Part shown: positions 1 to 64,000 of the stretch, in pieces
Layout of the letters: every line of letters begins with the position of its first letter
Numbering within the stretch: position 1 is the first letter of the stretch
Origin: Phaeosaccion multiseriatum
Taxonomy: Eukaryota; Protista; Ochrophyta, other classes
Length of the DNA stretch: 64,000 nt
NCBI GenBank assembly: GCA_965112735.1
Contig: OZ218961.1
Span: 1,240,001 to 1,304,000 of the forward strand
Direction of reading: 5' to 3'
The notes under the pieces: generated by a model
What the model saw: only the letters and a program-made list of their open reading frames with translations
The model's database searches: none
What the model was told of the DNA's origin: nothing
Program-made: the position numbers and the translations under genes

Positions 1-1506
1 GAAGGAGACAGGGAGACACACAGGGCTGGGATAGAAGGAGACAGGGAGACACACAGGGCTGGGATAGAAGGAGACAGGGAGACACACAGGGCTGGGATAG
101 AAGGAGACAGGGAGACACACAGGGCTGGGATAGAGGGAGACAGGGAGACACACAGGGCTGGGATAGAAGGAGACAGGGAGACACACAGGGCTGGGATAGA
201 AGGAGACAGGGAGACACACAGGGCTGGGATAGAGGGAGACAGGGAGACACACAGGGCTGGGATAGAAGGAGACAGGGAGACACACAGGGCTGGGATAGAA
301 GGAGACAGGGAGACACACAGGGCTGGGATAGAAGGAGACAGGGAGACACACAGGGCTGGGATAGAGGGAGACAGGGAGACACACAGGGCTGGGATAGAGG
401 GAGACAGGGAGACACACAGGGCTGGGATAGAAGGAGACAGGGAGACACACAGGGCTGGGATAGAAGGAGACAGGGAGACACACAGGGCTGGGATAGAAGG
501 AGACAGGGAGACACACAGGGCTGGGATAGAGGGAGACAGGGAGACACACAGGGCTGGGATAGAGGGAGACAGGGAGACACACAGGGCTGGGATAGAAGGA
601 GACAGGGAGACACACAGGGCTGGGATAGAAGGAGACAGGGAGACACACAGGGCTGGGATAGAAGGAGACAGGGAGACACACAGGGCTGGGATAGAAGGAG
701 ACAGGGAGACACACAGGGCTGGGATAGAAGGAGACAGGGAGACACACAGGGCTGGGATAGAAGGAGACAGGGAGACACACAGGGCTGGGATAGAGGGAGA
801 CAGGGAGACACACAGGGCTGGGATAGAGGGAGACAGGGAGACACACAGGGCTGGGATAGAAGGAGACAGGGAGACACACAGGGCTGGGATAGAAGGAGAC
901 AGGGAGACACACAGGGCTGGGATAGAAGGAGACAGGGAGACACACAGGGCTGGGATAGAGGGAGACAGGGAGACACACAGGGCTGGGATAGAGGGAGACA
1001 GGGAGACACACAGGGCTGGGATAGAAGGAGACAGGGAGACACACAGGGCTGGGATAGAAGGAGACAGGGAGACACACAGGGCTGGGATAGAGGGAGACAG
1101 GGAGACACACAGGGCTGGGATAGAAGGAGACAGGGAGACACACAGGGCTGGGATAGAAGGAGACAGGGAGACACACAGGGCTGGGATAGAAGGAGACAGG
1201 GAGACACACAGGGCTGGGATAGAGGGAGACAGGGAGACACACAGGGCTGGGATAGAAGGAGACAGGGAGACACACAGGGCTGGGATAGAAGGAGACAGGG
1301 AGACACACAGGGCTGGGATAGAAGGAGACAGGGAGACACACAGGGCTGGGATAGAAGGAGACAGGGAGACACACAGGGCTGGGATAGAAGGAGACAGGGA
1401 GACACACAGGGCTGGGATAGAGGGAGACAGGGAGACACACAGGGCTGGGATAGAGGGAGACAGGGAGACACACAGGGCTGGGATAGAGGGAGACAGGGAG
1501 ACACAC
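1..1506. repeat. 33-bp minisatellite (GAAGGAGACAGGGAGACACACAGGGCTGGGATA)n, ~45 copies, probably inside a mannosidase intron
   Basis: Near-perfect 33-bp periodicity with one A/G variant (GAAGG/GAGGG). Runs off the window start and precedes the acceptor at 1673-1674. Confidence 0.97.
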
Positions 1507-1674
1507 CGGAACAGAGGGTGAGATGCAGCGCGGGAGGAACAAGTTGTGCCCCTCGCCTGACGTGTGCGAATACACAACTCCTCCTCCTGTTAATGCCTAA
1601 TGACTCACACCTAATGACTTGTACCTAATGACTTATGCCTCATGACTTGTGCCTAATGACTTCTTATGCCGCAG

Positions 1675-4621
<2,947 letters not shown>

Positions 4622-5378
4622 CCGTCATCGCCCCTCCGAGAGGAGAAGGAGGCGAGCGGAGTCGTTGGCACAGCAGCAGCGCTACACAACTCTTTCGTTT
4701 CTTAACTTTTAACTTTCAGTACTGTAGTTAATTGAAATAAGAACAAAAGGAATAGTGGAAACTTCTGTTTCTCTCTCCCTCTCTCTCTCTCTCACACACA
4801 CACACACTGTGGGATCGGTTGAAAGACTTTTGCACACAGACCCGGTAAGGGCGGTAAGCGCCCCCCTTCCTCCTCCGCTCTCTCTATCGACTCTCTGTGT
4901 GTGTCCTTCTCTTCTTCCTCCCTCTCTTCTTGCACTCTTATCTTTCCCCCCCGCCGCTCTCTTGTCTCTCTGGGAAAGACTTGAAGACGTCCCCTACCCC
5001 TTCCCCTTACAGTGAGGAGCTCACAAGATGTTACAGTAAGTTCTGCTTGCTAAGCTAGTAACCGTAAGTTCTGCTTGCTAACCTGGATGCTTGAGTGGGT
5101 TTGCTCACCGGCACATCTTCGTCTCCATTCTCAAGATGAAAGGAGGGCAGGGGAAGAGACAGAGAGGGAGAGGGACGAGAGGCAGAGGGGTGGAGAGGGT
5201 AGAGAGAGAGAGAGAGGGAGCGGGTATGACAGCACGGATGAAGGCCCTTGCAGCGAACCGAGGTTACTGGCCGCACGAGCTGACTGCATCACGAATGCTG
5301 TATCACCAACTGTTGCTGTTGCTACTGTATCACCCACTGCTGCTGGTCCTGCTGAATCACCGACTCCATCACTTCTAT

Positions 5379-8300
5379 TCACTTCACTCGGCGTATCCAC
5401 AGACAGGAGGTGTCTGTAGACTGACGCCCATCAGAGAAGATGGGAAGGAGCTCCCCTCCCTCTCCTTCTCCTCCTCCTCCTCCTCCTTCTCCTCCTCCTC
5501 CTCCTCCTCCTCCTCCTCCTCCTCCTCCTCCTCCTCCTCTTCCTCCTCCTCCTCCTCCTCCTCCTCCTCCTCCTCCCCTTCCTCCTCCTCCTTGCGCTGT
5601 CTTGGACAAGAAGTGGCACGCCAGCTCCACCTCCCACGCGTCATTCCCCTCCAAAAACGCTGCCACCATGGGCTGCTCCGTGTACCTGGAATCGTTACAG
5701 AAGGTGAGCATGCGTTAGGGGGATCGGGGGTGTTGTGCCTACATGCCTATATGCCATTATGACTGTGTCTATACAAGGCCCATATCTCTATACCCGCGTA
5801 ACAAATATATATACGTACGTACATACATATATACATGCATACATGCATACATACATACATACATGCATACATACATACATAAAGGGGTAAGCGTAACCTT
5901 GTAGCCTTACGTAATTCTTTTGAGTACGTACGTACCGAAGGTGCTGGAAACCCGCCAACTCGGGGTAGTCATAGGGCAGGAATATGTCGTGTATATGCAC
6001 CGATACACCCACCGGGAGGAGCGGTAGCAGATGTAGAAGATAATAGATGACGTCACCGTAGGGACGAACGGTGTGACTGCCGTCGATAAAGACAATGTCG
6101 TTGGTTGATAAGCTGAGCCCCTCCCACCAGGACAAGTCGAGGCTTTCCAGGGGTTGTTTCTTGACTTGGATGGGGATGGCAGCGGATGGACTGATATAGG
6201 AGGACCTGCAATGGGGGAGGGAGGGAGGAAGGAAGGAAGGAAGGAAGGGGAGGCGGGAGGGAGGGGGGGGGGGAGGGAGGGAGGGAAGGAGGGGGAGAGG
6301 GAGAGAGGGAGGGAGGGAGGGAGGGGGGAAGGGGGGGAGGGAGGGAGGGAGGAAGGGGGGGGGAGAGGAAGGAAGGAAGGAAGGGAGGGAGGAAGGGAGG
6401 GAGGGAAGGAGGGAAGAAGGGAGAGAGGGAGGGAGGATGTGAGGGAGGGAGGGAGGATGTGAGGGAGGGAGGGAGGGAGGGAGGGAGAGAGGGAGAGAGG
6501 ATGTGAGGGAGGAGGGAGGATGTGAGGGAGGAAGTGTGTGTGTGTGTGTGAAGACTCGTTGGGTTGCTTCAATGCAAAAACAAGGAAAGGTTTGGGGAGG
6601 TCTTCACTTGAGCTGAAACTGAAACTAACCTGAAGGGCTCGATGCATATGTGCCGAGGAGCGGCAGGTGCTGCTGCTGTATCACCAACTGCTGTATCACC
6701 AACTGCTACCTTCTGGTTGTCTGCAAGGGCAGTTGCTGCGGTCGACGTGGACCAGCCAGAACCTATTTCTACGATTGTCCTGTTTATTTGAAAGAGAGGG
6801 AGAGGGAGGCAGGGGGGAGGGACGGAGCGGGAGATAGAGAGAGAGGGGAGGCAGGGAAGGGAGGGGGGGTGAGGAATTGATAATTGAGCGCGGAAGAGGA
6901 AGGAAGGAAAGGAGGGGGGGAGGGATGTATAGAGGGAGGGAGGGAGGGAGGGGTGGAGGGATGGAGTGAGTGAGTGAGTGAGGGAGGGAGGGAAGGCCTA
7001 CCTCGGCTGCTTGTGGCGTATCATGGAGTAGAGGATGTCCGTGTCCGTCCTGGAAGGGAGGGACGGAGGGAGGGAGGGAGGGAGGAAGGGAGGAGGGGGA
7101 GGGAATGGAGGGAGGAAGGGAGGGAGGGAGGGAGAGAGAGAGGGAAACAGAGCGAGAGGAGAGGAGACAGAGACAGAGAGAATATAGCGTGCTGTCAGAA
7201 GCTGAGACGAAGAAGAGAGACGCCTTCCTCAACTCGCCAGACCAAGCACCAAGCAGAAAACATAACATTACGTAGCACATTACGTAACGCTACGTACATA
7301 CGTACTCACATGGAGTACATGAGGTTGCGTACGTATGGCGGGGACGGAAACCTTTCAAGCTCCTTTAATAGGGCTCTCTGGGGACCCAAGTCCGTGTACT
7401 TGGCGGCGAAGGGACCGGGGAGTACGGCGAAACGCGCCCCCAGCCTACGTCGGGCCTCCCGATTGGAGAAGGGAGTCTCGTAGCCAAGGGCTTTACTTGC
7501 CGTCTATAGAGGAGAGGAGAGGAGAGGAGAGGAGAGGAGAGGAGAAGAGGAGAGGAGAGGAGAGGAGAGGAGATGAGAGGGGAGGAGAGGAGAGGAGATG
7601 AGAGGAGAGGAGAGGAGAGGAGAGGAGGAGAGGAGAGGAGAGGAGAGGAGAGGAGAGGAGAGGAGAGGAGAGGAGAGGAGAGGAGAGGAGAGGAGAGGAG
7701 AGGAGAGGAGAGGAGAGGAGCCAGGAGAGTAGGAGAAGCGTAGGGGAGTAGGAGGCGGCGGAGGTCAGTCACATTCAGTCCTGCCGTACTTCCTTGCTTC
7801 CCTTCCGTTGGTACTCAGTCACACTCGTAGTACCAGTACCATCATGCCATTCTTACGTATGTCCTTACGTAACTGCACTCACTCACACACACACGACTCA
7901 CCTCCATTGTGCAGAGGTCCCACTTATCCTCCCCACTCCCTCCCCCCTCCTTCCCATTTGGGCACGCCTCTTCCTCTCGCTCGCCCGCTTGCTCTTGCTC
8001 CTGCTCCTGCTCTTGCTGCTCGACAGACTGCCTACCCCGGGCGGACTCAGTCTCGTCCGTCTGAGCTGCTGTACACTCCCCGACTCCACCAGCAGCATTG
8101 TCACACGCCCCCGCTCTGCCCCCTCTGCCCCTTGCTGCAGCAGTTGGTGATGCGGCAGCGGAGTCGGTGGACAGTTGTCGAGGCGGGGCGGAGGGGTCCA
8201 CATTCACCTAAGTAGTGCAAGCAGCAGCCGTTGGTGATACAAGAAACGGCATCAGTTTGGGTATAGATACAGCAGCAGTAGCAGCAGCAGCAGCAGCAGA

Positions 8301-9019
8301 AAGAAGCTTCCACGGCGGCCTTCTCTTTATCTCTTTCTTGACTACTCCAACATGAAGGATGTGCCCCACCGTTCCCCTCCTAACTTCGTCGTCGTGATCT
8401 TCTTGAGTTGTACAACAGGGTCCAGCAAGAAGGGCCACTTGGGTCTTCACCTGAACTGTTTTGGAGGCAAGTGCCGTCCTTCCCGTGAGGACTTCGACGA
8501 CTTCGACGCTAATGGTCGTCACGGATGCGTCAAGAGACGTGAAGACTATCTCCTCGTGGGGCAGAGATACGCACTTATGCTGCAGTAAAAAAGAAGAAAG
8601 GAGGAGGAGGAGGAGGAGGAGGAGGAGAAGGAGGAGGAGGAGGAAAGGGAAAGAGGGGAAGAGGAGCGTAGCGGGGCGTGCGAAGGTGAGAGAGTGATGG
8701 GCGAGTCATGAAAAGGAGAGGGAGGCTGATTCCAAGAGGGTTGCACAACCTACTTCTTTCAACTCACGTGCCGTCCGTTGACCTTGCTGCAAAGCATGGC
8801 GTTCCCTCCTCCTGGTATGGGCAGGCGGGCTTCTCCTTCCCGCCGCACGTTCTCCGCCCTCTCCTCGATGGAGAGGCTGACCTGGAAGCTAGGAGGCACG
8901 GTCTCTCCATCACGCGGGTAAGTGATAAAGACGTCTCCCCACACGTGGTCATCAGCCGCAGCTGCAGCGCTTAGGAGGATAGTAAGCAGCAGCAGTGGCA
9001 GCAGATGGTGGAGAGCCAT
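5379..9019 (-). CDS. Signal-peptide class I SAM-dependent methyltransferase (Methyltransf_24-like), 8 exons
   Basis: Exons 9019-8768, 8579-8451, 8207-7902, 7503-7310, 7049-7002, 6779-6630, 6205-5936, 5685-5379 all join in phase. Hydrophobic N-terminus MALHHLLPLLLLTILLSAAAA; motifs DILYSMIRHKQPRTIVEIGSGWST, HICIEPF, IVFIDGSH, VHIHDIFLPYDYP, YTEQPMVAAFL. Confidence 0.85.
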
Positions 9020-9179
9020 ACTTGTGGCATTCTCCTCAATCTTTTCATTGGCTCAATCCAACTGCTCACCACGATCCTGGATTCCAACACGCGTGGATAC
9101 AGTTGGCCCTTTCTTCTTTTTCCTTCCTTAAGGGCAAGACGTCGTAAGATCCTTCCGCCCTTTTGCAGAGCTTGTAAAC

Positions 9180-12100
9180 ATGAGCATTACACTCAACTTC
9201 CCAGGCTTGAGCTTCGGGGGAGGAAAGAAGGAAACCACGATAAAGGGGGGCGACAAAGGCACGCAACCCCCTCCTCCGCCTTCGTCTTTCTTGAGCGACA
9301 TGATTGAGGCTCAACGGTATCGCGATTGGGCGTGCGTCCGATGCACCGAGGTGAATCCCTTTGACCAGGAAATGTGTGCCTGCGGAGGCGAGCATGTGAA
9401 GCGAAAGGGCTTGATGAAGCGATGGAGGGCGGAGGAGGCGGTGCGAAGCGAGCTACGCCAAGCGCAGCAGTCCAAGACCAATGCGCTAAAGGAAGAGGCC
9501 ATGCAGGACTTGTTCAGTGGGGATGAAGATGAGGGCCAAGGCGAAGGTGAAGAGGAAGAGCAGCGGAGGAGGAGGAGCAGCGGAGCGGACGAGGACCGAG
9601 GGGGTGCGGGGCACGACGAGCAGCACCAGGGGTTGGCGGAAAAGGGAGGGGAGCAGAAGGGCCTCTACCGACGCAGCAGTAGTAGTAGCAGTAGCAGCAG
9701 CAGCGGCAGGGAATGCTACGTGTCTGTACTTCCCCAGGTGCTCTGGCTCAAAGTGTTTGCCCTGCTGGGCGATGAAAGAGCCTACCTGCAAGTCAAGGGT
9801 GTGTGTCGGGCGTGGCATCACATCATTGACCGTGACGCAGGGGCCGGGCTGTGGCAAGAGGCCTACGCTCGCCTCAGGGCAGCGGGCAAGATTGATGGCC
9901 AGGACCGGAGGCAGCGGCAGCTCAAGACGTACAATCTCTCCGCCTGCAGTGCTTCTGCTTCCGCCCTTCCTCCTGCATCATCTTCGGTACCTTCTACTTG
10001 TGCCCCTCTTCGTCCTCCTCCTCCTGCTGCTGCTGCTGCTGCTGCTGCTGGGAGTAGTAGTACTCCATTGAGTGACAGTAGTAGTCTCGCTGGGTCGCGG
10101 GGGAAGCAAGACGGAGGGGGAGGAGCGGGCAGCAGCAGCAGTAGTCATATGGGCAGCAGCAGCACAATCACAGATGGCAGCAGAAGGAGGAGACTCTCCC
10201 CTGTATGTAGAGCATGTGGCCTTCTGCAGCGCTCACAGGACCCCTCCATGGGCACTTCGTGCGACATGTGCGGGGCTGATAGAGAAGAGCAACACGACAC
10301 AAGACAAGAGCTCGAGTACGTATCACCAACAGGTGCTAATGGTACTGCTGCTGCTCCTGCTGCCCCCGGCACTACCGCTACCGCTTCTTCGGTGCCCCCA
10401 TTGGTGCTACAAGGCAGCCTCGCTCGACAAGCGTACACGCGAATCGACCTGCACGGGGGAGGAGCGGCAGCAGTGGTGTCGAATCAGGCTGCCCTCCAAG
10501 GAGGAGGAGGAGGAGGAGGAGGAGAAGGAGGAGGAGGAGGAGGAGGAGGAGGAGGAGGAGGAGGAGGAGGAAGCCAGGGACGGAGGGACCAGATCAAGCA
10601 GGTTTCTGAAGCTGGCATGGCGAATTCCCTTATCGTGGAGTCGGAGTGCGGAGCGGTGGAGTGGGTGTTCATGGTGAAGCTATCGGTGCTCGATCGGCAG
10701 GCGCGAGGAGAGTGGGGCAGGTAGGTGTGCGTGGGTAAGGGTGAGGGTAAGGAGGGGGCGAGGGAGCAATGAGAGGGAAGGGGTCATGGAGAGAGAGAGA
10801 GCGGGAAGAAGAAGAAGAAGAAGAGGAGGAGGAGGAGGAGGAGGAGGAGGAGGAGGAGGAGGGGGGAGAGAGGATGAGGGAGATGGGGGTGTGAGAACAC
10901 TCGATCTTGCCCGCTGCGGCACCCGCTCCGCTCTCCCTCCCTCTCTCTCTCCCTCTCTCCCTCTCTCTCTCTTCTTCTTCGCCTCTCTCTCTCCAACCCT
11001 CTACCGCGCGCGCCTTTCATCGCTGTACCACCAACCCCTCCTCTCACCCTGGCCTCGCCTCGCCTTACTCCACGTTCAACGCTGTACTTACCATCACTGT
11101 GCCAACCACTCTTACCCCAACTTAATCCCACGCTTTTCCATAGTCTCCACATGGGCTGGGAATGGCTGCAGCGGACGCTTAGACAGCTTCTGCAGCAGCA
11201 AAGAGCAAAGATCACAAGGTTAGTCAGAGAGGGTCAGAGGGGTCAGGACTTGTGTAAGAGAGAGAGTCAGAGGGGTCAGGACTTGTGGAAGAGAGAGAGT
11301 CAGAGGGGTCAGGACTTGTGTAAGAGAGAGAGAGTCAGAGGGGTCAGGACTTGTCGAAGAGAGAGAGAGGGGTCAGGACTTGTGTAAGAGAGAGAGTCAG
11401 AGGGGTCAGGACTTGTGTAAGAGAGAGAGTCAGAGGGGTCAGGACTTGTGGAAGAGAGAGAGTCAGAGGGGTCAGGACTTGTGTAAGAGAGAGAGAGTCA
11501 GAGGGGTCAGGACTTGTCGAAGAGAGAGAGAGGGGTCAGGACTTGTGGAAGAGAGAGAGTCAGAGGGGTCAGGACTTGTGGAAGAGAGAGAGTCCGAGGG
11601 GTCAGGACTTGTGGAAGAGAGAGAGAGTCAGAGGGGTCAGGACTTGTCGAAGAGAGAGAGAGGGGTCAGGACTTGTGTAAGAGAGAGAGTCAGAGGGGTC
11701 AGGACTTGTGGAAGAGAGAGAGTCAGAGGGGTCAGGACTTGTGGAAGAGAGAGAGTCAGAGGGGTCAGGACTTGTGTAAGAGAGAGAGAGTCAGAGGGGT
11801 CAGGACTTGTCGAAGAGAGAGAGAGGGGTCAGGACTTGTGTAAGAGAGAGAGTCAGAGGGGTCAGGACTTGTGTAAGAGAGAGAGTCAGAGGGGTCAGGA
11901 CTTGTGGAAGAGAGAGAGTCAGAGGGGTCAGGACTTGTGGAAGAGAGAGAGTCAGAGGGGTCAGGACTTGTGGAAGAGAGAGAGAGTCAGAGGGGTCAGG
12001 ACTTGTGTAAGAGAGAGAGAGGGGTCAGGACTTGTGGAAGAGAGAGTCAGAGGGGTCAGGACTTGTGGAAGAGAGAGTCAGAGGGGTCAGGACTTGTGTA

Positions 12101-12596
12101 AGAGAGAGAGAGTCAGAGGGGTCAGGACTTGTGGAAGAGAGAGTCAGAGGGGTCAGGACTTGGGTAAGAGAGAGGGTCAGAGGGGTCAGGACTTGTGTAG
12201 GAGAGAGGGTCAGAAGGGTCAGGACTTGTGTCGGAGAGAGAGAGTCAGAGGGGTCAGGACCTGTGTAAGAGAGTCTGTGTCTAATCTTATCGCCATCCTC
12301 CCTATCACGCGCACGCACCCACACCACCTCGCCCGCCTCCCCGTCGTCGGTACCGCACAGGGCACGGCGTGAACAGCAACATCAACGGAAGCAGTTGGTT
12401 GCACAGCAGCAGGTGGATAAACCGCAACAGCAGCAGCAACAGAGAGAGGCAATAAAGGCAGAGTCTGGCAATATGGAGAAGGAGGAGGAGGAGGAGGAGG
12501 AGGAGGAGGTGGTGGAGGAGGAGGAGGGGAAGGAGGAGGAGGAGGAGGAGGAGGAGGAGGCTGGTGTTTCTGCCGCTACCGTATCACCAACTGCTC

Positions 12597-12630
<34 letters not shown>

Positions 12631-14525
12631 GAAGCTGTACCCCGTGCTGGTCAAGGCCGTCAACAAGCTGGCAGGCAAGAACTGGTGCTTACTCTACTCG
12701 AGCATGAACAGAGAGTTCGGCCTCATGGCTGAGATGTTGGCGAGGGATGTGATGCTGCGGTGGCGTACAAGGCGTAACGTTGGTGCGAAGGGTTGCAGTG
12801 GCAGTGCGTGGGAGGGTCGTGTCACGGGCAGCACTGACTGTGCTGCTGCTGGTGGTGGTGGTGGAGGAGGAGGAGCAGGAGGAGGAGGAGCAGGAGGAGG
12901 AGGAGGAGGAGGAGGAGGAGGAGGAGGAGGAGGAGGAGGAGGAGGGCGGGGAGAGGGCAACAGGGGGGGGGGACAACCACAACAACAGCAGCAACGACAA
13001 CAACAACAAATACACGAGAAGGAGGAGGAGGAGGAGGAGGAGGAGGAGGAGGAGGATGAGGAGGAGAGGGGTGATGGCAGTGGACAGGAGGGAGGCTTCA
13101 TGCGGGACGTGCTTGACGCATGGACTGCCTACCGGGAGTGGGTGGATGAGATGGACGACAAGTTTGAGTTACTCAACGACCGGATCGCAGACGATCGGCA
13201 TCGGAATCTGACGGTGTGTCCCAGGCAGGGCAATCTCACGCCCTTCCTTCGCGGGGTGGCGCTGTTGGCGTTTCGGAATTGCTTTGTTATGCGGCTTGAT
13301 GTCTGCGAGGCACTGAGGGGAGCCATTCAGGGTGCTGTGGAGAGGGCTTTGGAGCAGCAGCAGCAGCAGGGGGAGGACGAGGACGAGGAGGAGGAGGAGG
13401 GGGGGGGGGGGGGAGGGAAAGAAAGAGGAGAAGGAGGGAGAGGAGGAGGAGAAGGAGGAGGCCAAGGAGGAGGAGGAGGATGAGAGGATGGAGGCGGCGA
13501 GGGAGCAGGGAATGGAGCAAAGGACCACGACAGCAGCGAGGGATACTGCTCCAAACACGAGGAGAAACACAAAGAGAAGCAGACCGAGTATGGGCAGCGG
13601 CAGCAGCGGGGGTGGGGCCACGGCCAAGAAGAGACGGCGAGGGACGGCCTCGGTGGGGGTGGGAGCGGAAGCCTGTCTCTTCACAGACAAGGAGTTGCAG
13701 GAAGACAGTCGGACCTTGCACTTTTCTATTCACCACTTGGGCAATACCAATAACAATAGCAACAACAGCAACAGCAGCAGCAACAAGAGCGGCAACAACA
13801 TCATCAACAACAAGAGGGGCAGCGGCTGCGGCAGCGGCAGCAGTGGGCGTGGAAGCGGTCTTGACAACGGAGGGGCGGGGGCTTTGAAGAGAGGGCAGCA
13901 GTTGGTGATACAGAGACAGAGACAGAGGGCTATGACGTCATCGGCGCTTCGCAGGAGTGTTTCAAGTCTCGTTCAGGCCTTGTCCGCTGCCAGTCGAGGG
14001 AGACCGGCGAGCGAGGCAGCAAGGAGAGTGGCAGCAGTAGTAGCAGCAGCAGCAGGAGAAGGAGGAGCAGTGAGAGGGGGAGAAGGAGAAGGAGGAGGAG
14101 CAGGAGATGGGAGGAGAGGCGGGAGCAGCGGGAGGAGGGACCCGCGCCACCCCCCTGCTGTGGCTCTCCGTCGGCTGCAGCTGATGCTCGCATTGGTGGA
14201 CTTATTGGAAGGGCTTGATGTGCCCGATGATCAGTGCTCCAAGGACAGGAGCACTCAGGGGGCCTTTAGACGCTTACTGCTGCTGCCTCTTGGCACTTGG
14301 GTGTCGGTGGAGGGACCCATGCTTGAGAGGGTGGCAATGCAGGAGATTGGAGGACCACGAGGGCGTGGTGGTGGTGGTGGGGAGGGGGACAATGAAGAGG
14401 AGGAGGACGAGGACGAGGACGAGGAGGAGGAGGAGGAGGAGGAAGGAGGCGAGCGTGACTGGCTTCAGCACGATGTGAAGCCGGGGTACAGGGGCCGGAA
14501 GAAAGACTGCTCCCTGCAGAGATGA
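9180..14525 (+). CDS. RanBP2-type zinc finger + F-box protein with a cullin-repeat-like region
   Basis: Exons 9180-10720, 11144-11218 and 12361 onward join in phase. WACVRCTEVNPFDQEMCAC (RanBP2 ZnF); LPQVLWLKVFALLG..VKGVCRAWHHI (F-box); second CxxC..CxxC. The frame either stops at 13483 or continues to 14525 across a probable indel in the G-run at ~13398-13413. Confidence 0.75.
11222..12272. repeat. Intronic minisatellite of ~28-35 bp, (GTCAGAGGGGTCAGGACTTGTG[T/G]AAGAGAGAGA)n
   Basis: Tandem array filling almost all of intron 2 of the F-box gene; unit length varies with the AG tract. Confidence 0.95.
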
Positions 14526-15336
14526 GCTGAGCAGGAGGAGGCATTTCCAAGTCTCTCTCCCGCGCCTCCGTTTCAAGAAATGTAATATTCAAAATTTATG
14601 CCATAAGATCTTACATTAATTACCAACAATTCCAGCTACTTACACTTGGCACAGTAACAACTCTGGCGTACAACGAACGTGTATCACCAACACACCCATC
14701 GCTCGCATATCGATATTGGTCGGGACAATTGTACTAAGACTGTGATGAGTGTCAACCGTTATGTCACCGCCCACCGCCGGCGCAGACCAGCCCCCTTTTT
14801 CTCCCTCCCCCCCCCTCTCTCTCCCCCTCCGTCAAACCCGGGAATTAATAAAGCTTCCTACCCCCCCCCGCACCCCCTCTCTCTCTCTCCGTCACAAATG
14901 AGCCTCAATGAGGCTCAATAACACACGTCACGGAGGAGAACCCCTCCCCTTCCTTCAGGCAGAAGAAAGAAACAGCTCCAGTAAGGCAGCGAATCGACCC
15001 TCCCCCCCCCCTTGGCCTGAGTACGGGCCCTATGCTCGACCACCAAAAGGACAGGTCCACACGCCCGATTTTCTACCCACCCACCTACCTCACTGGAACT
15101 GATCTCCTGCTTCGTTTCCATCCTTTGTCCCTCCATGCTATCCACCGCCCCACCTCCAACAAAATTGGACACTGGAAGTTGGTCCTCGTAGGCTGGAAGC
15201 TGATATCGATGTGTCGACTTTCCCTGATGTCGACATGGGACTCTCGCAAACATCGAAGTGGGTCTTCCTTCTTGCGTCACCAAATACGACTCCTACGTTG
15301 CAGGTCCCTCGCGCCGATTGGAAGCTGCTGGAAGCA

Positions 15337-18686
<3,350 letters not shown>

Positions 18687-18897
18687 GATGCCGAGCTTTC
18701 GCTTGGACTCTGTGCGCTGCGCTGAGCTTGGGGCTTGAGAGATCGGATTGATGAAGGGTCACCTAGCGCCAAACCAAATGGCGACGATTTCAAAACGACC
18801 AACAGAGATCCAATTTTTCTGAGAGAGACGAAAATGGGGCCCGGGATTTCGGCCCGGGGCCGGGCGGGGTCCGTCTCTTTTTCTTTTCCCTTTGGAC

Positions 18898-18950
18898 CAA
18901 GGGTACTTAAGAAAACGACGTGATCCCCCCCCTTTTCTTAAGTACCCTTG
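18898..18950. other. Perfect 18-bp inverted repeat with 17-nt spacer
   Basis: CAAGGGTACTTAAGAAAA (18898-18915) and TTTTCTTAAGTACCCTTG (18933-18950). Confidence 0.85.
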
Positions 18951-19158
18951 TTTGGACCTCCGCGAGAGCAAATAAACCCTTTATTCCTTTCCTTTTGCTC
19001 CTCTTTCCTTTCTTTCCTTCCCCCTTCCTTTCCTTCGCGTGAGCACTCTCATTGGGTCCTCATTCTCTCTCTATTGAGATGGAGACAGAGAGACACGGAG
19101 GTCACCACGGAGTGGCTGAGCAAGATGACAGCTCAGGACGCCACTCCCTCATTGGGTC

Positions 19159-19595
19159 GGCACTCCCCATCTTCAGCCCAAGGGTTGACATCACCCCCCG
19201 ATTGAAGGAGAAAGAGAGAGACGGAGGTACCAATGGATGACGGGGACGAGGAGGAGGAGGAGGAACGGGGGCACTTTCCCCCCTCCTCTCCCTGACCTCC
19301 GGGCACTCCCTCCGGGCAAAGGCTTTAGCGAGAAATGGCCCAGCCCAGTCCAAGCAAGCCCAGAGGAGGGACGGCGCGCGGCGCTTGCTTGCTTGTACAG
19401 GCCAAGGTCAAGAGCCAGAAGGCGAAGGAGCGCACACTGGACGGAGAGATGAAGAGCAAGAGGTACAGGTACGCGTACAAGTAGAGGCATACGGAGCGAG
19501 GGGCAAGGGGGGGGAGACAGAGAAAAGGAGAGAGAGTTGTGTACACAGTGAGACTTCTTGTTCCCGAGGTATGCGGAGACAGAGGAGGCCAACGC
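19159..19595 (+). repeat. Dispersed ~400-bp direct repeat, copy 1 (copy 2 at ~29093-29495)
   Basis: Shared GGCACTCCC(C)ATCTTCAGCCCAAGGGT...GAGACGGAGGTACCAATGGATGACGGGGACG...GCGGAGACAGAGGAGGCCAACGCA, with indels. Confidence 0.85.
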
Positions 19596-19603
19596 AGGAG
19601 GGG

Positions 19604-19647
<44 letters not shown>

Positions 19648-19664
19648 TTCGATGCACTTTTCAG

Positions 19665-21040
19665 GAAGAAGCAAGTCAGGATTACGCGGGGAAGCCACAC
19701 AGACACCGTCATCGGCCTCAGCTGGCACAAAGTCCACCGACAGGTTTGTACGTACTCACGCACTGAAGATACTCAGAACAGCTCAAGTAGACTGCATGTA
19801 CCTACCTACGGGCATATGTGCAGAGAGTGGCTGGAAGGGCTTCTTTCGGGCCGTCAACTCTGAACGAGCTGGGTTGTTCGACCCTTGATAGAGATGGCTT
19901 TGTGGGCCCTGTGTGTGCGGGCCTCTGTGTGTGCGCTTCGGTGTGTGTCTCCTCCCTCTTCCCTTCCAAGCAGCCGCTGCGCTCTCTTTTTGTCTCCCTC
20001 ACTCTTTCGTTCTCTCTCTGTCTCCCCCACTCTTTCGTTCTCTCTCTGTCTCCCTCACTCTTTCGTTCTCTCTCTGTCTCCCTCACTCTTTCGTTCTCTC
20101 TCTGTCTTTCTCTCCTTACCTCTCTCCTCTTCCTCTCTCCCCTACCTGTCTCTCCCCCTCTCCTTCCTTCTCTCTCTCCTCTCTCTCTCCTCTCCCGATC
20201 TCTTCTCTCCCCCCTCCTCTCTCCCTCTCCCTCCCCCTCTCTCTCTCTCACTCACACGCACTTTTCCTCCCTCTCTCCATCTACACGACATCACATCACA
20301 CGGAAACCCACCCCTCCACTTGAACAAACAAACAACAGGTGCTGGCAAGCAGTTCCGGCGACAATACCTTGAAGGTGTGGAACGTGACAACCCATCAGTG
20401 CTCCTCCACACGGACAAGCAAGGCGCAAAGCGTGCGCTGGAACGGCACTGAGGTTTCCATCCTCGCCTCGGCAGGGCATGGCTCCTCTTGGACGCACGCA
20501 CCCCTGAGAAGGTGCAGAGTGTGCCACTGTCGGCGGATCCTGAATGCCTGGGACGGAACCCCCACCGACCCGCTGAGCTCATCTCAGGCACGGAGGACGG
20601 CTTGTTGACTTGTAGGGGCGTGCGGCAGTTGGACAAGGTGCTGTGAGGGAAGGTGACGGCGCATGAAGGGGGGGTGTCGGCTTTCTCCTTCGCGCCTTCC
20701 GTGCCAGGCTTCCTGGCCACGCACGTGCTGGGATGACAAGACGGTCAAGCTGTAGGACGTTGATGCGTGTTGCAATAGTAGTAGTAGTGGTGGTGGTGGT
20801 GGTGGTGGTGGTGGTGGTGGTGGTGGTGGTGGCGGAGGGAAGCAAAAGAAGCGGCAGCAGCAGGGAAGGCCGCTAGAGATTGCGTCCCGTACCATGGCTG
20901 TGGGCAAGCTGGTTTCGGTGGCCTTTTATCCGGATTCTCCCTTTCTGTTGGCCTGTGGCGGCGCCAAGGGCACCCTTGCGCTATGCATGGCACACGGATG
21001 AGAACATCGCTGTCAGTGCGCGCCTCTCGAGCCGGGCAGG
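19665..21040 (+). pseudogene. PWP1: PWP1-like WD40 protein, C-terminal half, degenerate
   Basis: SHTDTVIGLSWHKVHRQ / VLASSSGDNTLKVWNV / AHEGGVSAFSFAPSVPGFLA / DKTVKL*DV / VGKLVSVAFYPDSPFLLACGGAKG follow the PWP1 repeat order. In-frame stops at ~20644 and 20753 plus frameshifts. Confidence 0.7.
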
Positions 21041-21317
21041 AGGGGAGGAGAGCGAGGAGCTGCTGGTGGCTCGCATGCACATGTCCGACGACGGAGAGAC
21101 GAGGGGCGAGGAGGAACCAGGGGATGCAATAACACCCCCATCTGCAGCGGCGGAAGGAGCCTCTTCCGCAACCAAGAACAACAACAACACAACAAGAAGA
21201 AGATTGCAGTCAAGGCAGGCGTGTGACATGGACACTGATACCAATTCAAACCGATCAAACTTCAAAGAGGTTTTATTTTTTGTTTCTTCCTATGGTATAG
21301 CTACTCTGTTTCTTTTC

Positions 21318-21822
21318 AGCGGTGGCGAGAAGGCTCCCAGCGCAGGCGCAACTTCATCGTCCCTACTAACCGCCGTACAACGGCATCCGCATGCCCATTG
21401 CTTCATCCCCACCGGCAAAACACTAACCCCAAAACCCATCGCTCCCCCTTAAGTATAATCACCAAAACGGTGGCGAGAAGGCTCCCAGCGCAGGCGCAAC
21501 TCCATCGTCCCTACTAACCGCCGTACAACGGCATCCGCATGCCCATTGCTTCATCCCCACCGGCGAAACACTAACCCCAAAACCCATCCCTCCCCCGTAT
21601 GCTACCAAGTATAATCACCAAAGCGGTGGCGAGAAGGCTCCCAGCGCAGGCGCAACTCCATCGTCCCTACTAACCGCCGTACAACGGCATCATCCGCATG
21701 CCCATTGCTTCATCCCCACCGGCGAAACACTAACCCCAAAACCCATCGCTCCCCCTTAAGTATAATCACCAAAGCGGTGGCGAGAAGGCTCCCAGCGCAG
21801 GCGCAACTCCATCGTCCCTACT
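21318..21822. repeat. ~150-bp tandem repeat, 3.3 copies, just downstream of the MACPF-LRR gene
   Basis: CGGTGGCGAGAAGGCTCCCAGCGCAGG restarts at 21320, 21468, 21624 and 21775. Confidence 0.93.
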
Positions 21823-21906
21823 GTGTCACCGACCCGAACTTCAAAGACCAATGCTAGCCCCGCCCCCGTCCCCTCCGGCAGCACTTCAAAGCTGCTGCTG
21901 AGCGCT

Positions 21907-24900
21907 TCAACCATTGTACACAGCCTTTGCCCAACTCGGTGCGACCTCACTGCTACATCCAAAGGGCAGGTGGGAATTGACAACCAACTTCAACTCTTCC
22001 CTCATCAGCAAATTTCTGGAACTCTGCACTCCTTCAAGGTACCTACGGTAACGCATTGCACCCCCGAATCCGTAGCGCACATACTCGCGGTGAGTTACTA
22101 CCGTGACATTAAAAGTCCGCGTAATGAGCAGGTCGCACCAGCCGCAGTATCGTACATCAAGGGTCCGTAGATTGGGGCAGTTGCCGTGGGGTCCCAAGGG
22201 GTCAGACTTGCAAACCCAGTTGAACGAGAAGTTTCCAACGAAAAGAAACGTTGGGGAGCGCGGGGTGCGTTTCTGGTTGGCCTCCCCATAGGCTCTCGCG
22301 TCGAGAGACGTGAGCTCGTCGAGGGTCGGAGGCGTGTAGTTCTCATCCCACGGCCAGTCCTTGAAGTTATAGCTGAGATCGATACGTACCACACTCGGCA
22401 TGTTGGCGTTCTGCATGACTTCCCCCCCGAGATGGTTTCGGCTAAGATTGACGTCCTCGAGGAGTTTGTGCGTCCACACATCAGGGTGAATGCTACCATC
22501 GAGCAGGTTCTCAGAAAGGTTGAGAGTCTTCAGCCGTGGCAGCTCCTTGAGGCTTGGCACGCCCCCCGTGAGATTGTTCGAGCTCAGATCCACGCTGGTG
22601 AGGGACTTGAGCTTCGAAAGGATGCCGCTCTTCTCCAGCGTCCCCCCCATGCCGATGTGGCTCAAGGACAAGGTCGTGAGGGCAGAGAAGATTCCGGCGT
22701 CGAAGATGGGCAGCACCGGCGCAAAGCCTGTTTCCGCGTCTGTTGATGGCTGGCCGTTGCGCACCTCAATCGTGGCTATCCGCCCCTCCTCGGTGAGGGG
22801 GGCGGTGCCCTCCAAGTTTGCGAAGCTTAGATCAGGCCCATCCTCCTCCAACTGAGCCCAACCGGCCGGCTTGGGGTTCCATTTCGCCATCTGCAGGGCG
22901 TCATACACAACCTTCAAGCCAGCCTTGTCGCGTGATAAGACCCGTACCCTGGCTTGAGGCTCCAGCTGCTTAAACACTAGCTCTTGTCCGGCCAGATTCA
23001 AGCTTTCCTCGAAGCGAGCCCACTCCTTGCCATTCTCATACTTTCCCCGAACAACTGCGTAGGAACCAGCAGTTGCCTCCTTTTGGGCGAGCAGCACGAC
23101 GGCACCCACCACCTGCCCATCAGAGGCGGCGAACTGGTCTTTGACCACGTCCAGGAAGTCCGACAGAGTTCCGTCAGGCATTGGCTGCTGCTGGACTCGG
23201 GCGGCTTCCATAAGCACCTCCGCCGCTGCGTACGCGATGGCAGACAGCTCTTCCACGCTGTCGACTTGATCAAGGGGCAGATCGCCCAGTGTCACGAGCT
23301 GCAGCACGCTCTCTTGAAGGTCGTTGTTCACTCGACGTGGAGCGTTCCGGTTAATCACCTCTCTAACGGCCAGGGGCACGGTCTCGGCCTCATAAAGCAA
23401 ATGAGCCCAGTTTCTGGCTCGAGACTGACGGGCGGCTTGAATCAAGTTGATGCACTGCTGATCGACGGGCACGTTGTACTCGTGGAGATCTAGTGACACA
23501 GCAAGGAAGAAAGAGGCCGCGACAACAAGAGGGGAACGAACGAGGTCGATGAGTTAGAGAGACTTCAGGGAGAGAGAAGCGAACATAATAATGCTCCTCC
23601 CCCAATACACACACAATTAAGGCATTGTCTCGCACCTCTTCGAAGCAGTTCGTCGATGGAGACGAGCGCGGAGAGGGGCCCTCTGTCGATGATGGCCCAG
23701 CTCGAGTTATCTGAGAACAAAGCTGTTGCGAAGGCCTCGGCTGTCGCAGCGTTCGGCCCGAGAGACTTTGCTCCGAGTTTTTTTACAAAAAATGAAAAAA
23801 AATGGGGGGCAGCGGCGGGGCACAGGAATAGAGAGGTTAGAGTCACGAATGAAGTCGCAGTTGGACTCACCCTTCGCCACTCTTTTCAAGACGAGGCGGG
23901 ATGCCACGGACGCATCAAAAGTGGAGTGAAATCCCTCTCCACACCAACAACTTACCCGGACGTAGCTGGTGTACATGGCTTGCGTTTTCGTTGTTTGATT
24001 CGCACCGTTGTCGGCGGCGTCATGGAAGTCCGCGCCCCCACTGCTCGAGGCCTGGCTGAAGCTGGCCGACGCCGAGGCAGTCACGCCATAGTAGCTACCC
24101 GCGACAGATGCCTCTGTGGCACTGGACTTGCCCTTGCTCTCTTTGCTTGCCTCAGCAGTAGCTCTCATGAGCGACGAAGTATGGACCTGATAAAGTTTGT
24201 TTAAGGGGCGTGGGGTACGAGTTGGAGCGAAGCGAGAAAACTGAGCGGGGAAGTAGCAGCTGCGACGAAAGCGACGGCAAGGGGGACACTGATACATGAA
24301 TTGCTGAGAGCGCACACCCGAGCTCACCTCCTTGGTTGTCGTGGTAGTCGTGGTATGAAAGAAGACCCCACCCATCAAATGAGTGCCGGAACTGCACAGA
24401 CAGAAGGGAAGTGAAAGAATGCGAAAGAGAGCAGTGTGAAGGAGTGGAAAGAATGGAAAGAACGGACAGACACCTGCAGCCTCGAGCTTCCCTCGCGGCT
24501 CTTCCTTCACAACGTGTACTGCCGTGTTTGCTTCCTGCCTCACCTCACGTGGGAGCCAAAGAGGTCGAGGAAGCTCCTGGCATCGCGTAGTGACCTGACT
24601 TTGCTGGCAATTTCAATGACCTCGTCGCTCAGTCTCATGTCAACCACGGGGATGCGGAAGGACTTCATGGGGCAGATGATGTACTCCACAACTGATTAAG
24701 GTCGAGACGGCAAAGGATGACAAAGCAGAGGCCATCATTAACACGCTCAAGGTGAGTGGAGTGCTTGGTGTCAGGGGACTTACTGGTGGCGGTGGTGGTC
24801 TTAGCCTGGTCGCTCGTCGTACTCGTCGCTTCGGTCGTACTAGACGTCTGCGAGTTGGAAGAATTGGTTTGCGAGTGACTGGCGCTGACCTTATTCCCCC

Positions 24901-26226
24901 ACCCGCTCACGCTGGCACTTCCTCCCACAGAGGTGTGGGCCGACTCGGCTGCCGTCATGCCAGAAGACTTGGTCGAGTTGTGGAAGGAAGCTACAACTTC
25001 ATTGGAAGTTGTCTTCATGACGCGAGCCTCAAAGGGGACGTTGGGGCCTCGCCTGCCAACAGATGGAGCAAACATGACGCGAAGGAAGACGGGTCAAGGA
25101 AGGAAGAGGGGCAGCGGCGGCAGTGGGAGGGGGGCGACTTGGTGGCTACCTATAGACGACGAGAGCTCTCAATTGAAAGCAGAAGCGGGGAAAAAAGTAC
25201 TTGCATCCCCCCCTCCATTTAGCAAATGAAGAAAGAGGAGTCATCGTCACCACACTCACAAGTCAACGTGCTCCGGGGTTTTGAGCACCGGGGCCAGCGG
25301 AACCCTCGACAGCTCCTCGACATTCGGAAAGAGGTTAATTCCTGTTGATCGAAAGCATCAGCGTCGGGGGGGAATCAAACGAATGCAACACAAGAGAGTG
25401 GGTAGGTAAGTGGGACTGGAGGGAGGCAAAGATGAAAGTCAGGGAGAGAGTCCCAACCGAGCTCACCGTATAGGGCTGCGCCCCCGGAGCAAGCAGCGAC
25501 AAGCTTTTCGTCGGTGTCATACGGATTGAAGGAGCTACTCACTCCAGCCAGGATGCCGGTCTGTGCCTGAGCGGTGGCGAGCAGCGACTCGGAGCTCGTC
25601 ACCTGTCCTTCCCAGCCCTCTCTCGCCGCCACCTGTCCATACAGTTTCAATATATAAGAGAGGGTCAGAGTGAGAGGACACGTAGCTCTCTACCCTTGGC
25701 AAATGCACTGTTTTCGTATACATCCCTCCCCAACCCGGGACACCAAGCGATCTTCTCATTGCCAACATTGATCGAACGGTCAATCTGCAATCAAGGTTTC
25801 GAGGAGCACAATGCGCCCGGGCCTCCGCCCCTGCCTCTACCCGCCAAAACAACGAAAAAGTTGATGGACTCACCCTCGCTTTGGCCGCCTCCACCCTGCT
25901 CCTCTGCCTCTCTTCTGCGCCGTCGAGTGTGTCACTGACGTCGACCTTGGCCAGCAACTCGTCCGCCTCTTGCCGCGACTGGCGCACGCGACCCCGCTCC
26001 TCCTCGATGAGCCTGGCGTTGCGCAGCTGGGCGGCCTCCTCTCTCTCGCGCGCGAGCTCTTGTTCCTCTCGGTGAATGGTGTTGCTCTTCATGGCCTTGG
26101 CCTTGTTGGTGATGATGCGCGTATCGCCTTCGTGTTCCTGAGGTAAGGTAGGAGAGGAAGGGAGGGGGTTTTGGGTGTGGAAATAATTGAGGAGCAAGCG
26201 CGGCCTGCTCAGCCCATCCACACACA

Positions 26227-26261
<35 letters not shown>

Positions 26262-28559
26262 GGGGGGGGGGAGAACCACACGACAAGAAGAAAAGCAAAA
26301 TAGAGCACTCACCCTGGCCAACTTGTTCACGTCGTCGTCGCTGAGCTTGCTGGCGGTTCGAATGCCCTTGTCTTCCAACGTCTGTGCCGCTGCCAGCCCT
26401 ACCCCGAACTCCATCGCCTCCTTGCGAATGGGAGGGGCGTTGGGGGCGTTGGCGAAGAAGCTCTCCAGCGTGTGCCGCTCCGTGCTGGTGATGGCCTCGG
26501 AAGGGCCCCCTGTTGAGTTGTCCGAAGGCTGCGCAAACTCGGGCTCCTCCTCCTCATCGCCTGCCCACAGGGGCAGAGGCTCCTCCTCATCGCCTGCCAA
26601 CTGGGGCAGTGTGGTGCCGTCGTTGGAAGGGGCAAGCTCCGCCAGGGGGAGCTTCAGCGCGTAGGAGGCGAATTGCAACTTGGGAGCAGCAAGCTGGTGC
26701 AGTGGCCGAGGCAACGACGACAACACAAGGGGCCGGGCAGGGTGGACTGGGGGTCAAAACACACAAACAAGCAAGTCATCGGGTGGCTGCATGCACAACT
26801 TTACTATCGATGAGCCACCCTTACCGCGTTTCCACGTGGCCTCTCCACTGCCTTGTGATCGATAGCCCACTGCACGCTCTGCCATTGGGAGTTCGACAGC
26901 GCCGCCTCTGTCTTCCAGTTGCGTGCCACGTTACGGGCCCACTGCCTCTCCTTGGGGTCAATTCCCTTCGCCAGGAACAAGCCCCAGAGCTCAAACTCCG
27001 GCAGCAAACAGTCAAGCAGCATGGGCTGCTGCACTTTCTGGCCCTGAGTGCGCCTGTCGCGGTCCTCAACGAGAAATTTGGCCAAGATATTGACGTCGTT
27101 CAGAGTTTGATGTGCCGCGATGAGGCGTACGCTCACCTCCCCCCAGTTCTGCGCCATTTTGTTCTCGTTGACGACGTCTTTGATTTCCTGCGAAAGAAGA
27201 TTGTTGCACATGGGCGGCAGGGCATCCCTCACCGTGCCCAGGTCTTTCGCGGGGAGCACCTCCGAATCACTGGAGTAGACGTCATACACCCGCCCGCACC
27301 ACTTTTGGGCGAAAGCCTCTATGGCCCCCGGAGTATCACACTCGTTGAAGTCCTTCATGATATCACTATCACCGCCACTATCATTGGACTTGTCTGTCAC
27401 ACGCGAAGGGCGAGAGGACAAGCAAAGCGCGATTCACGTTAGTCAAAGGGGAGGGAGAGCGGCGGCCAGCATACGCCCACCACGCACTCACCATTGTCGG
27501 TGTAGATGTACACGCTCCATTCGTTGTAGCTCTTAAACCAAAGCATTTGGTCGTCAGGAACGCCCTTACGCACAACCGCTCTTTCGTACACGTCGTTCAA
27601 GACCGCGCCCAATTCGTCGAACGGACGAGTGTACCTTTTTTGGCGCACGCAAAGGAGGGCAGTAGGAGTGTTTAGGTAAATACAGAGAAACTATTTGGCA
27701 GCAAACAAGAATCGCATCAGCATGGTGGCAAGGAATGCCCTTCCCATACTACCACACAAACTCACATTCCGTGGTAGGGGTCGAGGAAGTGGCAAGTCTC
27801 GTCGACCTCGTCAACGAAGATGCCTACATCTCTCCACTGTTCGAAGTTTGAGTTGACTAACTGGAGGAAGACCAGCACGTTACGGGGTCTGCTCCTCCGT
27901 ACACCAAACCTCCCCCTGTTTTTCCACGCTGAGTCAATAGCCTGGACGATCTCATCGATGACGGTCTTGGTGTTGTTCACCTTCGTACTGGCCATGTCGT
28001 AGTATTGCGGCGCTCCCTTCGTCCTGCGCGGAAGCGGCCCCGACAAAGTCCACTTGTTCTCCTCAGCCACAATTTTTGGCAGTGACTCGTTCCAGAATAG
28101 CTCCCCATGAGTGTTTGCCCTGACCTTTGGTGGCAAGGTTTCAAGAAGAGCGAAGAAGTCGCTGGGCAGCCGAAAAGAAGTGGCTGCTTTGCCTGCAATA
28201 AACCGGGCCCAGTAAAGCAGGCTCAAGATGTTCGGTCCTCTTGATGGGTGAAGAAAGCCATGTTCAATGAAGAATAGTGCGAGGAAGTTCATCCATTGTT
28301 TGGCTTCACGTTTGACTTCTAGTTGTTCCCGCGTCAAGTCTCCTTTCTCTCCCAACTCAAGCGGGGCCTCGTGCTGTGTGATGGATGTGTCCGCAGGAAC
28401 GACATCCAGCAGTGCTCTCGCCAAGTTGAAGGGCTGGTCGGGCTCCGGCCGGGCGTCCGTACTGAAAAGCGCGACGACGGGAATTGGTGAGGGTGGTGTG
28501 AAGCCACGCAGATATTCCAATGCGCCATCTTTCACCGCTTCCGAGGATGGGCGAGGCAT
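21907..28559 (-). CDS. ~1607-aa protein: N-terminal region, coiled coil, GVIN1/VLIG-type MACPF-like domain and C-terminal leucine-rich repeats; 13 exons
   Basis: Exons 28559-27766, 27634-27492, 27393-26825, 26693-26313, 26137-25874, 25632-25467, 25341-25260, 25052-24784, 24691-24544, 24391-24328, 24186-23956, 23765-23636, 23489-21907. All are GT-AG and in phase (4824 nt). Motifs CSGGAALYGI, FLDLFGSHVSSGTHLMGGVFF, NSSWAIIDRG; LRRs LTSVDLSSNNLTG, LKTLNLSENLLDG, VNLSRNHLGG. Confidence 0.85.
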
Positions 28560-29092
28560 CGTCCCCCAACCCTCACAATTCCTCTTCCTCTCACCACCAG
28601 CGCTGCTACCTCCGGCCGCTTCTCTGTATGCGCAATTCAGCTGCTGCAATAATTTCCTTCCCCTCTTGACTTGGGGCTTGATTTACTAAATAGAACTCTG
28701 CCGCTGCTGCTCTTCCTCCCTCTATACCTGTCCTCCTTTCTTCCTCCCTGTCCGTCTCCCTGGATATCCTATCTGCTGCCTTGAAGGTTGCGGATTTACG
28801 TTTGTTTAAGGTTGCGGAGCGAACGCACAAACTTTAAGTGCACAGGGCATGAAAAAAAAGGAACACAATTTTTAAATTTGAAAGCCAGGGCGGGTACGTA
28901 CTGTAAGTGCACCCCGCAAACTCGTCATCACAGTCCAATCTGTCCTCATCGTCATCAAGGAGGCCTGTGGCGAAAGCCCAAGTCCAGCGGGCCCGGGGCC
29001 CATGGCTTGTGGTGGGAACAAAACGGGGCGTGTGAGACGTTACAGATGGATTTTGCATTGAACCACCATCTGCTGTACAACGAGGCAAGGGA

Positions 29093-29495
29093 CGGCACTC
29101 CCATCTTCAGCCCAAGGGTCGACATCTCTCTGTTGACGGAGAAAGAGAGAGACGGAGGTACCAATGGATGACGGGGACGAGGAGAAGGAGGAGGAACGGG
29201 GGCACTTTCCCCCCTCCTCTCCCTCCGGGCAAAGGCTTTAGCGAGTAATGGCCCAGCCCAGCCCAAGCCCAGAGGAGGGACGGCGCGTGGCGCTTGCTTG
29301 CTTGTACAGGCCAAGCTCAAGAGCCAGAAGGCGAAAGAGCGCACACTGCTGGACGGAGAGATGAAGAGCAAGAGCTACAGGTGCGCGAACAAGTAGAGGC
29401 ATACGGAGCGAGGGGGAAGGGGGGGGAGACAGAGAAAAAGGAGACGCCCAACTTCTTGTTCCCGAGGCATGCGGAGACAGAGGAGGCCAACGCAT
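29093..29495 (+). repeat. Dispersed ~400-bp direct repeat, copy 2
   Basis: Matches 19159-19595. Confidence 0.85.
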
Positions 29496-30994
29496 GGTTT
29501 TGGGGGCAGTGCAGCTGCAGGAGGGCTACTACCTGTCGTAGTATCTCTCTCTCTTTCCCCCTTGCAGTGCAGCTGCAGGAGGGCTACTACCTGTCGTAGT
29601 ATCTCTCTCTCTTTCCCCCTTGTTTCTGCCTCCTTTCTCCTTCCCTTCCTGTATGCCTCAAATCTCCCTCCCACTCCCTCCCTCCCTCCCTCTATAGAGA
29701 GGCCCAGGACAATCTCAAGAAGGTGGAAGCGTCGCGCAGAAGGATGTCCATCATGGATAGAGAGAAGCTCCGCTCCAACGCGAAGGAGGGATCGCTCAAG
29801 CTGGCCAAGCAGGAAAAGGCAGTGGACAGGTGAGGGGGCATTGGCAGTAGCAGGTGGCAGAGGATGGCAGAGAAGTGCCAATGGCAATGCTAAAGCAGGC
29901 CAGGTAGGGTCCACTCACACGTCAACTTACTCTCCCACTCCGTCTTCTCATTCGCTCACCCACTCACAGGGTTCGTTTCGATTGAGTCTCGCGCGACTAG
30001 TGAGAGCGTGGTGGCCGTAGCGCGAGAGGCCAGAGACAAGAGGCGCCAGTCCATCGCTTTCCGCAGCGCCGCTACCTTCATGGAAAGGAAGGTGCGTGTG
30101 CGCGTGAGTGAGTCAGGCAGTGAGGGCAAGGGTTAAGAGGTGCGGAGAAGTTGGTGCTCTGTTCTGAGTGTCTTTTGTCAACAAATCTCTCCTCTCCTCT
30201 CCTCTTGTCCTCTCTTGCCATCAACCAACACCAATCACAGCACAGGTCATGCCCACTCACCCATCCACTCACCACCCGCTTGGGTCCTCGCCATCCACTC
30301 CTCTTCTCACTCACTCACCCACTCACCACCCTCCAATGCATGCATCAATTGCGTACGTCAATGTGACATTTGGAATTGTCCTGCACCACCAACACCAACA
30401 GGTATGAGAGCAGCAGGCGGAGCTCGAGGGGCAGACGAGGGAGAAGACTCCAAGCCTAGCGAGCTGGAGAGACAAGATGTGAATGCGTATCACCAACGCC
30501 CATGGCTTGGAGGGCGGCCACCGCCATGAGGCACCGCAAGATGAAGAAGAAGAACAAGAAGAAGGAGGAGTCCCTGTCCATTTGGGTGCGTGAGCTAGAG
30601 TGGGAGGGAGGTAGGGGAGCGAGTGAGGGGGCTCCAATCCACTTGCCTGCAGTATGTGGTCATGTCCACCTTTGTCCGCCCTGACTGCCACATACTAGGA
30701 GTGAGTGAGAAAGGCACGGTTGCATCTTCCCCGAGTCCTCAGACGCTGTTCCTTTGGGAGCAAGCACAGTTGACGGCCAATCAGGAGACGCGAGAGCGAG
30801 GGCTTTGTAAAGCACGCAGCGGCGCTCGCTCGAGGAGGGAGGTGGTGAAGGCCAAGAGAGAGAGAGGCGAGGAGGGATGGGGCGGGCATCTCTCCCCAGA
30901 GTGCTGTGTTTGAGGTGGAGGAGGGACACGCAGCTCTCAAGGAGGCTGACGAGGGTGCCCAAGGCCCTTGTGGGGGAGAGGAAGAGGCACGAGA

Positions 30995-31570
30995 GTAGAG
31001 CGGGCACTCCACGACAGTGCAGCAGCTGCTCTCGGCGCGCGCTAGTGTCGACTTGGCGGACGAGCGGGGCTTCTCTCCGATTTGGCTTGCCTCTCAGAAC
31101 GGACATGGCTCTGTTCTAAGGCATCTCATCTCAGCCCAAGCGGATGTGAACCACGTAGATAGTCTCGGGAGTACTCCGCTTGCTTCGGCAGGCATCGTCT
31201 CAGGGGCATGCGGGCATTGTACAGCAGCTCATCAGGGCCCACGCCAGCATCGACAAGGCTGATCCCGACGGTTTCACTCCTCTTCACGTTGCCTGTCAGC
31301 AAGGGCACGACACCGTGGTGGAGAAGCTTCTCTCTGCGGGAGCACGTGCGGACAAACGGGCCAACGAGGGCGGCGCTTCACCCCTCTACCTCGCAGCGAA
31401 GTTTGGGCACGAGGCAGTCGTCGCTCGTCTCATCTCTGCAGGATCCCCCCATCGATATCACGTCATCACACGGTACCACCCCTCTCCTTACTGCCATCCA
31501 CGCAGACCAGCACGGGACTGCGCGGCAGCTCCTCTCGGCCGGTGCTTCGGTGGACAAGGCCTTCGCTGGG
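30995..31570 (+). pseudogene. Ankyrin-repeat gene fragment with frameshifts
   Basis: GFSPIWLASQNGH, GSTPL (shift) SQGHAGIVQQLI, GFTPLHVACQQGH, GASPLYLAAKFGH (shift) GTTPLLTAIH, spread across three frames. Confidence 0.8.
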
Positions 31571-32245
31571 GCACGGCACGGCGGTACAGTAACGAGCCCG
31601 AGATTAAGCAGCGGCCCGGAGAGGCGGCAGCAGGCTGGAGAGGGCCTGGAGTGTGGGGAGCGAGACGTGGGAGAGCATGGCGGAGGAGATGGGCTGGGCG
31701 AGGTGGGGGCTGGTAGGGCAACGACGACTTTGGCAACGAAAAGAGTAGCGCTCCAGCCTCCAGCTTGCTCGCTTGGCTTGCACCAGTCATGCAGCCCATG
31801 CGAGTGAGCCTAGCTAGCTATCCCCCCATCGGGAGAGAGAGACTGCCCACGGCACACTGGGCTTGGTGTAGGAGCGGTGAAGTGATTGCGATCCTCTGTC
31901 GCAGAGAGGAGCGGAGCACAGGAGTTGGGGGGTCCGGTGGGGGAGGGGTGTCACGTGTATAGCTCACGGGATCAATGGATGAAGTGTATAAAAAGGGAGG
32001 GAGGGAAAGTCAGTTCGTTTGAAGCGGGGAGAGTGTAATCCCGATGGATAGATGCCGAGGGCTTCCTTCCTGGGTGGGGTATCCGGGCACAGCAAGCAGT
32101 CGTAGCTGAAGAGAAGGGTATACTATTTCTGCTAAACACACAATGGTTTTTAATTGGAAATTTCAAAATAAAACCTTTCCTGCTATACAACAATGGCGTG
32201 GGGGCTTTCCCTCTCTCTCGCCTTCTCCTCCTCCTCCTCCTCCTC

Positions 32246-32282
<37 letters not shown>

Positions 32283-32337
32283 CCTACCACTACCTGCTAG
32301 TGGTTAACAGTCCCCATCTCTCCTCTGCCCTCCTGAG

Positions 32338-32915
32338 CTACTGCTGCACGGCCCCCAGCACAGCGTGCAGATCCACCACCAGCTGCTCCATGTCCGCGCT
32401 CTCCTCGTAGCCGTGCAGCGCAGCCATGACCCTCGAGTCGCGAGCGTCGAACATGGCCAGCAGAGCCGCCCCCGCCGCCGGAGAGGGCACAATGGCGTTC
32501 TTCACCAAGTCCGCCACGAGCGTCTGGAACAAGCTCTCCCGGCCCGCAGACGTCATGTCCACCCCTCGTGCTCTGCCTCCCTCCTCCCCTTCCTCCTCCT
32601 CCTCGCCCTCCTCTTCGTAGCCTGCTGATGCCGCTCCTCCTCCTCCTCCTGAAAGCGGCACTCCCCGCAAGGAGGAAGAGGAGGAGGAGGAGGAGGAGGA
32701 GGAGGAAGAGGAGGAGGAAGAGGAGGAGGGGGCCTGCAGCTGCTCCAGCGTCACCCAGGCCAGCCGCCGGAGAGTGTCCTTGAAGTCGGTCTCGTCCTTC
32801 TCCAGACGGAACACCTCAAGAGCGGCGGCTATGGACGGGTCCGACCTCTGCACACACAGCTGCAGGGCAGTGCTCTCCAGATCGGACAGGTGCATGCTTG
32901 CCACAATCTCACCAA
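32338..32915 (-). pseudogene. C-terminal fragment of an uncharacterised helical-repeat protein
   Basis: Two related modules, DPSIAAALEVFRLEKDETDFKDTLRRL and DSRVMAALHGYEESADMEQLVVDLHAV. No clear start; abuts the 3' end of FNIP copy 1. Confidence 0.5.
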
Positions 32916-33124
32916 AGCGCCGGTCCAAGCCATGCGACCAGCCGTGCGACCAGCCGGTCCTTGCAGTCACCGTAATCAAGCTGCACACGTCTCACCTCCT
33001 CCACTCGTCCGTCATGTAATCATCACCGTCTCCGCTTCGGCCTTATACTCTTCCCCCTCCCTCCCGCCGCCCTCCTCCTTCATCATCATCAGCGTGCTGC
33101 GTTCGCGTCACCTTAAGAATACTA

Positions 33125-33179
33125 CTACTCCACCTCCTCCTCCTCCTCATCCTCCTCCTCCTCCTCCTCCTCCTCCTCC

Positions 33180-33214
<35 letters not shown>

Positions 33215-34867
33215 TTCATCATCATTATCCTCATCCCCACTCCCCTCATATGCGAAGAACCTCACTTCAAGGCCCTCGGGCAGCTGGGCAGGGAGCTCGT
33301 TTCCCTCCCTAACCTCAAGTCGCTCCAGACCTGCAGGTAGATCCGATAGGGGCTGGTTATACTGGATTCCCAGCTGCAGAGTCCGAAGAGAGGCAGGCAG
33401 GGTTAACGGATGATTAAACCTCGACCTATAGGGAAATTCCAGCTCCTCCAGCCCGTCCGGCAGATCCGATAGGGGCTGGTCATACTCCTCTCCCAGCTCC
33501 AGAGTCCGAAGAGAGGCAGGCAGGGTTAACGGATGATTAAACGTCGAGGCACAGTGAAATGTCAGCTCCTTGAGCCCGTCCGGCAGATCCGATAGGGGCT
33601 GACTGTAATACTTTCCCAGCTGCAGAGTCCGAAGAGAGGCAGGCAGGATCAACGGATGATTAAAGCTCGAATAATCGGAAAATCTCAGCTCCTTCAGCCC
33701 GTCCGGCAGATCCGATAGTGGCTGGGTATACTCCTCTCCCAGCTGCAGAGTCCGAAGAGTGGCAGGCAGGGTTAACGGATGATTAAACGTCGAGTAACGG
33801 GCAAATCTCAGCTCCTTCAGCCCGTCCGGCAGATCCGATAGGGGCAGCGTGTAGTACGGTCCCAGCTGCAGAGTCCGAAGAGAGGCAGGCAGGGCCAATG
33901 GATGATTGAACGCGGAATTGCAGGCAAACTTCAGCTCCTTCAGCCCGTCCGGCAGATCCGATAGCGGCCGGTCATACCTAAGTCCCAGCTCCAGAGTCCG
34001 AAGAGTGGCAGGCAGGGTTAACGGATGATTAAACCACGAGTCGCAGGGAAATCTCAGCTCCTTCAGCCCGTCCGGCAGATCCGATAGGGGCCGGTTATAC
34101 GTCCACCCCAGCTGCAGGGTCCGAAGAGAGCTAGGAAGAGTCATGTCATGGTTAAACCATCTCCCAAGCGTGATCTTCCGCAGCGATTGGGGGAGGTCCA
34201 AAGGACAATCGTACATGGACTCAGGACGGAAGCTCAACTCTCTCAAGGCGTGCGGAAGTTTGACCTCTTCGAAAAACTCTCTCCCAAAATGTACACTCTG
34301 TAGCCAGTCAGGAAGACGCAGGCCACGACAGTTGAAATTATCTCCCAAGCGAACGTGCTTCACCGAGGGAGGGAGCACTCTCAGCCCTTCCTGGACAAGG
34401 GCAATGTCCGCCGCCCGAGTAGCACCAGATGAAACCCACCGTGCACGGCCCAGCGTGACAGCGCTGACCGGAAAATGCCTTTCGTTGGGAATGTCCCCTC
34501 CTCCCTCTCCACACTGCTGGGCCCGCTGCTGCTCCTCCTGGACGCATGGTCTTTGTCCATCCTCACCAGCAGAGGATGCTCCTCCTTCCCCAGATGGCTC
34601 AAGCTCAAGCCGCTGCTGGTGCTCGAGCATCTTCAGCATTCTCTGCTGGACTGCGTTAGGCACTTCGCAGTGTAGAACAACTCGCCTGCCCACGACTGCA
34701 TCCACCACTCTGGACAAGCCCCACAGACTCCTGAAGGAGCCCACGTTTGCAACAATGAGGGTCAGCACCTTCACTCCATCCCAGTCATTGGGACCTTCTG
34801 ACCGCCGCCTTGAAGCACCAGATGCGATGGTGGTCTCGGCTGCTGCTCGTCTCTTTCCCCCCTCCAT
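33125..34867 (-). CDS. FNIP-repeat (LRR-like) protein, copy 1, intronless, ~7 x 41-aa units with an acidic tail
   Basis: 580-aa ORF; 123-bp units encoding FNHPLTLPASLRTLxLGxxYxxPLSDLPDGLxELxFxxxSx. Confidence 0.9.
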
Positions 34868-35600
34868 TCTTTCTTCTTCTCTCTCCGCCTATTCACCGAA
34901 TAAATTCCTCTGTCGACGCAAAACTCACCCAAACAAGCAGAGAGCGGGGAAGGTAGGGCGAGGGGTTGGAAGGGAGGTTGTCCGCCGTGTGCTCACAATG
35001 ACGGGGGAAGGAGGATGGGGAAATAGTTCGGGGGGAAGGCCGCCTCCCAAAAGTAAAGAAAAGCTGCTGAGGTTGGGGTGGGGTCTTGGAAAGAACCAAC
35101 AGGCACACATCATGGGTTCCCGCAGACCTCCTCCCCTTGGTCCAGAGAGTCTGAGCCTGACAGGGACGACAACAGGGAAAGCCGAGGCAGCAGCTCCGTT
35201 AGCAGCAGCAGCCTCTTCGCAAGCGGTCACTCTCGCCGGCCTCTCCCCGGAGGCGATGCAGCAGCGGGAGTGATGCAAAGCCACCTGAGCAGCAGCCACA
35301 GCAGCAGAGGCTCAAGCGGAGGAGGAGGAGGAGGAGGAGGAAGAGGACGAGAAACGTGTCACCTTGCTCGGAGGTACAACGACAGCAAGTCGCCTCACGG
35401 CCGCCAGCTCAAGAGGTACGACAGGAGGACACAAAGAAACAAGTAGGAAGGAGGGGGAGAGGAGTACCTGCGTGTGAGGTTCGCTGGGAGGCTGGCTGGG
35501 GCCCTGGCTGGGGACGGAAGAGTGGAGCCGGCAAGCAGCCAAGGGTTCCGTTTCTCTTTCCTCCTTGCTGCACATCTTCTCTTCTTCATCTCCTCGCACA

Positions 35601-36115
35601 GGCCTTCGAGACGAAGGCAATGTCGCCTTTGACCACCCGTACTGCAAGCGAGAGAGGGAGAAGCTCAGGCACGACCCGCTTGTTATGGAGCAGCTGCAGG
35701 TGCGAAAGCGTGTGTGCGCGTGCGTGTACATGCGCGCGTGGTGCGTGTGTGCGAGTGTGTGCGTACGGGTGTGCAGACGGGCGTGCAGGTGTGTGTATCT
35801 GGCTGTGTCCCCTGCAGGGTGGTGCTTCTGTGTGTCGCTCACGTGGTGCACAGCCCCTTTGAGTCTACCGTCACCCTCTATCTACCATGGCATTTGCTCT
35901 ATTATCAACTCCCCATCCGTCCTCCCTCTCCTTGGGGGCGTGCATCACTGGGTTAGTGATTACAGAGGTTCTGGGATGCCTTTCCAGAGTCCTCCAAGGA
36001 CGAAAGTGCGCATCGCCTCAAGGCCCATGTGCTACACCTTAACATGCTCATTTGCAAGTCTCTCTACCACCCCGACGACTTTAATCTTGTGGAGGCCAGC
36101 AAGGTCGTTGCAAAT
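35601..36115 (+). pseudogene. Two exon-like fragments of an unrelated gene, present only in duplicate copy 1
   Basis: GLRDEGNVAFDHPYCKREREKLRHDPLVMEQLQ followed by GT, then FWDAF...HVLHLNMLICKSLYHPDDFNLVEASKVVAN. Replaced by ~15 bp in copy 2 (~42920-42935). Confidence 0.45.
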
Positions 36116-36307
36116 GTTGGGTTGGTTTGGTGGGTCGGCGGGTGGGTGGGCGAGTGCGTCGGTGCGTGGGTGGGTGGGGTATGTGCAAGTCGTCTCATCT
36201 CCTCTCGTCTGTCCTGTCTCTCCCTGTGCTCTCTATGCTCTCTGTGCACATCACCATCCTTCTATCCGCCCATCTACTGCCATCTGTCCCTCCCCACCCC
36301 TTGGCAG

Positions 36308-38862
36308 TGGCTGGGAGGTGACCAGGCGTCCCTCACGCTCAATTTCTCTAAAAGCTCCGGCAACATCGTCGCACAGTACTACAACTTCATCCGGTAAGTC
36401 AGTGACGGACTGAATGACTCACTGACTGAGGGAGTGCGTGAGCGAGTAAGCGAGTGAATTCCTGAGTACCAAAGAGTCGGTCAGTCAGTACGGAGTGTCA
36501 GAGGGCAACGCTGGATGGCACTGGATGGAAGTGGCGAGTTGCAGTTTCCGAGCCGAGGTCCTGTGAAGCGCGATGGTCCTCGGACCCCACTCGAAGCTTT
36601 CCCCCTTGTCTTCCCCCCTCTCTTCTCCTTGTCCTCATCTCTCTCTCTCTCCCTCTCTACGCGCTTGTTGCGTGTGCGTTTCGTCTCTTGCTCTGCGGCC
36701 CTACATACCTGTCCCTCCGTGCTGTATCACCAACTGCTGTGCTGTGCTGTGCTATATCTGTGCTGCGTCGACTTCCATGAAAGGCTTGGGCAAGTCCGGG
36801 TATTTCCAAGTCATGGTACGTCCTGACACCACTCAATACTTACTTGCTTACTTACGCCCATTCTTGTGCTGTCGAGACGTAATTAAGACTACAACGGTGC
36901 AGTCAACTTTGCCGTCTGTGGTGGCGACACCCACTACCCGTACGACTGCCCAGCACGACTACTAGAAACCGACCTGCTTGTGCCAGGGCCAACAGTACTC
37001 TGCATAGCATACAGTTTCACGCCCCTCACAGCTCCTCCACTCTCTCTTTCGCTCTTCGCTTAACTGAGCTGCTTTGATGGCATTTTCTGCTCAAGCGAGT
37101 GGAGGTAAAGGCTCCTTCTTGCCTGACTTTCAGTGGAGGTCGGTCAATCCCTCCAGACCATTCCCGTCGCTCACCGCCCCTCCTTCCTGTTCACTTGCAT
37201 CGCACCTTCACCGCTCCCGTGTTACTCTCCCTCTGTCTCTCGCTTCTCTCGCGACCGGTGGCGGGGCTCTTCTGTTCTTCTTCTCGTGATATGATCAGCG
37301 TAACTGTATGGTAAGTGGGTGGGTGAGTGAGTGAGTGAGTGAGTGAGATAGTGAGTGAGTGAGTGAGATAGTGAGTGACTGTGAGTGGGTGAGCGGGTGT
37401 GTGGGTGGGTGAGTGTGAGTGAGTGAGTGAGTGAGTGAGTGGGTGAGTGGGTGAGTGGGTGAGTGAGTGAGTGAGTGAGTGAGTGAGTGAGTGCATGCGT
37501 GAGTGCATGCGTGAGTGATTGAGCGAGTGATTGAGCGAGTGGGTGAGTGGGTGAGTGGGTGAGTGAGTGAGTGAGTGAGTGCATGGGTGAGTGAGTGAGT
37601 GAGTGAGTGAGCAGCTCCAATCATGCCTTTGCCCCTCCTCTTTGTTGCCCACCGCCCCTCCACTTGCTTCTCACCCACGACTTTTCCCTCCCTTTACGCT
37701 CCTCTCCCCTTGCCCGCCGCTGCGACGCGCCGCACTCAGGAGAATGCAGAGTTCTTGCGCTCGTCGCTCGTCAAGACGGTGAGCATACAGACACTCCCTT
37801 AAAAGGATGGCATTGGATGGCTTGACTTACAACATAAGTACTGGATGAGAACCACCCCCTCCCTCCCTCTTACCCCTCAGGGCATGGTGACCATCGTGGA
37901 CAAGGCGCACATCCCCGTGGTGGCGTGGAGTCTCACCACTGGCGCCAACTGCAGCGTATTCGACCTCCAGGACAAGCTTCGCAACAAGGGCTGGATAGTG
38001 CCGGCCTGCACGTGCCCACAGGGCGCCACTGACATGGTGTGTGTTTGTGCGTGGGTGTGTGGGTGCGTGGGTGCGTGAGTGCGTGGGTGCGTGGGTGCGT
38101 GTGTGCGTGTGTGTGGGAGCGTGTGCGTACGTGGGTGCGTGGGTGCGTGAGGGCGTGGGTGCGCGTCTGGGTGTGGATGAGAGGGTGGGCGAAGGCGCAA
38201 GAGGACTCTCCACAGGGCATGAGCCGGTCATGATGCTCCGAGCTTCGTGCCATGAGTGCTCTACTTTCATCCAGCACCCTGACGCAACTGACCTTCCCTC
38301 CTTCCCTCCTTCCCTCTCCTCCTCTCCCTCTCTTTGTCCCTCTCTTCGTCGCCTCCTCTCGCTCCCTCCTTCCCTCACTGTCCCTCTCTCCTCCCTCTCT
38401 CCCTCCCTCCCTCCCTCTCGCTGCCTCTCCTCACTCACTCATACCCATTCATCCCCCTCCTCCCCCCAGGCCATCATGCGGGTGGTGGTGAAGGCGAACT
38501 TCTCGCCGTGACTTGGCGGAAGTGCTGATGAGCGACATCCTCGCCGCCTTCTCCTTCTTCCAGCAGCACCCCACCACTCCCCTCGAGCTGGAGACGCCGG
38601 TGCGTGCGCGTGCGTGCGTGAGTGCGTGTGTGTATGTGCGTGCGTGCGTGCGAGGGCGCGTGCATGTGTGTTTGCGTATGTGAGCGCGTGAGTGCGTGTG
38701 CGTGCGTGCGTGTGTGAGCGCGTGCGTGCGTGCGTCCATGAGTGCGTGTCTGTGTGCGTGCGTGCGTGCGTATGTGAGTGCGTAGTCTACGCCCGGGTTG
38801 TTTGCTTCGCGGGGTTCGCCTTGCCTTGTGCACAGGTCGGCTCTGGACACACACACACACAC

Positions 38863-38899
<37 letters not shown>

Positions 38900-39181
38900 C
38901 GCACACTCACACACAGGCACACGCACAACGGCACACAGACACAGCCATAGACACACACTCTCTCACACACTCTCTTTGCCCCTCTCTCTCTCACACACAC
39001 ACACACACACAAACACACTTTCCACCGACAACACCACCCCCATTGGCAGGCGAGGAAGAAACCCAAGGGGGTGCAGGAGAGGGGCGCCGCCGCCGCGAGC
39101 AAGGACCTTGGGCGGCTCCACTCACTTGGATCGGACGCAACGCACCGCCTCAGCGGAGAGAAGACCAACCGGGTGTGCTAA
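36308..39181 (+). pseudogene. Glutamate decarboxylase (plant/bacterial GadA-type), C-terminal exons only, copy 1
   Basis: Exons WLGGDQASLTLNFSKSSGNIVAQYYNFIR, LGKSGYFQVM, ENAEFLRSSLVKT, DKLRNKGWIVPA, IMRVVVKANFS (frameshift ~38506), ending KTNRVC*. The PLP-lysine region is absent. Confidence 0.8.
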
Positions 39182-40134
39182 GTGGTGTGGAGGGAGGGGA
39201 GGGGGCTGCCGTAGATAGGTATATGGGGCAGCTGTAGGTGTATGGGTTAGGAGGGAGCCTCGGCAGCAGCAGAAGCAGTGGAGTAATAGCAGCAGTAGTG
39301 AGGAGCAAGTCGCCAGTAGGAGCCAGAGACCGGAGTGCGCTGAAGGTTCGAGAGGGGGGGAGGAGCAGAGGCGAGGCGAGAGTCTATTTATTCAAGGGCG
39401 GGCGGGAGGGAGGGAGTATGCGAGTATGGGACCATTGACTGGATTCGGCGGGTGTGTGGCGGTGGCGGTGTGTGGGTGCAGGAGTGAGTGGGAGAGTGGG
39501 GCCCTCGCTTCTGCCCTTACAGGAACCGTCCAGTGAGAAACAGTCCGGCGAGGAGCAGCCAGCCAGTCTGAAGGCTGAGCTGGACAGGGATGGGTACTGA
39601 GAGGAATGGCAGCAAGCCAAGGAAGGGGGGAGCAGCGAGCAGAGCAAGCACGGCTTGGCTGCCTTCGCTTTTGTGATTTCGACATGCTTTGAACTCTACT
39701 CGTTATATACACACACATATATCCCAAGTCGCTTTTTCACACAAGCTTTACTTGAATTTGCAATGGGAGGTAGCTAGATCAGACTCTCCTCTTATCTCTC
39801 ACTGCGAGCCCCGCCGATAACGCTATATCTGTAGCGTGTATTACTTGCTGTCTCAAATCTGTAACCATTGTATAACCGCCTTTTTGGGCCGTTTCTTTTC
39901 GGACGCCACAGCGACAGCCCAGAGCGCTTCTGCGTCGCTAACTTTGGCCTCTTCAGATCCCAGAGCGCTCGTTACATCCATCCATCAAGACTCCGCCAAC
40001 CCCGCCAAAGCGCCGGTCCATACAGTGCGACCACTCCTTGACACCGTAGCTGGGCTACACCTCATCTCCTCGACTCGTCTTCATCACCATGAGCATCTCC
40101 CGCTTTACTTTAGTACTCTTCCTCCTCCTTCTAC

Positions 40135-42084
40135 TCAATACAACTCAATAACCTCCACTTGAAGGCCCTCGGGCAGCTGGGCAGGGAGCTCGATTCCCTC
40201 GAAAACCTCAAGTCGCTTCAGACGTGCAGGCAGATCTGGGAGCGGCTGGTGAAACTCCTTTCCCAGCTGCAGAGTCCGAAGAGAGGCAGGCAGGGTTAAC
40301 GGATGATTGAACTCCGAGAACTCGAAAAATCTCAGCTCCTCCAGCCCGTCCGGCAGATCCGATAGGGGCTGGTCATACTCATATCCCAGCTCCAGAGTCC
40401 GAAGAGAGGCAGGCAGGGTTAACGGATGATTGAACTCCGACACCTCGGAAAATATCAGCTCCTTCAGCCCGTCCGGCAGATCCGATAGGGGCTGGGTATA
40501 CTTATATCCCAGCTCCAGAGTCCGAAGAGAGGCAGGCAGAATCAACGGATGATCAAACCTCGAATAATCGGAAAATTTCAGCTCCTCCAGCCCGTCCGGC
40601 AGATCCGATAGGGGCTGGTGATACACCTCTCCCAGCTCCAGAGTCCGAAGAGAGGCAGGCACGGTGAACGGATGATTAAAGCTCGAGCGCTCGTCAAATC
40701 GCAGCTCCTTGAGCCCGTCCGGCAGATCCGATAGGGGCTGGTTATACTCCTTTCCCAGCTCCAGAGTCCGAAGAGTGGCAGGCAGGGTTAACGGATGATT
40801 AAACTTTGAGTCCCTGGGAAATTTCAGCTCCTCCAGCCCGTCCGGTAGATCCGACAGGGGCTCGTTATACTGCATTCCCAGCTCCAGAGTCCGAAGAGAG
40901 GCAGGCAGGGTTAACGGATGATCAAACTCCGACACATCGGAAAATCTCAGCTCCTTGAGCTCGTCCGGCAAATCCGATAGGGGCTGGGTATACTCCTTTC
41001 CCAACTCCAGAGTCCGAAGAGAGGCAGGCAGGGTTAACGGATGATTAAACGTCGAGTCACGGGCAAATTCCAGCTCCTCCAGCCCGTCCGGCAGATCCGA
41101 TAGGGGCTGGGTATACTTATATCCCAGGTGCAGAGTCCGAAGAGAGGCAGGCAGGATCAACGGATGGTTAAACGCAGAGTCTTCGACAAATTTCAGCTCC
41201 TTGAGCCCGTCCGGCAGATCCGATAGGGGCTGGTTATACTCCTTTCCCAGCTCCAGAGTCCGAAGAGAGGCAGGAAGCTTCAATGGACGATTGAAACGAC
41301 TTGAATAGCCGCCAAACTTCAGCTCTTCAAGAGAGCTAGGAAGAGTCATGTCATCGTCAAACGAGCTTCCAAGCGTGATCTTCCGCAGCGATGGGGGGAG
41401 GTCCAAAGGACGATTGTATGCGGAATGAGGATGAAAGCTCAACTCCCTCAAGGCGTGCGGAAGTTTGACCTCTTCTTGAAAATATCTCCCAAAGTGTACA
41501 CTCTCCAGCCAGTCAGGAAGACGCAGGCCACGACAGTTGGAATCATCTCCCAAGCGAACGTGCTTCACCGAGGGAGGGAGCACTCTCAGCCCTTCCCGAA
41601 CAAGGGCAATGTCCGCCGCCAGAACATCAACAGATGAAAAGAGCCGCGCTTTTGCAAAGCCCAGCGTGACAGCGCTGACCGGAAAATGCCTTTCGTTGGG
41701 AATCTCTCCTCCTCCCTCTCCACACTGCTGGGCCCGCTGCTGCTGCTCCTGGAGGCCTCGGCTCTGCCCCTCGTCAGGAGCAGATGATGCTCCTCCTTCC
41801 CCAGATGGCTCAAGTTCAAGCCGCTGCCGCTGCTGGTGCTCGAGCATCTTCAGTATTCTCTGCTGGACCGCTGTAGGCACATCGCAGTGTAGAACAAGTC
41901 GCCTCCCCGCTACTGCATCCACCTCTCTGCACAGGCCCCACAGACTCTTGGTGGAGCCCACGTTTGCAACAATGAGGTTCAGCACCTTCACTCCATCCCA
42001 GTCATTGGGACCTTCTGACCGCCGCCTTGAAGCACCAGATGCGATGGTGGTCTCGGCTGCTGCTCGTCTCTTTCCCGCCTCCAT
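40135..42084 (-). CDS. FNIP-repeat (LRR-like) protein, copy 2, intronless, ~9 x 41-aa units
   Basis: ATG at 42084 (MEAGKRRAAAE) aligns with the start of copy 1; same 123-bp unit. Confidence 0.9.
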   Translation of the reverse strand: MEAGKRRAAAETTIASGASRRRSEGPNDWDGVKVLNLIVANVGSTKSLWGLCREVDAVAGRRLVLHCDVPTAVQQRILKMLEHQQRQRLELEPSGEGGASSAPDEGQSRGLQEQQQRAQQCGEGGGEIPNERHFPVSAVTLGFAKARLFSSVDVLAADIALVREGLRVLPPSVKHVRLGDDSNCRGLRLPDWLESVHFGRYFQEEVKLPHALRELSFHPHSAYNRPLDLPPSLRKITLGSSFDDDMTLPSSLEELKFGGYSSRFNRPLKLPASLRTLELGKEYNQPLSDLPDGLKELKFVEDSAFNHPLILPASLRTLHLGYKYTQPLSDLPDGLEELEFARDSTFNHPLTLPASLRTLELGKEYTQPLSDLPDELKELRFSDVSEFDHPLTLPASLRTLELGMQYNEPLSDLPDGLEELKFPRDSKFNHPLTLPATLRTLELGKEYNQPLSDLPDGLKELRFDERSSFNHPFTVPASLRTLELGEVYHQPLSDLPDGLEELKFSDYSRFDHPLILPASLRTLELGYKYTQPLSDLPDGLKELIFSEVSEFNHPLTLPASLRTLELGYEYDQPLSDLPDGLEELRFFEFSEFNHPLTLPASLRTLQLGKEFHQPLPDLPARLKRLEVFEGIELPAQLPEGLQVEVIELY

Positions 42085-43102
42085 GTCTTTCTTCTTCTCT
42101 CTCCGCCTATTCACCGAATAAATTCCTCTGCCGACGGAAAACTCACCCAAACAAGCAGAGAGCGGGGAAGGTAGGGCGAGGGGCTGGAAGGGAGGTTGTC
42201 CGCCGTGTGCTCACAAAGGTCACGGGGGAAGGAGGATGGGGAAAGGGCTTGGGGGGAAGGAGGATGGGGAAATAGCTTGGGGGGAAGGAAGGCCTGATTG
42301 TTCAAAAAAATTTCAAAACGATCGTCTTTGATCTCCCAAAAGTAAAGAAAAGCTGATAAGGGTGGGGTGGGGTCTGGAAAGAACCAACAGGCCCACATCG
42401 CTCATGGGTTCCCGCAGACCTCCTCCCCTTGGTCCAGAGAGTCTGAGCCTGACAGGGACGACAACAGGAAAAGCCGAGGCAGCAGCTCCGTTAGCAGCAG
42501 CAGCCTCTCCGCATTCGTCGCGTCTGTCCCCAGAGAGCGACGCGAGTGCCGCGGTCTCCTCTTCGCAAGCGGTCACTCTCGCCGGCCTCTCCCCGGAGGC
42601 GATGTAGCAGCGGGAGTGATGCAAAGCCACCTGAGCAGCAGCCAGCAGCAGCAGAGGCTCCAGCGGAGGAGGAGGAGGAGGAGGAGGAGGAGGAGGAGGA
42701 GGAGGAAGAGGACAAGAAACCAGTCTTCCGTGGCACCTTGCTCGGAGCGAGGGACAACGACAGCAAGTCGCCTCACGGCCGCCAGCTCAAGAGGTACGAC
42801 AGGAGGACACAAAGAAACAAGTAGGAAGGAGGGGGAGAGGAGTACCTGCGGGTGAGGTTGGCTGGGAGGCTGGCGGGGGCCCTGGCTGGGGACGGAAGAG
42901 TGGAGCCAGCAAGCAGCCAACAAGGGTGGAAGCACTTTGCAAATGTTGGGTTGGTTTTGGTTCGAGTGGGTCGGTGCGTGGGTGGGTGGGGTATGTGCAT
43001 GTCGTCTCATCTCCTCTCATCTGCTCTCTATGCTCTCTGTGCACATCACCCTCCTTCTATCAGCCCATCTACTGCCATCTGTCCCTCCCCACCCCTTGGC
43101 AG

Positions 43103-44734
43103 TGGGAGGTGAACAGGCGTCCTTCACGCTCAATTTCTCTAAAAGCTCCGGCAACATCGTCGCACAGTACTATAACTTCATCCGGTAAGTCAGTGACGGA
43201 CTGAATGACTCACTGACTGAGGGAGTGCGTGAGCCAGTAAGCGAGTGAATTACTGAATACCAAAGAGTCGGTCAGTCAGTACGGAGTGTCAGAGGGCAAC
43301 GCTGGATGGCACTGGATGGAAGTGGCGAGTTGCAGTTTCCGAGCCGAGGTCCTGTGACGCACGATGGTCCTCGGACCCCACTCGAAGCTTTCCCCCTTAT
43401 CTTCCCCCCTCTCTACGCGTTTGTTGCGTGTGCTTTTCGTCTCTTGCCCTGCGGCCCTACATACCTGTCCCTCCGTGCTGTATCACCAACTGCTGTGCTG
43501 TGCTATATCTGTGCTGCACTGCGTCGACTTCCATGACAAGCTTGGGCAAGTCCGGGTATTTTCAGGTGCAGTCTACTTGCCGTCTGTGGTGGCGACGGCC
43601 ACTACCCGTACACGACTGCCCAGTACGACTACAGAAACCGACCTGCTTGTGCCAGGGCCAACAGCAATCTGCATGGCATACAGTTTCACGCACCTCACAG
43701 CGCCTCCACTCTCTCTCTTTCTCTTCGCTTAACTGAGCTGCTTTGGTGGCATTTTCAGCTCAAGCGAGTGGAGGTGAAGGCTCCTTCTTGCCTGACTTTC
43801 AGTGGAGGTCGGTCAATCCCTCCAGACCATTCCTGTTCACTTGTGTCGCACCTTCACCGGCCCCTTGTTACTCTCCCTCTGTCTGTCGCTTCTCTCGCTA
43901 CCGGTGGCGGGGCTCTTCTGTTCTTCTTCTCGTGATGTGATCAGCGTAACTGTTTGGTGTGTGGGTGGGTGGGTGTGTGGGTGGGTGAGTGAGATAGTGA
44001 GTGAGTGAGTGAGATAGTGAGTGACTGGGTGAGTGAGTGAGATAGTGAGTGAGTTGGTGAGTGGGTGAGTGGGTGAGTGAGATAGTGAGTGAGATAGTGA
44101 GTGAGATAGTGAGTGAGTGGGTGAGTGAGTGAGTGAGTAAGTGAGTGAGTGTGAGTGGGTGACTGGGTGACTGGGTGACTGGGTGAGTGGGTGAGTGGGT
44201 GAGTGAGTGAGTGAGTGAGTGAGTGAGTGAGTGAGTGAGTGAGTGCATGCGTGAGTGATTGAGCGAGTGATTGAGCGAGTGATGAGCGATTGAGTGTGTG
44301 AGTGAGTGAGCAGCTCCAATCATGCCTTTGCCCCTCCTCTTTGTTGCCCACCGCCCCTCCACTTGCTTCTCACCCACGACGTTTCCCTCCCTTCACGCTC
44401 CTCTCCCCTTGCCCGCCGCTGCGACGCGCCGCACTCAGGAGAATGCCGAGTTCTTGCGCTCGTCGCTCGTCAAGACGGTGAGCACACAAACACTCACTTC
44501 AAAGGATGGCATTGGATGGCTTGACTTGCAACAGAAGTACTGGGTGAGAAACACCCCTCCCTCCCTCTTACCCCTCAGGGCATGGTGACCATCGTGGACA
44601 AGGCGCACATCCCCGTGGTGGCGTGGAGTCTCACCGCTGGCGCCAACTGCAGCGTATTCGACCTCCAGGACAAGCTTCGCAACAAGGGCTGGATAGTTCC
44701 GGCCTACACGTGCCCACAGGGCGCCACTGACATG
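43103..44734 (+). pseudogene. Glutamate decarboxylase fragment, copy 2, truncated at ~44900
   Basis: Same exons as copy 1 with a 4-bp deletion at the start of the first exon; the last two exons are missing. Confidence 0.78.
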
Positions 44735-46403
44735 GTGTGTGTTTGTGCGAGGGTGTGTGGGTGCGTGACTGAGTGAGTGCGTGGGTGCGTGGGTGCGTGG
44801 GTGCGTGGGTGCGTGGGTGCGTGCGTGAGTGGGTGAGTGCGTGTGCGTGTGTGCGTGCGTGGGTGCGTGAGTGCGTGAGTGCGTGAGTGCGTGGGTGCGT
44901 AGCAGAGAGGTTGCTTCTACAAGTTGATCTTCGAGTGAAAAAAATTCCAACGCTTTCTAGAGGTGTTGGTGATTTGGACGTTTCGGTCTGTGATTGTGGC
45001 TCCGGTCAGACCTGGCTCGCTCAGAGGCTCTAGAGCTAGCTACAGGGGGCGAGGCAAAAATATAGTGTCTTAGCTGCCGGGTGAGGAATTGGCTGGGTGT
45101 CGCCCTCCTCCCTTATCCCAATTCTCCCTCTTGTCCTGCGAGTACGCCCAATGGAGCGACCCCCCCCCCCCCCCCCACCTTGTGAGCATGCCCCCCTGCC
45201 TGTGTCGAAGCAACTCTGACGTGCTACCGAGCGTTTCTCGATAGCATGCTACTGGCTGGCTGGGCGCGCTGTGCGTCGCTCCGGACCCGGCCGGTAGCTA
45301 GCTAGCGCGCTACTGGCTGGTGGTCGGCGCCGCCGGCAGCAGCCAGCCAGGCAGCATGCCAGCTGACACCGCGGTAGCAGGTAGTAGCAGCTGCCGGTCG
45401 GTCGGAGGGAGGGAAGGAGGGAGGGGAGCTGTTGTGTACGGACATCATGCAGTCATATAGGCTGGAGGAATGGAGAGTTGTAGTCTGTGGCGCTCTCTTA
45501 CTCTAGCATCTTTGCCCTAGCTAGCTAAAGGAGACTCGGCTCTTTGCTGCTGGAGCTGAGGCAAGGCCTCCAAACTTTACAACCTTGGCTTGCACCTGTC
45601 TCTTAGCTTATTGGCTCACTTTCCGACTTGCTAGTCGGCCCCATGCACGTCTAAACCGCTCGGCCTTCGGCCGATCTTGGCTTACGCCGGCGGCCTCCTC
45701 CGTCCGCTCTAGGCCGCTCACTTTTCAGTCCTAGGCGGCCTATATAGCTAGCCCGCCTCTAGGCAGCCTCCCAGTGACCGTGGGTGCGTGCATGGTGCCG
45801 CCCAGCCAGTGGGTAGCAGCATGCCTGTAGGTCTGCACTCCTCGTAGGGCCAGCGAGGCGGAAGAGACAACACGAACGAAGTCTACTCCTCACCTCCAAT
45901 CCCAGCTTGGTCTCTGCACTCGCTCAGCGAGACCTCTCAACCTCAGCATTTCAGCTCTTGAGTCGAAGGGGTCGACAGCCGGACCACCTTTGATCGACAG
46001 CTTTGCGGAATTCAGCATCCGCATGGCGAAGGCCAAGGAAGCTGAGGATCAGCAGGACGCTGCAGACTCAGAGGATGTCGCGGGGGCAGCAGCCAGCCAG
46101 ATACAGCATCCGAGGCGGACAACGAGGAGGAAGCAGCTCCCGCCGACGAGGAGCGAGGAGATTGGCAGCAGCAGTTCGGACAGCGAAGAGGAGTCTCCGC
46201 GTATGCCCGCTGTTGTTTTGGTGCCCTCTCGGTTGCCATCCTCTCTCTTAGCTACTGCTCCCAACTTCCCATCCGGGGAGGTTACCGAGAAGGCTCTTAT
46301 TGCTTACTATTTTAGCAGTATGAGCGACACCTCTACTTCCGGTGATACACTGCCATGGGGGGAAGCACTTTCCGACTTGCTAGCAATGGCAGGGTTGGCT
46401 ACA

Positions 46404-47082
46404 GAGGGAGGGAGGGAGGGAGGGAGAGAGGGAGGGAGGAAGGGAGGGAGGGAGGGAGTGGGAGCGAAAGTGGAGGGAGGGAGGGAAAGTGGAGGGATGG
46501 AGGGAGGGAGGGAGGGAGGGAGGGAGGGAGGGAGGGAGGGAGGGAGGGAGGGAGGGAGGGAGGGAGGGAGGGAGGGAGGGAGGGAGGGAGGGAGGGAGGG
46601 AGGGAGGGAGGGAGGGAGGGAGGGAGGGAGGGAGGGAGGGAGGGAGGGAGGGAGGGAGGGAGGGAGGGAGGGAGGGAGGGAGGGAGGGAGGGAGGGAGGG
46701 AGGGAGGGAGGGAGGGAGGGAGGGAGGGAGGGAGGGAGGGAGGGAGGGAGGGAGGGAGGGAGGGAGGGAGGGAGGGAGGGAGGGAGGGAGGGAGGGAGGG
46801 AGGGAGGGAGGGAGGGAGGGAGGGAGGGAGGGAGGGAGGAAGGGAGGGAGGAAGGAAGGAAGGAAGGAAGGAAGGAAGGAAGGAAGGAAGGAAGGAAGGA
46901 AGGAAGGACGGAAGGAAGGAAGGAAGGAAGGAAGGAAGGAAGGAAGGAAGGAAGGAAGGAAGGAAGGAAGGAAGGAAGGAAGGAAGGAAGGAAGGAAGGA
47001 AGGAAGGAAGGAAGGAAGGAAGGAAGGAAGGAAGGAAGGAAGGAAGGAAGGAAGGAAGGAAGGAAGGAAGGAAGGAAGGAAG
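46404..47082. repeat. (GGGA)n-(GGAA)n polypurine microsatellite
   Basis: Read directly from the sequence. Confidence 0.97.
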
Positions 47083-47088
47083 GGGAAG

Positions 47089-47593
47089 TCGGCCCCAGAC
47101 TGGCCTAGAAGCCTATGCTCTAGGCCCTAGGCCGGCCATTTTTTCTCCCTAGGCCGGTGGTTCTAGGCCTAGGCCTCGATAGGCCTCGGCCGGGGGGGGC
47201 TGCGCCAAAAATAGGCCTAGGCCGGGGGCCTGCGGCCCCCCTAGGCCGTCCGAATTTCGTCTCTATCGGCCCTGGAAGAGGTTATCAGATTACTGATTAC
47301 GGCCGGCGCAGCCGGCCTGATTACTGATTACTGCCGGCGCCAGCCGGCCTGATTACTGATTATGGCGCCAGCCGGGCCTGATTACTGATTATGGCCGGCG
47401 CCAGCCGGGTCTGATTACTGATTATGACCGGCGCCAGCCGGCCTGATTACTGATTATGACGGGCGCTAGCCGGCCTGATTACTGATTATTGGCGCCAGCC
47501 GGCCTGATTACTGATTATGGTCGGCGAATACTGTAACCTCTTCCAGGGCCGATCTCTAGGCCTAGGCTTCTAGCTAGGCCAGTCTGGGGTCGA
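47089..47593. mobile_element. Non-autonomous TIR element (MITE) inserted in (GGAA)n
   Basis: TCGGCCCCAGACTGGCCTAG (47089-47108) versus CTAGGCCAGTCTGGGGTCGA (47574-47593): 19/20 inverted match. Interior rich in CTAGGCC. Confidence 0.75.
47265..47553. mobile_element. Nested MITE with 20-bp TIRs, CTCT flanking duplication and an internal tandem array
   Basis: ATCGGCCCTGGAAGAGGTTA and TAACCTCTTCCAGGGCCGAT form a perfect IR. CTCT at 47261-47264 and 47554-47557; eight GATTACTGATTA units inside. Confidence 0.8.
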
Positions 47594-47785
47594 AGGAAGG
47601 AAGGAAGGAAGGATGGAAGAAAGGAAGGAAGGAAGAAAGGAAGGAAGTAAAAGGATGGATGGGATGAAGGATGGATGGAAGGATGGCTTTATGAAGGCCT
47701 TTTTTCGTCATCACATGGAGTCGTCCATGTCTAGTTGGAGGAGAAGAAATTTTTTTTAGAAGACGTTTTTTTCAGCCTGTCGTTG

Positions 47786-47878
47786 TCCTCTTTAGCTCAG
47801 TTTGGTTAGAGCGTACGACTGTTAAAAGACACCCTGTAAGGTATCGTGAGGCCCTTGGTTCGACCCCAAGAAGAGGAG
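47786..47878 (+). tRNA. tRNA-Asn(GTT) with an 18-nt intron at the canonical position (47825-47842)
   Basis: Acceptor stem TCCTCTT/AAGAGGA plus G; A-box TAGCTCAGTTTGGTTAGAGC; anticodon arm TACGA-CTGTTA^A-TCGTG; T-arm CTTGG-TTCGACC-CCAAG; oligo-T at 47901. Confidence 0.92.
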
Positions 47879-49540
47879 GGCGATTCGCCGCCACAAAAGC
47901 TTTTTTTCCCTCTTTCATCCACTTTTTTTTTTTTTTTTTTTTTTTTGTTGTTGTGAGGTTCTGGCTAGTGGAGAAGTCAGAAGTGAAATGAAGAACAGCA
48001 GCACACAAGGATACCCAACAGATAGAGGGTTCGAGTGTGATATCAAAAACTGAGCATACTGTGGAGTCTCAAAGGTGGTGCACATGTTGGAATCCGGATT
48101 ATCGTCGACATTTGGGGGACGCTCCTTTTGTATGCGCGATCAGTCGCAGGTGGAAGTTGGAGATAAAGGAGAGTTTGTAAAGACAGACCAATACACCATT
48201 TCCCTCCCTCCCTTCTCTCCCTCCTGGCGACTCCTCTTCTCCACATAGGGTGGCACAATCTCATCGCCCCCCCTTCCTTTCCAATCCCCACTCTACTACT
48301 TGACTCGCTCGCACGCTACCTTCGTACGATATACCAGTCGACCAACTCCGGTTCCACCGCCAGACTCCATGCGCAACGCCGCTATGAAGGAAGCAAATCT
48401 GGATGTTTTTTTCTTTTTTTCTTTTTTCCGGAATCACAGACCCGAAACGTCCAAATCACCAACACCTGTAGCGAAAATGCCTTTTGCCCACAGAAAGAGA
48501 AATAGCCTAAAATCCAAAAGCTACATCTCTGGGTACGCCGTGCCAAGACCACTGGACTTGCGCTGTACCAGCCCGACATTACCTCCGAAACAAAACCCCT
48601 CAACCCCGCTGCCCAGAAAAGCGAACGAGAAAGAAGAAGGGGAGAGAGAAAAAGAACGGAACGCTTCGCTCGTGCTGTGGACGGGGCGTCTTCTCGGGGT
48701 GGAAGGTGGAAGAGGAGGAGAGGGCGACTCAGCTGGAGATACAAGTGCTGAGGAGCAAAAAGCCAAGAGAATCGACGCGGAGAGGGAAGGGCGTCGTAAA
48801 GCGAGGGAGGAATAACAGAGGCTGGGTAACTGAAAGGCCGCCGTTCTGGCCGCCCGAAACGAAAATGATGTGACGCAGGTACCGGAGCTGATGGAGCGAG
48901 ATGCGAGCCTTGCAGGGTGGGGGGGCGGCGTAGTGGATAGAGAGTGGGGGGGACCCTTGTCTTCTGACCTCTTCCTCCTCCTTTAACACCAACAGGCTGG
49001 AGCATGATTGGCGCACCTCTCCCCAGCTGGGCCTCCACATTCTTTGTGGCCGAGGTTGGGGAGGAGCTTCCCCGTGCAGCGGCCCCAGGGGTTTGTGGAC
49101 GCAGACCCCGACATGTCCAAGCTACGGGTAAGAATAGGTGCCTCTACTTGTAACGCTTAGCGAACCAACGTGTCCTCGGGGGTCCCTCCCGGCGTGGTGA
49201 ATGAGTACCCACTCTCTCTTGCTCTGTGTGTGTGGTTGAGTATATATAGATGTGTGTCCGTTTGTTGCTCTGCATGCGTGTATTTGCTTGGGTCGCCACG
49301 TGTTCTTTGCGTTGGAAGAGAAAGCAAATCTCGCTACTGTTCGCTGCCATCTGTGTGTTTCCTTTGTGTTTGTAAAGGTGTGCATGCTCACCCCCACCGC
49401 GGGCGAGAAAGTGTGGGGTGCTGCTCCAGGCCTTGTTCGATGTGTGTAACCAACGCCTATGGCGCAACGACCTGACCATGAAAGACCTGCTCGAAGTGTT
49501 GGTGCTGGATGCGACGAGGAGGCCCCAGGTGTTAAAGCTG

Positions 49541-52500
49541 GTGAGTGAGTGAGTGAGGGAGGGAGTGCGTGCGTGGGTGGGTGGGTGGGTGAGTGAGTGA
49601 GGGACTGAGGGAGTGCGTGCGTGTGTGGGTGGGTGCGTGAGTGAGTGAGTGAGTGAGTGAGTGAGTACGTTAGTGAGTGAGTGAGTGAGTGAGTGAGTGA
49701 GTGAGTGAGTGAGTGAGTGAGTGAGTGAGTGAGTGAGTGAGTGAGTGAGTGAGTGAGTGAGGGAGGGAGTGCGTGCGTGGGTGGGTGGGTGGGTGGGTGG
49801 GTGAGTGAGTGAGTGAGTGACTGAGGGAGTGCGTGCGTGCGTGGGTGGGTGCGTGAGTGAGTGAGTGAGTGAGTAAGTACGTGAGTGAGTGAGTGAGTGA
49901 GTGAGTGAGTGAGTGAGTGAGTGATTGAGGTAGTGAGTGAGTGAGTGAGTGAGTGAGGGACTGAGTGAGTGAGTAAGGAGTCAGTGCGTGAGTGAGGGAC
50001 TGTGGGACTAACTGACAGACTGAGTGAGCAAGAGCTTGACCTGTAAGTGACCCCCCTTTCACGACTCCACCCCAGCCTATCCCACCTTAAACCACCCAAG
50101 AGGACGACGCCATGAAAAAAAAAGGTCTTCTGAAAGAAATTAGCGCATCGTTCGCTCTCTCCCTCCCTCCCTCCCTCCCTCCCTCCCTCCCTCCCTCCCT
50201 CCCTCCCTCCCTCCCTCCCTCCCTCCCTTCCTTCCTTCCTCCCTTCCGTCCTTCCTTCCCCTCCACAAAGCACTTCCTTCCTCCTTCTTACCCTGCAGTC
50301 CGCCACGACCCAGCTAAGCAGCGCACTCTTGCCGATGAGCACCCTGCCTGCTTCCTTCCCTCCGTCCCTCCCTCCCTCCCTCCCTCCCTGCCCCCCACCC
50401 TCCCTCCTCCCCCCCACTCCCTCCCTCCCTCCCTCCCTCCCTCCCTCCCTCCCTCCCTCCTTCCTTCCTTCCCTCCCTCCCTCCCTCCCTCCCTCCCTCC
50501 CTCCCCCCCTCCCTCCCTCCCTCCCTCCCTCCCTCCCTCTCTCCCTTCCTCCCTCCCTCCACTCTCCTTCCCACTCCCTTCATCCTTCCTTCCCTCCTTC
50601 CTTCCCTCCCTCCCTCCCTCCCTCCCTCCGCTCTCTTTCCCACTCCCTCCCTCCCTCCCTCCCTCCCTCCCTCCCTCCCTCCCTCCCTCCCTCCCTCCAC
50701 TCTCCTTCCCACTCCCTCCCTTCACTTTCCCTCCCACTCCCTCACTCACTCACTCACTCACGCACTCACTCACGCACTCACTCACTCACGCACTCACTCA
50801 CTCACTTACTTACTCACGCACTCACTACCTCACTCAATCACTCCCTCACTTACTCATTCACTGACTCACTCAATCACTCCCTCACTTACTCACACACCCA
50901 CTCCCTCCTCCCCTCCCTCCCTCCCTCCCTCTCCTTCCCACTCCCTCCCTCCACTTTCCCTCCCACTCCCTCACTCACTCACTCACTCACGCACTCACTC
51001 ACGCACTCACTCACTCACGCACTCACTCACTCACGCACTCACTCACTCACTTACTTACTCACGCACTCACTACCTCACTCCTTCACTCCCTCACTTACTC
51101 ATTCACTGACTCACTCAATCACTCCCTCACTTACTCACACACCCACTCCCGTACTCACTCACTCACTCACTCACCCCCTCACGCACTCCCTCACTTACTC
51201 ACTCACTCACTCACTCACTCACTCACTCAGCACTCACTCACTTACTCACTCACTCACTTACTCACTCACTCACGCACTCCCTTACTCACGCACTCACTAC
51301 CTCACTCCTTCACTCACTCACTCACTCACTCACTGACTCACGCACTCACTCACTCACTCACTCACTCACTCACTCACTCCCTCACTCACTCACTCACTCA
51401 CTACCTCACGCACTCACTCACTCACTCACCCACCCACTCACTCACTCACTCACTTACTTACTCACGCACTCACTACCTCACTCACTCACTCTCACTTACT
51501 CACTCACCCACCAACTCACTCACTCTCACTCACTCACTCATTCACTCACTCACTCACTCACTCACTCACTCACTCACTCACTCACTCATTCACTCACTCA
51601 CTCACTCACTCACTCACTCACTCACTCACTCACTCACTCACTCATTCACTCACTCACTCACTCACTCACTCACTCACTCACTCACTCAATCACTCTTAAT
51701 CACTCACTCACTCACTCACTCACTCATTCACTCACTCACTCACTCACTCACTCACTCACTCCCTCACTCACTCAATCACTCTTAATCACTCACTCACTCA
51801 CTCACTCACTCACTCACTCATTCACTCACTCACTCACTCACTCACTCACTCACTCCCTCACTCCCTCACTCCCTCACCCACTCACTCACTCACTCACTGA
51901 ATCACCCACTCACTCACTCACTCACTCACTCACTCACTTACTCACTCACTCACTCACTCACTCACTCACTCACTCACTCACTCACACCCTCACTCACTCA
52001 CTCACTCACTCACTCACTCACTCACTCACTCACTCACTACCTCACTCACTCACTCACTCACTACCTCACTCACTCACTCACTCACTACCTCACTCACTCA
52101 CTCACTCACTACCTCACTCACTCACTCACTCACTCTCTCACGCACTCATTCACTCACGCACTCACTCACTGACTCACTCACTTGTTGGAAGGCCCCGGGA
52201 TAGGCATTGGGGATGTTGGAAGGCCTCAGATGAGATGGGCTATAAGTCAATGGCTCAGGCCCAGGCAGACGCGGTGAGAACGGGTGGCGTGGCTCTCACT
52301 ATCCTATGTGCGAAGGTGGTCGTTTAGGACTAGCATGCAATAAGTTAATAGAGGCAAGGCTGGCTGCTAGGCTGGCTTTGGGGTTGCTGTTACCTTGTCC
52401 GTGTGTCTAGTTCTATCCTATCTGTAGGCGACAGCGCATGTCGGTCGTGCGTACGTCGTTTTACAACCCCAAAGGCCCGAAAGCAGCACTTAGCCAAGAG

Positions 52501-54110
52501 GCTTAGGCAGGGAAGGAAGAGGCGTGTTAGGGGAGCACCGTGCGGCACATAAGCAGTGCCGTACGACGTGCGACAGCAGCGGAGTTGTTGTTGCACGGAG
52601 AGGCGGGAGTGGAGATAGAATTGCCGGGAGTGGTGTCTACAGCGGGCACAGCTTTCGAGTGTGACAGCAGCACGGATGTTGTTGTTGCACGGAAATGGAT
52701 GCTGAAGGTTGGTGGGCAGTGGGGAGAGAGAATTGCCGGGAGTGGTGTCTACAGCGGGCACAGCTTTCACTCACTCACTCACTGACTCACTCACTGACTC
52801 ACTCACTGACTCACTCACGCACTCACTCACGCACTCACTCACTCACTCACTCACTGACTCACTCACGCACTCACGCACTCACTGACTCACTCACTCACTC
52901 ACTCACTCACTCACTCACTCACTAACTCACTCACCCACTCCCTCCCTCCCTCACTCACTCACTCACTCACTCACTACCTCCCTCCCTCCCTCCCTCCCTC
53001 CTTCTTCCCACTCTCTCCCTCCCTCCCTCCCTCCTCCCCTCCCTCCCTCCCTCCCTCCCTCCCTCCCTCCCTCCCTCCCTCCCTCCCTCCCTCCCTCCCT
53101 CCCTCCCTCCCTCCCTCCCTCCCTCCCTCCTTCGTTCCCTTCCGCCCTCCCTCCCCCCCTCCCTCCCTCCCTCCCTCCCTCCCTCTCTCCCTTCCTCCCT
53201 CCCTCCACTCTCCTTCCCACTCCCTCACTCACGCACTCACTCACTCACTCACTCACTCAATCACTCACTCACTCACTCAATCAATCACTCACTCACTCAC
53301 TCACTCACTCACTCACTCACTCATTCACTCACTCACTCACGCACTCACTCACGCACTCACTCACTCACGCACTCACTCACTCACGCACTCACTCACTCAC
53401 GCACTCACTACCTCACTCCCTCACTCATTCATTCACTGACTCACGCACTCCCCCACTCACTCACTCACTCACTCACTCCCTCACTCACACACTCCCTTAC
53501 TCACTCATTCACTGACTCACGCACTCACTCACCCATCCACTCACTCACTCACTCACTCCCGCACTCACTCCCTCCCTCACGCACTCACTCACTCACTCAC
53601 TCACTTCCTCACTCCCTCACGTACTCAGTCCCTCACTCACGCACTCACTCGATCTCCCAGTCACTCACTCAATCCCTCAACCCCCCCCCGCCTCCCCCCC
53701 CTCACTCACTCACTCACGCATTCATTCACTCACTCACGGGTGAGAGTGAGGGTGATGGTGGGGATGAGCCAGGACAGATGAGCGCGTCTCTTCTTGAGTG
53801 AGATGCGGATAGTGTCGTTGGCATTCATTTAGATGGTCGGTCTGACAAAACTACAGCTTTCCTCCTCCTCCTACTACTACTACTACTACTGCTGCACTCA
53901 CTCACGCACTCCCTCACTCCCTCACTCACTCAATCACTCACTGACTCACTTTATCTCTCACTCACTCACTCACTCACTCAGTCACCCTCTCACTCAATCG
54001 CCGACTCACTCACTCACTCACTCACCCTCTCACTCCCTCACTACCTCACTCACTGACTCAATCACTGACTCCCTCACTCATTCCCTCCCTCACTCACGCA
54101 CGCACACACG
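49541..54110. repeat. ~4.5-kb field of (GAGT)n/(ACTC)n and (CCCT)n microsatellites
   Basis: Read directly; (GAGT)n at 49.5-50.0 kb is inverted relative to (ACTC)n at 50.7-54.1 kb. Confidence 0.95.
52183..52769. mobile_element. Probable solo LTR (587 bp) inserted in (ACTC)n
   Basis: Sharp unique island from TGTTGGAAG to GCTTTCA (TG...CA) with CTCACT on both sides. Internal ~40-bp direct repeat at 52617-52656 and 52729-52768; no coding capacity. Confidence 0.55.
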
Positions 54111-54330
54111 CACACATGCTGCTGCTACTGCTGCTGCTACTACTAGTGCTGCTGCTGCTACTGCTGCTGCTGCTACTACTCGTGCTGCTGCTGCTACTGC
54201 TGCTGCTCCTCCCATCGTGCTGGCTGCTCCTGGTCCGGTGGCACTCGGGACGCGAGCGCAGGCAGATGAGAGATGTGGGAAGGGCCTTCTTGCGAAGACG
54301 ACTCGAGAGGGAAGAGAAGTTGAATGTCTT

Positions 54331-57300
54331 TCAATCATCCAAAGCCTCGCCCCTTCCGTACCCATACTCTGCCCTCGGGTCGTCCATCTTCTTGCGGGAG
54401 AGCCTGAGCTGGACGCCGTCCGTGGCGATGTTGATGGCCTTGGTGAGGTTGACTACGTCCTCGATGGTCGTCCACTTCAGCCTGTAGCAGGGGTCCAGGG
54501 CCCGCCCGTCCTTGGCCTTACGAAGCTTCTTGGGGACATAAATGCACTCCTCTGTAGTCGTCCTGTTCAGGAGCTTGCCCGTGAGCTTGGGCACCGCCCA
54601 CAGGAGAAGCCGGCGCCAGAAGTCGAGCTCAGGCCGATCGGTGGAGAAGAGCGCGTGAACGGCCCGCCGTCGACCAATCTGCCTCCTCCCGCGCTTGCCC
54701 TTGCCCTTGCCCTTGCCCTTGCCCTTGCCCTTGCCCTTCTTGCCCTTCTTGCCCTTGCGCTTCTTGAGACTGCCGATGTGACCGTCTCCTGTGGTTCACG
54801 AGGAGGAGCAAGGTTGTCAGCGAGTTTGTTATCGACAGGAGGAGCCAAGCGCTTGGTGTCTTTCCCTGGTTGTGTTGTTCTACTACCACATACCGCCGAT
54901 CATGCCGGAGTAGAAAGTAACGGCGGATTTGGCAAAGTCCGTCTGCGCTGCCTCCTCATCCTCGAGAGTTGGGGCGTCGGACATGGTGTAGATGAAGAGC
55001 ATCCTCCGGACGGGACTGAACCGGTCGGAGACCTTGCTGGAACTGTTGCCAGCGAGGATGCCGAGGATGGCCCACAGCTGCACAGTGGGTGGGTGGAGAG
55101 GGAGAGCGGCATGAGGGGGGGGGGGGGGGGCGAGGGCAGCGGCGAGCGGGCCAGCCATGTACTCACGTGGGGGTGGCGTAGGCGGACGACGTACATGAAG
55201 AGCGTTTTGCCGTGTATGCTGGTGCCGCTGTAGCGCTTGTGAATTTTGCCGCCCTTCTTGCCTCCGACGATACGGAGTACGTTTCGCATGACGCGCATGA
55301 CCCCACGCTCGCTCTTTCCCGCCTTCAATACCAGGTCAGCCTGGTCGGGTCTGATGCAGCCGTCTGAACCGAGGAAGCCCATGAGGGAGAGGAGCTCGCG
55401 GCGGAGTTCCCTTGTGCTGCCCAAGCGAAGGGGCGATGGGCGGCGAGGGTCCGTTGCTGGGAACACCTTGCCTACTCTGGCCTCGAGCACCATCGACAGC
55501 AGAAACGAGCTGCTCACAGAAGTGGCCCGCTTGTAGATTCTGGACAGGTGACGCTTGAAGTTCTGGAGTTTGGGAAGGAAGACGGGTAGGGTCCAGCTCG
55601 TTAGCTGCTGTACAGCGGGAGGGACATGGTACACACACACACACAAACAGCCACAGCTACACACACTCCAACACATACACACGCAACGCACACGCTCGAG
55701 TACTCACGTCGTGAAGAATCTGCACAAAGATGTGATACTTCTTGTAAGAGTCCGTCTCGCGTCCCCTTCCCCCAGGCTGGGGGTCATGGTCAGGCTCGTC
55801 ACCCCAATCCTCCTCCTCGTCACCCCCGGCTAGACAAATCTCCTCGAAGCGACTCTCCACTCTGCGGCAGAGCCACTCTATGTCCTGGAGCTCGTCGTTG
55901 GTGATGACGTCCAGGCGGTAGGCCTCTGTGGCGGCCTCGCGCACATCCTGCAGACTCCTGTAGGGCTTTCGGCCCAGACCTTGGAGCCGGGCACCCAGCG
56001 CGTCCGGAAAGCTCGCCGGATACTTTAGCAGGAGCGACTCCACTCGGATGGGCACACCGACACCTACACCACGCGACTTAAGGAAACCACCAGGCTTCCT
56101 CTTTTCGCCATAGCCCCCCCCGACTGAGAACTCATTGAACAGCGAAATGCCGCGAAACGCCTCCGGCTTCAGAACCTGTGCCGCATCCCAGAAGGGAAGA
56201 TTCTGCAGGAGAGTTTCCGTAGTCCTCGTGTCCTGCCGCTGAGCAGCGTACACCAGAAGCGCATGGAAGGTGGCGCGGTCATCCACCGTCTTGCCCCTGC
56301 CGCGAAGTTGCTGGTCCACGAACAAGGCTGAGGTCTCAAACACGGTTCGGATGGCCTTGAGCCTGTCGTCGCCAGGAACACCATCGATCATGTTTTCTGG
56401 GTCACGCATAATCTGCAGGGGAGACGCGAGCGAGGCAGAGTAGTGGGTGGCGGTTGAGAGGGTCGCAAGCAAGGGAAAGCAGTGCTACAGCTCGAGGGGG
56501 CAGGAGTCACAGAAGAGAGGGAGCCGCCGCACGCCGCTCACCCCGCGCATCCCAACGTACCTCAGCCAGGGTTTGGTCGAAGAAAACAGCTTGGAACGCC
56601 AACTGTTTGCTCGTGAGCCATGGGAAGTATAAAGTAAAGTGCAGCTGGTGCCAGAGGAAGCCCATCGTACTTTTCTGTGGATCCACCCCGTTGGCCCGCA
56701 CGTCACCCTGGAGAACTTTGCACCAGGCCTGACAAGCGGCTTGGCTCTTCTCCTTGCTCTCTTCCCGCTCCTCCGGTGAGCTGGTGGGCTCATTGAATCC
56801 GTCAATCAGCTCCTCCGGTTCCTCCATGTAGTCAATGTCGGTCTTGGCAGCAACCTGCGCCTCGAGCTCCTCCAGAATGGCCATTTCCGCCTTGAGCTCC
56901 TCCTCCTCCTCCTTCTCCTTCTCCTCCTCCTTCTCCTCCTCCTCCTCCTCCTCCTCCTCCTCCTCCTCCTCCATTTCGACATTGCTGCGGGGGGGCGGGC
57001 GCTCTGCCTCATCGGGCGCGAATAGGTTGATCAGCCCCGGCATCCAGCCAGGGAGGCATGCCCGCCCCGGGCACATGACCAGGTGCGGCGTTTCCTTGTT
57101 GGCCTCCCCATCCCGGGGCAGTTGATACAAGTGCCCTCGCAAGCAAGCTTGGGCTGCTCGCTTCGCGTTCAGAGCGTTGGTGTCAGGGTTCTCCTCATCG
57201 GGTTTGTAGGCGGCCCGGAGAACCTCGTTACACAGTTGATCAGGGCAGGTGACGTTGACGACCTTGAGCCCTTCGAGCATTGGGCCCTGGGCATCCTCCC

Positions 57301-58925
57301 CCGTCAACTCGACAGCCACCTTGCTCCACTCCTTGTCCGAGAAGACGCTGGAAGAGAAGGGGGCCCATGGACACTCCTCCGTCGCGATGAAGTTCATGCC
57401 CTTGTTACGAATCTGAATGGAGGGAAAGGGAAAGCGTGAGTTACTTCGTGTGCGTGTGTCTCTGGAGCCCACTGGGCCGGGGCCGGATCAAGGTCAGTTG
57501 TTGTGATTGGGTCCCTCTCAGAAGCGGGGCAGTTCAGCTGTCTCACACATACCAGACTCAACCCACCTCCTTTCTTGCGTCGAGGACGTAATTCTGTGTG
57601 TTCTTGGGCTTCAACTCATCGCTCAACCCTTGCATAAACGCTTCCAGCGTTGCGTAGCCCGTTCTATCTGTATACAGCCCCCCCCCCCCCCTCCTCCTCC
57701 TCCTCCTCCTCCTCCTCCTCCTCCCCCTCCCTCTCGCTTTCGTCACTCTCCTCCTCGCTGCCGCTTTCGTCATCCCTCTGGCCTTCACTCTCATCCTCCC
57801 AATCGCCTTGATCACTCTCATCCTCGCTGCCGCTTTCGTCATCGGAGTGGTCCTGCTCCAGGTGCGTGTGAAAGAAAAAAGAGCAAAGGGGCATGAGTTT
57901 ACGGACACGGGAAAAAAAAAGGCATCACTCACTCCACTCCACTCCTTCCTTCATTCGCTCCCGCCCTCACCTGGCCCGCCCCTGCTGGCTGCTGCTGCTG
58001 CTGCTGCTGCTGCCGCTGCTGGCCGCTGCTGCTGGTGGTGGTGGGACTGCTGCTGCTGCTGCTGCTGAGGGGAGTCTCCGTGGCGCGGCCCGTCCCCTTG
58101 TTTGAGCTATATGTAGTGCTCTTGCTGCCGCTGCCGGACGCTCCACATTCGCTCTCGCCTTCACCGTCGCTGAGAGATAAATCGACGAGATTGGAGGTCT
58201 CCTGCTCCAGGTGCTGCGTGTGAAAGAAAAGAAGGGCAACGGGGCATGAGTTCGTAATGACGGACGGTACGGACACGGACAAAAAAAGGAATCACTCACC
58301 TGGCCCGTCCCTGTAGTTGCTGCTGCTGGCCGCTGCTGGCCGCTGCTGGCACCGCTGCTGCTGGTGGTGGTGGGACTGCTGCTGCTGCTGCTGCTGAGGG
58401 GAGTCTCCGTGGCGCGGCCCTTCCCCTTCTTTGAGCTATATGTAGTGCTCTTGCTGCCGCCGCCGGACGCTCCACATTCGCTCTCGCCTTCACCGTCGCT
58501 GAGAGATAAATCGACGAGATTGGAGGTCTCCTGCTCCAGGTGCTGCGTGTGAAAGAAAAGAAGGGCAACGGGGCATGAGTTCGTAATGACGGAGCGACGG
58601 TACGGACACGGACAAAAAAGGAATCACTCACCTGGCCCGTCCCTGTAGTTGCTGCTGCTGGCCGCTGCTGGCCGCTGCTGGCACCGCTGCTGCTGGCACG
58701 GCTGCTGCTGGCACCGCTGCTGCTGGCACCGCCGCTGCTGCTCTTGTTGTCGCTTGCTGTCCAGTGGTCCGTCAACGTCTTCTTAGCCTTCTTGCCCGTC
58801 CCTTCTTGTCCCCCATTGTTGTTCTGACGCCGATATCGCTTCTTCCGGAGATGGTCCGGAACGGTGTGGTCCGAAATGGCGTGGGTACCGGTAGCTCCTC
58901 CAGAGGGGGAGCAATCCATGTCCAT
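54331..58925 (-). CDS. Spliced ~1230-aa protein with a C-terminal two-motif LAGLIDADG endonuclease-like domain
   Basis: Exons 58925-58632, 58542-58300, 58213-57971, ~57852-57567, 57412-56561, 56412-55708, 55607-55167, 55077-54894, 54788-54331 are GT-AG and in phase, apart from one indel in a C-run at ~57678-57691. Motif 1 LMGFLGSDG; motif 2 YSGMIG^GDG split by an intron. The 5' end is uncertain. Confidence 0.75.
57971..58631 (-). repeat. ~330-bp tandem duplication of one intron plus one exon within the LAGLIDADG gene
   Basis: Exons 58542-58300 and 58213-57971 (both 243 nt, HLEQETSNLVDLSLSDGEG...) and their upstream introns are near-identical. Confidence 0.92.
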
Positions 58926-60127
58926 TCGTGGCTGAAAGAGAGAGAGGCCATTGGGGCGCGCAACAGTAGTAAATGATGATGGCGGTCGGTGTATATAGCT
59001 GCAACTGCGACGGTCAGAAAAAGGTGACCGACGGCCCTTACCGTTCTCTTGCGGGTGCGTGCCCTCTGCTGCGTGAGTCAGCGGGCGGAAGCGCCTCCCA
59101 TCTTTCTGTCGCCGTGTCTTTCCCCCGAGACCAGACAAGGGGGGGGGGCGGGGCGGGAGCAAACGCAAAGGAGGAAGGAGACATCACGGTGAGCAGCTGC
59201 TTCCACGGTGCCTGCTTCAGTGGGCCATGCTCCTGCTGCTGCGGCTTGCTGCGGCTTGCTGCGGCTTGGTGCTGCTTGCTGCGGCTTGCTGCTCTCTCTG
59301 ATTCTTTCCCCCCCTTTTTTTTTTTTCTTTTTTGCCTCCTCCGCTCCCCCTTTTTTTTCCTCCGCTTGCTCTCCCTTTGTTTGTCAGGACGGGGACGGCA
59401 CGCGCTGCCGAAGCCCCCCGCCCCGGCAGCGGGGGCTTCGGGCCCGTCGAGAGAAGATGCTGCTGCTGCCTTGAGGAGAGTGTTTGGCCGTTGGACCCCT
59501 TGCCTGCTGCTTTTGTCCGAAGACTCACCTGTCTCTGGTGCGGATCCCCTCTCTCTCCACCAACAAGGCCCCCCCACGCACGCCTCCGCGACGAGGGAGT
59601 TCTTCTCCTTTCTCCTTCGGGGTTACAATCTATGACTAGTGGTGGGCGCGGAAGTGAGTGTGAAATTTTCAAAAATAGTGTGGTCTTCCCGGCTGGTTTT
59701 GGGTTACAGCCAGGGGACCCAACTCCAGGGAGTAGCTACCTAACAGTAAAACGGGCTTCTGGTGCTGCCTTTTCCCTCTTTTGCCTTCTGCTTCTTCTTC
59801 TTCCTGCTCTCTCTCTGCGTTCGGCAGCCTCTCTCCTCTCTCAAAAAAAAAACGTGGGTACAGCCGTGGCCATGGAGCCCGTTTGGAGAGGTGATGGTGG
59901 GCCCGGCGTAGTCAACTCCCCACGTTCCAGCCATGCATCTCCAACGGTTGAATGATGCGAGGCATGAGGGTGGTTTTTCCGCCCTTCCTTTAAGGGCTTT
60001 CCCCCCCCCCCCCCCCCCCCCTTCTCTTCTCTGCTCCTCCACACCCTTCTCTCTCCCTAACAGGTGGGCGCCTCGGAGAATAGGAGTCACGCAGCTCCAC
60101 CTTCTTGTCAACTGCGGCAGGGACGTG

Positions 60128-60163
<36 letters not shown>

Positions 60164-60375
60164 CGGCAGCACATCCCTTGGCTGGGAGAGAGCGGTGGAG
60201 TGGCAGGGCAGGGGCTGGAGCATGAATCAGCGGTGGAGCGCGAACAGAGAGAGGACAGGGTAGGATTAGAACAAGTAGCAGCAGCAGACAGCAGAACAAG
60301 GAGCAGCAACAGCTAGGTAGTACATGCGGTGCCGCCACTGTCGCTGGCCCGGAGGATGAACTTCTTGCGGGACGA

Positions 60376-62316
60376 ATGGAACAGGCCAACATCAAGACGC
60401 CGCCGGCAAAGAGGAGCGAGATGCAGCATCGGTGGGCTTCGCTGGTGAAGGGGTCCAAGTATTACTCTCCCAAGGGTGTATCAGAGTCCGCAGCGAAGAA
60501 GAGGAAGCTCCGAGACGGCGATTGGGGGGAGGAGGGTCCAGCTGAGGATACGGCCGGCATGCTCTTCACAGAGGCCGCAAAGAAAAGCAGAGAAGCTACG
60601 GAGGCGAGGGAGAGGCAAGAGGCAGCAAGCAAGAAAGCAGAGGGTCTTGCGGAGAAGCGCACAGCCCTAGAAACGGCGAGGCCGAGATGCAGCCTCAGAA
60701 GCGGAGCAGGGGGTGACGCAGCAGCACAGCAGCAGGAGCAAAGCCTTTCTTCTGCGACCAGGTGGAGTACTACGAGGGCGACGACGGGCTTGCTGCGCTT
60801 CACTACGGGCTGTGCACCTACAAGGCGGCTTGTGTGAAGGGAGCCTGTGACGACTGCAAGCCCGGCGTGAAGGGTATCCCCCATTGTGAGTAGAGCGACG
60901 GAAACTACACGCACACGGTGCAGGTGATAGAGTGGGCGCCAGTGGTGACAAAAGAAGGGAAGAAGCACGACCGGCAGAACGTGGTTGTGGAGATGACTGT
61001 GGCCGAGCAGTTCCTCCGGCAGAGGTACATCCAGCATCATGTCGCGACGAAGGTGCAGAGGCTTGCTGCCGAGGTGACTCTGAAGCGACTCAAGCCCCAT
61101 CAGATCATAATGGGGATGGACTTTTCGGAGAAGCATAAGCTCCGCGGTACGTCAGAGCAAGAGGGGCGCCCACTTCTCTCCCCTCCCGTCCTCCTCCCTC
61201 CTTTTCCTTCCTAATGTATTCGTGTGTTTCTCTCCTGCTCTCCCTTTCATCAGGCGCGTTCTCTGTGACCTGCGGCACATGTCCGTCCGCGACGCTCATG
61301 ATTTGCTACGTGCACTGCCGCCCCAGGATGTGGGGGGGGGAGAAGCCCGTCCATGACGTGCACGCTCAGGTTTTCACCTCCGACGACTCCCTTCAAGACC
61401 AAGCCTTCCATGAGCACTGCTGCAGCCTCATGCATCAGGAGTACAAGGGATACTTCGAAAAGCACGGCCTCAAGCTGAAGGAGTGGATCAACGTCACTGA
61501 GAACTTCGCCTTCGTTGCCTCCTGTCTCAAGTTGTGGGGGGTGAAGATGACGCACATGTTCCACACCACCTCGCATGGTAAGGGGCCCCACGATGGGCTT
61601 GGGGGTACCATCAAGGCCATGGCATCGAGGAGGACGGACATGGGGGAGAGGGTGATGAACTCGGCGAAGGACTTTGCCGCCTTCGTGACTGAGATGTTTG
61701 ACACCACCGCCCAGCCAATGTCGGACGAAGACTACTTTGGAAAGGGCTGGACACCTTTCACAGCCCGCATGGCCCGTGTGAGGTTTATTGCCGCCGGCAG
61801 CATTCAGCGGGAGGACGTGAACATCAAGGGCATCCAGGGCACCCAGAGTATATACCACTACGAGGGCGATGTGGAGAAGGGTGGCTTCGTTTCGGAGGCC
61901 ACGATTGGAGCGTTCCATCAAGGCCAGGACTATGACGTTGCGTACCCACTTCATGTTCGCACGATGAGGGCAAGTACGAGGACTGCTTCGCCGCGAAGAA
62001 TGGGCAAGGCGACCTGTTTGGGGGGGAGCCAAAGCTTGTGTACCTGTACCAGTCTATAGTGGGAGACAAGGGCCCGCTTCTCACTCGGGCCAGTGTAGTC
62101 GCGATGAACCGGCCTACGTTGGAGTCTTGCTGCGCACGGGAAGGGATTAAGTACTCGAAAGGGACCCTGTTGGCGCGCCTTGCGTCCCGCGAAGCACCCG
62201 CGGAGCAGCCTGTGACGCCCGTTGTAGAGCCTTCGGCACCCCCAACACCTCCCACCACCCCTGCTGTCCTCTCTAGCCCGCCCCCGGCCGCTCCAGACAC
62301 TGCTGTCATGATATAA
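60376..62316 (+). mobile_element. Degenerate DNA transposase, Sola (Sola2-like) type
   Basis: In order: CVKGACDDC, YIQHHVATKVQ, MGMDFSEK, VFTSDDSLQD, FHTTSHGKGPHDGLGGTIK, then a SAP-like tail (LESCCAREGIKYSKGTLLARL). Several frameshifts; the middle catalytic motif is missing. Superfamily assigned from recalled motifs only. Confidence 0.7.
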
Positions 62317-62547
62317 TTAGTGCTTTTAATTGACATTAGTGTTTTCAATACTTCTCCCAACCCCCCTTTTCTCCCTCGCCCTTCGTTTCTCGGCATGCTG
62401 CGAACCGGACGACAGCTCTTCTTGTAGAGGGCATCTTTGCGCAGATTCTGACCTACCACACACCTTCGTACACCTTTCTGGCCAAGAGTTACGAGCTTTG
62501 GAAGCTGGGGCAGAGCAGCGATTGTGGGCCGGACTTTGTTGACTTAA

Positions 62548-62680
62548 TAGGAATCACCTAAGAAACTGAAAGTGTGAAAGTGTGTGTGTGTGTGGGTGTG
62601 TGTGTGTGTGTGTGTGTAGGTGTCCCTAAGGTCTGTCAGGCCCGCCATCTGTGAGTCTGGATGTGGAGGCCCTGAGGCCC

Positions 62681-62721
<41 letters not shown>

Positions 62722-62778
62722 ACACAACACACACAACACACGCACATAATTCATAAGCAATTCTTAGGTTGATTCCTA
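62548..62778. mobile_element. Tourist/PIF-Harbinger-like MITE with TAA target duplication
   Basis: TAGGAATCACCTAAGAA and TTCTTAGGTTGATTCCTA (one indel). TAA at 62545-62547 and 62779-62781; inverted (GT)n/(AC)n tracts inside. Confidence 0.7.
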
Positions 62779-63034
62779 TAAGAGAATTGCTGCTCCACTT
62801 ATTCACTCAAGCTCTGTCAGGCTGTACTCGCTGCGAAAGTCCACGTCGAACCATGAAGACGTACTCACTGAAGCCTCAACATTCACAGCAGCGCCTCGAA
62901 GCGCGACAGTCACAGCCGTCCATCCTGCTCTGTACTGACCCACGCTCACCGGAAGCCTCCCCAAAAGACCGCTAACTGCCCCCCCACCCCTCCCGCCATG
63001 TCTCTCTCTCCATCTGTGCGAGCTTGTTCTCCTC

Positions 63035-64000
63035 TCAGTCCTGGCAGTCGCAGGGGTGCCCATTGGCGTGCACCCATTGCTTGATGTCCTCAAATGTTGC
63101 GGCCTCGATATGCCATTCTTCCCCATCAAACCATTCTCCGTACACTCTGTCCCTGATGACCTGCGGGCACGATCTTTCGTCCCACTCACACTGCACTTTC
63201 TCCGATCTGAGCCATTTCAGCACAGCAAGGCTCTTACCCTGCACGACTGCACAACTACAGACCCACCAATCCCAATCACAGAGGCGGCGAGCCTTGGCGT
63301 GGAGGAACTTCAGTGCCTCGAGATGGCCAAAGGAAGCGGCAGAGGAAGCTCCCTTCCGCCAATTATGCTCGTCGTGGTCTTCCAACCAGGCTCTGGTGGG
63401 AGGATGCTCGAGAAGCCATTCCAGGACGGGGATTTGCCCACCCATACAAGCGCCGTCCCGAGATACTGAAGATTCAAGATCAAAGTCTGCATTCGTACGG
63501 AGTTGTGTGTTGGCATCCTCCGATAGCAGCCACTTGAGCATCTCCAAACGCCCATTACTTGCAGCCAACTCATAGACCAGAAGGGCCCACGGGCACTGCT
63601 TCTTGCGGGGAAGGTCCTCCGAGCGCAGCCACTTCAGGACTTGCAGGCCATGCTTTTCGTTCTCCGGTGCTGCGAAACACACAGATACACACCAGGGACA
63701 CCTTTTGGCATAAAGGGCCTTGCATACCTCGACATCTCCGTGCCGGGCAGCGGCCTCGAAGACCTTCACATAAAGCTCGAGCCCCTGCCGATTTGTCGCC
63801 CAGTTCGTGCACTCCACAGAGCTGACCACAGATGAGAAAGCTGTCTCCATTACTGGATACAAAGCAGTGTAGCTGGCCTTCCACGTCTTACTCGCACTTG
63901 CGACGAAGCAGAAGTGCCCCTCTCCCACGTGCCCCAAGACAGAACGGAGCAGCTCGGGCTGTGCCAAGACCTCGTGGCAAGCTTCAAAGAGCAGCCCATT
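63035..64000 (-). CDS. Divergent ankyrin-repeat protein (algal/giant-virus type); start lies beyond the window end
   Basis: Frame open to 64000: LLRSVLGHVGEGHFCFVASASKTW, AAARHGDVEVCKAL, AASNGRLEMLKWL, AASFGHLEALKFL, recurring CPW/CDW/CEW. Confidence 0.85.
   Translation of the reverse strand, partial: NGLLFEACHEVLAQPELLRSVLGHVGEGHFCFVASASKTWKASYTALYPVMETAFSSVVSSVECTNWATNRQGLELYVKVFEAAARHGDVEVCKALYAKRCPWCVSVCFAAPENEKHGLQVLKWLRSEDLPRKKQCPWALLVYELAASNGRLEMLKWLLSEDANTQLRTNADFDLESSVSRDGACMGGQIPVLEWLLEHPPTRAWLEDHDEHNWRKGASSAASFGHLEALKFLHAKARRLCDWDWWVCSCAVVQGKSLAVLKWLRSEKVQCEWDERSCPQVIRDRVYGEWFDGEEWHIEAATFEDIKQWVHANGHPCDCQD

Follow-up and report, generated by a model that had tools for sequence, protein, structure and literature searches.

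Animal immunity kills by pore formation chiefly through MACPF proteins; to our knowledge, nearly all of those described are secreted or act inside vesicles. We know of almost nothing on immunity in the algal lineage to which Phaeosaccion multiseriatum belongs. A recent paper on GVIN1, a giant GTPase of the VLIG/GVIN1 type, describes the formation of coats around bacteria; it names the N-terminal region of the protein just "an N-terminal domain", makes no mention of MACPF and never uses the word "pore". No paper stating that the VLIG/GVIN1 N-terminus is a MACPF domain was found in the literature searched, in which GVIN/VLIG/URGCP combined with MACPF, perforin-like or pore-forming gave coincidental co-mentions only and "MACPF" combined with "Ectocarpus" gave none. 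Plant MACPF proteins are described as immune regulators in two further sources (PMC9369274; 10.1101/2021.01.28.428637).

The window considered here, a 64,000-nucleotide stretch of the P. multiseriatum genome, carries a single, intact gene of many exons on its minus strand. The gene encodes a soluble protein of ~1280 aa, or of 1607 aa if a longer model is taken. From the N-terminus, this protein consists of a lineage-specific domain, a conserved short helical motif, a region that is probably a coiled coil, the MACPF domain, a linker of helices, 5-6 LRRs and a tail. Between 25632 and 21907, eight exons (25632-25467, 25341-25260, 25052-24784, 24691-24544, 24391-24328, 24186-23956, 23765-23636 and 23489-21907), all with an AG acceptor and a GT donor, join in phase to an open frame of 2673 nt, which codes for 890 aa and ends at the TGA stop 21909-21907. 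The first-pass annotation had described thirteen exons joining in phase over this span; the phase is right, the count is not, thirteen being reached only from an ATG at 28559. The motif series that it quoted was recovered in the same order upon reading the spliced protein (DEKLVAACSGGAALYGI, both Ser/Thr-rich segments, VEYIICPMKSF..MRLSD, FLDLFGSHVSSGTHLMGGVFF and GPNAATAEAFATALFSDNSSWAIIDRG). The spliced 890-aa protein was compared using local BLAST and HMMER, and Pfam and structure work used single exons or homologues. Its BLASTP match to independent database proteins (E 1.9e-76) is not due to chance. Position 25632 is an internal acceptor and not the start of the gene, which extends further upstream through the following features.

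27492..28559, minus strand: upstream open frame, as two putative exons (28559-27766 and 27634-27492), splice options enumerated
26825..27358, minus strand: exon with the probable start codon and an N-terminal domain of ~170 aa, seen only in the family of the P. multiseriatum genome
26313..26693, minus strand: exon with an acidic linker and a conserved helical motif of ~55 aa; acceptor ambiguous by junction enumeration (26693, 26678, 26651 or 26636)
25874..26137, minus strand: 88-aa exon rich in Glu, Arg, Ala and Gln; CCTCAG acceptor, GTGAGT donor, phase 0 on both sides

The gene model has 11 exons and 1283 aa when started from ATG 27358, and 13 exons and 1607 aa when started from ATG 28559. 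The 5' end is ambiguous because exon 1 (28559-27766) has no second copy in the genome, and the frame at 27492..28559 may open the long model as its exons 1 and 2 or form a gene of its own with a stop near 27440. The paralogues appear to begin at the equivalent of ATG 27358, which is the probable start codon. Five of them carry a 56-62% identical counterpart of 26825..27358, located 2.6-2.7 kb upstream of their MACPF exons, and their frames open at MAE(I/K)IKDV, aligning with MKDFNEC of the window. The ~170-aa domain encoded here has no match in Pfam or the protein atlas. Counterparts of the ~55-aa helical motif occur in Ectocarpus (E 1e-12), in coral GVIN1-like proteins and in rotifer VLIG proteins, ~150 aa before the MACPF domain, and the 88-aa exon is probably a coiled coil leading into that domain, judging by composition alone. 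The four sequencing runs with the locus, the only ones, consist of genomic contigs and behave like DNA of a single sample, with introns and exons covered alike and no splice joints. Both candidate N-termini lack hydrophobic character, and the Kyte-Doolittle mean over 19 residues does not exceed 1.53 at any point in the protein. This agrees with the earlier reading that there is no signal peptide: on this crude scale, and for both candidate 5' ends, neither a signal peptide nor a membrane helix was seen.

The central part of the protein contains the domain and motifs listed below.

23636..25632, minus strand: MACPF domain, seven exons with in-phase GT-AG joins; family HMM E 8.8e-88 over residues 35-368 of the 890-aa model
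24785..25006, minus strand: first helical cluster (CH1/TMH1 equivalent), 74 residues, 65% Ser, Thr, Ala and Gly
24367..24560, minus strand: signature-like motif F-G-S-H-V-x7-G-G, split by intron 24543-24392, read directly
23980..24186, minus strand: second helical cluster (CH2/TMH2 equivalent), 69 residues, 61% Ser, Thr, Ala and Gly

The family HMM places the protein in the PF01823 superfamily, since members of that family exceed the Pfam threshold: against a cut-off of 21.5 bits, the homologues P0098, P0099 and P0104 score 29.8, 24.5-26.8 and 22.6 bits, respectively, and PF01823 matches 13 family members at E<0.1 (best 1.4e-8). For the window protein itself, two out of ten pieces of exons 3/4 reach E 0.0017. 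Single exons of the window gave only LRR matches and no MACPF in Pfam, and a genome-wide PF01823 scan of P. multiseriatum gave no match, because the MACPF exons are individually too short. Profile searches of PDB sequences with two family alignments (A1 and A2) returned no meaningful match. The fold was predicted on the Ectocarpus homologue P0099 (residues 207-549; AF2 pLDDT 78.9) and not on the window protein, to which it aligns nearly without gaps at 42% identity. The model has the MACPF/CDC fold, with a bent four-stranded sheet flanked by two helical clusters. The best 50 Foldseek matches in the PDB are all MACPF (best E 7.8e-7), and the matches in the protein atlas are MACPF without exception. 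The VIA-align search places pleurotolysin B first (Z 12.6 over 239 residues, rmsd 5.2), followed by perforin-2, C8, perforin and C9; ~30 entries at Z of at least 8 are all MACPF, with astrotactin-2 (Z 7.9), Stonustoxin (Z 6.3) and the CDCs (Z 5-6) lower. The assignment of a MACPF-like domain is thus borne out by the family HMM and Pfam and by the fold of a 42%-identical homologue; the Foldseek comparison of the middle third that the first-pass annotation had proposed, run on this homologue, gave MACPF proteins for all of its best 50 matches. An aerolysin- or gasdermin-type pore former was ruled out, all fold matches being MACPF/CDC.

The classical MACPF signature is Y/W-G-T/S-H-F/Y-x6-G-G. The window motif keeps G-S-H and G-G and departs from it at three points, the first position being F rather than Y/W, the fifth V rather than F/Y, and the spacer 7 residues long rather than 6. 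Both FGSHV and GG are conserved columns in the family alignment A2, and the motif sits between the two helical clusters, as it does in perforin-type proteins. The clusters were mapped by pairwise alignment from the P0099 model, the first from helices 83-109 and the low-confidence loop behind them, the second from helix 231-255 and the subsequent loop. The "hairpin-like" Ser/Thr-rich segments described earlier are present at the expected places, but their amphipathic alternation is no better than that of shuffled sequences, as the best 10-residue hydrophobic alternation was equalled by 1071/2000 and 899/2000 shuffles.

The last exon completes the protein with four further features.

22690..23489, minus strand: helical linker of ~265 aa, first part of the last exon, 43-52% identical in seven paralogues
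22318..22689, minus strand: five LRRs of the plant-specific LxxLxLxxNxLxGxxP type (Pfam LRR_4, LRR_1 and LRR_8; AF2)
~22179-22108, minus strand: possible irregular sixth LRR
21907..22317, minus strand: C-terminal tail of ~135 aa with several Cys, then the TGA stop 21909-21907; pLDDT <50

The LRRs are recognised by LRR_4 (34.2 bits, cut-off 27), LRR_1 (27.7 bits, cut-off 20.6) and LRR_8, and AF2 predicts 5-6 regularly spaced short strands for them (pLDDT 82-92). In a database search with the whole last exon, LRR words dominated the candidates, so that plant LRR receptors alone came back, covering 13-40% of the query. AF2 predicts helices of low confidence for the linker. Its first ~110 aa align with P0099, continuous with the MACPF alignment, and residues 1-275 of the exon have no homologue at E <=0.001 among database proteins of 290-920 aa. 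The tail has no usable match in the protein atlas. The fusion of MACPF and LRRs in one gene, as first proposed, is borne out by four observations. The last MACPF exon is separated from the LRR exon by a GT-AG intron that is in phase and only 146 nt long, which leaves a promoter no room; at seven paralogous loci a MACPF exon lies 0.7-1.6 kb upstream of a linker-LRR exon on the same strand; in the paralogue L016 both lie within one open frame; and P0099 aligns without a break across the junction (query 8-484).

The genome of P. multiseriatum has ~10 tandemly clustered paralogues, truncated and decayed copies included. The tail of the window protein is common to two of them (L016 and L018), and four others have a ricin-B lectin after the LRRs in its place. 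In other stramenopiles the homologues carry jacalin, ricin-B or discoidin (F5/8-C) domains in place of the LRRs, and source names among them include bulb-type lectin and fucolectin. The same MACPF subfamily precedes lectin-type domains in brown algae and diatoms, and URGCP/VLIG giant GTPases of the GVIN1 type in animals, one amoebozoan and one oomycete. The order MACPF, helical linker and LRR was not found in any database homologue scanned.

The first-pass annotation had likened the protein to the N-terminus of GVIN1, and the likeness is real, since the profile that matches the window protein also matches the N-terminal region of URGCP/VLIG proteins. This VLIG/GVIN1 domain (~330 aa) is homologous to the MACPF domain of the window over its full length: the family HMM, built without vertebrate sequences and without the window sequence, matches marsupial and bird GVIN1-like proteins at E 1e-45 to 8e-55 over residues ~155-487, and the language-model features of this vertebrate region match MACPF clusters at 0.97. 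Both share SGGxALYG, FRIP, FGSHVxxGxxxxGG and WxxIDRG, and the short helical motif upstream of the domain is also common to the window protein and VLIG/GVIN1-type proteins. A further Pfam accession, PF26772 (precomputed), is common to jellyfish and vertebrate VLIG proteins. The likeness ends there: VLIG/GVIN1 proteins have a URGCP GTPase, whereas the window protein has the linker, LRRs and tail instead. No GTPase was matched by Pfam in the window exons scanned or adjoining any paralogue, and PF25683 (URGCP_GTPase) gave two sub-threshold matches only in the whole genome, on contigs C16 and C3, away from all paralogues. The identity of a true VLIG GTPase was therefore rejected. In the tree, the window protein belongs to a separate, well-supported stramenopile clade (SH-aLRT 100), and lectin/LRR-type and GTPase-type domains lie on two sides of one branch. 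The earlier statement that the GTPase had been replaced by ~6 LRRs stands as regards the missing GTPase and the 5-6 LRRs; a replacement does not follow, as the tree only splits the two types.

The best explanation, to which we would give an even chance, is that this intact MACPF-linker-LRR gene codes for a protein that forms target-bound pores in defence. The C-terminal module (LRR and tail, or LRR and ricin-B in paralogues) would bind the target, and the MACPF domains thereby concentrated would line up next to one another and form a ring. Both helical clusters, rich in Ser, Thr, Ala and Gly, would then refold into beta-hairpins and perforate the bound membrane, most likely that of an invader or of a damaged compartment inside the cell; alternatively, the host cell itself might die. 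We infer pore formation, a cytosolic location and the "sensor-executor" immune role that had been proposed for the protein, in which the LRRs may gate or autoinhibit the MACPF domain. A role in defence is suggested by the tandem clusters with decayed copies, the swappable recognition modules and the kinship with an interferon-induced GTPase domain. Several MACPF proteins are non-lytic, and the ligands of LRRs and lectins are mostly encountered outside the cytosol; both points count against this explanation. The variant signature, the lack of alternation beyond that of shuffles and the derivation of the fold from a 42%-identical homologue were also counted against pores in defence, as was the dependence of the missing signal peptide on a hydropathy scan and an unsettled 5' end.

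It is possible, if on balance unlikely, that the MACPF domain is non-lytic and acts as a scaffold, membrane-binding module or regulator, as in CAD1/NSL1, astrotactin or Torso-like, with the LRRs making protein-protein contacts in signalling. The departures from the signature and the Ser/Thr-rich segments without significant alternation would fit this, as would the presence of astrotactin-2 among the fold matches, the immune regulators reported among plant MACPF proteins, and the GVIN1 paper, which describes coats and in which the word "pore" does not occur. Set against these are the full length of both helical clusters and their pore-former-like Ser/Thr/Ala/Gly composition, the proven pore formers (pleurotolysin B, perforin-2, C8/C9 and perforin) at the head of the fold matches, and the lectin-type partner domains, which are typical of pore-forming toxins.

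Those same partner domains bear on another reading, an unlikely one, in which the protein is a toxin stored against grazers or competitors and the LRR or lectin modules aim it at foreign cell surfaces. Such a toxin needs no signal peptide because it would be released by wounding or lysis of the cell. Most C-terminal modules in this clade are domains that bind carbohydrates (jacalin, ricin-B and F5/8-C, with the bulb-type lectin and fucolectin names), whose ligands are usually outside the cytosol, and the family has expanded as tandem clusters; however, the MACPF domains of the sister group belong to cytosolic interferon-type GTPases, and the long N-terminal extension, with the helical motif shared with these GTPases, suggests regulated intracellular assembly. 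A gene-model artefact, in which the LRR exon or the exons upstream would be transcribed separately and no MACPF-LRR fusion protein would exist, is very improbable despite the truly ambiguous 5' end and unique exon 1, given the 146-nt in-phase intron with no room for a promoter, the arrangement retained at seven loci and the continuous alignment of P0099.

The gene adds a MACPF-helical linker-LRR architecture, absent from the database homologues scanned, to those described, and its place in an expanded, tandemly clustered family makes it a concrete candidate for innate defence in this algal lineage. VLIG/GVIN1 giant GTPases, from those of amoebae to those of birds and marsupials, have a domain of the same MACPF subfamily as their N-terminal part; if the domain is active, this hints at how GVIN1-type coats might damage the membranes that they cover, and the small, GTPase-free versions of this alga and of brown algae offer a tractable system for testing such damage. 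A broader proposal, which we regard as doubtful, is that the subfamily represents an ancient intracellular pore-forming immune effector across eukaryotes, of which giant interferon-type GTPases, the vertebrate GVIN1-like ones among them, would carry a working perforin-like copy at the N-terminus, and which stramenopile algae would have recombined with LRR or lectin sensors into single chains that kill invaders or the infected cell without an NTPase switch. Part of the finding may already be covered by automatic database names such as "MACPF domain-containing protein" and by newer Pfam families, PF26772 among them.

The systems that offer themselves for comparison resemble the window protein to different degrees. 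With NLR/STAND receptors there is a likeness in logic only, the effector lying in front and the LRRs at the back, and an NLR-type receptor was rejected, as the exons scanned have no NACHT/NB-ARC NTPase and the interval between MACPF and LRRs is a helical linker without a match. Plant CAD1/NSL1/AtMACP2 are, like the window protein, MACPF proteins of a photosynthetic eukaryote, and the sources tie them to immunity and cell death. As described, they belong to a different MACPF subfamily, act as regulators as far as is known, and are not described in fusion with LRR, lectin or GTPase domains; a streptophyte MACPF cluster of the atlas is among the feature matches of the GVIN1-type domain, at 0.91. 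Pleurotolysin B, perforin, perforin-2/MPEG1 and C8/C9 have the same fold as that predicted here, with the bent sheet, the two helical clusters and a signature-like motif between them, but identity is only 8-15% and the signature of the window is a variant. Their ancillary parts are C2, P2, EGF/TSP or a partner protein where the window protein has LRRs, and no signal peptide was seen in the window protein, unlike in this set. Lectin toxins such as the snail perivitellin PV2 may share the layout of a MACPF domain with a recognition module. Stonustoxin (MACPF and PRY-SPRY, no signal peptide) follows the same logic, a recognition domain attached to a pore-forming domain, the module being an LRR in the window protein.

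The window (GC ~57%) is eukaryotic DNA with short GT-AG introns, in which eight minus-strand exons, spliced in phase, give an open frame of 890 codons that closes with a TGA stop (21909-21907). All peptide strings quoted in the first-pass annotation were found in this frame, in the order stated there. Immediately after the stop codon comes a 148-bp unit repeated 3.3 times (21318-21822, 93% matches), and a long CT-rich low-complexity tract is found further downstream (19982-20253). Elsewhere, 34888-33128 (minus strand) holds a 587-aa open frame with many ~45-aa repeats (LPxSLRTLxLG...PLSDLPDGLKEL) and an acidic tail.

Taken singly, the MACPF exons gave no Pfam match. A 138-aa profile of the exon 3-4 stretch, searched against 1.84 billion representative proteins, returned 98 relatives, to which the spliced protein aligned by local BLASTP over 300-480 residues (26-43% identity, E down to 1.9e-76). 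Pfam MACPF (PF01823) scored above gathering in three database homologues (P0098, P0099 from Ectocarpus, and P0104) and at E<0.1 in 13 members of the family alignment, and an HMM built from the 32 database rows of that alignment alone matched the spliced window protein with E 8.8e-88. The motif F-G-S-H-V-x7-G-G (24560-24367) is a variant of the classical MACPF signature rather than an exact copy, and stands between two helical clusters, as the signature does in perforin-type proteins.

The fold was modelled with AlphaFold2 on residues 207-549 of P0099, which are 42% identical to the window protein in a nearly gapless alignment. The model (mean pLDDT 78.9, pTM 0.77) shows two helical clusters beside long bent strands. 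The top 50 Foldseek matches in the PDB were all MACPF proteins, including pleurotolysin B (E 7.8e-7), C9, perforin, GNIP1Aa, TgPLP1, Mpf2Ba1 and MPEG1. With VIA-align, the alignment to pleurotolysin B covered 239 residues (Z 12.6, rmsd 5.2); the ~30 entries with Z >= 8 were MACPF without exception, followed by cholesterol-dependent cytolysins at Z 5-6, and an ESM-Atlas fold search returned MACPF clusters only. Together with the Pfam and HMM matches, these fold matches bear out the MACPF domain proposed earlier. Mapped from the P0099 model, the two clusters are:

25006-24785, minus strand, CH1/TMH1 cluster, Ser/Thr-rich
24186-23980, minus strand, CH2/TMH2 cluster, Ser/Thr-rich

In a simple test, hydrophobic alternation in both segments was no better than in shuffles, so their capacity to form hairpins is argued only from position, length and composition.

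The AlphaFold2 model of the 526-aa last exon is poor overall (pLDDT 56), with a confident part at residues ~260-380 (pLDDT 82-92) containing five to six short strands at LRR spacing. Pfam LRR_4 and LRR_1 matched the same exon, in agreement with the LRR domain of about six repeats that had been proposed. Their sequence assigns the repeats to the plant-specific type, and this explains why the first database search returned plant receptors only. The ~265 residues ahead of them are predicted, with low confidence, to be helical, and a Cys-containing tail of ~135 residues follows. The suggested lack of a signal peptide was supported by hydropathy, as neither candidate N-terminus is hydrophobic. No 19-residue window reached the usual threshold for a membrane helix (maximum 1.53, in the LRR cap). 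As the MACPF domain moreover begins only after 430-760 residues, the protein is likely to be cytosolic.

The only public sequencing runs containing the locus have reads over introns and exons alike and no splice joints, and so behave as DNA of one sample. The evidence, which is indirect, favours a single gene for the MACPF and LRR parts, since the intron ahead of the LRR exon is short (146 nt), GT-AG and in phase; since seven paralogous loci have, on one strand, a MACPF exon 0.7-1.6 kb upstream of the exon homologous to the linker-LRR exon; since in paralogue L016 a single open frame happens to run from the last MACPF exon through the intron into the LRR exon; and since P0099 (CBJ28670) aligns without a break to residues 8-484 of the 890-aa model, ~110 residues into the last exon.

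A search of the genome (67 Mb on 22 contigs, with the window at C12:1240001-1304000) gave about 10 paralogues:

C1, 6.575-6.611 Mb, four paralogues
C10, 349-370 kb, three paralogues
C4, two paralogues
C3, one paralogue

In several of them no intron separates exons 3 and 4. Four (L013, L014, L015 and L017) have three QxW repeats instead of the window's tail (RicinB_lectin_2, E 2e-20), and a MACPF-LRR-ricin-B arrangement was confirmed for the C1 and C10 copies; the window's own tail recurs in L016 and L018. The locus L007/L019 (C1:6574153-6579199) is a decayed paralogue in which the N-terminal domain is joined directly, in one frame, to the exon-4 equivalent, the first MACPF half is absent, and the linker-LRR frame ends after 322 aa. 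L009 and L010 (C4:345892-360926) with L011 (C10:347581-350721) form a divergent subfamily (exon 4 identity 43-45%), which keeps the MACPF exon order and has FGS without the His and a Lys/Glu-rich first cluster; nothing in these three matched the linker-LRR exon of the window.

Thirteen exons had been described for 21907-25632, where we count eight. Position 25632 is an internal acceptor, and the gene extends upstream with further in-phase exons:

26137-25874, minus strand, in-phase exon
26693-26313, minus strand, in-phase exon (alternative acceptors 26678, 26651, 26636)
3' end at 26825, minus strand, in-phase exon

The intron between 26313 and 26137 contains a (CA)13 run (26219-26244). A start at ATG 27358 gives a short model of 11 exons and 1283 aa, and one at ATG 28559 a long model of 13 exons, the number first reported, and 1607 aa. 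The short model is favoured, because the genome contains no second copy of the long model's first exon (264 aa), and because the domain after it is common to five paralogues whose frames open at a Met aligned with 27358. The long model, in which the gene begins at 28559 and the upstream frame provides its 5' exons, remains a contender: its splice sites (27492/27393) are good, and the short model would leave just ~80 bp between the stop of the upstream frame and ATG 27358. That frame (28559-27440, minus strand, ~330 aa in two putative exons) either supplies the first exons of the MACPF-LRR gene or is an unrelated gene, and has neither a Pfam match nor another copy in the genome.

The proposed resemblance to the GVIN1 N-terminus was substantiated. 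Source names among the 98 relatives include 'interferon-induced very large GTPase 1-like' (coral), 'VLIG-type G domain-containing' (Saprolegnia) and 'up-regulator of cell proliferation' (Pelomyxa), beside proteins of 1900-2500 aa from rotifers and jellyfish, and Pfam URGCP_GTPase is present in these proteins. A search seeded with the jellyfish domain returned marsupial and bird GVIN1-like proteins; the family HMM matched these vertebrate proteins at residues ~155-487 (E 7.8e-55 to 1.6e-45), a region whose language-model features gave a 0.97 match to MACPF clusters. No paper tying VLIG/GVIN1 to MACPF was found in the searchable literature, and a study of the GVIN1 coatomer refers to this part just as 'an N-terminal domain' (10.1101/2025.03.24.645074). 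The link of this MACPF subfamily to giant GTPases seems little noticed, and the domain may already be described under newer Pfam accessions on these proteins (PF26771-PF26773).

In a quick maximum-likelihood tree of 37 domains (SH-aLRT support only, grouping partly similarity-based, four long branches unreliable), the window's domain groups with Ectocarpus, Cladosiphon, a diatom and four other proteins (support 100), and all GTPase-linked domains fall on the opposite side of that branch. The tree shows two architectures on two sides of one branch; as it is unrooted, a replacement of the GTPase by LRRs does not follow from it. Within the stramenopile clade, C-termini carry jacalin, ricin-B and F5/8-C domains (Pfam), or are named 'bulb-type lectin' and 'fucolectin' at source. 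No LRRs were found in the database homologues scanned, and the linker had no detectable relative among proteins of 290-920 aa.

The structural interpretation of the first-pass annotation is correct, its domain order and homologies being established, and its functional one, a pore-forming immune sensor-executor, is plausible as a hypothesis. The tandem clusters, the truncated copy L007/L019, recognition modules that can be exchanged and a relationship to interferon-type GTPases would all fit a family of defence genes; that the LRRs gate the MACPF domain is speculation. If the protein behaves like known MACPF proteins, the C-terminal module would bind a target (possibly an intracellular invader, a damaged compartment, membranes of the cell itself in suicide, or a grazer after wounding), bound monomers would assemble into a ring, and both helical clusters would refold into hairpins perforating the membrane. 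Within this known superfamily, the MACPF-LRR gene is a new architectural variant.

Follow-up and report, generated by a model that had tools for sequence, protein, structure and literature searches.

Gene structure

The window (the whole stretch of 64,000 nucleotides that was analysed) carries on its minus strand a real nuclear-type gene, from a GC-rich eukaryote, with spliceosomal introns; its structure, as predicted in silico, comprises 9 exons and 8 GT-AG introns, each 86-154 nt long and consistent in phase, and encodes 1236 aa. An earlier note on this DNA had proposed a spliced nuclear gene for a protein of ~1230 aa, and the full model is close to it in length. Coding is supported in every exon by strong codon periodicity (GC3 0.77-0.85, against GC2 0.38-0.48). 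The three 3' exons (55607-55167, 55077-54894 and 54788-54331, minus strand; A, B and C in what follows) and the two GT-AG introns between them give a C-terminal portion of 360 aa. The model has the following components:

58632-58925, minus strand: exon 1, 98 aa from ATG 58925 (start codon inferred)
57971-58542, minus strand: exons 2 and 3 with their intron, 81 aa each, a 329-bp tandem exon-intron duplication
57567-57855, minus strand: exon 4, acidic, rich in Ser, Asp and Glu; its frame breaks within a run of 14 G (G14)
56561-57412, minus strand: exon 5, 284 aa, with a Cys/His-containing region, a poly-Glu stretch and a region of no known family
55708-56412, minus strand: exon 6, 235 aa, a domain without known family
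55608-55707, minus strand: intron between exons 6 and 7, 100 nt, phase 0, GTGAGT...GTACAG
55167-55607, minus strand: exon 7 (A), 147 aa, linker and first LAGLIDADG half-domain, GC3 0.77
55078-55166, minus strand: intron between exons 7 and 8, 89 nt, phase 0, GTGAGT...GTGCAG
54894-55077, minus strand: exon 8 (B), 61 codons and 1 nt, end of half-domain 1, linker and motif 2 helix, GC3 0.82
54789-54893, minus strand: intron between exons 8 and 9, 105 nt, phase 1, GTATGT...CCACAG
54331-54788, minus strand: exon 9 (C), 152 codons and stop, remainder of the second half-domain, then a short tail

The last intron (54893-54789) splits the Gly codon directly preceding the Asp of the second motif described below. 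A tandem in-frame acceptor lies 3 nt downstream of it (CAGGAG), the use of which would drop one Gly. The four sequencing runs that contain the locus are DNA-like, with contigs that span the introns and contain no joints; RNA-Seq runs were sought for splice-junction transcripts and none were listed, and an exact search of metagenome contigs for the predicted spliced junction as a possible transcript gave no match. The locus adjoins about 10 kb of microsatellite arrays. Direct or inverted repeats and target duplications flanking the gene were sought within the window, and nothing emerged beyond microsatellites and the 329-bp duplication inside the gene.

The N-terminal region

About 880 aa without known family precede the LAGLIDADG-like domain. 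Exon 1 contains the basic clusters RKKRYRR and GKKAKK together with Ser-rich low complexity, and the duplication of exons 2 and 3 (repeat families D7/D8, 99% identical) was also seen in a self-BLAST. Two identical copies of LVDLSLSDGEGESE are located at 58518-58477 and 58189-58148 (minus strand), at aa 107 and 188. Both match, as a pattern, the known consensus of SUMO-interaction motifs (SIMs), (V/I/L)(V/I/L)x(V/I/L) with an acidic/Ser-rich stretch, and may be read as such. Pfam gave no significant family for exon 5 and none for exon 6, and word-indexed searches with exon A, exon 6 and the N-terminal part of exon 5 found no homologue.

The C-terminal domain

The C-terminal portion contains two motifs and an insert:

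55353-55394, minus strand: motif 1, LLSLMGFLGSDGCI, the LMGFLGSDG region, in exon A; aligns with the first motif in each of the two phage profiles (see below)
54775-54921, minus strand: motif 2, VTFYSGMIGGDGHI, the YSGMIGGDG region, interrupted by an intron; aligned to motif 2 of profile s3b, within the same single domain as motif 1
54667-54774, minus strand: basic Lys/Gly/Arg insert of 36 aa, GSLKKRKGKKGKK(GK)n...RGRRQIGRR, after motif 2

Motif 1 is found in exon A where the earlier note had placed it, and motif 2 is indeed completed only by removal of the phase-1 intron 54893-54789: exon B ends in ...VTFYSGMIG plus one base, which joined to exon C yields VTFYSGMIGGDGHI, while the unspliced frame of exon B meets TAG TAG. 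The helix of the second motif and its Asp are on different exons, so that the domain is whole only in the spliced product. The two motifs had been described as about 120 aa apart; there are two, with starts separated by a somewhat longer distance of 128 aa. Each has the features of a LAGLIDADG motif, namely a helix, small packing residues and an acidic residue followed by Gly, and both line up with the motif columns of two phage profiles. The putative metal-binding Asp, which had been said to be kept in both and is so in the translation, is encoded by GAC at 55364-55362 in motif 1 and at 54786-54784 in motif 2 (minus strand).

The basic insert occupies the position expected for the loop of the beta1'-beta2' hairpin of the second half-domain, and is possibly a nuclear-localisation or non-specific DNA-contact loop. 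It is followed by LFSTDRPELDFWRRLL and CYRLKWTTIEDVVNLTKAI, all three being present after motif 2 as previously listed. The domain ends in exon C with LRLSRKK, matching the L.RK end of the phage profile, and the protein terminates 25 aa further on in ...GEALDD. The 'intein-type' flavour suggested for these elements was not borne out, and an intein origin was set aside: no exon has a Hint, intein or zinc-finger family in Pfam, the zinc finger being a feature of the yeast HO and WHO proteins, and there is no C-terminal His-Asn.

Similarity to LAGLIDADG profiles

We compared the spliced protein, in local scripts, with two independent home-made profiles of phage LAGLIDADG proteins, the Pfam membership of which was checked by sampling or alignment. 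Taken as absolute values the resulting scores are low (7-15 bits), and in part they restate preselected motifs; since the locus was chosen for its motifs, motif-driven scores are biased. The first profile was made from 60 phage proteins chosen by GFFDGDG (10 out of 10 sampled were Pfam LAGLIDADG_3). It matched the spliced C-terminus with 7.5 bits (P 1.3e-4), a value reached by 0 of 5000 shuffles, and the matches to its two halves were co-linear there. When all 209 ORFs of the window were ranked with this profile, exon A came first and exon C second. Deletion of the basic loop raised the score to 9.3 bits (P 3.7e-5; 0 of 20,000 shuffles reach it) and the second half was then recovered as one domain (profile positions 162-244).

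The independent profile was built from 32 phage proteins chosen by LAGLIDGDG; in a 27-member alignment of this set (A1), LAGLIDADG_3 was present in 23 and LAGLIDADG_1 in 22. Its match to the spliced protein was a single domain across both motifs, with 14.6 bits (P 8.7e-7), reached by 0 of 20,000 shuffles (maximum 10.0 bits). The score also depended on the splicing pattern, being highest for the proposed junction, against 13.2 bits with the alternative AG, 8.0 bits without exon C and 5.5 bits with exon B skipped. With both motif segments fixed and the remainder shuffled, the real score was reached in 16 to 151 of 5000 shuffles, and for the motif-free C-terminal tail alone in 5 and 7 of 5000 (two of four profiles); together, motif-preserving shuffles and motif-free pieces correspond to P of about 0.001-0.03. 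With hhalign, one run gave P 0.0013 and a local run E 1.6e-6 with a probability of 90%.

Standard searches were blank. Pfam on the separate exons retrieved no LAGLIDADG_1/2/3, Hom_end or WhiA even at E 10, and PHROGs, also at E 10, had no match to them either. The same was true of phmmer with exon A against the PDB and against 1.84 billion representatives, and of tblastn against phage records. Related loci were sought in viral and metagenome contigs and none were found; scanning the genome contigs for LLGLIIGDG returned mostly chance matches. The family is, at the level of sequence, an orphan. As Pfam is blank on the exons, the reading put forward in the earlier note stands by a narrow margin, through the targeted profiles.

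Language-model neighbours and predicted structure

Among the 100 nearest clusters of exon A in the ESM-Atlas, 80 carried LAGLIDADG_3, while exon C alone, whole or minus the basic loop, had no LAGLIDADG neighbours and no family. AlphaFold models of the single exons A and C were poor (pLDDT 42 and 46), and Foldseek with the low-confidence model of exon A returned noise only. DSSP applied to these low-confidence models assigned H65-81, E91-95, H100-118, E121-129 and E135-142 in exon A and H52-64, E80-83, E100-103 and H108-121 in exon C. The order of elements in them, helix-strand(s)-helix-strand-strand in half 1 and helix-strand-strand-helix in half 2, fits a LAGLIDADG domain. Targeted profiles, language-model neighbours and secondary-structure order thus make a two-motif LAGLIDADG domain, as first proposed from the motifs, the best reading of the C-terminus, and the gene is probably a new nuclear variant of the LAGLIDADG kind.

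Proposed function and alternative explanations

The explanation that we favour, and consider likely, is that of a spliced nuclear gene of ~1236 aa whose last ~290 residues make up a single-chain LAGLIDADG domain with two motifs, very divergent in sequence, the gene being one copy within a fast-changing, lineage-specific family of probable DNA cutters. By analogy with known enzymes, whose metal-dependent, site-specific double-strand cleavage leaves 4-nt 3' overhangs, the two motif helices would pack together and two four-stranded sheets would form the saddle on the DNA, with the Asp ending each helix binding metal ions for the cutting of both strands. The Lys/Gly-rich loop would sit in the second DNA-contact hairpin, and the two N-terminal SIM-like motifs and several basic clusters would point to nuclear action on chromatin. 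The family would consist of sequence-specific DNA-binding proteins, probably DNA-cutting, of selfish or formerly selfish origin, and the present copy may already be decaying. What the analysis shows is the in silico gene structure, the codon periodicity and a statistical similarity to LAGLIDADG profiles; from there on, fold, catalysis, nuclear targeting and selfish behaviour are inferred.

The blank outcome of every curated and large-scale search, the unusable single-exon structure models and the choice of the locus by its motifs (in a scan of this size a few coincidences of P 1e-6 are expected) could also mean that an unrelated lineage-specific C-terminal domain happens to contain two G-x-x-x-G-D-G strings. 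We regard such a chance resemblance as very unlikely, given that motif-preserving shuffles and motif-free pieces remain above chance (P 0.001-0.03), that the alignment to two independent profiles is co-linear with the correct motif spacing, that LAGLIDADG_3 dominates the neighbours of exon A (80/100 clusters) and that the secondary-structure order fits. It is more improbable still, to an extreme degree, that the gene encodes a LAGLIDADG maturase or endonuclease that works in mitochondria or plastids after import. Plants do have nuclear genes for organelle-targeted LAGLIDADG proteins, but the N-terminus here is not presequence-like, with its NLS-like basic clusters, long acidic/Ser tracts and SIM-like motifs, and the Pfam LAGLIDADG_1 or LAGLIDADG_2 match that organellar forms give was not obtained with the separate exons.

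A different question is the state of this copy. In the reference, the frame of exon 4 is broken at the G14 run (57691-57678), and the AG acceptor usual for the repeat units has been lost from the third of them, before exon 4. The DNA contigs contain further, near-identical copies of gene parts, and between close copies the amino acid is altered in 28 of 32 changed codons, an excess that is compatible with decay and with diversifying selection alike. These observations, the neighbouring ~10 kb of microsatellite arrays and the lack of any listed RNA run would all suit a recently inactivated family member, a pseudogene without present function. Against this, the nine exons have strong GC3 periodicity and, except at the G14 run, keep an open frame; 6-9 nt downstream of where the acceptor was lost there is another in-frame AG. 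In one contig of run X4 the frame is restored by 2 additional G at 57677 (the contigs of the other runs stop at the G run), so that an error of assembly or in the homopolymer may explain the break, and we consider a dead copy somewhat unlikely. A domesticated, non-catalytic scaffold, in which a real LAGLIDADG fold only binds DNA or protein partners, as in WhiA and maturases, with a host role such as chromatin or SUMO-pathway regulation, seems to us unlikely. It would account for a domain placed within a large host-like multi-domain architecture with SIM-like motifs and acidic tracts, for the window having no flanking repeats or target duplications, and for the long Lys/Gly loop, which disrupts the hairpin that carries the catalytic Lys in active enzymes (PMC3384342). 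However, both motif Asp are kept, whereas known domesticated forms such as WhiA lost theirs (PMC3384342), the family appears to be multi-copy, and its close copies differ mainly in amino acids, unlike a conserved host regulator.

Comparison with known LAGLIDADG proteins

With the free-standing two-motif enzymes of phages and archaea (LAGLIDADG_3 / LAGLIDADG_1) the gene shares a pair of motifs, each with Asp-Gly at its end and separated by about 100-130 aa, both acidic residues, and a weak co-linear profile match through both half-domains to the C-terminal L.RK. The usual structural reference for these enzymes is I-DmoI. Unlike them, the present gene gives no hit at the thresholds of curated profiles (Pfam on the exons), has its domain in three exons of a nuclear-type gene, behind ~880 aa of SIM-bearing sequence and with a 36-aa Lys/Gly loop in the second hairpin, and is not in an intron, intein or phage. 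The organellar LAGLIDADG proteins encoded in plant nuclei have likewise two motifs and an intron-containing nuclear gene; they are recognised by Pfam and have presequences for targeting to the organelle, whereas the protein described here is a sequence orphan with nuclear-type features.

Yeast HO and WHO also lie on nuclear chromosomes and encode a LAGLIDADG endonuclease domain, and the WHO genes belong to multi-copy families that diverge fast and include many pseudogenes (PMC7282813), a divergence that resembles the variation among copies seen here. Both are intein-derived, with a Hint domain around the nuclease and a C-terminal zinc finger (PMC7282813), neither of which was found in the present gene (Pfam on the exons; C-terminal sequence). 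WHO elements adjoin FBA1 with duplicated target fragments (PMC7282813), while within the window no target fragment or flanking repeat lies beside our gene. The latter has eight spliceosomal introns. In WhiA/DUF199 a LAGLIDADG fold has similarly been taken into a larger host protein, but WhiA is bacterial, has neither acidic residue and possesses a C-terminal HTH (PMC3384342); in the present protein both Asp are retained, and Pfam on its exons gave no HTH family.

Significance of a probable nuclear LAGLIDADG gene

LAGLIDADG nucleases are the classic rare-cutting homing enzymes, and a nuclear gene for one is unusual because they normally live in organelles, phages and inteins. Plant organellar factors are one further nuclear example. 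As for nuclear chromosomal examples outside organelles, rDNA introns and inteins, a limited search found yeast HO/WHO (PMC7282813). If the favoured reading is true, a multi-copy, intron-rich nuclear family with both Asp and SIM-like motifs would widen the known habitats of LAGLIDADG proteins, would be a new source of natural rare-cutters and would offer a test case for the taming or chromatin targeting of selfish nucleases. A broader scheme, decidedly unlikely at present, is that of a so far undescribed class of selfish or defence-like elements in the nucleus of a protist, in which a lineage-specific SUMO-targeting module (here the SIMs) would bring interchangeable homing-type nucleases (here LAGLIDADG) to chromatin, the DNA-contact residues diversifying fast among copies. 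The locus also illustrates that such domains can evade every standard annotation route: introns interrupt this one, in one case within the catalytic motif itself, and its sequence has diverged too far for curated profiles to recognise.

Two motifs brought together by predicted splicing

The eukaryotic, GC-rich window (about 58%) carries, on its minus strand, a nine-exon gene model whose last three exons, here called A, B and C (exons 7 to 9), encode a C-terminal region of 360 aa. The earlier note had read this region as a two-motif LAGLIDADG endonuclease domain that is made whole only by removal of an intron. The features concerned are the following:

55607-55167, minus strand: exon A, which encodes LLSLMGFLGSDGCI (translation)
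55166-55078, minus strand: intron between exons A and B, 89 nt, phase 0, GT-AG
55077-54894, minus strand: exon B, ending in VTFYSGMIG plus one base
54893-54789, minus strand: intron between exons B and C, 105 nt, phase 1, GTATGT...CACAG
54788-54331, minus strand: exon C, whose junction with exon B yields VTFYSGMIGGDGHI

Both motifs, including the second one completed by splicing, are present as claimed in the minus-strand sequence and in its spliced translation, and the Asp of each is retained (codons 55364-55362 and 54786-54784). At the level of the sequence, the observation of a splice-completed two-motif region is thus confirmed. If intron 54893-54789 is not removed, the reading frame runs straight into TAG TAG. 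An alternative in-frame AG is located 3 nt downstream of the exon C acceptor, and its use would cost one Gly. In every exon of the gene GC3 is 0.77-0.85 versus a GC2 of 0.38-0.48, and we therefore consider these frames to be coding.

Profile comparisons of the spliced domain

Standard searches gave no match to a known family. A Pfam comparison gave no family for any exon taken separately, PHROGs profiles searched in the same way were also negative, and so were a PDB sequence search, a word-indexed search, phage tblastn and searches of viral and metagenome loci. An exhaustive phmmer search with exon A against 1.84 billion representatives returned no matches, not even exon A itself. AlphaFold models of single exons were poor (pLDDT 42 and 46) and Foldseek with one of them retrieved only noise; helices and strands in these weak models nevertheless follow one another as in the LAGLIDADG family.

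Targeted profiles were built locally. For the first set, viral contigs were scanned for DNA encoding GFFDGDG, giving 119 loci, and all ten of the sampled ORFs belonged to Pfam LAGLIDADG_3. The profile of 60 two-motif proteins from this set scored 7.5 bits on the spliced C terminus (P 1.3e-4 for one target), a value reached by none of 5000 shuffles. The alignment was co-linear, with motif 1 and the strands following it corresponding to the first half of the profile and residues 293-342, ending in LRLSRKK, to the end of its second half. When the 209 ORFs of the window were ranked with this profile, exon A came first and exon C second. With the 36-aa Lys/Gly loop that follows motif 2 removed, the second half aligned as one domain (9.3 bits, P 3.7e-5, 0/20,000 shuffles).

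LAGLIDGDG served to collect a second, independent set; in a 27-member alignment of these phage proteins, LAGLIDADG_3 was detected in 23 and LAGLIDADG_1 in 22. A profile built on 32 of the set's two-motif proteins aligned to residues 75-226 as a single domain across both motifs (14.6 bits, P 8.7e-7), a score not attained in 20,000 shuffles, whose maximum was 10.0. Among the junction variants the proposed one was the best at 14.6 bits. Use of the alternative AG lowered the score to 13.2, omission of exon C to 8.0 and skipping of exon B to 5.5, and exon A by itself reached 6.8. By hhalign, exon A gave a P of 0.0013 and the spliced domain an E of 1.6e-6 (probability 90%).

Since the locus had been chosen for its motifs, we also checked the remainder of the domain. 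With both 16-aa motif segments held and the rest shuffled, the real score was reached by 16 to 151 of 5000 shuffles, depending on the profile. The motif-free tail of 115 aa was matched by 5/5000 and 7/5000 shuffles with two of the four profiles, and the result was weaker with the other two. Among the ESM-Atlas clusters nearest to exon A, 80 of 100 carried LAGLIDADG_3 at a cosine of only 0.81, a lead that names the predicted family; exon C alone gave no LAGLIDADG signal there. Taking all lines together, we consider it likely that the spliced C terminus has this fold, an assignment that is probable on targeted statistics rather than on curated profiles or structure.

Possible function and relation to known systems

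In active enzymes it is the motif Asp residues that bind the catalytic metals; the domesticated WhiA has lost these acidic residues (PMC3384342), whereas both are kept in the P. multiseriatum gene. The 36-aa Lys/Gly/Arg insert is positioned at the expected beta1'-beta2' loop, which in I-DmoI bears a conserved Lys (PMC3384342); it may act as a nuclear-localisation signal or as a non-specific DNA clamp, or it may be a disruption. In the literature searched, the closest nuclear parallels are HO/WHO and those host proteins that have a homing-endonuclease fold. The gene shows neither a Hint or intein signal nor a zinc finger and so does not follow the HO/WHO architecture (PMC7282813). Within the window, the gene is flanked by neither repeats nor target fragments.

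The whole gene and its variant copies

From its ATG at 58925 the predicted gene runs through nine exons and eight GT-AG introns (86-154 nt) and codes for 1236 aa. Exons 2 and 3, together with their intron, form a 329-bp tandem duplication of an exon-plus-intron unit with 99% identity (95-99% across the repeat region 57966-58696), and each of the two exons contains LVDLSLSDGEGESE, which fits the SUMO-interaction consensus as a pattern match only. A full-text literature search found no paper joining LAGLIDADG with SUMO-interaction motifs or ubiquitin-specific proteases. The third unit of the repeat is degraded: the AG acceptor of the two preceding units is missing before exon 4, and in-frame AGs occur shortly downstream. 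Within the acidic exon 4, a stretch of 14 G (57691-57678) throws the reference out of frame; a contig from sequencing run X4 has 16 G, two more bases, which restores the frame, and the contigs of the other runs end at this point. Neither a Pfam family nor a homologue was detected for the roughly 520 aa of exons 5 and 6.

The four runs holding the locus derive from one sample and are DNA-like, their contigs spanning the introns with no joints. Parts of the gene appear at two- to five-fold read depth, with variant contigs in which 28 of the 32 changed codons alter the amino acid, a pattern that fits either relaxed constraint or diversifying selection in a sample too small to choose between the two. 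Three of the variants are whole-codon swaps with identical flanks (54352-54354, 54992-54993 and 55194-55196; AGG to CAT, ATC to TGC and ATG to TGC). Diversifying selection could explain these swaps, as could conversion from distant paralogues or artefacts of the assembly.

Surroundings of the gene

Directly downstream of the gene, about 10 kb (44000-53800) consist of dense microsatellite arrays with periods of 8 and 12 bp, of the CTCACTCA and GGGAGGGA types, which occur in both orientations and form long imperfect inverted repeats. A satellite with a 33-bp period, its copies about 98-99% identical, occupies the start of the window (1-1506). On the plus strand, ORFs with an HGKGPHDGLGG motif (60376-62059) are divergent from the gene; they had no match in Pfam or PDB and may encode a mobile-element protein. 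Finally, a minus-strand ORF of 310 aa (63035-63967) has ankyrin repeats that match Pfam Ank families with a best E of 8e-10.
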